DNA from: a virus
Length of the DNA stretch: 64,000 nucleotides
Virus record (IMG/VR): IMGVR_UViG_3300034816_000006
Location: 12,196-76,195 of that record
Reading direction: 5' to 3' (one strand)
In this document: in pieces, positions 1 to 64,000 of the stretch
Numbering within the stretch: the first letter of the stretch is position 1
How the letters are laid out: each line of letters begins with the position of its first letter
Translations under genes and position numbers: made by a program
Notes under the pieces: model-generated
What the model was told of the DNA's origin: nothing
The model's input: only the letters and a program-made list of their open reading frames with translations
Database searches by the model: none

Positions 1-1
1 G

Positions 2-850
2 TTCAGTGGCAACCGTGTCCAGCAGTTCGATACCGAGGGCGGCAAGGTCGACAACCTGACCGTCACCGGCAACACGATCGACGGTTCGGGCAGCAACGAC
101 TATGCGATGACCGCGACCGGCGGCAGCGCTACGAATCGATCGAGCGGCTGGACCATCAGCAACAACACGATCAACGGCGGCCTCGAGCTGCTTTGGATCG
201 AGAACACGCTGGTCACGCTCAACCACGGTGTCAACGCGACGACAAAGCCAGCCGTCACGTTGTGGCGAACGACGAATAACATCACGCTGACCGGCAACAG
301 CTTCACGAACACGAACACGGTCCAGGCCAACAACGCGGTCGTCTACATCGCCGGTACCGGCACCGGATCAGCGACGACTGGTTTCGTCGCGCAAGGCAAC
401 GCCTGGACCGCCAACGGTCACCCTTCGATGTTCGGGTACCGGATTAGCGGTGCCGTTAGCATCGAGATCCGCGACGACGTGATCCAGGGCGGCGGAGTCG
501 CGTACCCAGGAGCGGCAGGCATCTGGCTATCAGCTACGAACGGCATCGAGGATTTCCAGCTTGCCAGGATCTGGCACAACACGATCCGCAACTTCGGCGC
601 GTTGGGCATCACCGTGTCGGGCAATAGTACGGCGCGACTCGACGTGCTCGACATCGCCTATAACACGTTCGACGACGGCTCGATGGTTCCGACAATGCGG
701 ACCGCGATGAACGTCGACACGGACCGAGTTCACGCGGCAAAGGACATCCGCATCGTCGGCAATGCGATCAGCGGCGGCTGCACAACGCTGCTCGCATCGA
801 CACCAGTGGGCACGTGGTCGGCATGGGGAGATCGCTGGATGCTACCGTGA
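2..850 (+). CDS. Right-handed beta-helix (pectate-lyase-like) protein, probable tail spike/depolymerase; 5'-truncated by window edge
   Basis: Frame is open from position 2 (FSGNRVQQFDTEGG...). Repeated N/T/G-rich 'ITLTGNSF', 'ISNNTI', 'IAYNTF', 'IVGNAI' beta-helix rungs. Lies just upstream of the lysis genes. Confidence 0.7.
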   Translation, partial: FSGNRVQQFDTEGGKVDNLTVTGNTIDGSGSNDYAMTATGGSATNRSSGWTISNNTINGGLELLWIENTLVTLNHGVNATTKPAVTLWRTTNNITLTGNSFTNTNTVQANNAVVYIAGTGTGSATTGFVAQGNAWTANGHPSMFGYRISGAVSIEIRDDVIQGGGVAYPGAAGIWLSATNGIEDFQLARIWHNTIRNFGALGITVSGNSTARLDVLDIAYNTFDDGSMVPTMRTAMNVDTDRVHAAKDIRIVGNAISGGCTTLLASTPVGTWSAWGDRWMLP

Positions 851-1044
851 ACATCGAGTTCTTCGAGCGTTGCGAGGCCGTCGCGCGCAAGCAGGGTCGC
901 AATCACCGCGAGGACCACAAGGATCGCGAGCGGGATGGTCGGCCACCATGGGATCGGTCGTCGCGGCAGGGTTCGGCGAAGCACGGCGGCGGATCTAGCA
1001 CCGTATGTCGCAATGCGGGATGCCGCGGAACAGGGCACCAGTGA
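847..1044 (+). CDS. Hypothetical protein
   Basis: GTGA overlap with the upstream stop and with the next gene (translational coupling). Confidence 0.45.
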   Translation: MNIEFFERCEAVARKQGRNHREDHKDRERDGRPPWDRSSRQGSAKHGGGSSTVCRNAGCRGTGHQ

Positions 1045-1703
1045 GCAGCAGCGACGATGATGATGACTTCGATCGCCGGCCCACGCCGGACGAGTTCCCG
1101 GCGCCGCGCGTCAGCACGACGGACCGGATCCGGCACAAGAAAACACACCCGCGCGGGACGCCGATCGTCATGAGCGACACGGACCGCGCGCTGGCCGGCC
1201 GCGATCGGCGCACGCCGGTGACCTATGTCAGCGAGGAGCCGACACTGCCGCGCGCCATGTTCAACTTCGACCACGAGGACTACGCGGCGCGCGTCGCCGA
1301 GTTGGCGGCGCAGCTTCGCCGAGCCGGCCTCGATCCGTTCGTGATCGGAGCTGCGCTCTCCATCAAGGTGCACGACGCCAGGGAGCGACAGGAGACCGGC
1401 AAGAAGGAACTCGAGGAACAACTCGAGGCATTCCTCAGAGTCCAGCCCGGCGGCGAAAAGTTCGACGACCTCGCAAAGATCGTCAGCACGCTCCAGCAGC
1501 AACAGCTCGAGCTCGCCCCGGTGCGTCGTGGCCTGCGCTGGCTCCAGGCCTCGGTTGTGCTCGTCGTCGTCGGTATCGGCGGCTGGCTCTACACCCGCGG
1601 CGGCGACGAACGCGAGGTCAAGCTCAAGATCCAGATGCTGGAAAAAGACAACGAGCGACTCGGCCGACTGGTCGAGCGGCTGGAGAACAAGGGAACGCCA
1701 TGA
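1041..1703 (+). CDS. Single-TM coiled-coil protein in lysis region
   Basis: GTGA coupling at 1041. TM segment WLQASVVLVVVGIGGWLY followed by coiled coil KLKIQMLEKDNERLGRLVERLE. Confidence 0.6.
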   Translation: MSSSDDDDDFDRRPTPDEFPAPRVSTTDRIRHKKTHPRGTPIVMSDTDRALAGRDRRTPVTYVSEEPTLPRAMFNFDHEDYAARVAELAAQLRRAGLDPFVIGAALSIKVHDARERQETGKKELEEQLEAFLRVQPGGEKFDDLAKIVSTLQQQQLELAPVRRGLRWLQASVVLVVVGIGGWLYTRGGDEREVKLKIQMLEKDNERLGRLVERLENKGTP

Positions 1704-1828
1704 AGAAGCGACTACTGAAGATCGCCATCCTGATCGCGATGCCACTGGGCGCCGCGCTGTTTTGCGAAGCCTGCACCCGCCTGGGCGAGCTGCGCCACAA
1801 CTCGATCGAAAGGACCGTGACCCGATGA
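1700..1828 (+). CDS. 42-aa membrane peptide (not in ORF track)
   Basis: MKKRLLKIAILIAMPLGAALFCEACTRLGELRHNSIERTVTR; ATGA overlaps at both ends. Confidence 0.55.
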   Translation: MKKRLLKIAILIAMPLGAALFCEACTRLGELRHNSIERTVTR

Positions 1829-2061
1829 AAGCTGTGCTGTACGAGATGCTTACGAGCAAGAAGTTCCTGACCGCGGTGGGCGCCGGAATTGTGTGGGTCG
1901 CCGGTCGCTGGGGGTTCGCTATCGACCCGTCGACCCTGGACCACATCTTCGCCGCGCTGCTGGTCTATGTCGGAGCGCAGGGGGTGGCCGACAACGGCAA
2001 GAGTGCAGCGCTGCTGAACGCGAAGGCTGCCAACGACAACGCGACCAAGGCGGCCGCATGA
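1825..2061 (+). CDS. Holin (78 aa, two TM segments)
   Basis: MKAVLYEMLTSKKFLTAVGAGIVWVAG...FAALLVYVGAQGVAD: 'SKKF' followed by 2 TMs, a typical small holin pattern, near the endolysin. Confidence 0.7.
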   Translation: MKAVLYEMLTSKKFLTAVGAGIVWVAGRWGFAIDPSTLDHIFAALLVYVGAQGVADNGKSAALLNAKAANDNATKAAA

Positions 2062-2456
2062 CCCGCCCGCTCCTCATGGCCTGCCTCGTCGCTCTGGCCG
2101 CGACCTACGGCTGCGCCACCTCGCAGCGCGAGACCACGATCAAGGCGACCTTCCTCGGCCTCGATGCGGCACGCGATAGTTTTTTGGCCTACGACCGCTC
2201 GCACGAGATGTCGCTGACCGCGCACTGCGACCCGGCCGTGGAGTCGCGTGATGCCTGCGTGGCCAAGGTGACCACCTCGACCGCGAAGCTGGCCGAGTAT
2301 CAGGCCTCGCGCGCCAAGATCGATCAGCTGTTCACCGCGGCATTCCGGTCGCTGACCGCTGCGCAGATCCTCGATACTGACCAGAGCATCGCGAGCGCGA
2401 TCGCCGCCGCGTCGCAACTGTTCGCGGCCGTCAAGCCGTTCCTTGGAGGCAAGTGA
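2058..2456 (+). CDS. Lipoprotein, possible spanin-like lysis component
   Basis: Signal peptide with lipobox-like LAATYG-C, helical body, coupled to the holin. Confidence 0.6.
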   Translation: MTRPLLMACLVALAATYGCATSQRETTIKATFLGLDAARDSFLAYDRSHEMSLTAHCDPAVESRDACVAKVTTSTAKLAEYQASRAKIDQLFTAAFRSLTAAQILDTDQSIASAIAAASQLFAAVKPFLGGK

Positions 2457-2746
2457 TGAGCGCCCTGAAAACGATCCGAACCGACATCGCGAAGTATGCC
2501 GACCCGGTGATGCGCGTGCTCGAACTCGTGCAGTCGCTGACCGGCGTTGGCGGCCCGAAGACTGCCGCTGCGCTCGAGGTGGTCGCCGCGGCGATGAAGA
2601 CGCTGGAGCAGGGCGTCGTCGACAAGCTGACACCCGCGATGATCCTCGCCAACCTCGACGCGCTGACCGCGGGCGAGGCAGCGGACGATGCGGCTGCGGC
2701 GGCGGCGAATGCGGCGGAGCTGGCGAAGTATCCAGGGGGTGCGTGA
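2453..2746 (+). CDS. Hypothetical helical protein (lysis region)
   Basis: Coupled ORF, Ala-rich amphipathic helices. Confidence 0.55.
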   Translation: MMSALKTIRTDIAKYADPVMRVLELVQSLTGVGGPKTAAALEVVAAAMKTLEQGVVDKLTPAMILANLDALTAGEAADDAAAAAANAAELAKYPGGA

Positions 2747-3006
2747 TGGACGGGACGACGAATCCGGGTCCGGGCGTGTTCGATGTCAGCTTCGTCACTG
2801 GCGGCGTCTCGGCCACCGTGTGCAACTGCTGCAAGCCGTGGGCGACGTTCGGTCCACCGATGACGATCGCATGCGCGCCGATGCCGACGTTTCAGACGAT
2901 TACCACGATGCTCGGTGCCGCGCCGCCGGAGGCCAGGATCTCCGACGCCGATGTTGACCGCATCGCGCGCCGCCTCGCCGAGATCTTGAGCGAGAGCAAG
3001 CCGTGA
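2746..3006 (+). CDS. Hypothetical protein
   Basis: TGATG overlap at 2744-2748; MDGTTNPGPG... Confidence 0.45.
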   Translation: MDGTTNPGPGVFDVSFVTGGVSATVCNCCKPWATFGPPMTIACAPMPTFQTITTMLGAAPPEARISDADVDRIARRLAEILSESKP

Positions 3007-3040
3007 TCTGCACCTGCAGACCTAACGATCTCTGCGCGGC

Positions 3041-3775
3041 ATGCAGGGCGCGGCTGTGAGCGACGATCGCCCAGCCCAAGGCCCGCGTTGGGTCGAAGGC
3101 TGGTGGTCGCTCGCACACCGCCGCCCCGCGCACCCCGGTCGCGTCGGCGGTCCCATCAAGCCGTTCGGCGCCGTTATCCACACCACCGACATGCTACCCG
3201 ACGAATGGGACGCGCTCGTGGCCAGCTGGACCGGCAAGGTAGCTGACGGGGCCTGCGCCAACTTCCTGATCGGTCGCACACCGGAGCATGGTGTCCTGCA
3301 ACTGATCCCGATCACGCGAAACGGGAACCACGCAGGTGGCCCCTGGCATGGCGTGTACCGCGCGCCGGGGCTGCCGGACATGCACCCGAACTCGGTCGCG
3401 GTTGGCATCGAGGTGCACTGCGCCGGCGGGGTGCGGCTGATCAACGGCCAGTGGCGACTCGTCGAGGACGGAATACCGCGCGGTGCGGCGCTGCCACCAG
3501 AGGACGTCACGCTCGATCCGCAGCGCCCGGGGCGCGGCTGGCACCATGCGACCGACTACCAGCGCGAGCGACTCGGCGCGCTGCTGGATGACCTCGAGCC
3601 GTGCCTGGCACCGGTCCCGCCCGGTACGGTCAAGGTCGCGTTCGGCGAGACGCCACCAGCGTACGCGGTGATTCCGGGCGCGCGGTGGGCCACACATGCC
3701 GAACTGGATCCTCGGCGGAGAGCCGATCCTTGGCCGGAGTTGAGCGGGTGGCTGCGGGCCCGGGCGACGCGGTAG
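3041..3775 (+). CDS. Endolysin, N-acetylmuramoyl-L-alanine amidase (Amidase_2 type); start may be GTG 3056
   Basis: Motifs AVIHTT, GNHAG, NSVAVGIEV and HAELDPRRRADP (Zn ligands H...H...D). Confidence 0.85.
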   Translation: MQGAAVSDDRPAQGPRWVEGWWSLAHRRPAHPGRVGGPIKPFGAVIHTTDMLPDEWDALVASWTGKVADGACANFLIGRTPEHGVLQLIPITRNGNHAGGPWHGVYRAPGLPDMHPNSVAVGIEVHCAGGVRLINGQWRLVEDGIPRGAALPPEDVTLDPQRPGRGWHHATDYQRERLGALLDDLEPCLAPVPPGTVKVAFGETPPAYAVIPGARWATHAELDPRRRADPWPELSGWLRARATR

Positions 3776-3784
3776 ACGTCACAG

Positions 3785-4009
3785 TTAATCGCCGTACTCC
3801 GGGAACACCCGCCGCGCCTCGGCCTCCGCCAGATCGCGCAGCCACGCCGAGACCGGGTACGTGCTGGCCCTAAACGCGCATCCTTCCCACGCCGTCAGCT
3901 GGCGCTCGGTCACCCGGACGTGGACGATGCGATTGCGCGTCGGCAGCCCAGTCGGCTTGCGACCTGCACCCTTGCGCTTGCCCCCGACCTTGGAGCGGCG
4001 GCGGGTCAC
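3785..4009 (-). CDS. Small DNA-binding protein (GGxRxGAGRKP motif plus ribbon-helix-helix-like domain)
   Basis: GGKRKGAGRKP...IVHVRVT...VSAWLRDLA; coupled to 4006..4254. Confidence 0.7.
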   Translation of the reverse strand: MTRRRSKVGGKRKGAGRKPTGLPTRNRIVHVRVTERQLTAWEGCAFRASTYPVSAWLRDLAEAEARRVFPEYGD

Positions 4010-4254
4010 GATGCCTCGCAGAACGCCGACCACCAGTCCGAGCCGATCTCCTGTGCGAGGTCCTGGTTCGGCTCGCCGTCGACGAACATACGGGTCGAGC
4101 CCTGGGCCGTCGATATCTCGACGTGTGCGTTCGGATGCTGGCGGTGCAACTCGGCGAGGACGTAGTTCTCGAACAGGTCGTCGGCATTCGGGAAATCGTC
4201 GCCTTCGTAGGCGGAGAGCGTCACGTGGATTTTGCGGGGAGAGTTCGTCGTCAT
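4006..4254 (-). CDS. Small acidic hypothetical protein (first gene of a two-gene cassette)
   Basis: MTTNSPRKIHVTLSAYEGDD...; ATG lies 6 nt after a -10 box. Confidence 0.7.
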   Translation of the reverse strand: MTTNSPRKIHVTLSAYEGDDFPNADDLFENYVLAELHRQHPNAHVEISTAQGSTRMFVDGEPNQDLAQEIGSDWWSAFCEAS

Positions 4255-4290
4255 GTGATTACTGTATACGATAATCACAGGAACGCAAGC
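4254..4290 (-). promoter_or_regulatory. Sigma70-type leaderless promoter overlapped by an inverted-repeat operator
   Basis: TTGCGT(4288-4283)-N16-TACAGT(4266-4261)-N6-ATG; inverted repeat TGTGATTA(4254-4261)-N10-TAATCACA(4272-4279). Confidence 0.7.
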
Positions 4291-4309
4291 CCGTCTATTC
4301 GGAGACGGG
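4290..4309. terminator. Stem-loop at end of the leftward early region (possible terminator)
   Basis: CCCGTCT-attcgg-AGACGGG just after the stop of 4320..4622; lacks a strong U tract. Confidence 0.35.
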
Positions 4310-4319
4310 ACTTACGGTG

Positions 4320-4622
4320 CTAACTATCTAGTACCCGCTCGCTCTCCCCGATCATCTCCAGGCCAGCCCAGCGGGTCTCACCCTCGGTGACCAGGATCCT
4401 TGCGCCCATGACATGCACGCTCGTCACCGCCTCGATCGCAGCGTCCAGTAGGTCCTCTGCCCGCGTCGGCTCGGCCATCCAGTAGCTGCCTCTGGGCAAG
4501 GCGTAGAGCTGCTCCACGCGCTCGTCCCTGCGCGGGATGTGGCGCATGAAGCCCCGCGCTGACATCGCCTCGTCGAGGTCCGTGTAGTCGTCGACCGGCA
4601 GCACCACCCGCACGAGGCCCAT
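4320..4622 (-). CDS. GhoS/DUF2622-like (Cas2-fold) small protein
   Basis: Pattern VRVVL...DYTDLDEAMSARGFMRHI...YALPRGSY resembles the DUF2622/GhoS family as recalled. Confidence 0.5.
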   Translation of the reverse strand: MGLVRVVLPVDDYTDLDEAMSARGFMRHIPRRDERVEQLYALPRGSYWMAEPTRAEDLLDAAIEAVTSVHVMGARILVTEGETRWAGLEMIGESERVLDS

Positions 4623-4713
4623 GCGGCGAGGGTTGTCCGGATGGGGCGCTGGTGGTGTAGCGTTGCGGCGGTGGAATTGCTGACAGGTGTTGACAGGGCA
4701 GGAGTTGCCGGGG

Positions 4714-7700
4714 CTAGGTGCGGACCGCCGACCACCAGCGCGCAATCCTGGCCCACACGGTGGGGCGCTCGATGGTGGCGACCGGCAGCGGCGCGGTCAG
4801 CGGGTCACCGTTGCAGTCGACCTCGACACCGACCAGCTTGCCGTCGATGTGCACGACATCGCCGCGCTGGTTGACGCTATGCCGACCGCGGTAGATCACG
4901 TCGCCGAACTGGACCATGACCCTGCGATCGTCGTCGCTCATCGCCTCACCTTCCCCGCCGGCGCCAGCATCGCGGCCTTGAGCGCGTCGATGCGAGACTG
5001 CGAGAAGCCGTCGGGGCGGGGCGTGCCGTACTCGGCGCGCAGTCGGTCGTATGTGGCCTGACCTTCGGCGCTGAGCCCGCGCACTGGCTCCGTGGCCGCC
5101 CGCTGATCGGCCTTGAAACGCTCAACCTCGCGCACGGCCAAGCGGATGGCGAGGCTCTCAGGCTTGACGTCGCAGTGGGCGATGGGCGGGATGCGGCGGA
5201 GGATCGCTCCGAATAGACCGAAGATAATGCCACGACCAACACGAGTTCCAAGGCCGCACCGAGCGACGTTGATCTCCGCGTGGATTTCATCGAGAGATAC
5301 CAGCCTGCCCTCGACCCAGTTCTCTGGTTTGTCATGCGGCCCGACACCATACTCCCACCGGACCAGATCGCCCGGAACGAAGCATCTCGCCTCATGCTCT
5401 CGCGCCGCCGCGTCCAGATCCTCGCCCTCGAACGGGACGTTGCAGCGGGCGCAGGTGGTGCGGGTGACTGCGTCATCTTCGTCGTCGCCGTTCAGGTCAA
5501 GTCGATACTCGTCGCTCATTCTGTCTCCTTGCCGGATTGTACACCGTCGGCGAGGGCACGGAGACGGTAGAGCGGAACCTCGTGCTCCTCCACGTCTACC
5601 AATTCCTCGATCAGGTCGCACGCCTCGCGCAATCCGCTCTCGAGCGCGGAGATGCGATTTTCCATCATGTCGTAATCATGCACAGCCTCGGCAGCACCGG
5701 AGCGCGCGAGGTTCGCTGCAGATCGCAGCCGCTCCAAGTCCAGGTCCTGCTGCTCGAGCACGAGCTGCGTCTCGGCGAGATCACGCTCGTTGTTCGCGAG
5801 GCGGTCGACGACGGACTGAAGGCGCGAGACTTCGTTCAGCAGGTCGGCCATCGCTTGCTTGTGGTAGCCGATGGCGGCGTCGCGCAGCTTCGCAATATCG
5901 GCCAGGCGCGCGGGCGAGAGCGGAGCTGCGGTCATGGCTTGGGCTCCAGAATCATGTCGATGCGATCGATGTGGGCGAGATGGTTCCAGTCTTCGTTGAG
6001 GCGATCGTCGAGCTCTCCTCGCCACTTGGTGAGCCCTGACGGCAGCCGCTCGTTCTCCGCCAGCGCCGCCTCGAGCTGGTCGGCGAGGTCCAGATTGTTC
6101 TTGCGGCACCGGATGGTCGCCAGTGCTATGTCGCGACGTGACTGTTTGTCGTCAGCGAGGCATACGTCATGCGGACCGGCAAAGTGCGCCTCGATGCGCG
6201 CGATCGTGGCCGCATCCTCCCTCGCCTTGCTCACCAACCTGGCGCAGAGCGCGGGGTCGAGGGTGGTCATGGGGCCACCTTGGTGAGCGCGCGGTCCAGT
6301 GCCTCGCCGCGTCCGGTCTCGATCTCGTCGCGCGTCATTCCGGCTCGATATCGCAGCGCAGCAGCCGCGATCTCCAGGAGCACGGGCGCGGCGTTGCGGA
6401 GGGCGACAACGCTGGAGATGTTGTCTAGCCAGCCAACATCTGGCAGTGCTTGCTCGATGCGCTGCAGCTCCGCGATGCTGGGGCGGGTCATGGTTTGGCC
6501 GTCCCCGCCACGATCTCGTCTGCGAGCTCCTTGGTCGTGTCGTAGCCGTCTACCTTGTACTTCAGGTAGTCCAGCGCGGCACGAAGACGCTCCACCTCGT
6601 CATCGGCGTCGCACCTCGTGTCGAAGTGGTCCGAGATGACGTGCAGCAAGCGCTGGAGGCAGTCGCTGGCCTTGTCAAGGCGGAACGTGATGCTCGGCGG
6701 GTTGCCGCCATACGAACACGACGCGAATGGGACCTCGAACGTGAACGAGGCCAGCCCGCTCGACTTGAAATCGCCGGTGCCATCGCCGTCCCTGAGCCGG
6801 CGGTATAGCGCGGCGTTGCGTTGGCGCTGCTTGATGGTCGCGTCGCCGCCGATCGCGATGGCCGGGGCGTAGTGCATGTTGTCGGTCTCGTCGCTCATCT
6901 CGGTCCTTTCGTTCGTGCGGTCAGTCGCATCGCGGCTTGCTATCGGTGTACATGTGGCCTCCGATCCCGCAGTCGACCAACGGCCTGCCGGGCGAAGGGT
7001 TTGGACACTGGCGCCATGTCCGGAACGTCCGGACGAATACCGGATCGTCAGCCGGCGGCATGTCGTACGGGTCGCCGCAGTTGGCGCAATACGCGTCGAC
7101 TATGGCGCCGCGATCCTCGTCGCCCGGGTCATGGTTGAGTCGGTCCTTCACGGCACAACCCTCAGCGGATTCTCACACGTCCCATCACCCGCGATCCGCA
7201 CCTGTTCCGCGCGGTCCATGGCGATCTGAACCTCGAGCGCGAGCGGGCATACTCGGCGCTCGCGTAGCTGCTGCAGGCGCGACTCGGCGGCGGTGTCCTG
7301 CGCCTGGATCAGGTAGCCCGCGTAGAGCAGCGCCGGGGACAGGAAGATCGCGAGGTACAGCGCCATCGCGACGATGTCGACGAGGCGAGACGGTGGGCTC
7401 GGTGCCTCTGGCGGCGGGGTGATGACGGAACGGTGGAGGGTCATGGGCGCCTCGTGGTCATGAGAAGTTCGGCGGTTTCTGACGGAGATAGCGTGCCCAT
7501 CATCGAGTGCGGACACATCGCCTCGCGGCAGCTACATACCGGCGGATGCTTCGCCTGGGCACGCGCGATCCGATGCAGATCGCGCGCGAGGTCGGGATCT
7601 CCGGCCGATCGGCTGCAATGGCCTTCGGCTTGCTGTACTTCGCCAAGATGCGTTCCTCAGCCTCTCGAAGTTCGGCGAGGCATGCGACGAGATCGCGGGC

Positions 7701-8218
7701 CTCCTCGGGCTTGTCACACAGGACCGCGACGCCTCGTATCATAATGGTGAACGCCATCTCATCGGTCTCCTTGCTGGTGAATACGAGGGGAAGGCGGACG
7801 CCGACAACCCTCGCAACTTTCGTGATCGTTTCGCTTCTGGTGTGGGGTGCGCGATGTCGCGCATCGCGGATCAAGACTTCCTTCGCTTGAGGATCCCGCG
7901 TTGCTCGCGGAGTTCATCGGCGGCCTCGGCGTACCGCTTGGCCTGCTCCTCGATCGCGCGCGTGTGCTCGCGCAGGCACCACGCCTCGTTGTCCTTCCCA
8001 TCGGCGAACAGCTTGCCGACGGCCGCCTTGAGGGAGAGGACGGCCGCGCCGGCGCCGTCATGCCGGCCGATCGCCGAGGCCAGCGCGTGCGTCTCGCCTA
8101 GACACGTTTCGCAGTGCAGGTAGAAGCCGTGCCGGCATTTCTCGGGCGGGCCTCCTTCGCCGACCTCGGCTACGATCTCGTCGAAGAAGCTAGGGGCGGG
8201 ATGCTTCGCCTTGGTCAC
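4714..8218 (-). CDS. Run of ~10 mostly coupled small early hypothetical genes (4714-4941, 4938-5519, 5516-5935, 5932-6270, 6267-6491, 6488-6898, 6921-7151, 7148-7444 TM, 7500-7757, 7871-8218)
   Basis: ATGA/GTGA overlaps chain most of the minus-strand ORFs; plus-strand ORFs here look like shadows. Confidence 0.6.
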
Positions 8219-8244
8219 GAAGGCACCGCTCCACGCGAGGTGCC

Positions 8245-8445
8245 CCGGGAGACAGCCGGGAGACAGCGGCCATCAGCGTCTGCAACCGGCCGCGACTGTT
8301 CAGATCCTGGGTCGGCTACGCGATGTTCTTGTTCGTCTTGCTGTGTCATGTTCTCGACATCCCTTGATGTACGCATCGTCTGCAACGTTGGCAACGGCAT
8401 ATCACCCTCGACGGGGCCCTGAATTCGGGAGACGGACGGGAGACG
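8245..8445. other. Probable attP: paired integrase arm-type sites
   Basis: CGGGAGAC direct-repeat pairs with 11-bp period at 8246/8257 and 8426/8437, flanking ~160 bp at the 3' end of int. Confidence 0.6.
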
Positions 8446-9511
8446 CTGCCATATCGCTCGGCATCCGGAACTTCACCCGGCCGTAGTCCTTCTCGAAGGT
8501 GTCCGGCCTGAGGTGCGCGTAGGTCCGCTCGGTGATGGTCACGCTCGAGTGCCCAAGGATACGCGAAAGGTCGAAGATATCGCCACCGTCGATCAGCCAC
8601 AGCGACGCGAAGCTGTGGCGCAGGTCGTGGACCCGCATGCGCTCGTCGAGTTCCGCATGCTCGACCGCGCGCTTGAACGGCTTCCATACCGACGGCTGCG
8701 ACAGCGGCCTACCCGGTCGCCCGCCGGGCCACAGCAGCACGTTGCGGCCGCGCTGCAGACGCATCTCGCGAAGCACTGGAAGCAGAGCATCGAGGATCGG
8801 GACCCACCGGAGCTTGCCGGACTTCGTCATTCCGCGGCGCCCTCGGTGTACCGCGATCAGCCGGTGCTCGAGATCGATGTCGTCCCAGTGCAGGTGGAGC
8901 GCCTCGTCGAGGCGCATGCCAGTGCCGACCAGCACGGCGACGATTGTGCGGATGTTCGGCGTGCATTCGGAGAGCAGCCGCGTCACCTGCTCCAGCGACT
9001 GCAGCCATGGAAACACCTTGGCTGGTCGCACGAGCATCTTCACGCGGTGGCACGGGTTGCCGGCGATCCACTGCTGATCGACGAACCATGTGAACGCGCT
9101 GGACAGCGTGCCGACAAGGGCGTTAACGAACGATGCAGACACGGTTGCGCTGATCCTGTCGCGCCAGCGGACCACCTCGAGCTTGCGGATCTTGACGATC
9201 GGCACCGAGCCGAATTCAACCGCGAGATGGTTTCGCACGCGGCTCTCGTACTCGTCCCATGATCGGGATCCGGCTTCGCGTAGCGCCTTGATCCATGCCT
9301 CGGCAGCGACCGAGAACGTGCGCTCGATGTCGACGTCAGACGGCAGTTCGCCGCTCACGATCTTCCGCTGCGTCGTGCGGAAGTCCTCGTCTATCGCGAT
9401 GGCCTCGCGCTTCGATGCGTACGAGCCGACGTAGACCTTCTTGTCGCGACCAGCGCGACGACCATAGACCTGGTAGCGGACGCCTTCGACCCTGCGAACC
9501 GTCTTGATCAT
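8402..9511 (-). CDS. int: Tyrosine integrase
   Basis: Catalytic motifs TGMRLDE, TKSGK, HDLRHSFAS, LGHSS and TYAH. Confidence 0.95.
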   Translation of the reverse strand: MIKTVRRVEGVRYQVYGRRAGRDKKVYVGSYASKREAIAIDEDFRTTQRKIVSGELPSDVDIERTFSVAAEAWIKALREAGSRSWDEYESRVRNHLAVEFGSVPIVKIRKLEVVRWRDRISATVSASFVNALVGTLSSAFTWFVDQQWIAGNPCHRVKMLVRPAKVFPWLQSLEQVTRLLSECTPNIRTIVAVLVGTGMRLDEALHLHWDDIDLEHRLIAVHRGRRGMTKSGKLRWVPILDALLPVLREMRLQRGRNVLLWPGGRPGRPLSQPSVWKPFKRAVEHAELDERMRVHDLRHSFASLWLIDGGDIFDLSRILGHSSVTITERTYAHLRPDTFEKDYGRVKFRMPSDMAASPVRLPNSGPRRG

Positions 9512-9681
9512 GGCGAGAACCTACACGACTCGATCCAGCGATCGAGCTCGGCTTCGTCAAACTTCACCACGCGCGGGCCCAATCGGATGTGCGGTACCCG
9601 CTTGCGGCTCACCATGGCGCGCAGCGTGCCGACCGGAACGGCCAACTTCGCCGCGGCCTGTGTGTAGCTGAGAAGGGTCAC
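9508..9681 (-). CDS. xis: Excisionase-like HTH_17 protein
   Basis: LLSYTQAAAKLAVPVGTLRAMV...HIRLGPRVVKFDEAELDRWI; immediately upstream of int. Confidence 0.8.
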   Translation of the reverse strand: MTLLSYTQAAAKLAVPVGTLRAMVSRKRVPHIRLGPRVVKFDEAELDRWIESCRFSP

Positions 9682-10785
9682 GGCTTCCCCTCCAGCGCCG
9701 CGTCGCAATCCTTCGCGCTCCGGCACTCCCACTCGTCGCCGTATACGTCGCGCTGCATAAGCGTCCGTGCGCGCCGCCGGTTGCAAATGCGGCAGACGGC
9801 GGTCCTGTGCGACCTGGGCTTCATGGTGGACCTTGACGGCTTCACTTCGGCCACCTCAACGCCTCCTTCCCCTTCGCCCATTTCGCGCCGCGCCAACGCC
9901 CGAGTCCAAGCGCCTTGCACGTGTCACACAGCGGGCAGATGTCGCCGAACTCGCACGTGCACTCGCCACCATCCGAGATTGATATCCACAACAAGCGGAC
10001 CAGGGCGCGACGCAGCGCAGCGATCTGCTCGGCGGTTGACATCACGCGCCGGGCGATCGCGGCTCGCCGCTTGTTGTGCACGCGCGACTTGGGCGTGATG
10101 CCGAATGCGAGGGTCGGGTCGGAGGGCTTCACCTGCGCGGCCTCCGGTTCGTGGCGCGTGACCCGGCCGGCAGCACGGTGCGGACCGCGCCATCCAGCGA
10201 CACCACGAGCAAGCGTCCGCTCTGCGTGCGGTAGATCGGATCCTCGCCGGGCGGTTGCTCGTACAGTACGGCACCGCGCATCTCTCGGAACAGGTCACTG
10301 CGCGCGGCCTCCCATGACCAGCCCTGGCGGTGGCGCTCGATGTACCGCTCGATCGCGTGGTTCGTCAGCGAGGTCGGCTTGCTCACGCCATCCCCCAGCC
10401 TTCGCTATCCGCGCCCACTAGCTCCAGCAGAAACCCGTCCGCGACGTGACCACGACCATGCGCCATGTGGAACTCGGCGATCCAGCAGACGATCGCCCAG
10501 CGTGGAGTGGGCGGTCGGCGCGGTGGTTCGATGCGGATGGCTGCCATGGTCACGACTCTCCTCGCGGTCCGACCGGGTCCGTAGCGAGGCCAGACTCCAC
10601 GCGAATGATCCACTCCTTGACCACTCCGACCATGTCGCCCTGGTTGCAGTTCGAGATGTACGCGCAGTTGCCGCGATCGCCGAACTCGAACACGAAAACG
10701 GTCAGGCCGACACGCGGGCCGAGCTTGTGAATCGCATAACCGATCAGTTCGCGTGACAGCCGTTCCAGTACTCGTCGAGAGATCA
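9678..10785 (-). CDS. Cluster of small hypothetical early genes (e.g. 9842-10132, 10129-10386, 10550-10785)
   Basis: Coupled minus-strand ORFs, several with CxxC motifs. Confidence 0.5.
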
Positions 10786-11256
10786 TGTCGACCACTCCTC
10801 GTGCTCCAGCAGTTGCCCCTCGCGTCCCACCACGTACAGCGCGCGCAACTTCCCGGCCCGCAGCGCATTGAGTGCCATGCGGATCGTGGCCCACGTCCCG
10901 CCGCGCGGCTGTGGCTCGTTCTCGAACGGTGCCGCGATCATGATGTGCGAGATGGCGACGATGGCGGCGTTGCGCTTCATGTGGGACGCGCGGTCGTGCC
11001 GGAAGTCGCCGAAGCATCCAGCGGACAGATCACCAAGCGGTCCAGGATGAATCGCGATGTCAGCCGCATCCCGCAGGGCGACACGCACGATGCGGTGGAA
11101 TTCTGCATCTGCCCCGACGCAGTCACCGTGATGCGCCAGGACGCGACGCAGATCGCTCGGCTTGTTGGTCATCACCAGGAAGGAGACCATATTTGACTGG
11201 TCGGCCGACATGCCATGTCGAGTTCCCGTGAATCCCATATGGAACGGTTCGGCCAT
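10783..11256 (-). CDS. SLOG superfamily (YspA/DprA-like) nucleotide-binding protein
   Basis: GFTGTR, HHGDCVGAD, KRNAAIV and GGTWATIRMA motifs. Confidence 0.75.
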   Translation of the reverse strand: MAEPFHMGFTGTRHGMSADQSNMVSFLVMTNKPSDLRRVLAHHGDCVGADAEFHRIVRVALRDAADIAIHPGPLGDLSAGCFGDFRHDRASHMKRNAAIVAISHIMIAAPFENEPQPRGGTWATIRMALNALRAGKLRALYVVGREGQLLEHEEWST

Positions 11257-11420
11257 CTACGCTCTCCACGGCGACTTGTATTTTGCGAAAAGTTCGTGCA
11301 TCTCGAGCTCTGACATCACGAGCACAGGAGAGTGGCCAACGAGAATTTCTAGCGACCTCAGCCACAACAAGCAGAGATGAAAATCGAACCTCGACGGCAC
11401 GATGGGATGCGTTCTCGTGT

Positions 11421-11783
11421 TCACGTCTTCCTCCTGTACTTCGCTTGCTCGCCCTTCGCCCTCGTCCGCTCGACGCGCCCCGTCTCGATCAGTCGCCGCA
11501 ACGCGCGGTGCAGCGTGCGCTCGCGGATCCCAGGAACCAATGCCCTGACCTCGGCGCCGGTCATCGGCTCGGTTAGCCGCTCGCACGCGGCATCGCAGAC
11601 TCGCGCGAACAGCTTCGCCTTGTGGCTGCCCATGCCGCGCGGAACGGTTCCCGGTCGCAGGCGACGCCAATGCCTGTAGATGACTGGCATCGACACGTCG
11701 AAGCGGTGCGCGACGTCAGCAACGGACAGGTTCGGGTCGGCATCGAGCATGGCGATCGCGGAAGCGGCGAGCTGGTCGGTCAT
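11421..11783 (-). CDS. Double HTH/winged-helix DNA-binding protein
   Basis: LSVADVAHRFDVSMPVIYRHW and MTGAEV...ERTLHRALRRLIETGRVER. Confidence 0.65.
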   Translation of the reverse strand: MTDQLAASAIAMLDADPNLSVADVAHRFDVSMPVIYRHWRRLRPGTVPRGMGSHKAKLFARVCDAACERLTEPMTGAEVRALVPGIRERTLHRALRRLIETGRVERTRAKGEQAKYRRKT

Positions 11784-12006
11784 CGCTTAGCCTTCCCTCG
11801 CTTCGCTGGCTTCTGGTCCGCCAACCATGCCGCTGCATCGAACAGCGCTTGCCCGATGCGCTCGGCGTCGGACGAGGTGAGCGGATTTCCGGTAGCGTTC
11901 GCGAGATCCTCGGGCAAGACGAGCCAGGCGCCGTCGAGGTCGACGACGATCTTCATCTTGCGGCCATCTTGCAACTCGACGGACCAGGAGCGATCGCGTG
12001 AGTCGC

Positions 12007-12492
12007 TCATCGCTTCAGCTCCGACAGCCGCGCCGCGACCATCATCGTCTCGGGCAATGCGGTTGCGCATGTCCCACAGGACTGCAGGTGCTCGCGGAAC
12101 GCCTCGGCGCGGTCTGTGGGTAGTTCGCCGTCAGCGAAGGCGACGAGGTCGGAACAAGTGGTGGATGCCGGTCGCGCGTAGGACCGTACCGCATCGACCG
12201 CAGATTCCAGGCAGTCGTTCCAGCCCTCGCAATACGCGCTCGAGATGCCCTGCTGCTTGTAGCCTTCGACTGTCCACTCGCGTTCTCCGACGTCCGCGAC
12301 CTTGCCCGCGATTGACTCGCGCGTCTTCGTCTCCATCGCCTCGAGCGCGGTGGCCATCTTGGATGCGAACCCGGCGCTCAGGTCCGCGATGGTGGACTCG
12401 AGCGAGGCGATGCGCTCCTCGAGACCGGCGGAGCGGAGGCGCTCGGCGCGGAGTTGATCGGCGAACTTGTCGCACACGTCCTGGTAGCTCAT
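12007..12492 (-). CDS. Coiled-coil protein with C-terminal zf-HC2 (anti-sigma ZAS) zinc finger
   Basis: CSDLVAFADGELPTDRAEAFREHLQSCGTC matches the HxxxCxxC ZAS motif with DGEL. Confidence 0.7.
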   Translation of the reverse strand: MSYQDVCDKFADQLRAERLRSAGLEERIASLESTIADLSAGFASKMATALEAMETKTRESIAGKVADVGEREWTVEGYKQQGISSAYCEGWNDCLESAVDAVRSYARPASTTCSDLVAFADGELPTDRAEAFREHLQSCGTCATALPETMMVAARLSELKR

Positions 12493-13082
12493 GGCGCACT
12501 CCACGGCTGCGGCTGCATGTCGGCGGGGATGCGGTGCTTGCCGCGCGCAAGCGGGTGCTTCGGGTGTCCGGCCTTCGTCGTGCCGAGGTTGTGCGTCTTG
12601 ATGCCAGCGGTCCGCAGCATGCCGAGCACGGCGCGATCGCGGCTGTCCAGCGCACCATCGTTGCCCCACGCCGTTACGACCACCGTCGCCATCGAGCACG
12701 CGAGCATGATCGCCTGATTGTTGATGACGTCGTCGCCGCGCTCGCCGACCGCGCGCTTCTTGAGATCGGTCGGGTACGGCGACCGGAACGCGTGCTCGTT
12801 CACGACCCACGTGATGTCGTGGCCCCAGCGACGCGTGAACTTCACGCATTCGGTGACCGTCGGGTCTGGTTTGAATGCGTCTGCGTCGCTGGGGTTCAAC
12901 ATCAGAAAGCAGGCGATCTCGAGTGTTGGCGGCGACCATGGCGGGCCGAGCATCTGGAAGATGACGTCGCCTCCGATCTCGCGGGCGCGGTCGCTGACCA
13001 GGCGCAGCAGATGATAGCGCATCGTCATGTCATCGCTGAACTGCGCGAATCCTGCACGATCGTCGCTCCACTGATCAATCAT
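12489..13082 (-). CDS. DUF1643 family protein
   Basis: FLMLNPSDAD...DPT, VVTAWG and HPKHPL motifs. Confidence 0.85.
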   Translation of the reverse strand: MIDQWSDDRAGFAQFSDDMTMRYHLLRLVSDRAREIGGDVIFQMLGPPWSPPTLEIACFLMLNPSDADAFKPDPTVTECVKFTRRWGHDITWVVNEHAFRSPYPTDLKKRAVGERGDDVINNQAIMLACSMATVVVTAWGNDGALDSRDRAVLGMLRTAGIKTHNLGTTKAGHPKHPLARGKHRIPADMQPQPWSAP

Positions 13083-13098
13083 GTCTTGCTCCTCATCG

Positions 13099-13237
13099 TG
13101 GAGTCCGCCCGGCTCGAACGGGCATCACGCCTCGCGGCGTACGTTCTAGCAGCCGTCGCCACGCGTGCGGTGCTGTTGTCTCGAACCGTCGGAGCTGCAG
13201 GCATCCGACGAGCACTGTCCAATTGTGCTAGGACCCC
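13099..13237 (-). ncRNA. tRNA-like RNA (139 nt) with Ala identity, remodelled anticodon arm and large insert
   Basis: Acceptor GGGGTCC/GGACTCC-A; D arm GCAC-AATTGGACA-GTGC; T arm GCCCG-TTCGAGC-CGGGC; fills the intergenic gap between two CDSs. Confidence 0.75.
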
Positions 13238-13243
13238 GGACAT

Positions 13244-14413
13244 CTAGAACGGACTACTCTCCGCCGACCCGTTGGTCAGCTGCTTGGGTTCATCGGTCTC
13301 GGGTGCCACCACGTGCAATGTCGGCTCGTATTCCTCGATCGTCACGGTCTCCTTGCGAGCCATCTTGCCGAGCCGCTCGACCTCACCGAACACCGCTTTC
13401 TTGGTCGCTGCGAACTGGCCTCGCTTCACGAGCGGCTTAACGACGCGCTCGAACTGCGCCTGTGACGCAACCATCTCCACGACCTTGTCCGCTACGTCGC
13501 GGCCGAGTTCCGGCATCGCAGCGACGACGGCATGCACCGTTGGGCCGTCGTACTCGCGGTCGCCCAGTTTCGCATGTGGGCCGAACATGCGGCCGTTGCG
13601 AAGGGGAATTGGGCGCTCGGCCGCTCGAGCGTACAGCGCGGCGCTCAGTCGCGTCTGCACCGTCTTGATCCGCTGCAACAGGTCGTAGGCGTCGGCTGCA
13701 TCCTCGTCGTTACCGAACGGGATCATTGACTCGACGCGCATCGCGATCGCGCCACCGCCGGCCTCCTCGGCGAGACGCCTCTGCTCGGGACACGAGATGA
13801 ACGCGTGGCAATACTTGCAGTGCTTGCCCGTGACCAGTTCGCGCGAGGTCGATGTCATCATCTCGCGTAACCGCGCCGCGTGGACATCGAGGTCGAACAC
13901 ACACAACGTCGCCACGTCGGCCGGTTTCCACGACGCGCCGAGGTAGACGATTGCAACGGTGACCTCGTCACGACCCGAGGCGCGGGCAACCGCAAGTGCT
14001 CCGGTGGCAAGCTGCGGATTCAGCGCGGCCGACGTCACGTCTTCAAAACCCTTGTAGTCGACGACCAGCACGCGGTTCTCGCCGTATACGATGAGGTCGA
14101 TCGTCATCGGGATCTCGAACGGCCGCAGCCCGGAGTAGTCACGCCAGGCGATGTGGCCCAACGCGCGGGCCGTGTCGTCGCTGACGTCGTAGGCCATTGC
14201 GCATTCCGCGGCCATGACATCGCCCGGCTCCAGAAGCTTGCGAACCTGCCACGGCAGATCCTCGTGCGCACCAAGAACCGCGGCTGCCTCCGCATCCCCG
14301 TGTCGGTCGTTGCCAGCTTCGGCGTAGTCCGATCGGTAGTCGTGCTGCTCAAGGTGCGCCGAACCTGGGCAGGCGAGCACGCGCTCGACGGAGGATGCGG
14401 AGGGGCGGTTCAT
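13244..14413 (-). CDS. PD-(D/E)XK exonuclease (Cas4/RecB-like, DUF2800-type) of the recombination module
   Basis: SASS..R..ACPGS, IDLIV, VVDYK, QL and GKHCKYC..C motifs. Confidence 0.85.
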   Translation of the reverse strand: MNRPSASSVERVLACPGSAHLEQHDYRSDYAEAGNDRHGDAEAAAVLGAHEDLPWQVRKLLEPGDVMAAECAMAYDVSDDTARALGHIAWRDYSGLRPFEIPMTIDLIVYGENRVLVVDYKGFEDVTSAALNPQLATGALAVARASGRDEVTVAIVYLGASWKPADVATLCVFDLDVHAARLREMMTSTSRELVTGKHCKYCHAFISCPEQRRLAEEAGGGAIAMRVESMIPFGNDEDAADAYDLLQRIKTVQTRLSAALYARAAERPIPLRNGRMFGPHAKLGDREYDGPTVHAVVAAMPELGRDVADKVVEMVASQAQFERVVKPLVKRGQFAATKKAVFGEVERLGKMARKETVTIEEYEPTLHVVAPETDEPKQLTNGSAESSPF

Positions 14414-14837
14414 GGCTCAAACACCTGGAGTTCGTAGTCGTCATCGACGACACGAAAGAACTCCGACGCACGCGACCCGCTCAGCTTCTTGTTGAGCGCC
14501 TCGCACATGATGTCGGCCCAGCGCTGGCTGGTAATCTCGCTCGCCACCAGTGTGTCGTCGTGGCCTGGACCCTCACGGTTGAAGTTGTCAACGCACACGA
14601 TCTTCACGGTCTTAGTTCCGTTTCCTCGATGCGCGCCTTGGGGCCATCGTCGTGCGAGTCAACGTAGCGAACCCAGCCGACCGAGCGACCGTAGTCGCGC
14701 TCCGTCCAGACGTAGCCATAGTCGGCGTAGAGCGCCTTGAATTCCTCGACTTGCCGATCGGCACCTTCGCGTGTCGAGTGCACGGTGATCATGTCGTTGA
14801 CATGACGGTCGTGGCAGATGACGACGTAGACCTTCAC
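14410..14837 (-). CDS. Two small hypothetical proteins (14410-14607, 14604-14837)
   Basis: Coupled ORFs between the exonuclease and the SSAP. Confidence 0.6.
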
Positions 14838-15691
14838 GCTGTCTCACCCGTGCCTGTGTCGGACGAGTCGACGGAGCTCGTTGGCGTCGTCGCTGCGACC
14901 GACGACGAATCGCCTGATGTAGGGCGTTTCTTGATCTCCGCGACCCGTGCCTTGTACTTGGCATTGATCGCCTCGTAGGCCGGGTGACCAGGGCGCAGGC
15001 CGCGCTTCGCGAAGCGACCGGCGATCTCCCTGCATGACTCGATCGTCTGAGCGTTTTCGAGCTGACCGATTTCCTCGTAGTCGGACGCGCTGAACGGCGG
15101 CGGCGTCGGCTGGGCATCGACAAACTCGGCGTCGATGGCGTCGACATGAACAGGACGCGGAGAATCGTCGCGCTCGCCGACCTCGTCGGCTGTGAACACC
15201 CCCGCAAGGATGTCCGAGTACACGTCGCGAGCGAGCTCCGACTTCGCGCGAGACGCCAGCATCGCCCGCGGGAACGTGCGCCAGTTGTCCTTCTGGTGCA
15301 GCGCGGCGACCTTGGCCATCTCGATGGTCCAGGTACACTTCTGCTCGGGTTCGCCGCGTCGCTTCGTCACATAGGTGACGCTCTTGTCTGTTCCCTCGCC
15401 GAGTCGACGGAAGTACTCGGCCTTGCCGCTGCCGAGTACAACCGCAACCATCGCATCCGCGCTCATCACGGGTTTGCCGTTGATGACCGAGAACGAGCGC
15501 AGCGAAGCCATCGGCGCGAGGCCCAGCTCCTGGCCCGCCATGATCTGCATCATGACCTCGGGAACCTTGTTGCGGAGCGCCTCGGGGAGCAACCCGGACT
15601 TGGCGATGCGCTCGGACAGTGTCACGACCTCATCGAGCGTACGGGGGGCGATGATCGCGGGCTGGCGAACCAGTGCGGTCTCGTCGCTCAT
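14834..15691 (-). CDS. RecT/Red-beta-like single-strand annealing protein
   Basis: GQELGLAPMASLRSFSVINGKP, W..FPRAML..RA motifs; adjacent to exonuclease and SSB. Confidence 0.8.
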   Translation of the reverse strand: MSDETALVRQPAIIAPRTLDEVVTLSERIAKSGLLPEALRNKVPEVMMQIMAGQELGLAPMASLRSFSVINGKPVMSADAMVAVVLGSGKAEYFRRLGEGTDKSVTYVTKRRGEPEQKCTWTIEMAKVAALHQKDNWRTFPRAMLASRAKSELARDVYSDILAGVFTADEVGERDDSPRPVHVDAIDAEFVDAQPTPPPFSASDYEEIGQLENAQTIESCREIAGRFAKRGLRPGHPAYEAINAKYKARVAEIKKRPTSGDSSSVAATTPTSSVDSSDTGTGETA

Positions 15692-16239
15692 CGCAGCACC
15701 TTCGCGATCGGCGTCAGGTCACGCGCGTTCGTGATGAACGGGATGTCATCTTCGCCCGGCGGCGGGATGTCATCCTGCGGCGGAGTTCCGCTGTCATCGT
15801 ACCCGGCGCCTTCGGCGAGCGCGGCACGCATGGCCTCGTCGGCCTCGTCGGCGCTCTGGCGGCTCGGCGCCTTGAGCGGCTTCGGTCCGCGACCGATGGA
15901 GTTCGCCTTGCCCCAGATCTGACCGGCCTTCTTGCCGGTCTTGATCTCGAGATGACGGATCTCGACGGTAGACTCGCCGCCAGTCGCCTTGATCCAGCCA
16001 TCGACGTCGCTGCGGAACGTTTCGAGACGCGTGCCTTTCCAGCCGACTGCGCGCGCAGACTGGGCGATGTACTTCGCGCTCTTGTTGTTGACGCGGTCCT
16101 CGTACGTGACCTTACGTCCGGTGTCGGGACCTTCGATGATCTGCACGTTGACACGTACGGTCATGATGTCCTTGTCGTCCGCTGCGGCCTCGCCGCCAAG
16201 CACCTTACACTTCCAGATTCCTTCTACGGGTTCACTCAT
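15688..16239 (-). CDS. ssDNA-binding protein (DUF669-like) with acidic DDIPF tail
   Basis: MSEPVEGIWKCKV...IIEGP..GRK; C-terminal DDIPPPGEDDIPF. Confidence 0.7.
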   Translation of the reverse strand: MSEPVEGIWKCKVLGGEAAADDKDIMTVRVNVQIIEGPDTGRKVTYEDRVNNKSAKYIAQSARAVGWKGTRLETFRSDVDGWIKATGGESTVEIRHLEIKTGKKAGQIWGKANSIGRGPKPLKAPSRQSADEADEAMRAALAEGAGYDDSGTPPQDDIPPPGEDDIPFITNARDLTPIAKVLR

Positions 16240-16272
16240 TGATAGTTCTCTCGTTGTGGGTTGAACGTTGCG

Positions 16273-16311
16273 TGCGCTGTCGCCGAGTCGAACGGCGGTT
16301 ACCCTCAGCGC
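16273..16311 (-). ncRNA. tRNA mini-helix-like element (acceptor stem plus T arm only)
   Basis: GCGCTG-a-gggtaac-CGCCG-TTCGACT-CGGCG-a-CAGCGC-A upstream of the SSB gene. Confidence 0.4.
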
Positions 16312-16444
16312 TGGATCGTCAGTCGCCTGGTCTTGCGGTCTCGCCGCAGCTGCCTCGCCGTCGCTGGCACCACCGGCTCCCACGCCGCAAGGTCGCAGAT
16401 GATGGCCGCAAGGACACAGGCCATGATGATCATGTCGGGCGAGA

Positions 16445-18228
16445 TCACGGCTCGCCCCCACGAGAAGTCGTCCCGGCTGCCGGTCTGGAGTCCGGCATAG
16501 GTGATCCACCCGTCGCGCTAGTCAGAGGGTAACGCGACGGCACAACCGGGACGGAAAACCGCTTGGGGCGCCGCCGCTCACGCACCTCGTCGACGATCAT
16601 CTCAATGGCGAGCTCGATCAGCTTCATGGCCAGAGCGCCAATCGCCATCAGGCCGATGACGACGAACGTCACTTGGTGGCCCCCAGCACCGCGTTGCAGC
16701 GCGCGATCTGCGCGGCGATGAACTGTGCACGCTCGACGCTTAGGCCGTTGATGCCGAGGCTGGCGAGCTCGTCGCGATACGCCGCGACCAGCGACAGCGC
16801 CTCGGCTGAGTGCGACGCAGCCAGAAACCGCTCGACCATGATGTCCGCGATCTCGTGCACGACTGCCGCGGTCGTGGTCTCCCCGGGACCGTTGGCCTCG
16901 ATGGCCCGGCGTGCTGCTGACTCGAGGCGAGCGGCATCGCTGGCAGCCTTCGATGCCCGTAGCTGCTGCAGCTCCAGCAACGCGCTCCGCACCGGAGGTG
17001 GCACGTCGGTCAGCCAGGCCTTGAGGTCGTCGTCGGACAGTCGCTCGTTCATGCCTCACCTCGATCCTTCGACATCTCGGCGCGCTCGGCCTCGAAGTCA
17101 TCGGCAATCCTGCGCTGCGCATCGGCAAGCTCCGCGTAGTACGAAGCGGTGAGCATGGCCGCCGCGAGTGTTGACACGGCGCGGACATCCGGTCCGATGG
17201 TGCCGAATTCGTCGCTATAGAGCTTGCGGGCCTCGGCGAGCGCAGCGGCCGCGCGATGAATGATCTCGTTGTTCATGGCTTCCTCGTGGGCTTCGTATCG
17301 GCCATCGACGACGGAGACGGGATGTCGAGCACTTCCGCCAGTGGCACACCGTCGATGCTCGGCACAGGCTCGAGCACGGCGAGCATGGCGCCCGTGGCCT
17401 CGTGGAGCCAGCGCAAGGACGCTTGGTCCAGGTCGACTAGGTCGTGCGTGACATAATGGTGCGCCTCCGGATCGAGCACTTGATCGGCATGCACCGTCTC
17501 CCAAGCCAACAGCATTCCCACGCTCGGTGAACTCTCCAGGCGCAGGCGTTCACCTGGCGCTCCGGTCGGAAAGATCCTGACGAAGCGCCTCACGACTCGA
17601 CCTCGGGATCGAAGCGCGAGTCATGCGGCGTGCCGTGGTCGGCGCTGCGCGTGACGGCGCACGTCGTCTCGTGGTCATCCTCGTCGCGAATGTCGGGTTC
17701 GGCGGCTCGCTGGGCCTCGTAGGCAGCCGCGGAGATGTCGGTTTGGTCAAGGTCGACAACTATGCCGTCCCCGAACATCTCCTGTGCCGCGACCTGCGTG
17801 GGCTCCTGACCGCAGCACGGCTGATTCGCCATCTGCGCCAGCAGCGCCTCGGCCGCGGCGTCGTTCTCGGCCGTCTCGGCGAGTTGCTCAGCGACCGGGC
17901 GCGAGATGTCCCAGTCCCAGCCGTCGCTGTGGTCGTTGGCGATCTCGGCCGCTAGCCAGCCCCCGTGCCAGGCGGCGAGGTCGACGAATGGCGAGGCCTC
18001 GTCGCCATCGAAGCCAGCGTCTTCCGCGTTGGTCATCCGCGCGAATCCGTCGGCCAGCAGTTCGGCGGCGATCGCCGCGGCCGCGATCTCGTGCTCGACC
18101 GCGAGCAAGGCGTCATTGGCGGGGCCGAGCGACAGCGTCTCGCCGCACGCCTGGCACTTCGCGTGCCTGACCGCTGGATGATGCCAGGCAGCTGTCTCGT
18201 GCTGGCATTGAGTCTTGCGCTTCGTCAT
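16445..18228 (-). CDS. Cluster of hypothetical early genes (16445-16672 TM, 16669-17052, 17049-17276, 17273-17593, 17590-18228)
   Basis: Coupled minus-strand ORFs. Confidence 0.55.
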
Positions 18229-18295
18229 TGTCTATCCTGTAGTCACTCTCTAGTGCGCCCACCAGATGTCACTCGGGTGAGCGCTGGTTCACGAC

Positions 18296-18478
18296 TCAGC
18301 AGATCAGTTGTGATGTGTCGCAGTCGCGACACGTGCAGGTACCGAATACACAAGTGATGCAGGTCAGCGGTTCGGCGACCGACGGCTTGGCGCCGCCGAC
18401 GACGACGCGGAACTCGGGTCCGTCGAGCATGCGGATGGTCTCGGCGTTGAGCCAGAGCTTGGTCTTGTGGCGCTTCAT
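18296..18478 (-). CDS. Lanthipeptide-like RiPP precursor peptide 1 (60 aa, double-Gly leader)
   Basis: MKRHKTKLWLNAETIRMLDGPEFRVVVGG|AKPSVAEPLTCITCVFGTCTCRDCDTSQLIC; AGGAG RBS upstream. Confidence 0.7.
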   Translation of the reverse strand: MKRHKTKLWLNAETIRMLDGPEFRVVVGGAKPSVAEPLTCITCVFGTCTCRDCDTSQLIC

Positions 18479-18488
18479 CTGGAGACTC

Positions 18489-18827
18489 CTAGGTAGACCC
18501 GCAGTGAACTTCGTCAACCACCACGCTGCCATCATCGGCCGTGTGATAGCGGACGTGGCAGTACAACGTCGCGTGGTGCGATCCGAATGAGACCGACACC
18601 TCGCACAGCATGCCGCCTGCCGCGTCGCCGCACGCGACGCGATCTACGGAATCAGGATGGTACTCCGCGCGCACATCGGCGACCGACGCGTTGCTCGAGG
18701 CCGCAATCGGGTCGCCATCGCCGCCGCATGATGGAAAGCACGTCTCGGCTTGTGCAGTCGAGTCGACCTTGGGCTCCGTCACGCCGCATGCAGTCATCAG
18801 AACAATCATCGCAACAATCTTCTTCAT
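18489..18827 (-). CDS. Cys-rich lipoprotein
   Basis: MKKIVAMIVLMTA-C lipobox; six further Cys residues. Confidence 0.75.
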   Translation of the reverse strand: MKKIVAMIVLMTACGVTEPKVDSTAQAETCFPSCGGDGDPIAASSNASVADVRAEYHPDSVDRVACGDAAGGMLCEVSVSFGSHHATLYCHVRYHTADDGSVVVDEVHCGST

Positions 18828-18904
18828 CTCTCCGCTCTCCTTGAGGCGTCGATGCCTCGGTCACCGCGCAGCCACCACCTGCAACGCCGCCACCGAGAAA
18901 CCGA

Positions 18905-19144
18905 TCACTGCCGCTGCTTCTCTCCGAAGTGGCATACGTTCTTGTAGACTGCGTTGTAGTTCTCGATGATGCCGCCGCGCTCGTCGTAGTCACATGAGAG
19001 CGGCCTGAATCCGTCGTCGTAGCAACAGTTGACGGGCGGCGGCGTCGGGTTCAGGCGACCAGAGATGCCGAAGACCCGAGCTCCGATCGCGACGACAGCC
19101 GCGGCCACCAGCACGAAGATCGCCTCCTTGGTCACAGGCCTCAT
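18905..19144 (-). CDS. Small membrane-anchored Cys-containing protein
   Basis: N-terminal TM AIFVLVAAAVVAIGA; four Cys downstream. Confidence 0.6.
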   Translation of the reverse strand: MRPVTKEAIFVLVAAAVVAIGARVFGISGRLNPTPPPVNCCYDDGFRPLSCDYDERGGIIENYNAVYKNVCHFGEKQRQ

Positions 19145-22100
19145 GCCGCACGCTCCGGCACCACCGCGCGCAGGTCTTTCTCCGCGGCATGGACTTCCTC
19201 GTGCCTGATGTCGCAGTCGCGCCAGCCGTTGAGCGCTGAGAAGAACGCGTCGACGAGGTCGGCGAGCGAGGACAGGGCGCGAACGTACGGGTCGACCACG
19301 GCCGGATCGCCCGTGGCCGAGCGTGCACGCTGGATCCGATCGCGGAGTTCGGCGCCGTGCATCATCGGCGGGCTCCGAACCACTCGCGGCGAAGGGTCGC
19401 TGAGGTCTCGATGAGGCGATAGGCAGCCTCGACTGCCTCTTCCTCGTAGGTCCACGACTCGAAGTTCACCTTCGAGTGCTTCTCGGTCGCCATACCGGCA
19501 ATGTTCCAGCCGTATAACTGTATGCCAGCGATTGAGACCAGGCTGTCCTTGCTGGCAGCACACAGCAGCACCTCGATCACCTTACGCTTCTCCTCGATCT
19601 TCATCGCCTCGTCTCCATCAGCTCAAACATCGGCAGCGTCACATCTCGCCCCGTGGCCGGCTCGCTCTCGAAATCCATCGGATCAATCACATCCTTGTCG
19701 ACCGGCCCACTTCCATCCGGCCAGCCCTCGAGCGCCGGTGGCACCTGCAGCTGCTTGACCAGTTGCGCCGCGGTACAGCCGTGCAGCGCCATCGCCGCGC
19801 GGTCGAACGCCTCGATCAGTGCGTCGCGTTCGTCCAATTGTGCCATGGTCTCTCCTAGTCGTTCGATGGACTGCTTCCACGCCTTCCGTAACCCGTTGTG
19901 CTTGGCCTCGGAATCCTTGAGCGCGACGCGGGCCGTGTGAGCATCGGCCGAGCGCTCCACGTTGAGAACGCGCATGCGGGTCGCTTCGGCAACGGCGTCT
20001 CGTGCCGTGCGCTGATACTGCACGCTAGTAGCTCGCTCGCTGGCCAGCTGCTTGTTCAGGGCCTGCAGTCGGTCCGCGAGTTCATCGTTGGCGCGGTCCA
20101 GTACCTCCATCCGTCGCATGACCTGGACCAGGTGATCCGGGCTCGATATCAGGACCGCGAAGTCGCCGGCGTCATGCGCGCAGTTGACGGCGAGATCGAC
20201 GAGATAGTCGTGGTCCAACGCGTCTAGCGGGCGCAGCTGCAGCGCTGGACGAGCCGGGATGCAGGATGGCATGATGCCGGAGAGCGTTCGCTCGGGGATG
20301 TAGGGGCCGTCGACGATGGCGTCGGAGTCGTCGTCCAAGGCGGTCACGGGTCGCTCGCCTCGTAGGCAATGCAGTCGCACTCCGAGCAAGACGTCGATCC
20401 CGGGTACTCCGGGTCGTGGCCATGTTCCTCGATGGAGTGACCGCACGTACAGGCGGTTCCGACGCTCCTGGCATTCCCGGGGACGCGCATTGCAACGACG
20501 GCCTCCGCTACTACCTTGCCCAGCTTCGCAATCGTGGCTAACTGAGCGTTCATCGCGTCTGCCACGCGCTTGCGTGCCTCGAGCTTTCCGCCTCGATGCG
20601 GTGAGCGACGGCAGCCGACCGCGACGAGACAGTCATGCCTCAGTCGCCACTCGCTGTCGGGTAGCTTCCACCGGAACTTGCCGATCTGCTCGTCTGTCAG
20701 GTCGTTGACCGTGTACATCTAGTACTCCTCGACTGTCACGTTGTCCGCCCGCCCGTCGCCCATGCTTCGCCTCGCTCGCCGCATCTCCACGGCCGCGTCC
20801 TCGCGGCTCGCGAACTCCAGCGCGTCGGCGCCGCGACCAGACCAGTCCTCGCCGGTCCACCAGAGTTGCGCGGCGTGGCCGTCGTCGTGGGTGATGCGGA
20901 AGGTTGGGGCGAGGAAGTCGGCGAGTTCGTCCATGCCCGGATCGTCGCTGCACGTGCAGTCGTCGGCGCACAGATCCGGTTCTCTCGTCTTCCACGCGTC
21001 GTAGCTGGCGGCCGGGAAGTCGAGGGCGGTCACGGATTGGCTCCGGTGGCGCGCTTGGCGTTTTCAACGCGCAGTCGGTGCGGCTTCATCACGCGGCGTC
21101 TTGCTGTGTCAGGCAGGATCACCCCGCCCATCGCCTTGCAGTTGAAGTCGCGTTCGGCACCGCATGTCGGGCACTTCACCCGACGCCAGTCAACGTGCTT
21201 GCTCTTGGCCACCGCGTAGACTGCAACCAACTGCTCGCCGATCCAGCAGACCGCGTTCAGCGCTCCGATCTTCGACGGGTCGCGACCGTCACCCCATGAC
21301 GTCGAGACGTAGTTCTCGAGAGCGTCGACGATGTGACTCGGAAGCGTGACCCTGAGCGGCTGGCGCTTGCTCACGACGCACCCTCCATCGCCCGCCCGCA
21401 CGCCTCGATGCCGCGCTCGATCTGCCACTTGCTTGCAGTGGACCAGCCGGAACGGGCGTCGATTCCGAGCGCGTGCCAGCACGAATGCCAGAGCGCGAAG
21501 TCGCGGTCCGCGTAGGCGCGGGCCTGGACTGAGAGGATGGCGGAGCGGGTCACTTGCCCGCCTCCGGCGTCGAGATGAGAAGCGCGGCAGCGATCGCGTT
21601 GAGATCGCCGGCGACGGCGTGCAGCTGCGCTCGAATGAAGCCAAGGTCCTCGGGCGCGGTGAAGCCTGCCGAGTCGCAGCGCTTGATGATGCGCTGAGCG
21701 GCCTCGCGGGCGGCTGACCAGTTGAGATGGCGCGCGTCGGTCAGGACTGGTCGGATCACGGCGATACCACCTTGTCTCGCTCGATCAGGATCTTCGCGGC
21801 CTCGACGCCATCATCGCCGCCCGGCGGCCTGTACCGCTCGTCGCGGTCGTGCATCCACCAGAGCCAGCCGCGCCACTCGACATCAGTGACCTGCGTGTGC
21901 CGCGTAGCATGGGACATCGCGGCGATCTCTTCCGCGCGCGACATCTACAGCCTCACCTGCTGGCTGGCGATCAGGTCAACGCACCTCTGCGCGTACGCAC
22001 TTGCCTCCCACGGCAGCGACGGCGAGACCTGCCAGCGCTCGAAGATCCAGGGTCCGCGACCCAGGATCTTGTCGTGCTGCGTGATGTGGACCTCGGTGAG

Positions 22101-22214
22101 CGTGGACCACTCGACGGTGCCAACGCTCTCGTCGGGGAGCGTGACGATCGCGCCGAGCGGCAGCGCGGGGAGGAGTTCGGGGGTGATGGGGACGGAGGAG
22201 AGCGAGGCGTCCAT
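19141..22214 (-). CDS. First ~10 genes of the leftward early operon (19141-19365, 19362-19604, 19601-20347 coiled coil, 20344-20718, 20719-21033, 21030-21374, 21371-21553, 21550-21759, 21756-21944, 21945-22214)
   Basis: Tightly abutting or overlapping ORFs downstream of the PL-like promoter. Confidence 0.6.
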
Positions 22215-22274
22215 GTCTCCACGATAAGTGGAGAGCGGTCTGCGCGCAAGCGCTTTCCTCTACTTTTCGTGAAG
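22215..22274 (-). promoter_or_regulatory. PL-like leaderless promoter with two 17-bp operators
   Basis: TTGCGC(22249-22244)-N17-TATCGT(22226-22221)-N6-ATG(22214). Operators CTCCACgataaGTGGAG (22217-22233) and CTCTACttttcGTGAAG (22258-22274). Confidence 0.75.
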
Positions 22275-22424
22275 TAGGTGAATCAACAGGCAGATCAGGA
22301 TCTCGTATGCGAGCGGCCGCTCGACGCGGAGCTGCTCAAGCAACGAGAGAATCTTGCTGTCCTTCGAGGGGGCGCCACGACGTCTCGCCCGAGCACCACC
22401 AGTTGCTCGCATCCCTCCTCAGTA

Positions 22425-22856
22425 TCACAGGTCGGACCGAGACTTCGTCGATCGCGAGAGTATTTCTATCACAGCATCCTTCAGGGTGTCCGGAGCCTCC
22501 AACAATAACTCACGTATCCGAGCATCGCGAGGTTCGGGTAAGGGTGGGGTCCCAACCAGCGGCGGAGGAAGGTCGAGCAATGCGCAGATATGGGGCACCT
22601 CGGCGGAACCTGTCTGCATCATCGATCCGTCGGGGCGAACTGCGAACAACTTGTACCCGGCGCTCGATGATAACCCGATCTCGTCGGCGAGCCACTGGAT
22701 CCCCTTCCCCTTGCGGCGGAGGGCAAGCAAGACGAGCTCCTTCCATTCGGGCGTCATTTCCTTGACGGGCCCCTTGCCCTTGGCTCTACGACGACGCTTC
22801 GCTGACACGGAAGTCCTCGTTACCACAGCTCTCGGCGCACTTTTCGTGGAACGCAT
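22425..22856 (-). CDS. Immunity repressor (CI-like HTH); start uncertain
   Basis: KGIQWLADEIGLSSSAGYKLF HTH; divergent from a Cro-like gene and flanked by operators. Confidence 0.65.
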   Translation of the reverse strand: MRSTKSAPRAVVTRTSVSAKRRRRAKGKGPVKEMTPEWKELVLLALRRKGKGIQWLADEIGLSSSAGYKLFAVRPDGSMMQTGSAEVPHICALLDLPPPLVGTPPLPEPRDARIRELLLEAPDTLKDAVIEILSRSTKSRSDL

Positions 22857-22890
22857 TGACTTGTCGGTCCACGATTAGTAGAGTGGTTGC
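22835..22890 (+). promoter_or_regulatory. PR-like leaderless promoter with two 17-bp operators
   Basis: TTGACT(22856-22861)-N17-TAGAGT(22879-22884)-N6-ATG(22891). Operators GCGCACttttcGTGGAA (22835-22851) and GTCCACgattaGTAGAG (22867-22883). Confidence 0.75.
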
Positions 22891-23154
22891 ATGCCAGCAC
22901 ACAGGGCGACGAAGCGCCGTCGCAAGAAGTTGACAGAGCGCCGCGACGCCGAGCGGAGGGCCCTCGGACTCCGACTCCGGAGCGCGCGAATCGCCGCCGG
23001 TCTCACCGCAGAGACGATCGCCAAGAAAATGGACGTTGCGCTCAGCACATACTACTCGTGGGAGGCAGGAGAGCGCAGTCCTCGCGGACTGGCCGAACTC
23101 GCCACCGTGGTCCGATGTTCCGTCGGCGCCCTGTACGGCGAGCGTGCCGCGTGA
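22891..23154 (+). CDS. Cro-like XRE HTH regulator
   Basis: LRSARIAAGLTAETIAKKMDVALSTYYSWEAGERSP. Confidence 0.85.
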   Translation: MPAHRATKRRRKKLTERRDAERRALGLRLRSARIAAGLTAETIAKKMDVALSTYYSWEAGERSPRGLAELATVVRCSVGALYGERAA

Positions 23155-23774
23155 CGCCGCTCGAGATCCTTTCGCGGACCTTCCGTGAACTGCCCCTGCC
23201 GGTCCGGCAGCCGCAAACGTGCGACCACTGCAATCCGCCCCGCTCCGGTGTGTATCTGCTCGCCGACTCCGGCATGATCGTCTACGTCGGATCGAGCACC
23301 GACATCGTCGGCAGGATTCGCTGGCACCGCAGCAGCTCCGACAAGCGATTCAATCTGGCGATGTGGATGGCCCTGCCCGCGAGGGTCCTCGAACACTACG
23401 AGGGTGCGCTCATCCGCGCCCTGTCCCCGGTGCACAACCGCAAGGCCCCCAGACACGTCGGCTATGACAACGAGATCCTGTCCGGCCTTGGACTCGCGGC
23501 CCACGACGACGAGTACGCCAATGTGGCGACGTGGGCGCCGACGTGCGCGGCGAGAATCCCCAGCAAGCTCGGACTGCAAATCAAGGAGGCGAGACTGGGT
23601 GTCGGTATTACCCAGGATCAACTTGGCGCTGTCGTTGGGTGCTCCGGTGCAGCCGTAGCGCAGTGGGAATCCGGCGTCAGCACACCGACCTCCGATCGTC
23701 TCATCCAGATCGCGACAGTCCTCGGCGTCAACGTCGGCATTGTTGCGACTGCAACCGGGGCGGACCAGCCATGA
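23151..23774 (+). CDS. GIY-YIG nuclease fused to C-terminal XRE HTH
   Basis: SGVYLL...VYVGSS..I..RI..H...E..LI...P.HN followed by IKEARLGVGITQDQLG...VAQWESG. Confidence 0.75.
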   Translation: MTPLEILSRTFRELPLPVRQPQTCDHCNPPRSGVYLLADSGMIVYVGSSTDIVGRIRWHRSSSDKRFNLAMWMALPARVLEHYEGALIRALSPVHNRKAPRHVGYDNEILSGLGLAAHDDEYANVATWAPTCAARIPSKLGLQIKEARLGVGITQDQLGAVVGCSGAAVAQWESGVSTPTSDRLIQIATVLGVNVGIVATATGADQP

Positions 23775-24493
23775 CTCCGAATTCATCTGACGTCACTGAT
23801 ACGCACTCACAGAGTGATGCACAACCCAAACACTTGTCCAGCGGGCCAAAGCGCAACAGAGATTTTCCTATCCGCCAAGTTGGTATGTCGAATGCCGACT
23901 ACCTGCGCGCGCTCCGACAAATCGCAGTTGCGGAGGGCAAGTGCTACCAGTGCCGATTCCGCCCACAGAAGCCAGGGCGCCGCTCCTGTCAATCGTGCAT
24001 CGATCGCAGCAAGGAGTTCGAGCGCTCGATCCGCTACAAGCGCTGCACTCACTGCTGCTGCAATCTGCCTCGCGGTTGGGAGATCCAGCTGTGCCCGGGC
24101 TGCCGCGACGACTCGAACGCCAAAGGGCGAGCGAAGACACAGGCACGGCTCGCGGCCAACCGGTGCAGCACGTGCGGCGCTCCCAAGCCGAAGAAGCGAC
24201 GCCAGTGCCTGACCTGCGCTGAGCACCATCGCGTTCGTCAACTCGAGTGGCAGCGCCTCCATGGCCGCGGCGTCAAGCTCGGTTCCTGTTCGACTTGCAC
24301 GGCGCTCGGACTCGTCGGCATCAACCACGACCGACGCACTCACGACCGCTACATGGCCCGCGCCCAGGCCTGGGCTCCCACTCTTCCAGCGACCACGTCT
24401 AACGGTACAGGCCTACACCCTGGGCTGCGCACTCCTCATCCTCCGGCGCGCCGGGACGTGGTCGCTGGTCTTTCGCGAGGTAACCGTGGCTAA
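23771..24493 (+). CDS. Multi zinc-finger (CxxC...CxxC repeat) protein
   Basis: Three repeats such as EGKCYQC...SCQSC and NRCSTC...QCLTC. Confidence 0.65.
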   Translation: MTPNSSDVTDTHSQSDAQPKHLSSGPKRNRDFPIRQVGMSNADYLRALRQIAVAEGKCYQCRFRPQKPGRRSCQSCIDRSKEFERSIRYKRCTHCCCNLPRGWEIQLCPGCRDDSNAKGRAKTQARLAANRCSTCGAPKPKKRRQCLTCAEHHRVRQLEWQRLHGRGVKLGSCSTCTALGLVGINHDRRTHDRYMARAQAWAPTLPATTSNGTGLHPGLRTPHPPARRDVVAGLSRGNRG

Positions 24494-25538
24494 GAAGCAG
24501 ACCAGACGCACTGTCTCACTCGGCGTCGGCTACTACACGCGCCTCGTCGACTACGCGCGCGCGAACAACGCCTCGGCCGCACAGGTCACCGAGTACGCGC
24601 TCGATGCTCGGTTCGCGACGCCGCTCGACCAGGACGCGTTCCGCCTGTGGCGCGCCGATCGCGCGCGGCAGGCCGCGTTGCAGGGCATCGACACCGCGTC
24701 GGCCATGGCCGAGCCCTCTGTGCCCGCGCCGTACCTTGGCGTCCTCGGCGAGCGCGTCAGGCGCCGCGAAGATCGCCTCAAGCGGAAGCAGGAGCGGCAG
24801 GCGGAACTCGAGGCTGCTCGCGCCGAACGTCTCGTCCGCAAGGAACGCCGACTAAAACGCGCGCAGACCAGACTCGAGACCGGACGCACGCGACTCTGCA
24901 ACCACTGCGACGGCCCGCACATGACCAGGTTCTGTCCGGACAAACCGTACGTTCCGCTCGAGACCGGGTCGCGCGGCGAGCGGGCCGCGAAGGCAGCGCA
25001 CGATGAGGGCTCGACGTTCCTAGAGGCCGCCGAGCGGTTCGGTGTGACACGACAGTGCGTACAGCAAACCTTCGCCAGGCTCTATCCTGGCGTCAAGCGC
25101 CCCCGCGGCGGCCAGCCAGACACGATCGCGAATGGCGTGGTCGTCGAGATGGCGCGCGCTGGCAAGACCGCCACCGAGATTCGCGAAGAGACCGGACTCA
25201 ACTCCGGGCATATCTACAGCCTGTGTCTGGGCGCCGGTGTTCAGATCGGCACCGCAAGCGCCAGGCGCGCCGCCATGGATGCCGCGGTTGCTGCCGTGAT
25301 GGCCGGGTCGACGCTCGGCGAGGCAGCCGCCGACCACGGCGTCTCATGGGGCCATCTCGGCGCTGTGTGTCGCCAGCGCGGAGTGGCCACTCAGTCGAAG
25401 GCTGGACCGCGCGACGGGCGCAGTGCCAGGGGCGCCGAACTCGTCGAGCAAGAGCGCATCTCGATCGGCGAAGCCGCTCGCAGGATGCGGTGCTCACCCA
25501 TGGCAGTCCGCACCGCTCTCGCCCGGAGGTCCGCATGA
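24486..25538 (+). CDS. Multi-HTH DNA-binding protein (candidate transcription regulator)
   Basis: Four tandem HTH-like units: TFLEAAERFGVTRQCV, TATEIREETGLNSGHIY, TLGEAAADHGVSWGHL, SIGEAARRMRCSPMAV. Confidence 0.7.
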   Translation: MAKKQTRRTVSLGVGYYTRLVDYARANNASAAQVTEYALDARFATPLDQDAFRLWRADRARQAALQGIDTASAMAEPSVPAPYLGVLGERVRRREDRLKRKQERQAELEAARAERLVRKERRLKRAQTRLETGRTRLCNHCDGPHMTRFCPDKPYVPLETGSRGERAAKAAHDEGSTFLEAAERFGVTRQCVQQTFARLYPGVKRPRGGQPDTIANGVVVEMARAGKTATEIREETGLNSGHIYSLCLGAGVQIGTASARRAAMDAAVAAVMAGSTLGEAAADHGVSWGHLGAVCRQRGVATQSKAGPRDGRSARGAELVEQERISIGEAARRMRCSPMAVRTALARRSA

Positions 25539-26497
25539 CCAACCCAACCCCAGCCGGCCTACGCGCCATCACGCCTGCGCCGATGACCCCCGACGAGATC
25601 GCCGACCTCATCCAGCGCTCGAGCTACACGCGCCGGCGCTGGGGCCGCGAGCCTGGCGCTACGACACGAGCGGCGATGCGCGTGATCCATGAGGGCATGA
25701 CGCCGAAGGAGGCCGCGTTCGCCGAAGGCATGCCGACGAACAGCACCAGCGGCATCCGCTCGAAGGTGAGCGTGCTCAGGAAGCGGGGTCGCTAGTGAGG
25801 ATTCGCGTCCACCTCGTCACCGACCGCCTGGTCACCGTCCATGTTGCCCGCTCCTGGTTCGAGCGCCACGTCACCCTGCTCGACGACGAGGACTACGAGG
25901 CCACCCGCTACACCGCGGTCGGCGGCAAGCATCAGTGGTGCCGCTGGACCAACCGTGACGTCGAGCCTGACGTGCACGACGCGATCGAGGCAGAACTGAC
26001 GCGCGCATGCGTCGGCAACAGACTGGCCGCGTTGATGCGGATAGGAGAAGAAGCGTGAGCAGGATTATCCACTCTGGCCGCTGCGCCTTCATCGCCTACT
26101 ACATCGGCGGTTCGATCAGCGGCAAGTTTCTCTATTCGTCCGACGGCAAGAGCATCGGCGAGGACCGCGATCAGGCGTTCAACTTCATGTGGTACCCGGA
26201 GGATCTCGACGAGGAGATCGCGAAGCTCAAGGACCGCGTCAAGTGGGACGTCCGCGCTGCGAGGGCCCGATGAGGCGTCGCAAGCACACGGACCGGCGCA
26301 GGCCGGACCACATCGAGCAGCTCTGCGCGCTGGTCAAGGAAGCAGCCGGCACGATGCGGCTGTACGGTAAGCCGGTCGACGCGGCTCAGTTGCGAGAGCA
26401 CTGCGAGCGGTCGGCGACGGAGCGGGTGATTGCGGCGGTGGACCGCGCGACCGAGGAGCGGCAGTGGCGTGCGGTGTGGTCCACGGAGGCGACATGA
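25535..26497 (+). CDS. Four small hypothetical genes (25535-25795 HTH-like, 25795-26058, 26055-26273, 26270-26497)
   Basis: Coupled plus-strand ORFs. Confidence 0.55.
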
Positions 26498-27060
26498 CCG
26501 CCTATAGCTGCATCGTAGCCGACCCGCCATGGGCGCCGCGCGACAAGCTGCCCGGCAAGACTCGCGGCGCGGCCAAGCAGTACGACGTGATGCGGACCAG
26601 CGACATCATGTGCTTTCTCGTCGACCGCAAGATCAGCGTCGCCGACAACGCGATCTTGTTCCTCTGGCGCCTTGCCTCCATGCAGCAAGACGCGCTCGAC
26701 GTCGTCAATGCGTGGGGGTTCGAGGTCAAGAGCGAGGTCGTGTGGCGCAAGCTGACCAAGCATGGCCGGCCGCACTTCGGCATGGGCCGCTATGTCCGCA
26801 ACGGGCACGAGGTCTGCCTGATCGCAGCCCGCGGCCGCGCGACCTCGCTGATCACGAGCCACTCGGTGCGGTCGGTGTTCGATGCCGTGGCGCCGAGCAA
26901 CTCCAAGGGGCGGGCGATCCATAGCCAGAAGCCAGAGGAGTTCTGGACCGAGATCGTCGAGCCGCTGACCACCGGATACGGGATCGAACTGTTCGCACGG
27001 CGTCGCCGGTTTGGCTGGGATGCCATCGGCGACCAACTGCCAGCGCTCGAGGCCGCATGA
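26494..27060 (+). CDS. MT-A70 family N6-adenine methyltransferase
   Basis: IVADPPW, AILFLW, WGF, HSQKP and IELFAR motifs. Confidence 0.9.
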   Translation: MTAYSCIVADPPWAPRDKLPGKTRGAAKQYDVMRTSDIMCFLVDRKISVADNAILFLWRLASMQQDALDVVNAWGFEVKSEVVWRKLTKHGRPHFGMGRYVRNGHEVCLIAARGRATSLITSHSVRSVFDAVAPSNSKGRAIHSQKPEEFWTEIVEPLTTGYGIELFARRRRFGWDAIGDQLPALEAA

Positions 27061-27307
27061 GTACCCTCGATCGCACACACGCCAGCATCCTGCTCAACCC
27101 GGACACCGCGTCGCTCAAGCGCATCGCGTGGGCATTCGGCTGCGCCAAGAAGGGCAGCGACGAGGAGCGACAACTCGAGGCATTGCTGCGCGAGAAGCTG
27201 GCCAAGGAGGCCGCATGACCCACACATCAATCGTCGTCATCACGATCGTCCTGGCGATTTCCGCACTGCTGCTGTTCGGCCCGACTCCACCCCCGAAAGG
27301 ACTGACC

Positions 27308-28396
27308 TTGGACATCCGAATCCCACGCGCCGACCTGGCCCGCGGCCTGCGCCTCGCCTCGTCGGTGGCCGCGAAGAAACCGACGCTGCCAATCCTGGCC
27401 GACGTGCTGCTGCGCGCGAGCAAGGAACTCAGCATTGCAGCGACCGACCTTGCCGTCTCGTTGACCGCCGAGATGGCATGCGTCGTCACCAAACCAGGAT
27501 CGATCGCGCTCAACGCCGACGATCTGCGCCGGTTCGTGGCGTCAGCGAGCGGCGACGAGGTCACGATCAAGGCGGATGGCGCGTGGGCCGACGTCCGCTG
27601 CGGCAAGGCGAAGTACCGGATCGCCGGGCACCAGGCACAGGACTTCCCGAAGATCCCGGAACCGGCGAAGGGCTGCGAGTGGGTCGAGACCGACGCGGAC
27701 GAGCTCTGCGATTTGCTCTCGCGTGCCAGCTACGCGGTATCGCAAGACGAGTCACGGCAGGCGCTGTGCGGCGTGATGCTGGACTACGACGGCGAGACGC
27801 TCACCGTGCTGAGCGCTGACAGCCCGCGCGCGGTCCTGATCTCGCGGAAAATCCCGTTCCCGGCGCTGCCGCGGCGCATCTCGCTATGCGTCCGTGGCGC
27901 GACCGAGATCTCCAGGCTTCTCGAGGACGCGGGCAAGTGCCGCGTCGCGGTCGACGGCAAGCGCATGCACACAACCGTCGATGGTGAGACGATCAGCGCC
28001 GGGCTGCTCGACTTCGAGTGCCCAGCATGGGAGCGGCACTTGCCGAAGACAGGACTCGCGAGCGCGACCATGGACCGCGATCGCCTGCTCGAAGCGTTGA
28101 AGCGCGTTGCCTCGTTGGCCAGCGATTATCACGGCGTCGGCATGCGTTCGACGCCGACCGGGCTGTCGCTCACCGTCAAGGACAAGGACGGCGAAGAGAT
28201 GAGCGACGAGATCGAGTGCGAGATCAAGGGCGAGATCCTGATCGGTGCGCACCCGAAGCACCTGATCGACACGCTGACTCGGATGGTCGGCGAGCCGATC
28301 ACGATGCGCACGATCGGCGCGACTGACCCGATCGTTTTCGTAGACCACGGCGACGCTGGATACACCGGCGTCGTCATGCCGATGAGGATGGACTGA
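27308..28396 (+). CDS. dnaN: DNA polymerase III beta sliding clamp (TTG start; in-frame upstream ATG at 27215 adds a TM helix)
   Basis: KPTLPILADVLL, AATDL, DFPKIP, YAVSQDESRQALCGV and VVMPMR motifs. Confidence 0.9.
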   Translation: MDIRIPRADLARGLRLASSVAAKKPTLPILADVLLRASKELSIAATDLAVSLTAEMACVVTKPGSIALNADDLRRFVASASGDEVTIKADGAWADVRCGKAKYRIAGHQAQDFPKIPEPAKGCEWVETDADELCDLLSRASYAVSQDESRQALCGVMLDYDGETLTVLSADSPRAVLISRKIPFPALPRRISLCVRGATEISRLLEDAGKCRVAVDGKRMHTTVDGETISAGLLDFECPAWERHLPKTGLASATMDRDRLLEALKRVASLASDYHGVGMRSTPTGLSLTVKDKDGEEMSDEIECEIKGEILIGAHPKHLIDTLTRMVGEPITMRTIGATDPIVFVDHGDAGYTGVVMPMRMD

Positions 28397-28397
28397 G

Positions 28398-29115
28398 ATG
28401 GCGAAAGCGACCAAGGCCAAGGAAGCGATCAACGACCTCGAGACCGAACTCGAGGAGGCGCACGACAAGATCTCTAGACTGGAAGATCAGGTCGAAGGAC
28501 TCGAGACCGAACTCATGGAGAGGTCCGACGAGGCTAGCTCCGACGTAGACGCTATGCGCCACCAACTCGACTCGCTCGCCGTCGCCATCGAGAGCGGCCG
28601 GCCGTCGATCCCGCAGACACCGGCGCAGTGGATGCGTTGCCTGCAGGAGATCGGCCGCGGCGGTGAATGGGAGCACGGGACATGGCGCTAGTCACCTACG
28701 CCTTTGCCGCCGTGGCGGTGCTCGCCGCTGCGCACTGGGCGGGCTGGCCGCTCGTAGCGCTGTGCCTGCTCGGTGCGTGCGTGGATGCGGTGGTTGATGT
28801 GGCGCGGTCGGGCCTACGGTACATGCCATGATCACCTCCGCCGTCTTCGCCCGGCCGTCCGGCTACTCGCACTGGTGCCAGCTCAAGACGATCGGCGCGG
28901 AGCGGCACACGTTCTGCTGCGGCGCGACGATGGACGCGACGTGGGAACTGCGCCTGTCGCCAATCGAGCCGGACGCGGCGGTGTTCTGCAGCGCGTGCCG
29001 ACGCAATCTGGAGACGAGGCGACAGCGCGCGGTGACCGTGGATATGCGGCCGGCGGTGCGGGATGCGAGGGTGAGGGCAGATGTGGAAGTTGACGAGATT
29101 TTGGAGGAGATATGA
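28398..29115 (+). CDS. Hypothetical genes (28398-28691 coiled coil; 28828-29115 Cys/His-containing)
   Basis: Plus-strand ORFs within the replication operon. Confidence 0.55.
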
Positions 29116-29969
29116 ACAGGACGCTACGCATAGCCAATTACGGGATGGGCACAAATAGCAGCGCCATGCTTATCGAGGCCACCAGGCGGGAGATCATCCT
29201 CGATCTCATCGTCGAGTCGGATACTGGCGATGAGTTCAAGAGATCCTATGACTATTCCAGAATGCTCGAGGAATGGCTGGTTGCTCGCGGTCAGCCGAAT
29301 TTTACTCGCACGCGATGGGAGCGCGAAAAACCAGTTCCTGGACTCGAACAATACGGCACCTTCGTTCCGATCAGCGTTCTCGCCCTCCACCGCAAGGAAC
29401 TTCCCAGTAAGGCGTATGGGCTTAGCGGGTGCACGTCGAAGTGGAAACAACAGCCCATCGACAAAGAGATCCGGCGCAACCCCAGTGTCCTAGCGGCCTG
29501 GACTCGTGGTGACATCGTAGAGCGCTGGGTGGGATACGACGCCGGAGAGCCGGAGCGCTCCGATCGCATGCTTGCGAAGAATCCTCAGCCACCACCCCAC
29601 AAAGGGATTCAGTTTCGTTGGCACTGGAGGACGCCGCTCGTCGAGTGGGGCATGGACCGAGACGCTTGCATCAAGACGATCATGGCAGCCGGACTCGCCT
29701 TGCCCGGAAAGTCCGCGTGCTTCGACTGTCCCTCCACAACGAAGGCCGAACTCGATCGTATGGCAGAGGAGGAGCCAGACTGGCGCACGGGGAACGGTTA
29801 CCTCGCTCGCGCGATTCAGATCGAGGACGCCGCCCGCGGGTCCGGCAATCTGAGCATGGTTAAGGGTCTCGGACGGCGATTCGCGTGGCGCGACTACCTG
29901 GAGGGCAAGGAGACCTATGGCGACGCGCCGGACATGGAGTGTGGCTGCTTCGACGGGGAAGCCGCATGA
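29112..29969 (+). CDS. PAPS-reductase-like (PP-loop) protein
   Basis: NYGMGTNSSAML, SDTGDE, CTSKWK, KSACFDCP and ECGC motifs. Confidence 0.8.
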   Translation: MNRTLRIANYGMGTNSSAMLIEATRREIILDLIVESDTGDEFKRSYDYSRMLEEWLVARGQPNFTRTRWEREKPVPGLEQYGTFVPISVLALHRKELPSKAYGLSGCTSKWKQQPIDKEIRRNPSVLAAWTRGDIVERWVGYDAGEPERSDRMLAKNPQPPPHKGIQFRWHWRTPLVEWGMDRDACIKTIMAAGLALPGKSACFDCPSTTKAELDRMAEEEPDWRTGNGYLARAIQIEDAARGSGNLSMVKGLGRRFAWRDYLEGKETYGDAPDMECGCFDGEAA

Positions 29970-30639
29970 ATGTCACCATCAAGCGCGCCGGCGGTTACGA
30001 CCCGCGACTCGGCCGCGACCACCCGCAGAACCAGGACCCGACGCTTGAGGCGCATGCGCACGTCGTCGACACGCTGACGATCCCGGCCGGCGAAGGGCAC
30101 AGCGACTACAGGTTCCGGTGGCGCTGTACGTGCGGTCGCGCTGGAAAGTGGCACGCGGCGCGCGTCAGCTCCGCCCGCAACGGCGGCGCTCGGCACGTGG
30201 CCGCGATGGAGCGGGGACGATGAGCGACGATACCTGCGACAGCGAGATCGAGCGCCGCGTCGCGGCCGACGGACGACTCGAGTACCGCGTCACTTGCAGC
30301 TGTGGCTTCGTAGGTCCATGGCGGCTCGCGCGCAGTTCTGCCCGTCGTGACCGCGACAACCACGAGGACCGGCGCGCGTGCGGTGAAGCATGACCTGCAC
30401 CCTCTGCTCTCGCCTCCCCGCGCTGCGGAACAGCGACTGGTGCCGCGCGTGCTGGCAGTTGTGGTGGGAGTTCAAACACGCATGACTACCTGCCCGAACT
30501 GCAAGCGCACCGTCGCAGTGCTGGTCGTCGTGGTGTCTCGCGGCGGAGAGAGCGGGCTGTGTGTTGGATGCTACGGCAGGGATGGCGAGCCTCTCCGCGC
30601 CATGCCGACGACAATCCCGCCACCGCGAGGTCCACGACG

Positions 30640-31968
30640 GTGATTCAGCTCCGTCCGTACCAGGAGCGGGCCGTCACCGCTCTCCGCGCCGCGTACCAGC
30701 GCGGGCGGCGCGCGCCGTTGCTCGTGGCCCCGACCGGAGCCGGAAAGACGATCATCGCAGCGTATGTGATCCAGTCCGCGGCAGCGCTCGGCAACCGTTC
30801 CCTGTTCGTCGCGCCTCGACGCGAGCTGATCGGCCAGACCGTGCGCAAGCTAGCCGATGCCGGAATCTGGGATGTGCGCGTGATCCAGGCCGCGAACGAT
30901 ACAGGCAGGCCAGACGCTCCGGTCATCGTCGGCAGCATCCAGACGCTGATCCTTCCGAGGTGGCTCGGACGACTACCAAACGCCGACCTCGTCATCGCCG
31001 ACGAGGCGCATCACATGGCTGCCACGAACTGGTCCAAGCTTGCCGGTGCGTATCCCACTGCGCGTTGGCTTGGCCTCAGTGCCACGCCTGAGCGAGCTGA
31101 TGGCAAAGCGCTTGGTGACATCTTCGATGATCTGGTCGTCGCGGCAAGCGTTCGTGAACTGACCGAGTTCGGCAACTTGGTCCCATGCCGCGTCTTCGCG
31201 CCGCCGATCGAACTCGACGTTGCCGAGTTGGCGCTCGACCCGGTCTCCGCATACCAGCAGCACGGCGCAGGCAGTCTTGCCGTTGTATTCTGCGTGACCG
31301 TCGAGCATGCGACGCGCGTCGCTGCAGACTTCAACGCGGCTGGTGTCCCGGCCGACATCGTCACCGGAACCACGCGCGCAGCGATCCGCGAGCAGACGCT
31401 CCAGCGCTGGCGCAGTGGCGACATCAGAGTTGTCACCAACTGCGGCGTGCTAACCGAAGGCTTCGATCTGCCAGCACTTCAGACCTGCATCCTGGCTCGC
31501 CGCTTCGGACATCCCGGGCTGTTCCTGCAGTGCGTCGGCCGCGCGCTGCGGCCCGCGCCGGATAAGACCCGGGCCACCGTCATCGACCTCTGCGGCAGCG
31601 TGCACAAGCACGGCCTGCCTGACATGGACCGCGAGTACAGCCTCGAGGGCAAGCCGATCAGCAGCGTGACGCGCGACGCGATCCGGCAGTGCCCGAGCTG
31701 CGGCGCGGTGTTCCTCGCAGGTGCGACCGCGTGTCCACAGTGCGGAGCAGAGCTGCCGCGACGGCCAGCAGAACTGCCGCGATCCACGGGCGTCGGCGTC
31801 GTTGACGTCACCGCGATCCCTAGCCCGCCGCAGCGCAGCTACACGCTCAGCATCACGGCGAAGTATTATGGTCAGTGCAGGAAGTGCACGGGATCTATCT
31901 CGCCAGGTGAGCAAATCTACTGGTCCAAAGGCGAGAAACCTCGACATGTTGAGTGTCGCACGGAGTAG
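30640..31968 (+). CDS. SF2 DEAH-box helicase with C-terminal zinc ribbons
   Basis: LRPYQ, APTGAGKT, DEAHH, LSATP, LTEGFD and QCVGRALR motifs. Confidence 0.95.
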   Translation: MIQLRPYQERAVTALRAAYQRGRRAPLLVAPTGAGKTIIAAYVIQSAAALGNRSLFVAPRRELIGQTVRKLADAGIWDVRVIQAANDTGRPDAPVIVGSIQTLILPRWLGRLPNADLVIADEAHHMAATNWSKLAGAYPTARWLGLSATPERADGKALGDIFDDLVVAASVRELTEFGNLVPCRVFAPPIELDVAELALDPVSAYQQHGAGSLAVVFCVTVEHATRVAADFNAAGVPADIVTGTTRAAIREQTLQRWRSGDIRVVTNCGVLTEGFDLPALQTCILARRFGHPGLFLQCVGRALRPAPDKTRATVIDLCGSVHKHGLPDMDREYSLEGKPISSVTRDAIRQCPSCGAVFLAGATACPQCGAELPRRPAELPRSTGVGVVDVTAIPSPPQRSYTLSITAKYYGQCRKCTGSISPGEQIYWSKGEKPRHVECRTE

Positions 31969-31970
31969 TA

Positions 31971-32312
31971 ATGCCACGCTCGCAACAAGAATCTGTACTT
32001 CAAGACGCAATACGCCTCGCGCTCGGACGTGATCCTGGGGTCTTATTATTCCGTAACAACATCGGCCACGCCGTAATGGCTTACGGCGGACGCGTCACGT
32101 TCGGTGTCGGCGGACCAGGCGGTGCTGACCTGATCGGCATCCTAGACGGCAGGCCGTTGGCCATGGAGGTGAAGACTCCAACGGGCAGGCAGTCCAAGGA
32201 GCAGCGCATGTTCCAGCAGCTGTGGGAGACGCGTGGCGGCGTCTACCTGATGCCGAGGAGCGTGGACGAAGCGGTGGCGATGATCTCCGCGGCACGTGAG
32301 GCCAAGCAGTGA
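31971..32312 (+). CDS. VRR-NUC domain nuclease
   Basis: GGADLIG...MEVKTPTGRQSKEQ..F motif. Confidence 0.85.
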   Translation: MPRSQQESVLQDAIRLALGRDPGVLLFRNNIGHAVMAYGGRVTFGVGGPGGADLIGILDGRPLAMEVKTPTGRQSKEQRMFQQLWETRGGVYLMPRSVDEAVAMISAAREAKQ

Positions 32313-32327
32313 TCGATCGCGACAACT

Positions 32328-32789
32328 TCACGATGCTAGGTAGCGAGCGGCAGCTACCAGCAAATCCGGCGCGTCCCGAAACAGACCAAGCCCTCGATTG
32401 CACGGCCCGCACAGCAAACCGCGAATTCGGTTCGTCTTGTGACAGTGGTCTATGTCAAACTTCGATGTACGCTGCGGTGGACCCTTGCAGATTGCACACT
32501 TGCCTTCCTGGGCCTTCAACATCTCCCCGTAACGCTCAACGCTTATCCCATATCTCGACAAGCGCGCGACGTCGCCGGGAGTCAGACCGGCCTGAGCGCG
32601 TCTCTCCCTTAGGTTCTTCATGCGCCTGCGGATGGCCTCCCTCGCGGCAATCGGGTTTCTCTCTCTCCACTCTCTATTGTACTGCACGCGACATGTTCTA
32701 CAGTACGGGTATAGGCCGTCAAGCCACTTCTTCGCCTTGCCAAACTGGTCCGTCGATTTCTGTTGTCCGCATCTTGTGCACTTCTTCAC
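32328..32789 (-). mobile_element. Free-standing endonuclease VII-type (HNH) homing endonuclease gene inserted antisense
   Basis: CAICK...IDHCH...IRGLLCGPCNRGLG; N-terminal CxxC. Visibly lower GC. Has its own promoter TGcTATGAT-N6-GTG. Confidence 0.8.
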
Positions 32790-32847
32790 CCATTCATCAT
32801 AGCACGTATGCAATAGTAGAGTGCAACACCAAAGACGGAGACCCTGC

Positions 32848-34953
32848 ATGATGTCAGTGCTAGACTCCGCATCACTCTGCGCCGAGCGCGGCCTCCACAC
32901 GATTCCGGTGTGGACCGCGACCAACGGCGTCTGCAACTGCACGCGCGGAGCCGAGTGCATCAGTCCCGGCAAGCACCCCGCGATCGACGCGTGGCAGACC
33001 TCGGCGACGACCGATTTGCACGTGATCCGCGACTGGTTCGCGGGCGGGCGCTATAACATTGGCGTGGTTTGCGGCGCGTCGAATGTCGTCGTCATCGACA
33101 TCGACCCGCGCAACGGCGGCGACGTGACGTTTGCGGCACTCGTCAACGATCTTGGACCGCTGCCGGACACGCTGACGGCAGACTCCGGCGGCGGCGGGAC
33201 GCATTTCGTGTTCCGCAGGCCCCAAGGCGAACTCGTCAGCAAACTTGGCCAAGGTGTCGATCTACTGCGCGACTCGCGCCAGTTCCTCGTCGAGCCGTCG
33301 CTGCATCCCTCAGGCAAGCGCTATCAGTGGCGGACCGGCCACGCGCCGGACGAGATCGCGATCGCGGAACTCCCTTCAGCCTGGCAGCAACGCCTACATC
33401 CGCGCATCGCGCCGCGACCCACCGCGCCACCGCGCCACCGCGCCGACGACAGCGACCGCGTCAAGCGCGCACGCGCCTATCTTGCCAAGATCCCTGGCGC
33501 GGTGTCAGGCGATGCGGGCCACACTGCGACGTTCAACGCGGTAGCCGCGGTGATGATCGGATTCGACCTCTCCGAACAAGACGCGCTCAACATCATCGCA
33601 GCTGACTACAACCCACGGTGCGACCCGCCGTGGTCCGAGCGCGAGCTCGAGCACAAGATCAGGTCCGTGGCCCAGCGCTGCGAGCGCGAACGCGGCTACT
33701 TGCTCGTGGACCGACCGCGATCAGGCACATCCCAACCTGCAGCCCCAGCGTCTCCACCCTCAGCGCCCCCGTCCAGCGACTGGCAGTCCCGCCTCCTGTT
33801 CAACGCCGAGCAACGCCCACGACGCGCCTACCACAACACCGCGGTGTTCGTGCGCGATCACCCCGAGTTCGCGAACAGATGGAGCTACGACGAGATGACC
33901 GGAGCGCCCTACGTCGACGGCAAGCCGATGGATCCGGAGATGGTCCACTACATCCGGGCCCAGGCAGATTGCAGACTCGGCTATACGCCGTCCGCCGCTG
34001 ACGTCGAGGCTGCGATCGTCGCCGCGGCGAAGGAGCAGTCGTTCCACCCGATTCGGCAGTACCTGCGCTCGCTGGACTGGGACGGAACGCCGCGCCTGCA
34101 CGCGATGGCCAACGACTACCTGTCCTCGGACTCGCCGCTCCACGCCTCGATGGTGCACAAGTTCATGATCGGCGCCGCGGCCCGCGTGCTCTGGCCCGGC
34201 TGCAAGCTCGACACCGCGCTGATGCTAGTCGGGCCTCAAGGTCTCAAGAAGTCTACGTTTTTCTCGATTTTAGGCGGCCGCTGGCACTCCGATACCTACA
34301 TCGATATCACGAACAAGGACGCGGCGCTGCAGTTGCACGGCAGCTGGATCTACGAACTGTCCGAGCTCGAAAACGTCGTTACCGGTGCGCGCGAGTCCAG
34401 GCTCAAGGCGTGGATTACCAGCACACACGACACGTACCGGCCACCATATGGCAAGGCCGCGGAGCGTCGAGCGCGTAGTGCAGCGATCTGCGGAACCACG
34501 AACCGCAAGCAGTTCCTGACCGACGACAGCGGCAGCCGGCGCTTCTGGATCGTTCCAGTCGGCTGTGAGGTTCCAGTAGAACTCCTTGCCGAACTCCGTG
34601 ATCAGCTGTGGGCCGAGGCAGTCTGCGCGGCCGAGAGCGGCGAGACTTGGTGGTTCGGCAACACAGTCGACGAGTCGGCCAGAGAGGTGGCGAACCGGGA
34701 CTTCGCAGACGATGACGACCCATGGACCGGAGCTGTCGCCGCCTGGGTGGAGCGTCCCTCGGTAGCCATGAGTGCGACATCGGTGACCGAGATTCTAACG
34801 CTCGCCCTGGACGTCAAGCTCGAGCGCCAGGACCGCGGGTCACAGATGCGGGTCGCCAGGATCCTGCAGCGCCTGGGCTGGGAGCGGTACCGCAGCAGTA
34901 CTGTGGGTAGGCCATGGGGGTATCGGCGACGCTCACTGCCCGGAGTTGAGTAG
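32848..34953 (+). CDS. Bifunctional primase-polymerase fused to VirE/VapE-type helicase
   Basis: PGKHP, NIGV, VIDID.RNGG and GGG.H motifs; C-terminal KLDTALMLVGPQGLKKST, ICGTTN and GSRRFW. Confidence 0.9.
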   Translation: MMSVLDSASLCAERGLHTIPVWTATNGVCNCTRGAECISPGKHPAIDAWQTSATTDLHVIRDWFAGGRYNIGVVCGASNVVVIDIDPRNGGDVTFAALVNDLGPLPDTLTADSGGGGTHFVFRRPQGELVSKLGQGVDLLRDSRQFLVEPSLHPSGKRYQWRTGHAPDEIAIAELPSAWQQRLHPRIAPRPTAPPRHRADDSDRVKRARAYLAKIPGAVSGDAGHTATFNAVAAVMIGFDLSEQDALNIIAADYNPRCDPPWSERELEHKIRSVAQRCERERGYLLVDRPRSGTSQPAAPASPPSAPPSSDWQSRLLFNAEQRPRRAYHNTAVFVRDHPEFANRWSYDEMTGAPYVDGKPMDPEMVHYIRAQADCRLGYTPSAADVEAAIVAAAKEQSFHPIRQYLRSLDWDGTPRLHAMANDYLSSDSPLHASMVHKFMIGAAARVLWPGCKLDTALMLVGPQGLKKSTFFSILGGRWHSDTYIDITNKDAALQLHGSWIYELSELENVVTGARESRLKAWITSTHDTYRPPYGKAAERRARSAAICGTTNRKQFLTDDSGSRRFWIVPVGCEVPVELLAELRDQLWAEAVCAAESGETWWFGNTVDESAREVANRDFADDDDPWTGAVAAWVERPSVAMSATSVTEILTLALDVKLERQDRGSQMRVARILQRLGWERYRSSTVGRPWGYRRRSLPGVE

Positions 34954-34969
34954 TGCATCTGTCATACCA

Positions 34970-35250
34970 GGATCGTCCCGTCTGCCGATTGGGACGCGTC
35001 TCTTGTGGCCTATCCCAATGGGACGCGGCTAAGTGCTCATTGATGTCTTGCTTATTCCCTCTTTGTCCTAACTGTCCCATTCTAAAGAAGGAAGAAAGAT
35101 ATAAATATAGTACCTCGAGTTATAGGAAGGAGGGAAATGGGGGGACGAGACGGGACGGACGGGACGGCCTCCAGATTCCGATAGCGCACCGCGGTGTTGC
35201 GCAATCGATCCAAAAAGTCCTAAGCCTTTTATGGCGTTGGGCGTCCCAAG
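34970..35250. other. Probable replication origin
   Basis: Noncoding, with the most AT-rich tract seen (35080-35125) flanked by repeated GGGAC/GTCCC motifs (34975, 34991, 35020, 35074, 35142, 35152, 35161, 35243), directly after the primase-helicase. Confidence 0.55.
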
Positions 35251-35386
35251 CTATAGTGAGCGCCATTCTGCCAACCTGTCACACCAACGACCGTGACCAT
35301 ATGTGACCATACATGCAACCTACTGAAATCAGACAAACAGCGAATCTTGGAACTGCCGCCACCGCCTTGCATCTATCGGAGATCAC

Positions 35387-37002
35387 ATGAAAGCCCACTG
35401 TATCGAATTCACCGGCGATCGTGCCACCGTGGTGCTGACACCCGGATGGCTGCGGCGTCTGTTCGGGGTGAGGGAGGTTGCCGTGGACCTGGAGTGGCTT
35501 GGTACCAAGAACGCCAAGGACTGGTACGCGCAGGGCACCGGCCGCTCCGTCCTTGAACTTACCCACGGTGACCTCATCAGGGACGCCCTCGACTTCCGCG
35601 AGGTCGGCACCGAGCGCCGCGGTGCCCATGCCAAACCACGGCTGTCGCTGGTCGGCGACGAGGCGGTGATGCCGTGAGAGCGCTGGAAGCGAACCTCGAC
35701 GGCCAACTACACGTCACCGGAGCGTGCTGCATGGACCGCGTGTGCCGACGATGCGGCGCCCGTGAGCACTGGCAGCCGGTGCATGGCGGCATCGCCGAGC
35801 TCTGCGAGGAGTGCGTCGAGGATGCCGTCGAGTGGAAGGCTCGCGGCACGTACCTGACCGACGTGATGGACGAGAGCGGTCACGGCGTCGTCGGATCGAC
35901 GCTGGTGCTCGCATGACCTGGCTCGACCACTTCGCCTGCGCCCTCGTCGACCAGGCCGCGATCCAGTCGGAGCCGGTAGCGGCAGTCAAGTGCCAGCGCT
36001 TGGCCGAAGCTGACGACGCACTGCGTAGGTCAGTCGAGCCACCGCCGCCCAACCCGCTCGCGCCCCACCTGACCGCCGTGCTGGCCATCGTACGCCGTAC
36101 CGGCGGCTACATGGACCCGGAGGACCAGGCGGTACTGCGTGCAGCTACGGCAGCGGTGGCCGGTATACGAGAATGCGGAAATCCGTGAATCGCGGTGAGA
36201 GGCGAACCGCTGGCGTGGCCGTTTTGGCTGCTAGAATCGCGCAGGCGGCGCTTTCGACTCCGGATCGGTCGACGCGGCACCTGCAGTGTGTGAATTCGAT
36301 ACAGGCCACACAGGCAGCGGAGGCTGGTTCATGATCTTCACCCGCCACGCCGTGCAGCGGTACCGCCAGTTCCACATGCTGGACCAGCCCACCGCTACGG
36401 ACGATGACGCATACGACGTGCTGATGCGGCATGGCCCGGCTGCCGTGCTGAGTCGCACCAGGACGCATCGCGGTGACCCGGTGTGGATGCTCGAGGCGCT
36501 GGGCGCTGAGCTCGTGTGCAAACACGAGAACGGTACCGTCACATGTGTCACCGTGCTTCCTCCTCCGCGGTTTCGCGGCCTGACGCCGCTGCAAGCGGAG
36601 CGCGTTGCGGACTCGCATCGTGAGGCGCGTGAGCGGGCCGAAGCTGCGCAACGTGTGGTCGCTGAGACGAGCGCTGCCATGGCTCGGGCCATCGTGGCCC
36701 GGAGGGTCGCGGCCGCGCCGGCTGCGATCGCGGTCCGCAAGACCGAGCTGGCCATGCTGCAGGCCGACCTGTCTGCGGCCAAGCGCGCCGCGACGTTCGC
36801 CGTGGCCGAGCGCGACAGCCTCGGGGCTGCGCTCAAGACCATGCGACACCAGCTGACCAGCGACGAGACGGTAAGCAAGCTGAAGGCCGCGCTCAAGGTC
36901 GCCGTGCGTCGCCTGATGGAGGTCGGCGACGAGGACGGGCTGGCGGCGATCGCCGCGGTCGACCCGGGCCTAGCGTCGGTGGAATTCGTGGAGATCCGAT
37001 GA
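35387..37002 (+). CDS. Hypothetical genes (35387-35677, 35674-35916, 35913-36188, 36331-37002 coiled coil)
   Basis: Mostly coupled plus-strand ORFs. Confidence 0.55.
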
Positions 37003-37231
37003 ACGCCTACCACCGCCGCATCGGCCATGTCACCGCGCCCGCCGAGGTCGTCGACCCGGAGATGCGCATGTCGCGACTGCGCCAAATCTGCAGGACCTGG
37101 CGATCGTGCTTGGACATGGAGATTGGCAATTTCACTGACCACGATCCGGTCCGCGATCGCTGGACTCCGTCACGTCACACCGTTACGACGACTGAATCGA
37201 CCTCCCACCCCTCCCCGCGCACCATGACCAG

Positions 37232-37393
37232 ATGCAACGCCGCAAGATCGCGCTTCGCCCCGAGACCATCCGCCACCTGACCGACCTCGGCGCTGTCGTC
37301 GGTGGGCGGCCCACGAGTTGGCCGTACTGCCTGGGCGCGGAAGCGGTTCAGACCACGCAGACGATCAAGTGCCCGACGGCGGCGTGCGGGTGA
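37232..37393 (+). CDS. Lanthipeptide-like RiPP precursor peptide 2 (53 aa; not in ORF track)
   Basis: MQRRKIALRPETIRHLTDLGAVVGG|RPTSWPYCLGAEAVQTTQTIKCPTAACG; same leader family as 18296..18478. Confidence 0.7.
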   Translation: MQRRKIALRPETIRHLTDLGAVVGGRPTSWPYCLGAEAVQTTQTIKCPTAACG

Positions 37394-37538
37394 CTGTTCG
37401 CGAGCTTGGCACCGATGGCCACCTACACGAGACGCCGGTTGCGCCGGCGCTGCAGCTGGTCAGCGTCCCGGTCGTCGTCGATCTACCGCGTCCGTGGCTG
37501 CTCGCACGAGCGGTTCGCTGGATCAAGCGCTGGTGGTT

Positions 37539-37820
37539 ATGCGCCTGATCTCCCTGCTCCTGCTCGCGCTCTCCTGCCTCGTCCGCCCGCATGCCGCGCG
37601 ATGCCCAGCCGGTCGCGACCTCCGCACCGGGATCCGCCGCGATGGCAGGTTCGAGTGCTGGTCAGCGCCGCGCGGATCAGTGGTCTACGACGGCACGTTC
37701 GGTCACCCAGATCGCAGCGTGCAGCGGGACGATGCCGTGGAGGCGAGGATCGTGTGCACGGGTGGGAGCGTGCCGATCGTGGTGGATGCGGTGACGGTGG
37801 GCTGTCAGATGAGGCACTAG
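37539..37820 (+). CDS. Small exported Cys-containing protein
   Basis: MRLISLLLLALS-C signal/lipobox plus four Cys. Confidence 0.6.
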   Translation: MRLISLLLLALSCLVRPHAARCPAGRDLRTGIRRDGRFECWSAPRGSVVYDGTFGHPDRSVQRDDAVEARIVCTGGSVPIVVDAVTVGCQMRH

Positions 37821-37826
37821 CAGGCG

Positions 37827-39738
37827 TCAGCTGCTGGGAAGTCCTGCAGCGACTGCGCGGCCGATCGCTTCCCACTTCTCGTACCAGTCCTCAGGTATCG
37901 GGTGGTGCTCACGAAGACGAGGTGACAAGTGCAACGACATCGCCATGGACATCAGGTCACGTCCGCTGGTGTTCGGTAGACCGTATTCCGCGTGATGACG
38001 GAGATCTCCGTCGACGAGCGTCACGGCGCCTTCGCGCACCAGGATAGTGCACACCGGCCTGCGGTGGTCCTCGCATGACTCACCAGACATCAGGGTTGCG
38101 GCCAAGTGCAGGAACGGGAACTCCGTGGCCAGGGTGCGCCAGTCGCTCTCCACGCTCTCAGCGCTCGGCCACTTCCCGACGTTGTCTGAGTATTCGATGC
38201 GACCATCGGGCCGACACCAGCCGTGCGGTCCGCCGATGAATGCCGTACTCAGCCAGTTGTTGTGTACGTATTCGGTCTCGATGCAGCCCCATGCGCGCTG
38301 CCACGCCTCAAGACGTCCCCACGCCGCGTGGAACTGCTTCGGAGTCGAATTTTCTGCGGTCATGCGGTCGGTATCTGGCATGCCCAGGCGATGCTTCATC
38401 CTTGCATTCCAGTCGTGATCGTTTCCGCCGTATCCGTTGCACAGGAAGCTATCGGTTCGGCGGATGATTTCCATGGCCTGGTCTGCCGTGACCGGCCTGC
38501 CGCTGACCACCATCTGCGGCCACTTCGGAAGCCCGTAATCCTTGGTCTCTTTCTCGCTCATCCTCTTACCTTTCGCACCGCACCAGCAGTGTTGCAAGCA
38601 TCAACTCGTCGATCCTCGGCGTCGTCACGCGCCCCATCGGGACCAGCGAGAACTCGAGCTCGGGCAACTCGCCGGTCGCCGACGGCACGGTGCAGTCGCT
38701 GACGTCGATCTCCCACTGGTACTCGTCGCCGAAGTGGTCCACCCAGACCTGTTGCGTGCGACCGTCGGGCCGGGTGATCCAGACGGCGCGGGGGAGGCGG
38801 GTCATGAGCGCTCGGGTGGCTTCGTCTCGAACCACGCGGCCAGCGCCTCGAGTTCACGAGCCGCTTCGCGCATCTCAGCCGGTGTGCGCAGGAGGCCGTG
38901 CATGACGACGCCCGTGTGGCTGCCGATCGAGAACGCGCCGGGCGTCTTCACTGCGAGCTTCTTGGTCTGCGGCTCGCGTCTCTGCCATTCAGCGAATGCC
39001 ACGGCCCGGGCCCTCGCCGCTACGTCGTCCGGCGTCTCGGCGCGTAGGTCATCGCTGTTCGCTCGCTCGTCTGCGTCTTCACCGTCGAAGCGCACCAGGG
39101 GAAACTTGGGCGCCGGCTTGACGACGATTCCGCCCTTGCCGCGCTTGAAGCAGTCGAGGCCGATCACGCGGTCTCCCTTGGAGAACTTGGTTGGCTTGGC
39201 CACAGCTACTTCCCCTCCTCGCGGGCGTTGATGGCGGCGTCGATGCGGGCACGTAGTGCGGTCAGTCCGTCCGAGTCAACGCGGGGATCGCCGACCGGAT
39301 ACCGCATACAGGCGTTGCAGCGATCGAGCAACAGTTCCAGCGCGCGAATCTCTTCGACGACCTGAGTGCGCAGCTTCACCACCATGTCTGGCGTCAGCGT
39401 CTCGACGGTTACCATCAGCGCACCGCCTGGGCGACAACCTGCCACTGCCGATCCGTGAGATCACGCAGCGCACGCGAGAGTGGGCTGTCGGCGGACGTGA
39501 TCCGATTCTGCAGTTCAGCCGAGTAGATGCAGCTCAGCCTGCTATCATCGACGAGCACCTGGTCCAGTTCGAGCGCGTAGATGCGTCGCTCGCCATCTTG
39601 GGTCGTCAGCGTGACGCGGCCGGTCTTGGCGACCGTAGCGGTGGCGCCGAGTGACCTGATCTGGCGAAGCATGTACGCGGTGCCAGCGGTGAACTGGCCA
39701 TCCTGCAGGCCGAACACAGTGACGGTCTTGGTTGCCAT
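37827..39738 (-). CDS. Leftward accessory operon of five hypothetical genes (39415-39738, 39206-~39416, 38802-39203, 38566-38805, 37827-38561)
   Basis: Closely abutting ORFs driven by the promoter at 39748-39775. Confidence 0.6.
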
Positions 39739-39747
39739 GTTGCTCCT

Positions 39748-39880
39748 ATAGTACGTCCATTTTCATAGAACGCAAGCCTCCCGCTGCGTAGATGCGGTTC
39801 ACGCAGTCCGGATGCGGCGCGTCAAGGCGTTGAGTCTCACGCAGAGAGGGCTGGACATCGGCGCGGAGTGGTCGTACTAT
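39748..39880. promoter_or_regulatory. Divergent sigma70-type promoters
   Basis: Minus strand: TTGCGT(39775-39770)-N16-TACTAT(39753-39748). Plus strand: TGGACA(39852-39857)-N17-TACTAT(39875-39880)-N6-GTG(39887). Confidence 0.7.
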
Positions 39881-39886
39881 ATCAAT

Positions 39887-40302
39887 GTGAAGACGCTGAA
39901 TGATCCTAGGCTCTCCCTCGCGACCGCAGCCATCCGGGCTGCGTATGCCCACAACGTGCTCGACGAGGCAGATCGGCTGGAGTTTATCGCATCGATTGGG
40001 TCGGATGACCTATCCGACGCAGAGGCGTGGTCACGTCTTGTGATCCACGATCTATCGGCGCGCTGCCGATCGTTCACGCCCGCCGTGCTCGCGAACCTTA
40101 TCGCCCTCTGCGCGGCATGTGATGCGGTCCGGTCATGACAAAGGACAGGACCCTTTCCGAAGTTCTGCACAGCCTTGGGTATGACCACGTTGCCGGCCGC
40201 ATACATGGCAAGAAGTCGATTCGGCGGGGCGGCCTTGAGGTAGCCCACCTAACCGCCGACGAGGCGTGGATATGGCTGCGTCAGACTGGGCAGGTGCCAT
40301 GA
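39887..40302 (+). CDS. Two small hypothetical proteins (39887-40138, 40135-40302)
   Basis: Leaderless GTG start; ATGA coupling. Confidence 0.6.
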
Positions 40303-40487
40303 CCCGCGGTGGCCCTCGCCCCGGCGCCGGCAAGCCGCCCAAGTACGGGATGACGATGCGCGAGCGCTGGGAACTGAAGCTCACCGAGGCAGACGCAGCG
40401 GAGATCCAGGCGGCGATCCCGGACGGCTACCCGCGCGGCAGGTGGGTGGTAGAGGCCGCCCTGGCGAGGGCAAGGAGGGGAGGGTGA
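40299..40487 (+). CDS. Small DNA-binding protein (RGGxRPGAGKP motif plus RHH-like domain)
   Basis: MTRGGPRPGAGKPP...; paralogous pattern to 3785..4009. Confidence 0.65.
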   Translation: MTRGGPRPGAGKPPKYGMTMRERWELKLTEADAAEIQAAIPDGYPRGRWVVEAALARARRGG

Positions 40488-40827
40488 GCGGGATGCTGAC
40501 ACCCGAGGAAATCGCCGCGCTTCGCTGCTGTCGTCTTGCCGGTCCGCGGCACGAACTGGCGATTGCCCGAGCGGCCATCGATCGGCTGTGCAGAGAAGCA
40601 CATGCCGCCATTACCACGACGGTGCCGCAGTCCGTTCGCGCTCGGCGCAGCGACGAGACCTGGTTAGGATGGGCGATCCATGTTGCCCACGAACGCGGGT
40701 TCGCCGACGAGGACGCGGTGCGCGACGTGTACACGACAAACCTGCTAGCTGGTGCGACCGAGCGTGACAGTGCGCATCGGGCGCTGATCGCGACCGCTGT
40801 TGTCTCTGGTCTGTCGTTGGGTCGCGC

Positions 40828-40860
40828 CACCTGACCGCACCTGCGACACCTATGCACCTG
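40828..40860. repeat. CACCT(G/A) x4 tandem sites
   Basis: Copies at 40828, 40838, 40847 and 40855; includes TGCGACACC, shared with 42427/42447. Confidence 0.5.
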
Positions 40861-40935
40861 CACTAGGTATGCAAGTGTGCGTCCGGACCTCGTATCGCCC
40901 ATGTCATGGCGGCGTGGCAGAGTCTGCTGCACCAC

Positions 40936-41286
40936 ATGAGCATCAGCGTGCCCAAGGGCTTCTCCGTCTCGCTCCCCGTGAACATCACTGACGGTCCGGT
41001 TCCGAACCCCGACACGTCGACGCCGCTGACGAACGTCAAGAGCGATGACCCGTGGATCCGGGTGGTCTACCCCGATCCGACGCCAGGCGTGACGAATCCT
41101 GCTCGTTCGATCCGGGTCGACGCGCTCGGCAATCCGGGTCAGGGCACCAACGTGCATGCGACGTTCGTGTCGCCGCTCGACGGCGCGATCCGCAACATGT
41201 CGGACACCGCGACCATCACGGCGCCGCCGAACAACGGGACGGCGAGCTTCGGCACGCCGAGCGCACCGTTTCTCACCCCACCGTGA
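40936..41286 (+). CDS. Pro/Thr-rich beta protein (possible virion accessory)
   Basis: MSISVPKGFSVSLPVNITDG...; preceded by a late-promoter-like GTATCGCCCA at 40892. Confidence 0.6.
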   Translation: MSISVPKGFSVSLPVNITDGPVPNPDTSTPLTNVKSDDPWIRVVYPDPTPGVTNPARSIRVDALGNPGQGTNVHATFVSPLDGAIRNMSDTATITAPPNNGTASFGTPSAPFLTPP

Positions 41287-41290
41287 CGCG

Positions 41291-41641
41291 ATGGCCGCAA
41301 CGATCGACCCATCGGCTTCGAGGCGCGAGTTGCTGGTGCAACTCCTGCTGACCGTCGACGCCAATCACGCAACCATCCTCGAAAGGCTACAGACCATGGA
41401 CCAGAGAATTCAGACCGTTATCGACGGCGAGGCAGCCGAACGCGCCCAGATCGAGCTCCTGATCGCCGCGTTCCAGGCGCAGGCTCCGTTACTCGCGTCG
41501 CTGCAGCAGCAGATCGCCGACCTCCGCGCCAATGGCTTCCTGACGGACGAGCAGGCCGGCGCACTGGCTGCGACCGCCGCGAACATGGCGGCCGAAGCGT
41601 CGAAGGTGTCGACTGTGCTGACCCCACCGCCCGCGCCGTGA
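41291..41641 (+). CDS. Coiled-coil hypothetical protein
   Basis: Heptad-rich LLASLQQQIADLRAN. Confidence 0.6.
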   Translation: MAATIDPSASRRELLVQLLLTVDANHATILERLQTMDQRIQTVIDGEAAERAQIELLIAAFQAQAPLLASLQQQIADLRANGFLTDEQAGALAATAANMAAEASKVSTVLTPPPAP

Positions 41642-42323
41642 AGCGCCAAGACGTCGCCGTCGGCATGCTGGTCCTGCTCGCGATCGGCGCTGCGGTGATG
41701 TTGGTGGTCGCGCAGATCTGGGTTGCGATCGGCGGGTGAGGCTGCGAGACTGGCCGACGATGAGCCGGTCCGTCACCCCGCGTCAACTACGAGAGCGCAT
41801 CGCCCGTGCCGTTGATGAGCGGCAAGTCGATCCGTGTCTGGACGAGTTCTATGACGACGGCAGGACGTGCGACGGTCAGAACTGCGACCTGTGCAACCCG
41901 GGCTTCTACGAGGAGCAGGCGATCCAACGACGGATGGCAGTCGAGGTGCCGAAGTTCTCGGTCGCTGATCGCGTGCTGGCACAGGCCGGCATTCTGATCG
42001 TTCTCGCTGCTTAGCGCTTCGGCGCTGCGATCCGCAGCTCCTCGAGCACGTGAGCGATCCGCCACGGCCTTAGTTCGCGCGTCGGCCGCTCGAGCAGCTC
42101 GCAGTCCACGGCGGCGATCGCCGGCCCGCGGCAGGTCACGATGACGCAGACGGCCGCCCTCACGGAATCACCGGCAGCTTCGTCGTAACCGCCATGCTCG
42201 CGGTGTTGCGCGGGTAGCGGCGCCTGGGCTCGGGCATCGACGGGGCAACGGTCCAGGTCCAGTTGGTCGGCAGGGGCTGCGTCGTGGTCATGCCTATAGG
42301 TTCGGTCGCGGCGTGGCGGTTGA

Positions 42324-42474
42324 CAGGTAGCGATCGGGTTGCAGGTGCGGGTGTGGCACTGGTGCGGTACTGTTGCAGGTGTGGTTCGACCGCATGCGCA
42401 ATCAGCTTGCAGGTGCCCTACTACAGTGCGACACCTTCATCGGTGTTGCGACACCCGGTCCGGATTGGTAGGGT
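42324..42474 (+). promoter_or_regulatory. Repeat array plus promoter upstream of the zinc-finger/terminase operon
   Basis: TTGCAGGTG x3 at a 34-bp period (42339, 42373, 42407); TGCGACACC x2 (42427, 42447); TTGCGA-N17-TAGGGT with TG extension. Confidence 0.55.
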
Positions 42475-42489
42475 CGTCTTGCACTGGCA

Positions 42490-43164
42490 GTGAGTACCGA
42501 AGCTGTAGCCGTCGCAACGACAGCGCCTGATCCGGCGCGGATGAGCTACGAGGAGAAGAAGTCGCAGGGCTGGTGCACACGGCGCTGGTGCCGCACGCCC
42601 GCATCGCTGGCGGATGACTCTCAGTTGTGCCAGCGCCATCTCAAGCGCAAGCGTGAGCAGGATGCCGCGTCCGCTGCCCGGCGCCGTGCTGCACGAGAGG
42701 CGGATGGCCTGTGTGTGTGGTGCCCTGCCGCCAAGCCGAGGCCCGCAACGCAGGGCTCCACGGCGTGCCTGCCGTGCCGCATCAAGCGGAACCGCCTCAA
42801 GATTGAGGATGGTGTCGGCACCCGACTAGGGCACCAGGACCGCGCCGCTGCGATCGCTGCAGCTACCCGCAAAGATCCGGACGGCCGGACTCGCTACCAC
42901 GGCCAGGGTCGTCGTGGCCAGCAGACCTACGCGACGCTTAACGCGCAGGACCTCCGCCTAGCGAAGACACGATGGGAGCCGTTCAGCGCGGGCGTAACGA
43001 TCATGGACACCGAGGAATTCAAGGCGCTACATCGCGGAGAGCGCGAGGAGGTCAAGAAGGCCATCTGCCGCGTCGGCAATCTGCTCTCCGGCCACATCGA
43101 CGACATCCTGGAGCGACTCGGGCACTTTCAGACGCGGCACGGCCGCAGAGACGAGGACAAGTGA
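42490..43164 (+). CDS. Zinc-finger protein (CxxC repeats like 23771..24493)
   Basis: GWCTRRWC...LCQRH and GLCVWC...ACLPC. Confidence 0.65.
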   Translation: MSTEAVAVATTAPDPARMSYEEKKSQGWCTRRWCRTPASLADDSQLCQRHLKRKREQDAASAARRRAAREADGLCVWCPAAKPRPATQGSTACLPCRIKRNRLKIEDGVGTRLGHQDRAAAIAAATRKDPDGRTRYHGQGRRGQQTYATLNAQDLRLAKTRWEPFSAGVTIMDTEEFKALHRGEREEVKKAICRVGNLLSGHIDDILERLGHFQTRHGRRDEDK

Positions 43165-43977
43165 GCGAAGACAAACGCACGTGGACCAAGCTGCGGATCG
43201 CCACCGACGGCTACCCGGGCGGTAAGACGAAGATCGAAGCCGTGGATCCGGACGGCGCAACGATGATGCTCGACCTCGTCGATGACATCGAGTTCAGGTT
43301 CCTCGCCGACCGACCGGCCAAGTTCCGGCTTGGATTCTGCTTTGGCAACGATCTCGAGATCGAGGTCCCGGCGAAGGGCAATGCCCTCGCACGCATCATC
43401 GATCGCAGCAGTGCATGGGAGAGGCTGCATCGTGCTGTTCGGAACGTCCCCGACGACGGGATCGTCGGTGGTGCACCGGACTGGCTGGTCGAGCTGTATC
43501 GCGCCGCATCTGCCGCATCCATCCCGGAGGTGGATAAGTGACGCACTGGTATGGATGGCTGGGGCTTGGCTTCTTCGCCGGGTCGGCCATGGTCGACGGC
43601 GCTCGGCTCGTTCGGGCGGCCTGGCGGGATCCGCCGACCGGGGCCTACTCGAGGGAGAACTGGGGTCCGCTCTGGGTCGCAGCCTGGGTGACGCTCGCGG
43701 TCGCGATGGTGCTGGCGTGAGCGTCGACTATCGCCGCCTCGCCTCATCGCTGGCCTGGACCGCACTGTTGTGGTGCGTGTACTTCGCCGTGATCTACGGC
43801 GTCTTCTTCGGCGCGCGGTGGATCGACATGACTGCCTACAACCGTGGATTCACGGTCGGCATCGCGTGCTCGTTCATCGGATCAATCGCTTGGGACCTGA
43901 CCAAGCGCGCGTTCCGCCCGTACCGGCGGTCGACGATGATGTGTCGGCAGCGGCTCGGCAACGAGGACTGCGACTGA
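43161..43977 (+). CDS. Hypothetical genes (43161-43541; membrane proteins 43538-43720 and 43717-43977)
   Basis: GTGA coupling; two-TM hydrophobic patterns. Confidence 0.55.
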
Positions 43978-44263
43978 TGGCCCGCGTCGGCTCCAAGCCC
44001 AAGCACCCTGCGTCTGGTGTCCGCGCTGGGCCGTCAAGGACCACACCCTGTGCAGGCGGTGCCGCGATCGCAGTGTCGAGTATCAGCGTGCACTGCTCGC
44101 CCGACGTCGCGCGGTTCGCCTCTGCCGCGAGTGCGGCCTTAACCTCGACACGGACGGCTCGCGGTGCAAGGAGTGCAGGCGCCTGCGGAAGCTGCGGCCG
44201 TCGAGACAGAATGTGTATCGGCGCAGGAACGAGCGCGGGTACGCGGATAGGAGTACGAGATGA
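43977..44263 (+). pseudogene. Frameshifted zinc-finger gene (one C short at 44006-44008)
   Basis: Coupled ATG 43977 reads MARVGSKPKH. The -1 frame continues PCVWC...LCRRC...LCREC...RCKEC to a TGA overlapping ATG 44260, and has no start codon ahead of the fingers. Confidence 0.6.
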
Positions 44264-45226
44264 GCGACGTCAGTGTACTCAGGAAGTTAGGCATCCTCGC
44301 CGGCAGGGATGTTGCGTGCGAAGCATCTCGCGCTGTCCTGGCCAAGGCCCTCAAGGATCCAGCACACGCCCCAACCAGCGTGCTGATCGCATACCTGAAT
44401 CCGGTAGTGCTCGCCGCCGCGATCCCGCTCGATGCGGATGACGACTTCGAGGACAGGGCGATCGGCGTGCTGGCCACAGAGATTGACCGGAGGATCCCGG
44501 CCCAGCCGGAGGTAATGCGATGAGTGAGATCTGCATCTGTGGGCCAGACAACGAGCCGCATATGCTGCGCTGTCCAGTGCGGCAGCGTGAACTCGCGGCA
44601 GACAAGCAGCGCGCCAGGACCGGCTATGCCGTCGACATGGGCCACTCGCACGTCGTGTACACGGACTCGCCGCAGCGCGCAGCCATCCTCTCCGCGCTCA
44701 CCTCGCCCGAAGGCCGCGCCGCGATCCTCGCCGTGCTCGAGACCAAGGAGGCGCAGGAGAAGATCGTCGAGGCGGTCAAGCGGCACGAGGGCAGGGGGAA
44801 GCGATGAGCTTTACGCAGGACGAATGCCGGACACTGGTCGCCGGGTTCGCGGCGGCCTACAACGCAAGCCAGATCACGAACGGCCAGTACAGAGAACTGG
44901 TCGAGTTGATCAGGCGCGAGACGGTGTTCCGGGACGCTGAGCCACGACCCCGTGCCGGCCCGGTGACCGCAGCCTTCCTGCACACAATCGAGCAGGAATT
45001 CGGCTGGCCGTTCATCGTCTCGCACTGGACGCGACACACGACAGCCGAGGCCAAGGCAGCGGACCGCGAGGAATGGCTGATCGATGTCGCACGCAAGTTG
45101 CATCAGCGTTCGTTGCCGACGGAATCAACGCCTGCTGTCGATCTGGCGCTGCCCGAGCGTCTAGCCAAGCTCGAGCAACGCATGCGCGATCTGGAGTGCT
45201 CCAGCACGTCCAAGGACGAACGCTGA
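44260..45226 (+). CDS. Three hypothetical genes (44260-44523, 44520-44807, 44804-45226)
   Basis: ATGA coupling leading into terS. Confidence 0.6.
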
Positions 45227-45756
45227 TGAGCGCCGACGGCCGCGGCAAGAAGGCCGCCATCCGCCCGCGCCGCGCCAACGGAACGCTCGCCCCGGACGAT
45301 GCTTCACCCGAGGAACTCGCCGCACCTGACGATCGACCGTGGCAGTTCAAGAAGGGCGTGAGCGGCAACCCGGGGGGAAAGCCTAAGCTGCCCAAGATCC
45401 TGCGCGACCTGATCGGCGAGCTCACGAACAGCGGCGCCGACCTCGTGACCTGGATGAACAACGTCCGCACTGGCGTCGAGGACGGCATGAAAGACGACGC
45501 GCGCGTGCGCCTGGCCGCCGGCGAGTGGATGTGCGACCACTTCTTCGGCAAGGCCAAGCATACTGTTGCGCTGACCGATGGCGTGCCGGTCGAACCCTCG
45601 CCGCCTGTTCCGCTCGATGCGCTACTGCAGGTTCTCGACGACAAGGACCGCTCTGACCTCGAACGAATCCTGGTCAACTTCGAGATGGCGAAGCGCGACG
45701 GGCGTCTTGCGCTACCCGAGCCCGCACCGGACGTCGAGGACGCCGAAGTGCAGTGA
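45226..45756 (+). CDS. terS: Terminase small subunit (DUF5681-type)
   Basis: QFKKGVSGNPGGKPK motif; directly precedes terL. Confidence 0.75.
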   Translation: MSADGRGKKAAIRPRRANGTLAPDDASPEELAAPDDRPWQFKKGVSGNPGGKPKLPKILRDLIGELTNSGADLVTWMNNVRTGVEDGMKDDARVRLAAGEWMCDHFFGKAKHTVALTDGVPVEPSPPVPLDALLQVLDDKDRSDLERILVNFEMAKRDGRLALPEPAPDVEDAEVQ

Positions 45757-47543
45757 TGCTCCCCGCCGCGCGCATGCTCCTGACCGTCGTGCTGTGGCTA
45801 CTGGCCGCCGCGGCTCGCGTTCCACTCGATCCGCTGCCGGCTGCTCAGGCTGCGATCGCCGGCGCGACTGTGCCGCAGGAGCTTCTGATCCTGCTCGGTC
45901 ACAGCCGCGAGGCGCGCATGCGGCTGGTCAAACAGCGGTGCGAGGCGTGCTTCCTGGACTTCGTCGAGTTGATGTGGCCGGTCGTGGACCCAGGCCAGCC
46001 GTTCGTGCGTGGCAAGGTGCAGGAAGCGATCGCACTCCATCTCGAGGCAGTGCACTATGGCAAGATCAAGAATCTGCTGGCGCTGGTGCCGCCCGGCAGC
46101 ACGAAGACGTACCTGACGAATGTTTTCCTTCCAGCCTGGGAATGGGGGCCGCGGAGCCGCCCTGACCTGCGCTACATGTCGTGGTCCTACTCGCCGGACC
46201 TGACCCAGAAGGCGAATGAGGACTGTCGCAAAATCATCAAGCATCACCTGTACCAACGCTTCTGGGGCGATCGCTTCCAGCTGGAGAAAGATGCCGACGC
46301 CAAGTCCTACTACGCCAACAGCAAGGGCGGATGGCGTCGCTCGAGTTCGGTGCGCGGTGCGGCGACTGGGTTCCGCGCGGACCGCCTGATCTGGGATGAC
46401 CCGCACAACGTCAAGGAGGCCGATCGCGAGGCCGAGTTGATCGAGGCGACGCGCTGGTTCGCGCGCACGCTGCCGACTCGCGTTCGGAACATGAGCGGCG
46501 AGGTCAAGGTGCGCGTCCCGTTCTGGGTCCGCGATTGCCACGGCGACCTGCCCGACGATCCCGACGACCCGCGCCCGGTGACGGCATCGGCGACGATCGG
46601 CATCATGCAGCGCGTGCACCTGCACGACTGCGCTGGTCTCGTGCTGCGGAACCCCGCGCTCGGTTACGAGATCCTGCTCATCGAGATGCGCTACAAGGGT
46701 GACGCACACCCGGCTCGCAAGCTGCCGACGTGGCCCGGTTCGTCGATCGGCTACCACGACTGGCGCACGATAGTCGGCGATCTCGCTGACCCGGTTCGCT
46801 TCCCCGAGGCTGAGGTCTCCAAGCTCGAGGCGCAGCTCTCGCTCACTGGCGGCACCGACGCGATCGCGGCCCAGCTCGACCAATGGCCCATGCAGGAGGG
46901 CGGCGCATTGTTCAGTGGCGAGCAGATGCTTGTTGACGGCCTTCCCGTCGAGCCTGCCATGGTTCCGTCCGGCCCCGATCGCCGTGGCTGGGACTTCGCT
47001 GGCAGCACGGCGAAGAAGGCTGACCAGACCGCAGACGCGCGCGTGCGCCGCGGTGGCGACAAGGTGTTCTACCTGATGGACCACGACGCGATCCGGGGCG
47101 GGCCCGGCGCAGTGGACGACCATGTCCGCGCTAAGCACGTCAACGATCCGCGCGACGTGCACTGGTCGATCCCGCGCGACCCCGGCAGCGCTGGCATCCA
47201 CTTCGCGGCCTACGTGATCCGAGAGCTTACGCCCGGTCGGTACGTGGCCGACACGCCAGAGACCGGCAGCAAGGTCACACGCGCCAAGCCGGTCGCCGGT
47301 CAGTGCGCGATCAACAACTTCAAGATCGTGCGTCACCCGAACTGGGAACGCGCCCGTGATCAGCTCGTGGACTTCCCGTATGGCGACCACGACGACATCG
47401 TTGACGCGATCAGCCGGGCGTTCAGCGCGCATGTCGATCTGCCCGCGGTGGCCGAAGATCACGGCGGCTACTCCGGTACCGCTGACGAGCCGCAACCCGT
47501 GGTCTCGACGAGCGAATCGCCCCTAAATGATTGGTGCGCGTAG
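45753..47543 (+). CDS. terL: Terminase large subunit
   Basis: Walker A VPPGSTKT, Walker B LIWDDPHN, nuclease motifs GWDFA and HDDIVDA. Confidence 0.92.
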   Translation: MMLPAARMLLTVVLWLLAAAARVPLDPLPAAQAAIAGATVPQELLILLGHSREARMRLVKQRCEACFLDFVELMWPVVDPGQPFVRGKVQEAIALHLEAVHYGKIKNLLALVPPGSTKTYLTNVFLPAWEWGPRSRPDLRYMSWSYSPDLTQKANEDCRKIIKHHLYQRFWGDRFQLEKDADAKSYYANSKGGWRRSSSVRGAATGFRADRLIWDDPHNVKEADREAELIEATRWFARTLPTRVRNMSGEVKVRVPFWVRDCHGDLPDDPDDPRPVTASATIGIMQRVHLHDCAGLVLRNPALGYEILLIEMRYKGDAHPARKLPTWPGSSIGYHDWRTIVGDLADPVRFPEAEVSKLEAQLSLTGGTDAIAAQLDQWPMQEGGALFSGEQMLVDGLPVEPAMVPSGPDRRGWDFAGSTAKKADQTADARVRRGGDKVFYLMDHDAIRGGPGAVDDHVRAKHVNDPRDVHWSIPRDPGSAGIHFAAYVIRELTPGRYVADTPETGSKVTRAKPVAGQCAINNFKIVRHPNWERARDQLVDFPYGDHDDIVDAISRAFSAHVDLPAVAEDHGGYSGTADEPQPVVSTSESPLNDWCA

Positions 47544-47552
47544 CGTCAACTC
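47514..47552 (+). promoter_or_regulatory. Late promoter (portal)
   Basis: GAATCGCCCC at -39; TAGCGT-N6-GTG. Confidence 0.7.
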
Positions 47553-49013
47553 GTGGGCTTCTTCGGTAGCATCGGCAAGGCGTTCGCTAATGCGTTCGGC
47601 TTCGGCCCGCAGCCCAACGTTCCGCTCGACCAGTTCCACGGCGGCGACGGCGTCCAGGCCTACGGCGGGTTTCTGCCCACGGACGAGCATCGCCCGGAGC
47701 TGATCGGCCAGAAGAAGTGGGTCACGTACGCGAACGCGTACAACACCGCGGTCATCGCGACTGGCCTTCGCTACCGGGCCGGCCTGCTCGGTGGCGCGAA
47801 GTGGCACGCCGAACCGAATCCCCGTGGCGGCCCCGATGCGATGCGTGGCGTAGACATCATCCAGCAGGGCCTCATCGACGCGCAGATGCCGCGCTCGTGG
47901 CAGGCCACGGTGCGCAAGGCGTCGCTGTACACGTTCAGCGGATTCTCGCTGCATGAGTGGGCCATCAAGCGTCGCGTCGACGACGGCATGATCGTGTTCG
48001 CCGAGCTCGCGCACCGGCCACAGCACACGATCGACCGCTGGAACAAGCCGAGCGAGCAGGCCCCGTGGGACGCGGTGCACCAGCTGACACGCATGGGGAA
48101 CAGCTTCGTCATCCCGCGCGAGCGCCTGTTCTACTGCTGGGATGACCTACTCACGGACATGCCCGACGGCATGGGTCTCATGCGCCACGTCATCGAACTG
48201 GTGCGGCGGCTCAACGTGCTTGAGGGCCTCGAGGGATTGGGCTTCGAGACAGATCTGCGTGGCATGCCGATCGGGCGCGCGCCGATCCGGGCGCTCATGG
48301 CCGAGGCAGAGCAGAAGTTTCCGAACGACGCGGCCAAGATCAACGCGTACGTTTCCGAGAAGACGCAGACGCTGCGGACCGCGCTCACCAACATCGTCAA
48401 GAGCCCCGAGAAGCTACAATATCTGCTCCTCGACAGCGGCACGTACCAAGGCGTCGATCCGAACACGATCACCAGCGTCCAGCGCTGGGCGCTCGAGCTC
48501 CTGCGCGGTGAGACCGGGGCACTGCCCGAGATCAACGCTGCGATCGGCAGGCTCCAGCTCGAGATCGCCCGGGTGCTCGGGATCGAGTTCGCGATGATGG
48601 GCGCCGGTACTTCGGGCAGCAGGGCCATGCACGGCGACAAGACCTCGATGCTCGCGATGTCGTTGCAGACGACCCTCGTCGAGATCGGCAAGTTCGGGAC
48701 CAACGACTTGTGCAGGCCGCTGATCGCGCTCAACGGCCTGGACCCCGATACGTGCACGCCGACGCTTGTTGCTGAGCCGATCGCGACCGACGACATCCAG
48801 GTGGTGGCCGCGGCGCTGCAGTCCCTTGGCGCGAGCGGCCTGCCGCCGGATCACCCGGCATGGCCGGTGCTGTTCGACCGGATGAGCCTGCCATGGGCGC
48901 CGCCGGGCGCTGGGCTGCTCGGGCCACTTCCGCGTCAGGGTCCACCGGATCCGGCAGCGGGTGAGCAGGACGTGCCGGTGGATGACCTCCAGCAACAGGA
49001 CAAGGCGGCATGA
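47553..49013 (+). CDS. Portal protein (DUF935/Mu gp29-like)
   Basis: Position after terL; 486 aa; GFS..E, ETDLRGMP and GSRAM motifs. Confidence 0.85.
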   Translation: MGFFGSIGKAFANAFGFGPQPNVPLDQFHGGDGVQAYGGFLPTDEHRPELIGQKKWVTYANAYNTAVIATGLRYRAGLLGGAKWHAEPNPRGGPDAMRGVDIIQQGLIDAQMPRSWQATVRKASLYTFSGFSLHEWAIKRRVDDGMIVFAELAHRPQHTIDRWNKPSEQAPWDAVHQLTRMGNSFVIPRERLFYCWDDLLTDMPDGMGLMRHVIELVRRLNVLEGLEGLGFETDLRGMPIGRAPIRALMAEAEQKFPNDAAKINAYVSEKTQTLRTALTNIVKSPEKLQYLLLDSGTYQGVDPNTITSVQRWALELLRGETGALPEINAAIGRLQLEIARVLGIEFAMMGAGTSGSRAMHGDKTSMLAMSLQTTLVEIGKFGTNDLCRPLIALNGLDPDTCTPTLVAEPIATDDIQVVAAALQSLGASGLPPDHPAWPVLFDRMSLPWAPPGAGLLGPLPRQGPPDPAAGEQDVPVDDLQQQDKAA

Positions 49014-49597
49014 GCCTGTTCACCGTCACCATCGGCGCGAACACCTACGAGGTCTACAGCGACGTCGCAGCGGCCACCGTGTACATCGCGGCCATCTTCG
49101 GCCCGCAGTCAGCGGCGTGGCTTGCGTTGAGCGCCGATTCCCAGGCCCAGACGCTGGTCAGCGCGACGCGCTATCTTGACGAGCAGCCGTGGGACGGGAC
49201 GCGAAACGGTACGGGCGGCACGACGCTCCAGTGGCCGCGGGATAACGTGACGGTCGACGGGACAGCTGTCGACGCGACCACCGTGCCGCCAGAGTTCCCG
49301 AAGGCGCTGGCAGAGCTCGCCGTGCTCATCGCCGCGGACCCGACGCTGCCGGGCAAGGCGGACCAGGGCTCGAACATCCAGGCCGCGAACGCGGGCGGCG
49401 GGACGGGCGTCACGTTCTTCTCGCCCTCGAGCGCCAGGACCGGGACGGCCACCGTGATGCCGGTCGTGGTGCAGCGGCTCGTGGGCAAGTACCTGGCCAC
49501 CGCGGTCGCCAACGAGGGCGGCTACGCGGGCATCGGCAAGCCGTGCTCGTCGTTCGCCGCGGCGAACCAGTTCACGCTCGTGCACGGGGAGGAGTGA
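49010..49597 (+). CDS. Head-tail adaptor (DnaT-like family)
   Basis: YSDVAAATVY...ATRYLD...LQWPR motifs. Confidence 0.75.
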   Translation: MSLFTVTIGANTYEVYSDVAAATVYIAAIFGPQSAAWLALSADSQAQTLVSATRYLDEQPWDGTRNGTGGTTLQWPRDNVTVDGTAVDATTVPPEFPKALAELAVLIAADPTLPGKADQGSNIQAANAGGGTGVTFFSPSSARTGTATVMPVVVQRLVGKYLATAVANEGGYAGIGKPCSSFAAANQFTLVHGEE

Positions 49598-49600
49598 CGC

Positions 49601-49993
49601 ATGGGATTCCTCGACGGCGACATCGCGAACCTGGTCGGTAACGCGCTGATCGGCGCAGGCATGAGCAAGCCCGCGACTCTAATCAAGATTTCTCCCGGCA
49701 CGCGTGCGCCCGGTGCGATCAGCGCGGGTACCAATCCGATCGCGACTAGTTACGAGGTCCAGGCGATCCCGGCGAGCGTCACGCAGCTACGCGTCGACGG
49801 CTCACTGATCGCTGGCGTGAACCGCGTGATCAAGATCTTCGGCTCGACGTTGCCGGCCGGCATCACGCCGCGACCAGGCGACAAGATCACGTTGGACGGC
49901 GTGACGTCGGTGATCGTCGGCGACGCGGGTGGCAGTAGCGCGGTGACGGTGGACGCAGCTGGTGCCATGTTCACGACTCAGTGCAGGACCTGA
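49601..49993 (+). CDS. Head closure/head-tail joining protein
   Basis: Size, position and P.PGDKI motif. Confidence 0.65.
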   Translation: MGFLDGDIANLVGNALIGAGMSKPATLIKISPGTRAPGAISAGTNPIATSYEVQAIPASVTQLRVDGSLIAGVNRVIKIFGSTLPAGITPRPGDKITLDGVTSVIVGDAGGSSAVTVDAAGAMFTTQCRT

Positions 49994-49996
49994 CCC

Positions 49997-50965
49997 ATGG
50001 ACGCCGCGGGCATGGAGCGCGCGCAGAACGCCGCTGCGGCAGTAATCAAGCGCGCCTGGGTCGCAGCGCTACAGCACCTGCGCGCCGAGAACCCCGTCGA
50101 GTCGATCGCGATTCGCATGCACAGCGGCGAGCCGATCGTGGGCCTGGACGCCGCGATCGCCAGCTTCGCTGCAGCGGAGCGTCACGCCTACGCGACCGTC
50201 GGCGCGCAGACCGCGATGCACGCCAATGCACAGCTTCACACGACGGCGATCCGCAAGAAGGTGATCTACTTCGACGACGAGGATCGCTCGGTGATGTCCT
50301 GGGCCGAGCGCAATCGCTATGACCTGATCCGCGGGCTGACGCAGGAGCAGCGCGTGATGGTCCGGTTCGCGATGAGCGTGGCCCAGGAGACCGGCGAGAA
50401 TCCGCTGGTCACGGCGACGAGGATCCGCGACGAGATCGGGCTCACCGAGGCGCAAGCGCGCGCCGTCGAGAGCTACCGACAGTCGCTGGTCAAGGGGCGC
50501 TACGCCGATGCGCTGCAGCGCAAGCTGAGCGATGGTCGAAGTGACCGGACGATTCGAAGGGTCCGGGACCAGGACCTCGAGCTGACCGATGCACAGCTCG
50601 AGGGCGCGGTGTCGCGGTACCGGCAGAACATGCTGGTGCTCAGGTCAGAAACGATCGCCAGGACCGAGTCGCAACGGATCGCACATCAGGCCAGCGGCGA
50701 ACTGTACAGGCAGGCGATCGCACGCGGCGACATCCAGGCGGAGCAGATCGAGCAGGAGTGGCTGCACCACCCGAGCAAGAAAAGCGAGTTCGACCGCGAG
50801 TTTCACATCTCGATGCACGGCCAGAAGCGACCGTGGGGCGAGCCGTTCGAGAGCGGGCTCGGCAACCTGCTCATGTTTCCGGGCGATCCTGACGCGCCAC
50901 CCAAGGAGACGATCAGGTGCGCGTGTACGAGGACCGTAAGGATCGTGCCGTCACGCGCCGCGTAG
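49997..50965 (+). CDS. MuF / phage minor head morphogenesis protein
   Basis: ETIARTE, H..MHGQ and LMFPGDP...ETIRCAC motifs. Confidence 0.85.
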   Translation: MDAAGMERAQNAAAAVIKRAWVAALQHLRAENPVESIAIRMHSGEPIVGLDAAIASFAAAERHAYATVGAQTAMHANAQLHTTAIRKKVIYFDDEDRSVMSWAERNRYDLIRGLTQEQRVMVRFAMSVAQETGENPLVTATRIRDEIGLTEAQARAVESYRQSLVKGRYADALQRKLSDGRSDRTIRRVRDQDLELTDAQLEGAVSRYRQNMLVLRSETIARTESQRIAHQASGELYRQAIARGDIQAEQIEQEWLHHPSKKSEFDREFHISMHGQKRPWGEPFESGLGNLLMFPGDPDAPPKETIRCACTRTVRIVPSRAA

Positions 50966-51136
50966 GCGTTCGAGTCCGAGGTTGCGGAGCCATGCGCTCA
51001 CGCTGCGCTTCCCATCCTGCCTCGCAGCGGCCTTGAACTCGCGGCGCTCATCGCGGGTGACGCGAACGGTCACAACAACCTCGCGTGCCGTACCAGCGGC
51101 AGGCTTCGGGCCTGTGCGTGCGCCGCGGGAGTTCAT
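50951..51136 (-). CDS. Small RHH-like DNA-binding protein (third paralogue)
   Basis: RTGPKP...VVTVRVT...VSAWLRNL; nearly the same pattern as 3785..4009. Confidence 0.7.
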   Translation of the reverse strand: MNSRGARTGPKPAAGTAREVVVTVRVTRDERREFKAAARQDGKRSVSAWLRNLGLERLRGA

Positions 51137-51455
51137 CGCCAGCCCTTGACGCCGTGGGCGCGCAACCTGTCGAGCATGCGTTGGTAGAATCGCTCGCGCA
51201 TGAAGTCCTTGAGTGCTGGGTTCGTGCCACACGCGACATCTACCAGTTCGTCGAGGATCACAAGCAGGACTGCTGCTGGGTTTGCAGCCGCAGCGGATGC
51301 GATCTCATCGCGGGTGGTCACGCCTTCACCCAGTACACCGGCTGCCCGGTGCTCGTGCACACGCCAAGGAACTCGTACGTCGGTCGCTTCGGCTCTGCCG
51401 GACGATCCGTGCCTGTGACCACGACCGCTGCTTTCCCACGCCTCGTATTCGTCAT
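51133..51455 (-). CDS. Two small hypothetical proteins (51318-51455, 51133-51321)
   Basis: Promoter TTGCGG(51490-51485)-N16-TATGTT-N7-ATG with palindrome AATACGTATT; coupled ORFs. Confidence 0.6.
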
Positions 51456-51522
51456 GCCGAGCAACATAATACGTATTCGGTGATCCGCAAGGCCAGCGTC
51501 TGTGAGATTCGCCATGTGCCCG

Positions 51523-51561
51523 TAATCGCCCCGTTACCGACGAGCGGCGAGCCTACAGGAG
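51523..51561 (+). promoter_or_regulatory. Late promoter (878-aa protein)
   Basis: TAATCGCCCC at -39 from ATG 51562. Confidence 0.65.
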
Positions 51562-54198
51562 ATGCGACGGTTCTACACGCTGCGTACTGCGCTCACCAAG
51601 GCCTTCAACGAGTTCGACGAGAGCAAGCATCCGCGCGACCACGGCAAGTTCAGCAGCGGGGGCGCGAGCAGCGGCGCAGCCTTCGGCGGCGTGACCGACG
51701 CGCATCGGCAGCGAGCCACGGAATCCTTGAAGGACAAGACCTTCCTTGGCCAGCATCGTGATCGCCTGATCGCTGCCTCCAACGAAGCGGAGGCGAAGTT
51801 CCCGGACGATCTCAGCGAGCAAGGGCGATATGGAGCCGCCGCGCAACAGGCCGGTGCCGGCGCCAGACATGAGGAGGCCGCCCGCATCCATGCCGAAAGT
51901 GATCTACACGGCGGCGACGATGCGCTGCGTAGCAGCATGGACTACGCGCGCGCGTATTCTCGCGCGGGTGACGAGTCAACGGCGGCCCAGCATGAGGCTG
52001 CAATCGCCGCCCATGGTAAGGAGATGGAGCGCAGGTCTCAGGACGCAGCGGATCACGCGAACGAGGAGCGCGCTGTAGCTGCCGGTCATGTCACCACGGA
52101 GGCGCGGGATGTCGCCACTGAGTACTCGGTGACCCACGAGAGGCTCAAGCAAGAGGCCGAGGCACACGCTGGCAAGCTCGAGCAAGCTCACACCGAAGCA
52201 CTGATCGCCGTTGCTGCGCTTCATGCCCATGAGCACGAGGGAGACGAAGACGCCGGCGTGCCGGAGCGTGGCTATGAACACACGCATGATCTTGCTGACG
52301 CATTTCAGGGGGCGCACGACTCCCTCTACTCCGATGGCCTGACCGAGCGAGACCTGCCAGAGATCGAGCATGGGGACCTTGGCCATATCGAGCCTGCCCT
52401 GCATCCTGACTCCGGGGAGTACGCCGCAAATCACAGCATCGACCACCCGCATCCAGATTCCGAGGACTACAGCTTCGAGAATCTCCATCCAGACCACGCA
52501 GACTACGAGCCAGAACATCCGCACCCTGACTCGCTGAGCGGAGAGGACAAGCCGCAGAACGAGCACGAGCGCCAGCAGATGCTATCTGCGCACAACGCGG
52601 AGAGGGAGGCCAGCGTTGCGGCGCACGAGGTCGAGCGGGCGCAGGCGCTCGCGGAGCACAATGCCGAGAGGAGTGTCGCGCTCGCCGCGCACGAGCAGTT
52701 CAAGTCCAAGCTTGCGGAGCGGGATGCGTCGGCGGCCAAACATGCCGAGGCCGCACAGACCGCCCTGGAGCGGCTGCATGCGCAACAAGTAGAATCCCAT
52801 GCAGATCTCCAGCGCATCCATGGCGAGTCAAAGAAGGCGCACGAGGCTGCAACCGAGCATCTCGAGTCGATGGACGAGGATCATCACGTCAACGAGGCCG
52901 CACTGGAGCATGCCGATGACGCGACTTACGGAGCAGCGGAGCGCGCGAGCGAGACGATGCGCGATCGGGCAATGGGAAGCATCGAGACGTCTGGGCATCT
53001 GGATCTCGGCGAGTCTCTTAACTCGCTCAGGTCGTCGATGAAGACGACGGCATCGGCAATCAAGGAACTCTCGAAGCACACCGGCCGCGCGCCCAATCTG
53101 CCAGCCAAGGCGCCCAAGAAAACGAAGAAGCGGTTCTACTCATTCGCGAAATCCGACGACGAAGACAGTCTGTCCGTGGATGAGCATGCCGACATCATGG
53201 ACCTCGCGACTCGGTACGGCGTAACCGCCGACGGCCTCGGCGGGGCCGACGACGATGCGGTTCTCGCTGATCTCGAAAAATTCGATCCGAGTCAGGCGCG
53301 CGGCCCTGACGGCAAGTGGTCGTCTGGCGGCGGCGGCCGGGCCTCGCCGCGCTCGATCGCGTCGGCGTCGAGGGCCATCGATCGCGCCAAGGAGCGTGTC
53401 GCCACAGTGGCCGGCCGCGTCGCCACGGCCAAGGAAGCCAGGCGCGGCGCAGTCGCCGCTGCGAGATCCGCGCTCAAGGCAGCAAGGGTCGCCGACAAGA
53501 AGGCGCAGAAGGATCCGACCGGAGAGAACAAGCGTGCGGCCAAAACCGCGGCCACCGCAGCGCGCCGCGCAGCAGCTAAGGTCGATCGGCATCATGCGGC
53601 GCTCGAGCGGCACCAGGACGCCCATCGCGATGCCAAGGATACCCTGATCGATGCCCGCGCGGCGCGCGCCGACCTGCGGCGGGGAGATGGCCCCAGAGCA
53701 CCCGCCGCAGCGGCGGATCATACGGCCGATGTGCCGGCTCCAATTGCCCGCGCGCCTGCGGCAAGCACTCACGAGGAGATGGCGAACCACGTCCACGATG
53801 CAGCCAGCAGGGTGCCTGCCTCTCGCCTCGAGGACGCATTCCCCGGTCATAGCGCATTCGTCCACGACACATACAACCACCTGACCTCAGAGCAGCGGCA
53901 ATCGTTCGGAACTCTGGACAACTTCAAGCAGAAACTGGTCGACCTGAATCAGCGGCAACTCGTCTCCCTGCAGAGGCAGGATCTTGTCGACATGCACAGC
54001 GACAAGGACATCGAGCATGCCGAAATACACGACATGGGTGAGCAGTTCCACCGGATCATAATCCCGGCCGGGCACAAACCTGCCGCTGCAGCCGCGACGC
54101 CGACCGCGCCGTCTGGCAAGCCGCGCAGGACGAGGAAGCGACACCGATCCCGTCGCCGGTTCTATACGCCCAAGGCAGCGGTCGCCGCAAGCTACTGA
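51562..54198 (+). CDS. 878-aa His/Glu-rich plus basic multidomain protein, probable internal virion protein
   Basis: Motifs FDESKHPRDHGKF and FDPSQARGPDGKW; three R/K-R-F-Y motifs; lies between MuF and the prohead protease. Confidence 0.7.
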   Translation: MRRFYTLRTALTKAFNEFDESKHPRDHGKFSSGGASSGAAFGGVTDAHRQRATESLKDKTFLGQHRDRLIAASNEAEAKFPDDLSEQGRYGAAAQQAGAGARHEEAARIHAESDLHGGDDALRSSMDYARAYSRAGDESTAAQHEAAIAAHGKEMERRSQDAADHANEERAVAAGHVTTEARDVATEYSVTHERLKQEAEAHAGKLEQAHTEALIAVAALHAHEHEGDEDAGVPERGYEHTHDLADAFQGAHDSLYSDGLTERDLPEIEHGDLGHIEPALHPDSGEYAANHSIDHPHPDSEDYSFENLHPDHADYEPEHPHPDSLSGEDKPQNEHERQQMLSAHNAEREASVAAHEVERAQALAEHNAERSVALAAHEQFKSKLAERDASAAKHAEAAQTALERLHAQQVESHADLQRIHGESKKAHEAATEHLESMDEDHHVNEAALEHADDATYGAAERASETMRDRAMGSIETSGHLDLGESLNSLRSSMKTTASAIKELSKHTGRAPNLPAKAPKKTKKRFYSFAKSDDEDSLSVDEHADIMDLATRYGVTADGLGGADDDAVLADLEKFDPSQARGPDGKWSSGGGGRASPRSIASASRAIDRAKERVATVAGRVATAKEARRGAVAAARSALKAARVADKKAQKDPTGENKRAAKTAATAARRAAAKVDRHHAALERHQDAHRDAKDTLIDARAARADLRRGDGPRAPAAAADHTADVPAPIARAPAASTHEEMANHVHDAASRVPASRLEDAFPGHSAFVHDTYNHLTSEQRQSFGTLDNFKQKLVDLNQRQLVSLQRQDLVDMHSDKDIEHAEIHDMGEQFHRIIIPAGHKPAAAAATPTAPSGKPRRTRKRHRSRRRFYTPKAAVAASY

Positions 54199-54235
54199 AT
54201 CGCCCCGAGTGGCGTCGTGCGGCGACCGTCGTCGC
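54197..54235 (+). promoter_or_regulatory. Late promoter (protease/capsid)
   Basis: GAATCGCCCC at -39; GACCGT-N6-ATG 54236. Confidence 0.7.
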
Positions 54236-55927
54236 ATGCCCGCACCGTACTATCGGCTCCGCGTCAAGAGCCTGAAGTTCATCAGCGCCGTGGACGCCGG
54301 TGCGCAAGGCCCGGTTGCCAACGTCGCGCTGATCAAGCGCGCACGCGGCGGCTCCTCGGTGGAGGCCACGTGCCGAGTGATCAAAACGGATGAGCGCCTC
54401 GGATTGGTGTTCGGCTGGGCCCTGGCCTCATCGCTCGATGGCGGCAAGACGCCGCATGTCGATCTCCAGAATGACGCAGTAGTCGGTGACGACGATCTGA
54501 TCAAGGTCGCAGCGGAGTTCGTCGACGCAGGCGCGAGGTCCGATGTGCTCCATGACGAGTCGCACGATGGCCGCGTCGTGTTCTGCATGCCGCTCACCAA
54601 GGACGTGAACGCGGCGCTCGGCATCAAGAGCGACGTGCACGGCCTCGCGATTGCGATGCGTCCATCGCCGGCGACGTTCAAAAGGTTCCTGTCCAAGGAG
54701 CTCAACGCGTTCAGCATCGGCGGCCTCGGCCAGCGCGAACTGGTCCACAAGCGCTCAGCCCGCCCGCGCCCCGTCTCCAAACTTGCCGTCCTCACCTCCC
54801 TCGTCGACGGCCACCAGCACACCGTCGATCTCGACGACCCGGCGGACGAGTGGCGCGACTCGCTGTCGACGTCGTACCAGACGAGCGAAGGCGCCGACCA
54901 GTCGCACATGCATGCCTGGACCTTCGATCCTGACACGGGCGCTATCACCATCGCCGCCGATTCCGGCCACACGCACGACGTCACCGAGGTCGTGCCGGAC
55001 GATGTTCGCACCGAGGCCGCAGTGAACGAGGACGGTGAGCGGTGCCGGAACTGCAACGCGATGTGCGACGAGGATGACCGCTACTGCCCGTCGTGCGGCA
55101 AGGCGATGAACGGCGACATGCCGTGTGCGAGTCCCGTCGCTGCGCCCGCTTCGGCGCCGGCCGTCGTGGTCGTTGCGGCGCGCGCGCCCGGTGCTGATTC
55201 GCCCCCGCGCAACCAGCCCTCTACCGTCAACAGCAACTCGCAGGAGAGACCACCGATGGACCCCAAGATCGCCAAGATGTTCGCCGCTGCGCTCCTGCTC
55301 CCCGAGCCGCAGCGCCTTCACGTTGCCAAGCTCGCGGCCGGAGAGCCCGCGGCACTTCAGGCGTTCCTGAGCCTCGACGCCGCTGGTCGCGAGGACGCGA
55401 CGAACGCCGCGCTTGCCGCAGACCCCGTCGTCTACACGACCAAGAGCGGCGGCCAGATCCGCAAGAGCCATGGCGAGATGGCGAAGTCACAGGCCGAGCA
55501 GATCGACCGGCAGGCCGAGCAGATCGCCGCGCAGGAGACCGTGCTCGCTGTTGCCAAGGCGCGCAACGAGCAGATCGAGTTCGAGAAGCGGGCAGGCGAG
55601 GCCATCCCGCAGATCGGCAAGTCGCTAGCGGTTCGCGTCGCTCTGCTCAAGGGCGTCAGCGGCATCGGCGACGAGGCGCTCCGCAAGGAGGCCACCGAGG
55701 CGCTCGTCGCGGCCAACGCCGCGTTCGTCATGCTGAGCAAGATGAACGGCACGAGCGTCGAGGGTGACGGCGTAGTCGGCGGCGATGCCAAGTCGATCTT
55801 CAATGCCGAGCTGGCGACGTTCGCCAAGACGCTCAACAAGACGCCCCAGGCGGCGACCGGAGACTTCATCCGCACCGATCGCGGCTCGGAGCTCTACGCC
55901 GACGCCTACCCCCGGACCCTCTCGTAA
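54236..55927 (+). CDS. XkdF-like prohead serine protease fused to scaffold
   Basis: ISAVDAGA, GLVFGWA, VDLQND and FSIGG motifs; middle GHxH repeats and zinc ribbon; helical C-terminal scaffold. Confidence 0.85.
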   Translation: MPAPYYRLRVKSLKFISAVDAGAQGPVANVALIKRARGGSSVEATCRVIKTDERLGLVFGWALASSLDGGKTPHVDLQNDAVVGDDDLIKVAAEFVDAGARSDVLHDESHDGRVVFCMPLTKDVNAALGIKSDVHGLAIAMRPSPATFKRFLSKELNAFSIGGLGQRELVHKRSARPRPVSKLAVLTSLVDGHQHTVDLDDPADEWRDSLSTSYQTSEGADQSHMHAWTFDPDTGAITIAADSGHTHDVTEVVPDDVRTEAAVNEDGERCRNCNAMCDEDDRYCPSCGKAMNGDMPCASPVAAPASAPAVVVVAARAPGADSPPRNQPSTVNSNSQERPPMDPKIAKMFAAALLLPEPQRLHVAKLAAGEPAALQAFLSLDAAGREDATNAALAADPVVYTTKSGGQIRKSHGEMAKSQAEQIDRQAEQIAAQETVLAVAKARNEQIEFEKRAGEAIPQIGKSLAVRVALLKGVSGIGDEALRKEATEALVAANAAFVMLSKMNGTSVEGDGVVGGDAKSIFNAELATFAKTLNKTPQAATGDFIRTDRGSELYADAYPRTLS

Positions 55928-55939
55928 GGAGCAGCAGTC

Positions 55940-56308
55940 ATGGCCACTATCAACTCAGATCGCATCAGCGGGATCACCGCGAGCGCCGACTGCAGCGCGA
56001 AGCAGTACTGTTTCGCCGCGGTCTCGGGCGACCGGACCGCGACCTTCGCTGGCACCGCGGGCATCGCCTGCCTCGGCGTGATCGCCAACAAGCCGGTGTC
56101 GGGCGCTCCGATGGAGATCCTCGTCGGCCCGGTCGTCAAGATCACGCTGTCTGGCACCATCTCGGCAGGCGCGCACATCAGCACCACCAATGCCGGTCTC
56201 GCGAAGTCCGCGGCCACCGGCGAGAAGATCCTCGGGCAGCTGCTGGTCGGCGGCGCGGTGAACGAGGTCCGCGAGATGTACTTCAACCCCGGCCCGATCG
56301 CACCGTAA
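55940..56308 (+). CDS. Head decoration/cement protein (DUF2190-like)
   Basis: Small Gly/Ala-rich beta protein before the MCP; LGVI.NKP and GTISAGA.I.T...G.A patterns. Confidence 0.7.
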   Translation: MATINSDRISGITASADCSAKQYCFAAVSGDRTATFAGTAGIACLGVIANKPVSGAPMEILVGPVVKITLSGTISAGAHISTTNAGLAKSAATGEKILGQLLVGGAVNEVREMYFNPGPIAP

Positions 56309-56320
56309 GGAGCCTCCGTC

Positions 56321-57325
56321 ATGCGCCAAGCCACTATCCGAAAGGGTGCCGTCCCGAGCGACGCGTTCCGCAACCCGGTGCTCGAGAACGTCTCGGTTGC
56401 CGCGTTCCAGGCCGACACCGACTTCGTCTCCAAGACGATCTTCCCGACGGTGCCCTGCGACGAGCAGCAGGTGAAGTACTACGAGATCGACATGGACACG
56501 ATCGCGCAGAACAAGGCGCAGGTCCGTGCTCCGGGTACCGCAGCCGAGGAAGGCGCCTGGGCGCTGACTCAGCGCACCGTGCTTTGCGAAGCGTTCGGCT
56601 ACCGCGAGAAGCTCCCCGAGGAACTGATCCAGAGTGCCGGGACGCAGGCCGCGAATGCCGAGCAGACCGCCGCGTCGTCCGTCGCCGAGGTCATGAACAT
56701 CAACGAGGACGCGCGCTGGGCCGCGGCGTTCTTCAAGACGGGCGTGTGGGCCCGGGACATGACCGGCCAGTCCACGGCCGACTCGACGCACTACATCTTC
56801 TGGGACACGTCGACCGGCGTGCCCCTGACGAACCTGCTGACCGAGCGCACGACCATGAAGAAGGTCGGCAAGCGCTGGGCGAACACGCTGGTCCTCGGCG
56901 CCGAGGTCGTGACCCCGCTGCTGACCAACCCGCAGGTGATTGCCCGCGTCGTCAACGGTCAGCGCCCGGGCATGAGCGCCGAAGCGACGCTCGACGACAT
57001 CGCGAAGCTGTGCAAGGTCGACCGCGTCATCGTTGCCGGTGGTGTACAGAACACCGCGGCCGAGGGCGTGACCGGCACGAACAGCTTCATCTTCAACAGC
57101 AAGAGCGCGTGGCTCGGCTACGTCAACCCGACGCCGGCCGTCAACGCGCCGAGTGCTGGCTACCGCTTCACCTGGCGCGGCATCGCCGGCAACGATCAGG
57201 GCTACCGGACATGGCGGTACTGGCAGCAGGATATCCGCTCGTTCTGGATCGAAGCCGCGATCGACGACACCTTCAAGGCCGTCTCGACCAAGCTGGGGAT
57301 GTTCTTCTCGAACATCGTGCAGTAG
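56321..57325 (+). CDS. Major capsid protein (HK97 fold)
   Basis: 334 aa after protease/decoration genes; IFPTVP, NTLVLG and PSAGYRF motifs. Confidence 0.85.
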   Translation: MRQATIRKGAVPSDAFRNPVLENVSVAAFQADTDFVSKTIFPTVPCDEQQVKYYEIDMDTIAQNKAQVRAPGTAAEEGAWALTQRTVLCEAFGYREKLPEELIQSAGTQAANAEQTAASSVAEVMNINEDARWAAAFFKTGVWARDMTGQSTADSTHYIFWDTSTGVPLTNLLTERTTMKKVGKRWANTLVLGAEVVTPLLTNPQVIARVVNGQRPGMSAEATLDDIAKLCKVDRVIVAGGVQNTAAEGVTGTNSFIFNSKSAWLGYVNPTPAVNAPSAGYRFTWRGIAGNDQGYRTWRYWQQDIRSFWIEAAIDDTFKAVSTKLGMFFSNIVQ

Positions 57326-57327
57326 CG

Positions 57328-57606
57328 ATGGCCGAAGGCGACGGACACCAGCCGCGGATCCCACCCACGCCGGGGTGCACGTACCTCGCGCGCGAGCGGC
57401 TCACGCTTGGCGGCGACGCAATCGAGCCGGGCCAGCCGTTCGACCACATCGCGCACGGCATGACCGACCTGCAGGCCGAGTTGTGGTGGTCGGCCGCGAT
57501 CCTGGATGTGGCGCCGCCCGCCAGCGCCGAGACGCCGAAGCCCGTCGCGGCGGCGGTTACCACTCCGGTTGTGCGCCCACCCAAGAGCGTCGCATCGAAG
57601 CGGTGA
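57328..57606 (+). CDS. Small head-associated protein
   Basis: ATG follows the MCP stop by 2 nt; Pro/Lys-rich tail. Confidence 0.55.
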   Translation: MAEGDGHQPRIPPTPGCTYLARERLTLGGDAIEPGQPFDHIAHGMTDLQAELWWSAAILDVAPPASAETPKPVAAAVTTPVVRPPKSVASKR

Positions 57607-57609
57607 CCC

Positions 57610-58083
57610 TTGGCGCGCGATCCCCGCGTCTCGAAGGTCCTCGCCGGGATGCAGTCCGCCATCTCAGGCGCGATCCGTGACCTGACGCTCGAGGTCGCGG
57701 CGAACCTGACACAGGATGCCCCGGTCGACACCGGGCACTTCCGCAGGAACTTCGTACCGAGCATCGGCCAGCCGCATGAGGGCGAAGACGACGGCGAGGC
57801 GGCGGCGATGGGCACGGCCGCGATGCTCTCGTACCAGATCGGCAGCGGCGACACGTTCGTCGCCAACAACGTCCCGTACGGGCGCTACCTCGTCCTGGGT
57901 AGTTCCAGCCAAGCCCCCGCCGGCTGGGACCTTGCCGCCGTAGATCGCGCTGTGGCGACGATTCAGGCGCGCTACGATGGTCTGCGCCTGGACGTAACCG
58001 CGAGCGTGGACGCAAGCCTGCGCGGTGCTGGGGCTGCTGCAGGCATGGTGGCGGCCTACTCGCCGTTTGGGGGCGACGAATGA
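57610..58083 (+). CDS. HK97 gp10-like neck/tail completion protein
   Basis: APVDTGHFRRNF and NNVPY...GSSSQAPAG motifs. Confidence 0.8.
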   Translation: MARDPRVSKVLAGMQSAISGAIRDLTLEVAANLTQDAPVDTGHFRRNFVPSIGQPHEGEDDGEAAAMGTAAMLSYQIGSGDTFVANNVPYGRYLVLGSSSQAPAGWDLAAVDRAVATIQARYDGLRLDVTASVDASLRGAGAAAGMVAAYSPFGGDE

Positions 58084-58358
58084 CCAGAGATCCGCGGTTC
58101 CGCGTCCTGCGCGGTCAGAGTCGACTGCCCCAGGCCGTGCGCGACTTTTGGCCGGCAGATCTGCCATGGTCGCTCGTCGAGCCATGGCGCGAGCAGGCGC
58201 TCGTAAACCACGGCCAGACGCTAGAGCGCCTCAACGAGCGCGGCGGATTGGCGCCGCAAGAGCTGTGGTGCGTTGCCCACGGCAAGCACTGGCGAGACGC
58301 GCCGGACGAGGTCGCCGCAGGGGAATGGCTGGTCCGCCTCGTGGAGGGCTCGCCATGA
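58080..58358 (+). CDS. Hypothetical protein inserted in the tail operon
   Basis: Coupled on both sides; NHGQTLERLNERGGL. Confidence 0.6.
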   Translation: MTRDPRFRVLRGQSRLPQAVRDFWPADLPWSLVEPWREQALVNHGQTLERLNERGGLAPQELWCVAHGKHWRDAPDEVAAGEWLVRLVEGSP

Positions 58359-58798
58359 CCGAGGCCCAGATGCGCGAGCTCGTGTCCGCGACCTTCGCCA
58401 CCGGGTGGCCAGCGATCGCCCCGACCGTGCCGTTCTCGCTGGAGAGCGAGGGTGCCGCGATTCCGCCGCCCGATAGCGAGTTCTTCGCCTATCTCAGCAT
58501 CCAACCGACGTCGAGCGTGCAGTTGACCACCGGCAAGCGCGGCGTGCGTAAGGTGCGCCGCAACCTGTGGATCCAGGTCAAGCTGTGGGGCCCGGCCGAT
58601 CAGGGCTCGGCCGCGATCGCCGAGCTGAGCGACAAGGTGGCCGACCTGCTCGAGATGGTGTCGCTGACCTCGCCGACTGCGGGCGACGATCCGGTGGTCA
58701 CGCAGGCGGCGCAGTCGGGGCCGAGCGGCGCAGATACGGACGGGCGGTGGTTCATGAGCGTGACGAGAATTCCCGGATGGTATATGGAAGTTAAATAG
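58355..58798 (+). CDS. Tail terminator protein
   Basis: Position and IQVKLWGPADQG pattern. Confidence 0.7.
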   Translation: MTEAQMRELVSATFATGWPAIAPTVPFSLESEGAAIPPPDSEFFAYLSIQPTSSVQLTTGKRGVRKVRRNLWIQVKLWGPADQGSAAIAELSDKVADLLEMVSLTSPTAGDDPVVTQAAQSGPSGADTDGRWFMSVTRIPGWYMEVK

Positions 58799-59500
58799 CC
58801 CGGTACGGCTCGAGCCGCAGCGTCCCCGCGTACATCGCCTCGATGTCGCCCTGCGTCCACGACCGCTCGCACCCGGAGCACTTCCACGACGTCCCTTGCC
58901 ACGCACAGCGCAGCGACATGCAGGCCGGGCACTTCTCGGCACCGACGGACGAGAACGCGCCAGGCGGAATCTCCACTGCGGCATGCGGATCGTCGACGAT
59001 GAGCCGGGTGCCCATTACGACTGCGCACGCGTCGCAGGTGCACGACGGAGCGTGCCTCGCGCCGGTCAGCCTATCGATCGCCTCGATCGCGGCCTGCCTG
59101 CCCGGGTGATGTGCCGCGTCGGCGACGACACCGCGGATCGCCTTGAGTGCGTCGATGTCGGCGTCGGAGATCCTGATGGTGCGAGTGGTCATGATGTTGC
59201 TCCGTTGGCCAGCATCTTGGCGGCCTCGTCGACGACCACCCGATCATCGACCTCGGCGAGCGTTGGGATCTCGGCCTCGACGAAGGCTGCATCCGAGAAT
59301 ACGGCCACGACGAAAGCTCGCCGCGGGAAGTTGAACCACTTGTCGACGCGCATCACATGGGCATGTCCGAGCGCCTTCGCAGCCGACAGCAGCGCCGGCT
59401 TCATATAGACGTCGCTTGGCAGCGGTCGTTTCGGGTCCACTGGGTGCCATGACGCAGGGCCGTCTGCTCGGTGCAGCGTGTACGTGACGCGTGGTTCCAT
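58791..59500 (-). CDS. Two hypothetical proteins (59189-59500, 58791-59192) in an antisense insert
   Basis: Extended -10 TGGTAGGGT-N6-ATG at 59500. Confidence 0.55.
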
Positions 59501-59528
59501 TACCCAACCCTACCACGCCGCTCCGACG

Positions 59529-60248
59529 CTATCCGATCTGTTCCACCACGAGCAGATTGGCCCATGTCCCTGTGCCGCTGGTCGCGACCAGATAGCTGTG
59601 GCCGGACGGGACCTCGTAGCTCCACGACCATGGAATCGTCCCGGTATCTCCGACCGATAGTCCGACGCTGATGCCGCGCGAGAACGGCGCCGAGATCACG
59701 GTTGTCGTGGGCGTGCCGCTCGAGTCGGACTTGAAGGCTGCGGTACCCGACTGAGTCCCGGTTGCGGTCAGGTTCCAGGCCCACGTGCCGCTGACCGTGA
59801 CGCGCGTCGGCCGGCTGTCGCTGCGGGCCGCGCTGGGATTCCGCGCGGTGTTGAAGCCGAGCGAGATCACACTGCCAGCACCCGGGACCGCGACGCGACC
59901 AGCTGACGACCCATCGACGTAGTCCTCTGTCGCGAGGCCGGTCACGGCGCTGTCCACGTAGGACTCTGACGCGTACCCGGCCAGTCCGCCGCTGACCGCG
60001 CTGGTGATAGCAGCCGCGATCTCGGCGGTAACCGGAACCGGCTGCCACTCGCCGATACCCGTGCCCTTCGGCACGCCGAAGTACTGGCGCGCATACACGA
60101 TCGCGGTGACGCTATCTTCCCAGTCCGCACCGTCGCCGAGCACGACCAGGGTGCAGGTGTCGCCGCTCTCCACGGCCGTGGTTACGGCTGCGTGGTAGCG
60201 GGTGGAGGCCGAACGATAGAGCGCGAGTAGATTTTGCGATGCAGTCAT
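59529..60248 (-). CDS. Tail-fibre-like protein encoded antisense to the late operon
   Basis: YASESYVD/LATEDYVD fibre-shaft motifs; beta-rich C-terminus ending VPSGHSY; late-type motif GAGTCGACCC at -39. Confidence 0.55.
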   Translation of the reverse strand: MTASQNLLALYRSASTRYHAAVTTAVESGDTCTLVVLGDGADWEDSVTAIVYARQYFGVPKGTGIGEWQPVPVTAEIAAAITSAVSGGLAGYASESYVDSAVTGLATEDYVDGSSAGRVAVPGAGSVISLGFNTARNPSAARSDSRPTRVTVSGTWAWNLTATGTQSGTAAFKSDSSGTPTTTVISAPFSRGISVGLSVGDTGTIPWSWSYEVPSGHSYLVATSGTGTWANLLVVEQIG

Positions 60249-60389
60249 GCCGCGCGGTGTAGGCCCTTGCCCGATGCGGGTCGACTCACCGCATCGAGTT
60301 CGGCGCTGCGAGCCAACCGCAGAGGTACCAGCCGAGAGCGAGCGTGGTGGTGATGGCGAGGAGCAGGAGCAGGCTGGAGCGGCGGGCGG

Positions 60390-60731
60390 TCACGGCGCGA
60401 TCTCCTCGAAGATCGACATGATTCGCCAGCCCTTGCGGCGCTGACCGAGCGCGCGATTGACCGCAGCCTCACCAAGGTCTCGCTCCATCACCAAGCGCCA
60501 TAACGGGTCACGTTCAACGATCACATCATCGCTCTCCAATGGGCCGTGGAAGCCCGGAGGGACCAGGAATCGCTTTTTGGTGAACAGCACGACTCGCCAG
60601 TGAAGGGTTTTCTCGTCGGAGTCAACAACGACTGGCCGCATGTAGCGCTCGCGAGCGGCATCCGCGACCGTCAACTTGACTTCCTCGGTGTGGCCATCAG
60701 CGAAGCGAAGACGAGTCGTGACCAGTTCCAT
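60390..60731 (-). CDS. Hypothetical protein
   Basis: Extended -10 TGGTATCGT-N7-ATG; followed by a small TM ORF at about 60286-60393. Confidence 0.55.
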   Translation of the reverse strand: MELVTTRLRFADGHTEEVKLTVADAARERYMRPVVVDSDEKTLHWRVVLFTKKRFLVPPGFHGPLESDDVIVERDPLWRLVMERDLGEAAVNRALGQRRKGWRIMSIFEEIAP

Positions 60732-60770
60732 CTCCGCGACGATACCACGCGCGGCCGACGCCGACCCTGC

Positions 60771-60809
60771 GAATCGCCCCGGACCCCCACTCCGCCCGAC
60801 GCTGGCGTC
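60771..60809 (+). promoter_or_regulatory. Late promoter (tail tube)
   Basis: GAATCGCCCC at -39; GACGCT-N6-ATG 60810. Confidence 0.7.
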
Positions 60810-62354
60810 ATGTCAAGCACCGCCTTTGTGACGCTTGCCGAGGCCACCGGCCTACTGATCGCGCGCGAGACCTCGCTGGGCACGCAGCCCACGGCCGGCT
60901 GGCAGACGCTGCAGCCGAATGCCGGCAAGCTGAGCAACTTCTACCTGCACACGGTGACGAAGGCCCGTGAGCCGCTCACCAAGCAGCGACAGATGGAAGC
61001 GCCAGAGATCGTCGACGCCAACGCGAATCCCGGCGTCGGCCACGACCTGCTCAAGGATCTGATCGACGCGACGGCGGACGGCTGGTTGCTGACCGTGTTC
61101 AAGGGTAGCGGCGGCACCGGCACTGCGTACTGGTCCAACACGCTAGCGACCGCGACGATCACGGCGCGGACCTCGACGGCGTACACCGTCACCGCGGGCG
61201 GCGCGCTGCAGGCTGGCACGCTCGTCGTGCCCCGCGGCTGGGTCACGGGGGCCAATGCGACCGCGAATGGTACGCTCCAGGTCGTCGGCGCGGCGTCGAG
61301 CAGCACGTCCATCACCGTGGCCTCCGGTGTCGCCGAGACCCCGGCCGGCGCATACCCGGTCACGCTCGAGGTTGCGGGATTCCGCGGCGCTTCGGGCGAC
61401 ATCCAGATCGACGGCAGCGGTGACATCATCTCGACCGTTGCGGACTTCACCACGATGGGCCTCAGCGTCGGCCAGTGGCTATGGGTCGGCGGTACGGCGG
61501 GCGGCGCGACCGCGTTTGCGACGGCTGCGTATCGGGGCTTCGCCAAGATCAAGGGGCCGATCACGGCGACCAAGATCCCGCTCGAGCGCCGGTCCTGGAC
61601 CGTCGGTAGTGCAGACACCGGAAGCAGCAAGACGATCGATCTGTACTGGGGCCGCTGGATCCGCAACGTCGCGTTCGGGCACGCCGACTACCTGATGAGC
61701 AGCTACCAGATGGAGCTGACGTACACGGGTCTCAGCGGCGGCACCGTCGACGAGTACATCTATGCGGCCGGCAACGTGTTCGACCAGGTGAAGTTCAACA
61801 TCGGCGAGCAAGCGCTCGTCGACTGCGATCTCAGCTTCATCGGCACGACCATCACGAAGCCAGCCACGACCAGGGCCACCGGGGCTAGCACGGCGGCGGC
61901 GCCGCTCGCGATCCAGAGCTTCAACTCGGTGAACAAGGTCCTGCGTGAGAAGGTCGCGATCAAGGCGACTGACGTCGTGGTCGCCGACGACATCGAGAGC
62001 GCAGGCATCACGATCATGAACCACGTCACGCCTCAGAAGCAGCATGGCACGCTGGGCACTAAGCGTGACGTGGTCGGCAAGGTCGAGGCGAGCGCGGATC
62101 TGACCGTGGCGCTGACCCAGGACGATGCGATCAAGGCGTGCCAGGACAACACGACGCTCACCTACGACATCGGGCTGCGCAACGACGACATGGGTATGTT
62201 GTTCGACATGCCCAGCTGCAAGTGCACCGACGCGCCGCCGAGCTTCCCGGCGAACGGTCCGGTTTCCCTGGCACTCAAACTGGCAGGGTTCCGCGACGCG
62301 ACCGGCAACTACACCGTCGGGATCTCGCTGTTCCCATTCTTGCCGACGGCGTAG
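60810..62354 (+). CDS. Major tail tube protein (with inserted decorative domain)
   Basis: Thr/Gly-rich 514 aa between terminator and chaperone; ARETSLGT.P...W and FDMPSCK motifs. Confidence 0.8.
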   Translation: MSSTAFVTLAEATGLLIARETSLGTQPTAGWQTLQPNAGKLSNFYLHTVTKAREPLTKQRQMEAPEIVDANANPGVGHDLLKDLIDATADGWLLTVFKGSGGTGTAYWSNTLATATITARTSTAYTVTAGGALQAGTLVVPRGWVTGANATANGTLQVVGAASSSTSITVASGVAETPAGAYPVTLEVAGFRGASGDIQIDGSGDIISTVADFTTMGLSVGQWLWVGGTAGGATAFATAAYRGFAKIKGPITATKIPLERRSWTVGSADTGSSKTIDLYWGRWIRNVAFGHADYLMSSYQMELTYTGLSGGTVDEYIYAAGNVFDQVKFNIGEQALVDCDLSFIGTTITKPATTRATGASTAAAPLAIQSFNSVNKVLREKVAIKATDVVVADDIESAGITIMNHVTPQKQHGTLGTKRDVVGKVEASADLTVALTQDDAIKACQDNTTLTYDIGLRNDDMGMLFDMPSCKCTDAPPSFPANGPVSLALKLAGFRDATGNYTVGISLFPFLPTA

Positions 62355-62357
62355 CCC

Positions 62358-62396
62358 GGATCGCCCCGAGTAGAGTCATCGTCGCACGATCCGATC
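62358..62396 (+). promoter_or_regulatory. Late promoter (tail chaperone/tape measure)
   Basis: GGATCGCCCC at -39; CACGAT-N6-GTG 62397. Confidence 0.65.
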
Positions 62397-62891
62397 GTGC
62401 CCCTCGACTTTGGTTTCGCCCGCTTTGACCTGAACCAGATCACGCAGCGCATCGAGCTGCCCGAGATCTCGCCCGACCCCGCGGCGCCGATCGTGCTCAT
62501 CGTGCGCTGCAGCGTGAACCGCGAGTTCAGCGCTGCGCTGTTCAAGCAGCTACAGGAGAACGAGGCCGCAGCAAAGGACAAGCCGGCCGATGCCCCGGCG
62601 AGCACCGCGCTCGTTGCGCCGACCGTCGAGGACGAGGCCGCGATCCGCCGCCGTCAGGCGCAGCTCTACGCCGGAACCGTGCTGGTCGGATGGGAGCGGC
62701 TCACCGATGGCGGCAAGCCCGTCGCATTCTCGCTTGAGGTCGCCGAGGAACTACTGATCCAGTTGATGACCCACGTGCCGGACATCTGGAACCGGCGGGT
62801 GCGCGACTTTGTGAACGAGGTCAAGAACTTCCGTCCGGTCGGCGCCGTGGTCGACCCGGTCGACCTGGGAAAAGAGCCGCCGCGTGGCTGA
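62397..62891 (+). CDS. Tail assembly chaperone (G)
   Basis: VLVGWE...FS.E.A..L motif; position before the tape measure. Confidence 0.8.
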   Translation: MPLDFGFARFDLNQITQRIELPEISPDPAAPIVLIVRCSVNREFSAALFKQLQENEAAAKDKPADAPASTALVAPTVEDEAAIRRRQAQLYAGTVLVGWERLTDGGKPVAFSLEVAEELLIQLMTHVPDIWNRRVRDFVNEVKNFRPVGAVVDPVDLGKEPPRG

Positions 62892-63271
62892 CCTGGGACA
62901 GGGCCAACGCGGCGAAGCTGTCCGACCTGCGGCGCCGACGCGAGACGCTGGCCGGTCCTGCTCTGGTGCAGAATCAGCGACTCACCGACAGCCTGCTCGC
63001 CACCGAGCCGCCGCGCGACTACGCGGTGAACCAAGTCCTGCACTGCTGGGCCGACATGAGCACGGAGCGTGCGATCGGCATGGCTGCCGGTCCGGTACCA
63101 TGGCACGCGATCCGCGACTGGTGTGCGTTCCATTTCGGCGACGACCGCGATGCGGCGCAGCTGATGATCACCGTGATCCGCAAGCTGGACGACGACCGGG
63201 CGCGTGCTCAGGCGGCCGAGATGACGCAGCGCCAAGCGCTCGGGCCCGGGGCGGCCAGGGGTAGAACATGA
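62867..63271 (+). CDS. Tail assembly chaperone -1 frameshift extension (G-T)
   Basis: Slippery G GGA AAA at 62867-62873; -1 frame open to 63271, containing ERAIGMAAGPVPWHAIRDWC. Confidence 0.8.
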   Translation, partial: GKRAAAWLTWDRANAAKLSDLRRRRETLAGPALVQNQRLTDSLLATEPPRDYAVNQVLHCWADMSTERAIGMAAGPVPWHAIRDWCAFHFGDDRDAAQLMITVIRKLDDDRARAQAAEMTQRQALGPGAARGRT

Positions 63272-64000
63272 GCCTCGACATCCAGGTCAGGATCGACACC
63301 AGTACCGTCGGACCCGAGCCCACCAAGGTCGCTGCGGACCTCGACAAGGTCACCGACGCCGAGGCTGCGGCTGCGGACGGCGCGAAGAAGCTTGCGGGCG
63401 GCCTGACCGAGCTCGGCGAAGCGTTCGGCGTCAGCAGTAAGGCAAGTTCCGCGGCTGGCGACAGCACCGAGAAGTTGACCGGCCTGACCGGGCGGCAGCT
63501 CAAGATCCTGCAGGACCTCCAGGCGCCGGCGAAGGAGTGGGGCGAGCAGCTCAAGGCACTCAAGGGCCTGACGGACATCGGCGCGATCTCGACGCAGCAG
63601 TACGAGCAGTTGCTGATCAAGTTGCAGCAGACGACCGGCCAGACTTCGAGCATCGAGGCGCAGGCCGCACTCGCGCTGGAGCGTCAGGCAGCCGTGCTCG
63701 AGCGCATCCGCGGGCCGATGCAGCAGTACGAGCAGGACGTCGCCGCGCTCGACGCGCTTATGCACAAGGGCACGCTGACCGCGATCGAGTACGAGAACGA
63801 GTTCCAGCGGCTCGCGAAGCAGTACGGCACGATGCATGGGCCGGTTGCTCCGGGACCTGCCCTGCCGAAGCCGGAAGCCGAGACCGACGGTGGCGTCGGG
63901 GCGCTTGCTGGGGGGCTCGGTCAGGCCGGGGTCGTCCTTGCCGGAGGGGCGCTTGGGGCCGCTGCCATTGGTCTCGGTCAACATGTCTCTGGCCTCATCG
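63268..64000 (+). CDS. Tape measure protein (3'-truncated)
   Basis: ATG 63268 (MSLDIQVRIDT...) overlaps the G-T stop; Ala/Gln-rich helical sequence open to the window end. Confidence 0.8.
   Translation, partial: MSLDIQVRIDTSTVGPEPTKVAADLDKVTDAEAAAADGAKKLAGGLTELGEAFGVSSKASSAAGDSTEKLTGLTGRQLKILQDLQAPAKEWGEQLKALKGLTDIGAISTQQYEQLLIKLQQTTGQTSSIEAQAALALERQAAVLERIRGPMQQYEQDVAALDALMHKGTLTAIEYENEFQRLAKQYGTMHGPVAPGPALPKPEAETDGGVGALAGGLGQAGVVLAGGALGAAAIGLGQHVSGLI

What the first reader, a model, noticed from the sequence alone, without database searches (positions are those of the whole stretch)
13099..13237. tRNA-like RNA with alanine identity, an intact tertiary core, a rebuilt anticodon arm and a ~63-nt insert
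Seen on the minus strand: acceptor 5'-GGGGTCC / GGACTCC-A-3' (G1-C72, G2-C71, G3-U70, A73), U8-A9, a 4-bp D stem with loop AATTGGACA (A14, G18G19), T arm GCCCG-TTCGAGC-CGGGC, and a compatible A15-U48 Levitt pair. The anticodon arm is a 7-bp stem CGTCGGA/TCCGACG with loop TGCCTGCAGC, where UGC (Ala) is central but C replaces U33. It is followed by a long GTTC..AGCA-CCG/CGG-TGCT..GAAC stem and a TACGCC-GCGA-GGCGTG hairpin where the variable arm should be. No CCA is encoded. Established: G3-U70 plus A73 are the AlaRS determinants of tRNA-Ala and tmRNA. Inference: a chargeable but probably non-decoding tRNA mimic in the early transcript. It could be a decoy for anticodon nucleases or tRNA-targeting toxins, a sensor mimic, or an RNase P/Z processing module.
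Basis: partly seen in the sequence, partly recalled or inferred. Interest (0 to 1): 0.88.

Follow-up and report, generated by a model that had tools for sequence, protein, structure and literature searches.

The report
Expanded alanine tRNA look-alike in phage
A temperate soil phage carries a 139-base gene that is an alanine tRNA with a lengthened anticodon stem and a roughly 60-base extra hairpin, so it probably cannot read codons; it belongs with the long-unexplained tRNA-like stable RNAs of phages T5 and T4.

Summary
On the minus strand at 13237..13099 there is a complete tRNA frame: a 7-bp acceptor stem, U8/A9, a 4-bp D stem with an A14..G18G19..A21 loop, and a G53-C61 T arm with loop TTCGAGC. 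It carries four of the five bacterial alanine identity elements (A73, G2-C71, G3.U70, G4-C69). UGC sits in the middle of a loop on an anticodon stem that is 3 bp plus a bulge too long. A 63-nt segment replaces the variable loop.

Standard ARAGORN and Rfam find nothing. ARAGORN in intron mode calls only this site in the 76-kb phage. A canonical-frame descriptor hits it once and never in 400 shuffled genomes. When both expansions are removed in silico, ARAGORN calls a standard tRNA-Ala(UGC).

The overlapping 54-codon ORF looks non-coding. The element recurs at about 96% identity in two other soil and rhizosphere studies, where the flanks are much less alike. It is absent beside 56-81% relatives of both neighbouring genes.

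It is most likely a selected, non-decoding tRNA-shaped RNA cut out by tRNA-processing enzymes, similar in kind to T5 RNA1 and T4 species 1. Its function is unknown, and the decoy idea is untested.

This scan has already reported the same kind of tRNA-chassis RNA in other phages.

The parts
13099..13237 (-). Whole tRNA-shaped element, 139 nt (element position i = 13238 - window coordinate)
   Evidence: Sequence. ARAGORN -i calls 13237..13098. The canonical-frame descriptor hits it uniquely. CM R1 self-hit.
13231..13237 (-). Acceptor stem 5' strand GGGGUCC (G1 G2 G3 G4 ...)
   Evidence: It pairs 7/7 with 13100-13106, including G3.U70.
13212..13228 (-). D arm: stem GCAC/GUGC, loop AAUUGGACA (A14, A15, G18 G19, A21; A rather than G at position 20)
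13187..13210 (-). Extended anticodon-like arm: 8 bp plus a bulged U around the loop CCUGCAG (UGC central, C33, A37)
   Evidence: Deleting 3 bp plus the bulge in silico gives ARAGORN tRNA-Ala(tgc).
13173..13186 (-). 14-nt linker GUUCGAGACAACAG (contains a second GUUCGAG motif)
13126..13172 (-). Long irregular 17-bp hairpin (element 66-112) with a 10-nt apical loop, in the place of a variable arm
   Evidence: Frame-constrained fold, and its core also appears in the unconstrained MFE. The three natural substitutions that could be placed (element 84, 91, 94) fall in its apical loop or closing pair.
13107..13123 (-). T arm GCCCG-UUCGAGC-CGGGC (G53-C61, U54 U55 C56 A58)
13099..13106 (-). Acceptor 3' strand GGACUCC plus discriminator A73; no CCA is encoded (the next bases are CGA)
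13080..13098 (-). 16-nt spacer with the Shine-Dalgarno GAGGAG (13094-13089) and the ATG of the DUF1643 gene (13082-13080). It is part of the block conserved in other metagenomes (13070-13237).
13244..14413 (-). Upstream gene: PD-(D/E)XK / DUF2800 exonuclease. Its stop codon lies 6 nt before G1.
12489..13082 (-). Downstream gene: DUF1643 protein
13079..13243 (-). 54-codon ORF laid over the element; judged not to be a gene
   Evidence: GC1/2/3 are 0.56/0.71/0.64, against about 0.65/0.47/0.82 in real genes. Codon log-odds are -0.29 bits/codon, within the off-frame range. No protein relative was found among 5.8 billion proteins.

Best explanation
The element is a real gene of a temperate soil phage for a tRNA-shaped RNA descended from tRNA-Ala(UGC). 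The upper half of the tRNA is kept intact: the acceptor stem, the T arm and the D-loop/T-loop elbow. The decoding half has been rebuilt. The anticodon stem is 3 bp plus a bulge longer than normal, and a 14-nt linker plus a 47-nt hairpin stand where the 5-nt variable loop should be.

The following steps are inferred, not shown. The element is transcribed within the leftward early operon (RecT, exonuclease, element, DUF1643, integrase). RNase P cuts at G1 (13237), and an RNase Z-type cut falls after A73 (13099). Host CCA-adding enzyme then extends the 3' end. AlaRS reads only the acceptor stem, so it can probably charge the RNA. With this anticodon arm the RNA is unlikely to decode on the ribosome, so it would act as a stable tRNA look-alike. 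The same two cuts would also separate the exonuclease message from the DUF1643 message, leaving DUF1643 with a 16-nt leader and its own Shine-Dalgarno sequence.

The design matches phage T5 RNA1. What the released RNA does in the cell is unknown.
For: 1. The tRNA frame is statistically real.
2. Four of the five bacterial Ala determinants are present: A73, G2-C71, G3.U70 and G4-C69, a set taken from PMC9976931. UGC with A37 sits at the centre of the loop.
3. Removing element positions 54-112 in silico gives a standard ARAGORN tRNA call. Also removing 3 bp plus the bulge gives tRNA-Ala(tgc) of 73-74 nt. The element is therefore tRNA-Ala plus two discrete expansions.
4. Every helix is fully paired: 7 bp in the acceptor, 4 in the D stem, 8 in the anticodon arm, 17 in the long hairpin and 5 in the T stem. 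The frame-constrained fold is within 1 kcal/mol of the MFE.
5. The overlapping ORF is not coding.
6. Contigs from two other studies carry 13070-13228 (6 differences) and 13070-13237 (about 7 differences), which is about 96% identity. In one of them, likeness to the window stops exactly at G1 (13237). Neither has an 80% match over the 1.2-kb exonuclease gene. The part of the DUF1643 gene that is held is about 81% identical and has an indel.
7. The three substitutions that could be placed lie in the apical loop or closing pair of the long hairpin.
8. T5 RNA1 (144 nt, annotated 'tRNA-like stable RNA with unknown functions') and T4 rnaC (139 nt) are likewise called by ARAGORN only in intron mode.
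Against: No RNA data exist for this phage, so the transcript, its ends, CCA addition and charging are all inferred.

Comparative support is thin. It rests on three short near-identical contigs, and only 3 of about 13 differences could be placed. There is no covariation. The higher conservation could also reflect recent exchange of a small mosaic block rather than purifying selection.

The element is missing at the same position in relatives of the exonuclease (56-69% identity; L140-L143) and of DUF1643 (57-81% identity; L059, L060, L002). No other copy was found in 632 kb of related loci, in four complete related phage genomes, in 401 Myxococcota genomes, or by five exact or degenerate pattern scans, which returned only two ordinary tRNA-Asn genes.

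G20, a minor Ala determinant, is A here. The MFE z-score is only -1.8. Two of the three placed substitutions would be synonymous in the 54-codon ORF, which is not significant (p about 0.16).
Confidence: 0.6

Rival explanations
1. The element is a decaying tRNA-Ala pseudogene. A once-functional phage tRNA-Ala(UGC) was disabled by an insertion in the variable loop and a small duplication in the anticodon stem, and it is now a neutral remnant in an intergenic gap.
For: The element is not found beside even an 81%-identical DUF1643 relative or 56-69% exonuclease relatives. It is single-copy, with no tRNA cluster and no other tRNA in the phage. U33 and G20 have been lost.
Against: All five helices are perfectly paired. 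The two expansions are themselves clean helices rather than random insertions. The element is about 96% identical in two independent studies, whereas the adjacent coding DNA is at most 81% alike or not alignable, which is the reverse of what a neutral remnant should show. The substitutions that could be placed avoid the stems.
Confidence: 0.15
2. The element is only a cis-acting 'tRNA punctuation' signal. Its tRNA frame attracts RNase P and RNase Z to split the early polycistronic mRNA between the exonuclease and DUF1643 genes, or it gives the downstream mRNA a protective structured 5' end. The excised RNA itself has no role.
For: The element fills the intergenic gap exactly. G1 lies 6 nt after the exonuclease stop codon, and A73 lies 16 nt before the DUF1643 ATG, which has a well-spaced GAGGAG. 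No promoter-like or convincing terminator-like site is nearby. The block conserved in other metagenomes includes the Shine-Dalgarno sequence and the start codon (13070-13237).
Against: A processing signal needs only the acceptor/T minihelix. This does not explain why a full alanine identity set, a D arm, the UGC-centred arm and a 17-bp hairpin are kept. Relatives express the same two genes without it.
Confidence: 0.12
3. The element is a working, decoding tRNA-Ala of unusual architecture. It would be a class-II-like tRNA with a giant variable arm, supplementing GCN decoding for the phage.
For: The Ala identity set is matched by a UGC triplet and A37 in a possible 7-nt loop. The acceptor/T arm needed for EF-Tu binding is intact.
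Against: The anticodon stem is 8 bp plus a bulge instead of 5 bp, and C33 replaces the near-universal U33. Standard ARAGORN and the Rfam tRNA model reject the element. A variable region of 63 nt far exceeds the arms of about 20 nt in class II tRNAs (from general knowledge).
Confidence: 0.05
4. The stretch is a small protein gene: the 54-codon ORF at 13243..13079. The ORF starts right after the exonuclease stop (TAGATG) and ends in an ATGA overlap with the DUF1643 start. On this reading the tRNA resemblance is incidental.
For: The stop-start junctions at both ends are tight, which is typical of phage operons. Two of the three placed natural substitutions are synonymous in this frame (from, worked out by hand).
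Against: The GC profile by codon position is inverted. The codon log-odds equal the lowest of 63 true-gene windows and lie within the off-frame range. No relative was found among 5.8 billion predicted proteins. At 65% GC an open 54-codon frame is expected by chance about 25% of the time. The tRNA frame is far beyond chance.
Confidence: 0.05

Closest known systems
Phage T5 RNA1 (NC_005859 30501-30644, misc_RNA 'tRNA-like stable RNA with unknown functions'); also T5 RNA2 and RNA3
   Same: It is phage-encoded and about 140 nt long (144 against 139). It has a complete tRNA frame (acceptor, D arm, T arm) with extra folded RNA in the decoding half. ARAGORN calls it only in intron mode. Its function is unknown.
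   Different: T5 RNA1 has a leucine-type body and lies inside the large tRNA cluster of a lytic phage. The element here has an alanine identity set, keeps an anticodon-like arm, and carries its main insert in the variable region. It stands alone in the recombination/early operon of a temperate phage that has no tRNA genes. There is no sequence similarity.
Phage T4 species 1 RNA (rnaC, 139 nt) and species 2 RNA (rnaD, 119 nt), NC_000866 70908-71171
   Same: These are small stable phage RNAs. rnaC has a canonical T arm and an acceptor-like closing helix, and it is the same length as the element here. They have had no known function since the 1970s (the date is from memory).
   Different: T4 rnaC lacks a canonical D arm and an alanine identity set. 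It sits at the end of the T4 tRNA cluster. No sequence similarity was seen.
Canonical bacterial/phage tRNA-Ala(UGC)
   Same: The acceptor stem starts GGGG.../...CUCC-A, with G3.U70, G2-C71, G4-C69 and A73. The D and T arms are standard. UGC and A37 are present. After both expansions are removed in silico, ARAGORN names the element tRNA-Ala(tgc).
   Different: The element is not detected by standard ARAGORN or by the Rfam tRNA model. The anticodon stem is 8 bp plus a bulge. It has C33 and A20. The variable region is 63 nt. No CCA is encoded.
tmRNA tRNA-like domain
   Same: It has alanine identity (G3.U70, A73), acceptor and T arms, and is non-decoding.
   Different: The element has a true D stem, which tmRNA lacks. 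ARAGORN's tmRNA search and the Rfam models find nothing. There is no credible tag reading frame: the only candidate stop (UAG at element 90-92) is changed by the A91>C variant seen in three runs. At 139 nt it is far shorter than the roughly 350 nt of tmRNA.
YrlA-type bacterial/phage Y RNAs (Rfam RF02553)
   Same: Both are tRNA mimics with a D-loop/T-loop elbow that sit beside extra helices, and some Y RNAs are phage-borne.
   Different: There is no Rfam hit, and no Ro/TROVE gene in the phage. In Y RNAs the 5'/3' ends form the Ro-binding stem and the acceptor-like helix is closed (from memory). Here the ends form the acceptor stem, as in a tRNA.

Membership tests
Canonical tRNA (ARAGORN / Rfam RF00005) | Recognised by standard tRNA detectors | tested here: not met
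   ARAGORN in default mode finds 0 genes. Rfam gives no tRNA hit at the gathering threshold or at E<=10.
Canonical tRNA (ARAGORN / Rfam RF00005) | 7-bp acceptor stem, U8, 4-bp D stem with G18G19, and a 5-bp T stem with a TTCRANY loop | tested here: met
   The site is unique in the genome, with 0 hits in 400 shuffled genomes.
Canonical tRNA (ARAGORN / Rfam RF00005) | 5-bp anticodon stem, 7-nt loop with U33, and a variable region of 4-24 nt | tested here: not met
   The stem is 8 bp plus a bulge, C33 replaces U33, and 63 nt lie between the anticodon arm and the T stem.
Alanine-accepting RNAs (AlaRS substrates) | Bacterial identity set: A73, G2-C71, G3.U70 and G4-C69 (major) and G20 (minor), as tabulated in PMC9976931 | tested here: met
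   The four acceptor-end elements are present; position 20 is A.
Alanine-accepting RNAs (AlaRS substrates) | Actually aminoacylated with alanine after CCA addition | not testable with these tools
   This needs in vitro charging or acid-gel Northern analysis.
tmRNA | Detected by tmRNA models; tag-peptide reading frame with a resume codon and a stop; no D stem | tested here: not met
   ARAGORN -m is negative and Rfam is negative. A D stem is present. The only candidate stop is lost in natural variants.
YrlA / Y RNA | Match to RF02553 and association with a Ro60/Rsr (TROVE) protein | tested here: not met
   There is no Rfam hit and no TROVE domain in the 76-kb phage. A host-encoded Ro protein could not be checked because the host is unknown.
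Phage tRNA-like stable RNAs (T5 RNA1/RNA2, T4 species 1); a descriptive class, not a sequence family | Phage-encoded RNA of about 120-145 nt that keeps the acceptor and T arm of a tRNA and carries extra folded RNA in the decoding half | tested here: met
   The design is the same. T5 RNA1 and T4 rnaC behave the same way in ARAGORN -i as the element does.
Phage tRNA-like stable RNAs (T5 RNA1/RNA2, T4 species 1) | Accumulates as a discrete stable RNA in infected cells | not testable with these tools
   No RNA run holds the stretch.
Phage tRNA-like stable RNAs (T5 RNA1/RNA2, T4 species 1) | Located within a phage tRNA gene cluster | tested here: not met
   The 76-kb genome has no tRNA gene. The element lies between an exonuclease gene and a DUF1643 gene.

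The most novel reading that the evidence does not exclude
The RNA is matured, CCA-tailed and charged with alanine by the host AlaRS but cannot enter decoding. It would then work in trans in one of two ways. It could be a tRNA-Ala(UGC) decoy or sponge for a host tRNA-directed defence or toxin, such as an anticodon-loop nuclease or another elbow- or acceptor-binding factor. Alternatively it could donate alanine to a non-ribosomal reaction. In either case the long hairpin would serve as the handle for a partner protein. This would give a first function to the T4/T5-type tRNA-like stable RNAs.
Probability: 0.15. Interest if true: 0.8.

Novelty: new variant of a known kind. Interest (0 to 1): 0.5.

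Why it matters
tRNA-shaped stable RNAs have been known in phages T4 and T5 for decades, and none has an assigned function. This example is unusually easy to read. It is clearly tRNA-Ala plus two discrete expansions, and it keeps the identity set for AlaRS, a synthetase that ignores the anticodon. That gives a direct bench test: is the RNA cut by RNase P, CCA-tailed and alanylated, and does a G3-C70 change abolish charging? It also shows that such RNAs occur singly in the early operon of a temperate phage that has no tRNA genes, and are not confined to the tRNA clusters of large lytic phages. Together with the other cases this scan has reported, it suggests a widespread and unexplained class of phage RNAs.

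Tried and rejected
RNA family and tRNA searches
- Rfam at the gathering threshold over the whole window, and at E<=10 over 13000-13350, gave nothing relevant.
- ARAGORN in standard, tmRNA and mitochondrial modes found nothing.

Searches for homologues
- blastn against 50,697 phage records, using the 1.2-kb region and the element alone, gave no real match.
- Five pattern scans gave no homologue. Four exact scans (three of IMG/VR, one of GTDB genomes) found nothing. One degenerate IMG/VR scan found only two ordinary tRNA-Asn genes that share the D-arm sequence.
- The single-sequence covariance model R1 was run over 143 loci and over four complete related phages plus one Myxococcaceae MAG. Nothing scored below E=0.3.
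- blastn of the element against 401 Myxococcota genomes gave only short chance matches that are not tRNAs.
- Synteny route: DUF1643 relatives and exonuclease relatives were fetched, and none carries the element.
- A close-relative protein scan for both neighbouring genes in IMG/VR found nothing.
- The 54-residue ORF was searched as a protein and gave no hits.

Unavailable or limited tools
- No RNA holder is listed among the public runs.
- Read laying reports only part of the differences, so most variant positions could not be mapped onto the structure.

Other checks
- No repeat of the insert occurs elsewhere in the phage.
- No promoter-like site was found, and the terminator-like sites were at about the shuffle level.
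- No TROVE/Ro or RtcB gene is present in the phage.
- No tRNA-derived attP fragment was found.
- The tmRNA reading was rejected: there is no tag frame and a D stem is present.
- The spliced-tRNA reading was rejected. ARAGORN's 'tRNA-Val(gac) plus 45-nt intron' needs a mismatched anticodon stem, and no single excision yields a canonical tRNA.

Full report
**Setting.** The window is part of a 76,195-bp IMG/VR virus record with 65% GC and 97% estimated completeness. The source is a rhizosphere metagenome. The minus strand from about 22.2 kb down to 8.4 kb is one co-directional block. It includes a RecT-like annealing protein (14834-15691), a PD-(D/E)XK/DUF2800 exonuclease (13244-14413), a DUF1643 protein (12489-13082), an HTH protein and a tyrosine integrase (8402-9511). 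By analogy with lambda's pL arm this is an early recombination/lysogeny operon; that is an inference. The element fills the 161-nt gap between the exonuclease stop codon and the DUF1643 start.

**Observation.** Read on the minus strand, positions 13237..13099 give the following features in order:
- acceptor 5' strand GGGGUCC, then U8 and A9;
- D stem GCAC/GUGC with loop AAUUGGACA;
- U26;
- the arm CGUCGGA-U-G / CCUGCAG / C-UCCGACG;
- 63 nt of extra sequence;
- T arm GCCCG-UUCGAGC-CGGGC;
- acceptor 3' strand GGACUCC and discriminator A73, followed by CGA with no CCA.

Standard ARAGORN and Rfam, at the gathering threshold and at E<=10, report nothing.

**Is it more than chance?** With introns allowed, ARAGORN calls exactly this site (13237..13098) and nothing else in the 76-kb genome. 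Markov-shuffled genomes give 0.067 calls each. I also built a descriptor from textbook tRNA features only: a 7-bp acceptor stem, U8, R9, a 4-bp D stem, an A..GG..A D loop, a 5-bp T stem with G53-C61, and a TTCRANY loop abutting the acceptor strand. It hits this site once and never in 400 shuffled genomes, which amounts to 61 Mb scanned. In 632 kb of related loci it otherwise picks only three ordinary tRNAs. The descriptor was written after seeing the element, but it contains only canonical features.

**What it derives from.** The bacterial alanine identity set is A73, G2-C71, G3.U70 and G4-C69, plus the minor determinant G20 (PMC9976931). The element has the first four; position 20 is A. The arm after the D stem can close to a 7-nt loop CCUGCAG, with UGC at positions 34-36 and A37 but C33.

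I tested the ancestry in silico. Deleting element positions 54-112 makes standard ARAGORN call a tRNA. Also deleting 3 bp plus the bulged U from the arm makes it call tRNA-Ala(tgc) of 73-74 nt. The element is therefore tRNA-Ala(UGC) with two discrete expansions: a longer anticodon stem and an insertion of about 60 nt in the variable region.

**Fold of the insert.** When only the acceptor, D and T helices are enforced, the best fold scores -62.4 kcal/mol, against an unconstrained MFE of -63.3. It consists of the 8-bp-plus-bulge arm, a 14-nt linker, and one irregular 17-bp hairpin (element 66-112) with a 10-nt loop. The core of that hairpin also appears in the unconstrained MFE. I therefore prefer the single long hairpin, but only comparative data can settle it.

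**Coding or not.** A 54-codon ORF (13243..13079) covers the element exactly, with a TAGATG junction upstream and an ATGA overlap downstream. Its GC content by codon position is 0.56/0.71/0.64, against about 0.65/0.47/0.82 for the phage's genes. Its codon log-odds are -0.29 bits per codon. That equals the lowest of 63 true-gene windows (median +0.37) and lies within the off-frame range (median -0.54). No relative was found among 5.8 billion predicted proteins. At this GC content an open 54-codon frame is expected about one time in four. I rate the coding reading at about 5%.

**Conservation.** Logan contigs of three runs were laid on 12000-15000.
- Run X1 may be the source sample. It also holds a minor variant covering 13132-13291 at about 91% identity.
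- Run X2 is a soil study from 2022. It has a 166-nt contig covering 13070-13228 with 6 differences.
- Run X3 is a rhizosphere study from 2017. It has contigs covering 13070-13194 (5 differences) and 13189-13237 (2 differences). The second contig runs on for 102 nt that do not match the window, so likeness stops exactly at G1.

Neither X2 nor X3 has a credible 80% match over the 1.2-kb exonuclease gene. The piece of the DUF1643 gene held by X2 is about 81% identical and has an indel. The 168-bp block (element plus Shine-Dalgarno sequence and start codon) is thus the best-conserved part of the 3-kb stretch. That is the reverse of what a neutral remnant should show.

The three differences the tool printed (window 13154, 13147, 13144, which are element G84>A, A91>C, A94>G) fall in the apical loop or closing pair of the long hairpin.

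There are caveats. The contigs are short and low-depth. Most differences could not be placed. Recent exchange of a small mosaic module would give the same picture.

**Distribution.** The element is not a fixed partner of either neighbouring gene.
- DUF1643 relatives at 81%, 65% and 57% identity (L059, L060, L002) have coding sequence upstream instead.
- Exonuclease relatives at 56-69% identity (L140-L143) are followed by other genes.
- A single-sequence covariance model found nothing in 143 loci, four complete related phage genomes or a Myxococcaceae MAG.
- blastn against 401 Myxococcota genomes gave only short chance hits.
- Five exact or degenerate pattern scans gave no homologue.

The element therefore seems confined to a narrow lineage. 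The host may be a myxobacterium: one exonuclease homologue is named from a Kofleriaceae MAG, and the only GTDB hit is a Myxococcaceae MAG. This is only a hint.

**Mechanism.** The sequence directly shows three things. The parts of a tRNA read by RNase P, RNase Z, the CCA-adding enzyme, AlaRS and EF-Tu are intact; these are the acceptor/T minihelix and the D/T elbow. The part read by the ribosome and mRNA is not canonical. The element sits inside an operon with no promoter-like site nearby.

From this I infer the following. The element is co-transcribed with the early genes and cut out at 13237 and 13099, then CCA-tailed and probably alanylated. It persists as a non-decoding tRNA look-alike. 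The same cuts separate the exonuclease mRNA from the DUF1643 mRNA, which keeps a 16-nt leader with GAGGAG.

I cannot say what the free RNA does. The decoy and sponge ideas are open (about 15%), and a pure processing-signal role is a rival (about 12%).

**Comparison with known RNAs.** Earlier notes of this scan pointed me to the stable RNAs of T4 and T5, and I checked the records myself.
- NC_005859 annotates RNA1 (144 nt) and RNA2 as 'tRNA-like stable RNA with unknown functions'.
- NC_000866 annotates rnaC (139 nt) and rnaD as small stable RNAs.
- T5 RNA1 has a full Leu-type tRNA frame with an inserted domain and, like this element, is called by ARAGORN only in intron mode. T4 rnaC behaves likewise.

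The element is therefore a new variant of a known but unexplained kind. It differs in having an alanine body and a retained but lengthened anticodon arm, with its main insert in the variable region. It is also a solitary gene in the early operon of a temperate phage that has no tRNA genes.

It is not a tmRNA. It has a D stem, no tag frame and no model hit, and its only candidate stop is lost in natural variants. It is not a YrlA-type Y RNA either. There is no RF02553 hit, no TROVE gene, and the ends form the acceptor stem.

**Verdict.** Novelty is moderate. The same kind of RNA has already been reported by this scan on other phage DNA. I score interest at 0.5. It is a clean example of an old unsolved class with a biochemically testable identity, but it is supported by one narrow lineage and has no expression data.

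Noticed in passing
L010:2036-2177 (+) and L010:2232-2320 (+) (IMGVR_UViG_3300042922_000982, 157 kb): Two more non-canonical tRNA-shaped genes lie directly upstream of that phage's DUF1643 homologue. The first is a 142-nt RNA with a Leu-type body, like T5 RNA1, and ARAGORN calls it only in intron mode. The second is an 89-nt 'tRNA-Ala(tgc)' with a long variable arm and G33, which the Rfam tRNA model does not recognise at E<=1. Each is preceded by the motif GCRTGCTACACTGG and a GC-rich hairpin, so they look like separate transcription units.
   Followed up: partly
window 12007-12939 (-): A 310-codon ORF overlaps the DUF1643 gene in another frame. It carries a zf-HC2 (anti-sigma-type) motif near its C-terminus (residues 265-292). 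The real gene probably starts near 12492, after the DUF1643 stop codon.
   Followed up: no
protein P0017 (JGI contig of 76,075 bp): This DUF1643 relative (67% identity) is 321 residues long and has an extra N-terminal PF28055 domain. It is a fused form that the window's gene does not have.
   Followed up: no
window 12909-13018 (DUF1643 codons ~22-58): In run X2 a contig replaces 108 nt of the window with 84 other letters. The N-terminal third of DUF1643 is therefore an indel-prone variable segment, which matches the gap-rich columns of alignments A1 and A2.
   Followed up: no
window 1-64000 and the whole 76-kb record: The temperate phage has a tyrosine integrase (8402-9511) but no tRNA gene. 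A scan for T arms with a perfect 5-bp stem found no recognisable tRNA-derived attP fragment. The attachment site and the host remain unknown.
   Followed up: partly
window 16445-17188 (-) versus 16669-17052 (-): The longest ORF here has an off-frame GC profile (0.72/0.67/0.61). The nested ORF 16669-17052 has a normal profile (0.71/0.50/0.84). Gene calls based on the longest ORF are unreliable in this 65% GC genome.
   Followed up: no

What the first reader, a model, noticed from the sequence alone, without database searches (positions are those of the whole stretch)
18296..18478. Phage-borne orphan lanthipeptide-like precursor 1
The 60-aa ORF has its own AGGAG RBS. Its leader KTKLWLNAETIRML...VVVGG is followed by a core with 6 Cys and 6 Ser/Thr (AKPSVAEPLTCITCVFGTCTCRDCDTSQLIC). 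A KLxLxxETIxxL leader ending in double Gly is the pattern recalled for lanthipeptide precursor families of Myxococcota/Bacteroidota/Acidobacteria, which are cleaved and exported by C39-peptidase ABC transporters. No LanB/C, LanM, LanKC, radical-SAM enzyme or transporter is present in this 64 kb. Inference: the phage supplies substrates to the host's RiPP machinery to make its own modified peptide (signal, antimicrobial or exclusion factor), or to jam that pathway. It lies directly downstream of a Cys-rich lipoprotein in the early operon.
Basis: partly seen in the sequence, partly recalled or inferred. Interest (0 to 1): 0.85.

Follow-up and report, generated by a model that had tools for sequence, protein, structure and literature searches.

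The report
Phage-borne orphan lanthipeptide-type precursor gene
A soil phage carries a real 60-codon gene, and a second one like it, for lanthipeptide-type antibiotic precursor peptides, yet has no enzyme to modify or export them, so it probably depends on its host's machinery.

Summary
The ORF at 18296-18478 (minus) is a real gene. A second, otherwise unrelated phage-like contig (L003) carries the same gene. Similarity starts at the ATG and ends at the stop codon, with 21 synonymous against 7 non-synonymous codon changes (dN/dS 0.06; core 0.016).

The leader is a divergent member of the class I lanthipeptide "L1a" leader family (NCBIfam NF038153). The peptide does not reach that model itself. 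However, a profile of the phage peptides finds 82 small peptides among 1.8 billion proteins, and 61 of the 83 aligned peptides match NF038153. A profile built only from 80 bacterial precursors picks out exactly this gene and its sister gene (37232-37393) among 1,595 six-frame segments.

The family is concentrated in soil Acidobacteriota. Five such genomes each hold 20-30 such leaders but only 2-4 LanB genes. In the two complete chromosomes no leader lies within 20 kb of a LanB. The 76-kb phage record has no LanB, LanC-like, C39 peptidase or radical-SAM domain.

Not shown: the host, expression, modification of the peptide, or what the product does.

The scan has noted similar orphan precursors in other phages before (unchecked notes). 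I found no paper describing this in the searched library.

The parts
18296..18478 (-). Precursor peptide 1 gene (60 codons plus stop)
   Evidence: ORF and translation. Orthologue on L003:7358-7540 with dN/dS 0.063. Reciprocal HMM hit of 38.2 bits, E 1e-10.
18392..18478 (-). Leader, residues 1-29: K-L-x-L-N-x-E-T-I-R-x-L ... V-V-G-G
   Evidence: Aligns to the L1a-type leaders of 80 bacterial precursors (hhalign probability 98.7%, E 4.5e-16). 6 of the 7 residue changes against L003 fall here.
18299..18391 (-). Core, residues 30-60: 6 Cys, 7 Ser/Thr
   Evidence: 12 synonymous changes against 1 non-synonymous change (Thr49 to Ser) compared with L003; dN/dS 0.016. Core identical in P0002.
18486..18490 (-). 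AGGAG ribosome-binding site, 7-nt spacer to the ATG
   Evidence: Read from the sequence. It overlaps the stop codon of the upstream gene.
18489..18827 (-). Upstream neighbour: 112-aa Cys-rich lipoprotein. Context only; not shown to belong functionally.
   Evidence: Signal peptide plus lipobox. No Pfam, PHROG or NCBIfam family. No homologue on L003.
37232..37393 (+). Sister gene: precursor peptide 2 (53 aa). Same leader type, unrelated core with 3 Cys and 6 Ser/Thr.
   Evidence: Motif scan. Homologue P0007 on L003:2072-2242 at 67% identity including the core. dN/dS 0.41. Reciprocal HMM hit of 23.1 bits, E 5e-6.

Best explanation
The gene encodes a precursor peptide (LanA-type) of the class I lanthipeptide kind. 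It has a double-glycine 'L1a-like' leader followed by a Cys/Thr-rich core. A temperate soil phage carries it together with a second precursor that has the same leader type, and the phage has no modifying enzyme or exporter. The likely course after translation in the host is as follows. The leader docks on a host LanB dehydratase, core Ser/Thr residues are dehydrated, and a LanC closes thioether rings with the six Cys. A host C39-peptidase ABC transporter then cuts after Gly-Gly and exports the product. The phage would thereby add its own products to a host system that already serves many unlinked precursor genes. Shown: the gene is real and under strong purifying selection, it belongs to this leader superfamily, the phage lacks the enzymes, and bacterial genomes with this leader family keep their precursors far from LanB. 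Inferred: the host lineage (probably Acidobacteriota), the modification and export, and the role of the product (antimicrobial or signal).
For: 1. Real gene. An orthologue on the unrelated contig L003 shows 21 synonymous against 7 non-synonymous codon changes, dN/dS 0.063. Homology is bounded by the start and stop codons. P0002 is a third copy with an identical core and a different upstream part.
2. Family. A profile of the phage peptides finds 82 proteins at E<=1e-3 among 1.84 billion. Nearly all are 45-90 aa and match from residue 1. 61 of the 83 aligned peptides (81 hits plus the window's two) match NF038153 lant_leader_L1a, best E 2e-13.
3. Reciprocal test. An HMM of 80 bacterial genome-encoded precursors hits only the two peptide genes in each phage contig (38.2, 33.8, 30.5 and 23.1 bits; the next hit scores 8 bits) among 1,595 six-frame segments. 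hhalign gives probability 98.7%.
4. Linkage in bacteria. Bacterial family members sit next to LanB and C39-ABC genes in L004, L007 and L044.
5. Dispersed precursors. Five Acidobacteriota genomes have 2-4 LanB each, 8-16 LanC-like domains and 20-30 L1a leaders. In two complete chromosomes 0 of 29 and 0 of 24 leaders lie within 20 kb of a LanB. Acting in trans is therefore normal in this lineage.
6. Orphan status. The phage record has no LanB, LanC-like, C39 or radical-SAM domain.
7. Core conservation. The core is more conserved than the leader, and the single core change is Thr to Ser, both of which can be dehydrated.
8. Predicted docking of P0001 on residues 1-800 of the L044 LanB gave weak support only: score 0.42, best of 3 controls 0.00. 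That mark was reached by 58 of 80 solved complexes and 2 of 110 mismatched pairs, but a score of 0.60 or under was seen in only 7 of those 80 and in both mismatches that passed. The runs agree in at least 31% of contacts, and the partner's pLDDT is at least 35. My own alignments were used. A like complex (NisB with the NisA leader) is solved, so the pass may reflect likeness rather than binding.
Against: P0001 and P0003 do not themselves reach NF038153, either by hmmscan at E<=10 or in the six-frame search of the phage record. The host is not identified. No relative of the phage's large terminase subunit (TerL) was found in 401 sampled genomes of the class of G003 at E<=1e-20. No orthologue of either peptide was found there. 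Because most bacterial precursors are unlinked to any LanB, the enzyme that acts on them is itself inferred. 24 of the 83 family peptides also match the rSAM-RiPP leader model TIGR04149. There are no data on expression or on the product. The gene sits inside a tightly packed early-type operon with no promoter or terminator of its own detected. That fits expression during lytic growth rather than classic lysogenic conversion.
Confidence: 0.6

Rival explanations
1. It is an unmodified double-glycine-leader peptide (class II bacteriocin-like or pheromone-like). A host C39-peptidase ABC transporter exports and cleaves it, and its six Cys form three disulfides. No LanB or LanC is involved.
For: The leader fits the general double-glycine consensus: hydrophobic at -4, -7, -12 and -15, Glu at -8, and G-G (the consensus is from my own knowledge of the Havarstein and Dirix descriptions). 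Peptide 1 has an even number of Cys. Most bacterial relatives are not next to a LanB.
Against: The specific leader motif (K-L-x-L-N-x-E-T-L/I-R-x-L) is that of NF038153, which NCBI names class I lanthipeptide. Members do occur beside LanB. Peptide 2 has 3 Cys, an odd number, together with 6 Ser/Thr.
Confidence: 0.15
2. It is a decoy. The phage peptide occupies the leader-binding site of the host's LanB or exporter and so blocks production of a host lanthipeptide, for example an anti-phage one.
For: Class I lanthipeptide clusters with anti-phage activity ('lanthiphages') exist in Actinobacteria (bioRxiv 10.1101/2024.06.26.600839). The gene lies in an early-type operon. The phage encodes substrates only.
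Against: The core is far more constrained than the leader (dN/dS 0.016 against 0.113). This is the opposite of what a leader-only decoy predicts. Anti-phage lanthipeptides are so far reported only from Actinobacteria, according to the same paper. No such defence is known in the lineages that hold this leader family.
Confidence: 0.12
3. It is a substrate of another RiPP enzyme class that uses the same leader style, such as a radical-SAM/SPASM maturase (TIGR04149-type or ranthipeptide-like) or a class II LanM.
For: 24 of the 83 family peptides also match TIGR04149 at E<=0.01. The Acidobacteriota genomes hold many long LanC-domain proteins of LanM size. A published RiPP-mining study notes that Cys-rich precursors of this kind are classified ambiguously between rSAM-modified peptides and lanthipeptides (PMC11118758).
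Against: NF038153 is the dominant match (61 members against 24). The only maturases found beside family members here are LanB-type. No recurrent rSAM neighbour turned up among the ten most recurrent neighbour families of the 80 loci that were annotated.
Confidence: 0.08
4. It is a cytoplasmic Cys-rich mini-protein, for example metal-binding, that merely resembles a leader-core peptide. Alternatively it is a passively captured host gene with no role for the phage.
For: No expression or export data exist. Six Cys in 31 residues could bind metal.
Against: Leader homology is significant in both directions. Both peptide genes are retained in two otherwise unrelated phage contigs under purifying selection.
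Confidence: 0.05

Closest known systems
Class I lanthipeptide precursors with L1a-type double-glycine leaders (NCBIfam NF038153 lant_leader_L1a; pinensin-type LanA of Bacteroidota and relatives)
   Same: A leader of about 29 residues with K-L-x-L-x-x-E-T-L/I-x-x-L and a G-G end, followed by a Cys- and Ser/Thr-rich core. Profile-level homology is shown.
   Different: It does not reach the family model's own cut-off. It is encoded on a phage with no LanB, LanC or LanT. Its closest copies are on phage-like contigs, not in bacterial genomes.
Prochlorosins (ProcA precursors with one promiscuous ProcM in marine picocyanobacteria)
   Same: Many precursor genes are scattered far from the single or few synthetase genes and act in trans. 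They combine a conserved leader with hypervariable cores. The Acidobacteriota genomes here show the same layout: 20-30 leaders against 2-4 LanB.
   Different: Prochlorosins are class II (LanM) with Nif11-type leaders, and they are chromosomal. Here the leader is class I-type and two of the precursors ride on phages.
Sublancin cluster of Bacillus subtilis prophage SP-beta, and other prophage-borne bacteriocin clusters (bioRxiv 10.1101/2020.10.01.322628)
   Same: A temperate phage carries a gene for a ribosomal peptide natural product that could arm the lysogen.
   Different: SP-beta carries the whole cluster: precursor, modifying enzymes, transporter and immunity. This phage carries precursors only.
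Lanthiphages: anti-phage class I lanthipeptide clusters of Actinobacteria (bioRxiv 10.1101/2024.06.26.600839)
   Same: Class I lanthipeptide chemistry linked to phage-host conflict. Some clusters lie on prophages or plasmids.
   Different: Those are complete clusters that defend the cell. They are restricted to Actinobacteria and have a different core motif. Here only substrates are present, on the phage side.

Membership tests
NCBIfam NF038153 lant_leader_L1a (class I lanthipeptide precursor) | Score at or above the model's curated cut-off (22 bits) | tested here: not met
   hmmscan of P0001 and P0003 at E<=10 and E<=1 gave no hit. The six-frame family search of the whole phage record gave no hit at E<=10.
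NCBIfam NF038153 lant_leader_L1a (class I lanthipeptide precursor) | Homology to family members at profile level | tested here: met
   61 of the 83 aligned peptides (81 profile hits plus the window's two) match NF038153. An HMM of 80 bacterial members hits P0001 at 38.2 bits, E 1e-10. hhalign gives 98.7%.
NCBIfam NF038153 lant_leader_L1a (class I lanthipeptide precursor) | Leader ending in Gly-Gly followed by a Cys plus Ser/Thr-rich core | tested here: met
   V-V-G-G at residues 26-29; the core has 6 Cys and 7 Ser/Thr.
Class I lanthipeptide biosynthetic system (LanA/LanB/LanC/LanT) | LanB dehydratase and LanC cyclase encoded with the precursor | tested here: not met
   No PF04738 or PF05147 match at E<=1 in the 76-kb record. 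Among bacterial relatives only 4 of 80 loci have a LanB within 10 kb.
Class I lanthipeptide biosynthetic system (LanA/LanB/LanC/LanT) | Dehydrated Ser/Thr and (methyl)lanthionine rings in the product | not testable with these tools
   This needs mass spectrometry of the peptide made together with a LanB/LanC pair.
Double-glycine-leader peptides exported by C39-peptidase ABC transporters | G-G at -2/-1 with hydrophobic residues at -4, -7, -12 and -15 and an acidic residue at -8 | tested here: met
   Peptide 1 has V(-4), F(-7), E(-8), L(-12) and I(-15). The consensus itself comes from established knowledge and was not re-derived here.
Double-glycine-leader peptides exported by C39-peptidase ABC transporters | Cognate C39-peptidase ABC transporter encoded nearby | tested here: not met
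   No PF03412 match at E<=1 in the record. tblastn with the L004 transporter found nothing in the phage at 1e-8.
TIGR04149 GG-leader rSAM-modified RiPP precursors | Match to the model and a radical-SAM maturase | tested here: not met
   No match for P0001 or P0003. No PF04055 match in the record. 24 of the 83 relatives do cross-match the model.

The most novel reading that the evidence does not exclude
The two precursor genes form a mobile 'substrate-only' pair that moves between unrelated temperate phages. It lets a phage write its own products into a promiscuous host lanthipeptide pathway that already serves dozens of scattered precursors. The strongly conserved core would then be a phage-specific secreted molecule made with host enzymes: a weapon against competitors of the infected cell, an exclusion factor, or a phage-to-phage signal.
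Probability: 0.35. Interest if true: 0.85.

Novelty: new variant of a known kind. Interest (0 to 1): 0.65.

Why it matters
Phages are known to carry whole bacteriocin clusters. I found no description of phages carrying only the substrate peptides of a RiPP pathway in the searched library. If the host enzymes accept these peptides, viruses can change what a bacterial natural-product pathway makes without carrying any enzyme. Genome mining keyed on enzymes would miss this entirely.

The work also shows that soil Acidobacteriota with genomes of 7-9 Mb keep 20-30 class I-type precursors scattered far from 2-4 LanB genes. This is a prochlorosin-like one-to-many layout in a different phylum and lanthipeptide class, and it is what makes a phage-borne substrate plausible.

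The pair is directly testable by co-expression with a LanB/LanC pair followed by mass spectrometry.

Tried and rejected
- **Direct family scans** of P0001 and P0003 (Pfam, NCBIfam, PHROGs) gave nothing. PF28317 is not in the local Pfam copy.
- **Word-based protein search** gave only P0002.
- **Viral-contig scans** found no further phage copies: with P0001, with P0007, and with the family pattern L-x-L-N-R-E-T-L-R.
- **First genome-contig scan** with A1 used a poor core pattern and found nothing. Alignment A5 was too diverse to give a pattern.
The 1,497-bp contig of P0002 and the contexts of the metagenomic hits could therefore not be read.
- **Host search.** TerL was not found at E<=1e-20 in 401 sampled genomes of the class of G003. 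No orthologue of either peptide was found there. ARAGORN finds no tRNA in the window that could mark an attachment site.
- **Sequencing runs.** Only the probable source sample, a rhizosphere metagenome, holds the stretch. No RNA holder is listed.
- **Neighbours.** Those of both peptide genes, and the candidate lysis genes, have no PHROG or Pfam family.
- **Promoters and terminators.** No sigma-70-like promoter or intrinsic terminator lies near either gene.
- **Precursor-plus-lipoprotein module.** Rejected as a conserved unit, because L003 has no homologue of either neighbouring lipoprotein beside its peptide genes.
- **ESM Atlas.** Look-alikes (0.87-0.89, including class I lanthipeptide leader clusters) served only as a lead.
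- **Structure prediction** of the peptide alone was not attempted, because a RiPP precursor is not expected to fold.

Full report
**What is there.** The window is bases 12196-76195 of a 76,195-bp IMG/VR virus record judged 97% complete. The only sequencing run listed as holding it is a rhizosphere metagenome, probably its source. The record is a tailed temperate phage. It encodes a large terminase (TerL, 45753-47543; best cultured-phage hits about 35% identity) and a tyrosine integrase (8402-9511). It also encodes a RecT-like protein and a PD-(D/E)XK nuclease, a DnaN clamp, a helicase and a primase-polymerase/VapE protein. The first 12 kb of the record continue the tail genes, so there are no host flanks.

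The finding lies on the minus strand: ATG at 18478, stop at 18296-18298, 60 codons. AGGAG sits 7 nt before the ATG and overlaps the stop codon of the upstream gene. That gene encodes a 112-aa lipoprotein with 7 Cys.

**Is it a real gene?** Composition cannot decide, because the antisense frame shares the same third positions (GC3 0.83 in both). Comparison with another contig does decide. A JGI metagenome contig of 18,970 bp (L003, of which 12,239 bp are held) was fetched through a relative of the sister peptide. It also carries this gene, at L003:7358-7540.

- Between the two copies there are 21 synonymous and 7 non-synonymous codon changes.
- 23 of the 32 base changes are at codon position 3.
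- dN/dS is 0.063 overall, 0.113 in the leader and 0.016 in the core. The core has 12 silent changes and one Thr-to-Ser change.
- The antisense frames differ at 12 to 26 residues.
- Similarity begins four bases before the ATG and ends at the stop codon.

This fixes both the strand and the start codon. A third copy, P0002 from an ENA contig of 1,497 bp, has an identical core, three leader changes and an unrelated upstream part.

L003 is otherwise unrelated to the phage. An all-against-all six-frame comparison finds only the two peptide genes and one 28%-identical lipoprotein. L003 looks like another temperate phage: it has a GH25 lysozyme with a peptidoglycan-binding domain, an integrase, and the end of a cytosine-methylase-like gene.

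**The sister gene.** A motif scan found a second small ORF with the same leader type at 37232-37393 (+). It encodes 53 aa with an unrelated core of 3 Cys and 6 Ser/Thr. Its L003 counterpart (P0007) is 67% identical, including two core motifs, with dN/dS 0.41. Here too the flanks are unrelated beyond the start and stop codons. Two unrelated phage genomes therefore share exactly this pair of genes. The genes lie 19 kb apart on opposite strands in one genome and 5 kb apart on the same strand in the other.

**What family is it?** Neither peptide matches any Pfam, NCBIfam or PHROG model directly. The six-frame search of the record with NF038153 is also empty. A profile of the three phage-type sequences (A1) was searched against 1.84 billion representative proteins.

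- It gave 82 hits at E<=1e-3. Nearly all are 45-90 aa, are matched from residue 1, and have the pattern M-K-K-x-x-K-K-L-x-L-N-R-E-T-L-R-x-L ... V-x-G-G followed by Cys/Thr-rich cores.
- Of the 83 aligned peptides (81 of those hits plus the window's own two), 61 match NCBIfam NF038153 (lant_leader_L1a, 'class I lanthipeptide'; best E 2e-13). 24 match the rSAM-RiPP leader model TIGR04149, and 10 match NF038158.
- As a reciprocal test I built an HMM only from 80 precursors encoded in bacterial genomes (below). I searched all 1,595 six-frame segments of the phage record and L003 with filters off. The only hits are the four peptide genes (38.2, 33.8, 30.5 and 23.1 bits; E from 1e-10 to 5e-6). The next segment scores 8 bits.
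- hhalign of the two profiles gives probability 98.7%, E 4.5e-16.

The peptides are therefore divergent members of the L1a-leader superfamily, but not members by the curated cut-off.

**Where the family lives, and with what.** A scan of one genome per species with the pattern K-L-x-L-N-R-E-T-L-R gave 124 confirmed relatives. Of the best 80 loci, 78 are from Acidobacteriota MAGs (Thermoanaerobaculia, Holophagales), often with several loci per MAG. One is Actinomycetota and one is Haliangium.

Only four of the 80 loci have a LanB within 10 kb (L004, L007, L044, L080). Two of these also have a C39-peptidase ABC transporter. No neighbour family recurs in more than 8 loci.

Five of the Acidobacteriota genomes (7.1-8.8 Mb) each hold:

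- 2-4 LanB genes, with E as low as 1e-176;
- 8-16 LanC-like domains, some standing beside a LanB and many in proteins of LanM size;
- 20-30 NF038153 leader matches, most above the cut-off.

In the two complete chromosomes none of the 29 and 24 leaders lies within 20 kb of a LanB. The median distances are 1.1 and 0.7 Mb. In this lineage, then, precursors normally sit apart from the enzymes, as in the prochlorosin systems of cyanobacteria.

The A1 profile finds matches in 12 of 301 sampled Acidobacteriota genomes (best 39.5 bits). It finds matches in only 5 of 301 sampled Myxococcota genomes, all near 20 bits.

Claims about L080/G680 (the Actinomycetota MAG with a LanB and three tandem precursors) rest on genomes flagged as unpublished. 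So does one weak match in G545, which is counted in the tally.

**Orphan status.** The whole 76-kb record has no match at E<=1 to the LanB N-domain, the LanC-like domain (which also covers the cyclase domains of LanM and LanKC/LanL), the C39 peptidase or the radical-SAM domain. The control genomes responded as expected for the last two. The held part of L003 shows none of these either.

**How it most likely works.** The best-supported reading is that the phage provides substrates only. Host LanB and LanC would dehydrate and cyclise the core, and a host C39-ABC transporter would cut after G-G and export the product. Three observations favour a functional product over a leader decoy:

- the core is under much tighter constraint than the leader;
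- the single core change keeps a residue that can be dehydrated;
- both genes are kept in two unrelated phages.

A predicted complex of the peptide with the first 800 residues of the L044 LanB gave only weak support (score 0.42 against 0.00 for the best of three controls; full caveats are in the For line). It may merely reflect likeness to the solved NisB-leader complex.

The gene sits in a tightly packed leftward operon together with recombination genes. No promoter or terminator of its own was detected. This suggests expression during lytic development or induction rather than from the resting prophage. That timing is an inference.

The host is not identified. No TerL relative and no peptide orthologue was found in about 400 sampled genomes of the class of G003. 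Acidobacteriota is proposed as the host only because the leader family is concentrated there.

**What is known.** Prophage-borne bacteriocin clusters are known, but as complete clusters; sublancin on SP-beta is an example (bioRxiv 10.1101/2020.10.01.322628). Class I lanthipeptide clusters with anti-phage action exist in Actinobacteria (bioRxiv 10.1101/2024.06.26.600839). A large RiPP-phage mining study removed viral contigs before analysis (PMC11118758). My searches of the held library found no report of phages carrying lanthipeptide precursors alone.

Earlier notes of this scan describe comparable orphan precursors in other phage genomes. I did not check those notes. They suggest the phenomenon recurs, but they are not independent evidence.

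**Limits.** There are no expression data. Sampling of genomes was partial (1,429 genomes searched).

Noticed in passing
L003:1-12239 (JGI contig Ga0134122_10001148): This is a second temperate-phage-like contig with a GH25 endolysin (8150-9529), an integrase (10635-11597) and a methylase fragment (1-222). With the window's phage it shares only the two precursor genes (7358-7540 and 2072-2242) and one weak lipoprotein match. The pair behaves like mobile single-gene cassettes.
   Followed up: partly
G001-G005 (genomes of loci L006, L008, L028, L060, L015): Soil Acidobacteriota genomes of 7-9 Mb hold 20-30 class I L1a-type precursor leaders each, but only 2-4 LanB genes. The precursors lie a median 0.7-1.1 Mb from the nearest LanB. 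This is a one-to-many, prochlorosin-like layout in class I systems.
   Followed up: partly
P0004 (132 aa) and P0040 (168 aa), hits: Each of these two metagenomic proteins contains two tandem leader-plus-core units in one reading frame. They may be multi-core or fused precursors of the same leader family.
   Followed up: no
window 37390-37820: A GTG overlapping the stop codon of peptide 2 opens a roughly 52-codon frame. Its own stop overlaps the start of a 92-aa protein with a signal peptide (37542-37820). This may be a translationally coupled three-gene cassette. Coding status was not tested, and no homologues occur on L003.
   Followed up: no
window 1893-2456 (+) and L003:2519-3055 (+): These lipoprotein-like ORFs are 28% identical (E 1e-7). 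They are the only other similarity between the two phage contigs. On L003 the ORF follows a small membrane protein just downstream of peptide 2. It may be a spanin or lysis accessory protein. No PHROG match was found.
   Followed up: partly
window 27011-28396 (+): The phage encodes a full-length DNA polymerase III beta clamp (TIGR00663, 155 bits) with an N-terminal extension of about 100 residues.
   Followed up: no
window 1-64000: ARAGORN finds no tRNA or tmRNA gene in the window. This bears on other first-stage notes that propose tRNA-like elements at 13099-13237 and 16273-16311.
   Followed up: no
window 63268-64000 and L002:2-2893: An ORF runs off the end of the record, and a 963-aa ORF runs in from its start. 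This is consistent with a tail gene, possibly the tape measure, split by linearisation of a circular or permuted genome.
   Followed up: no
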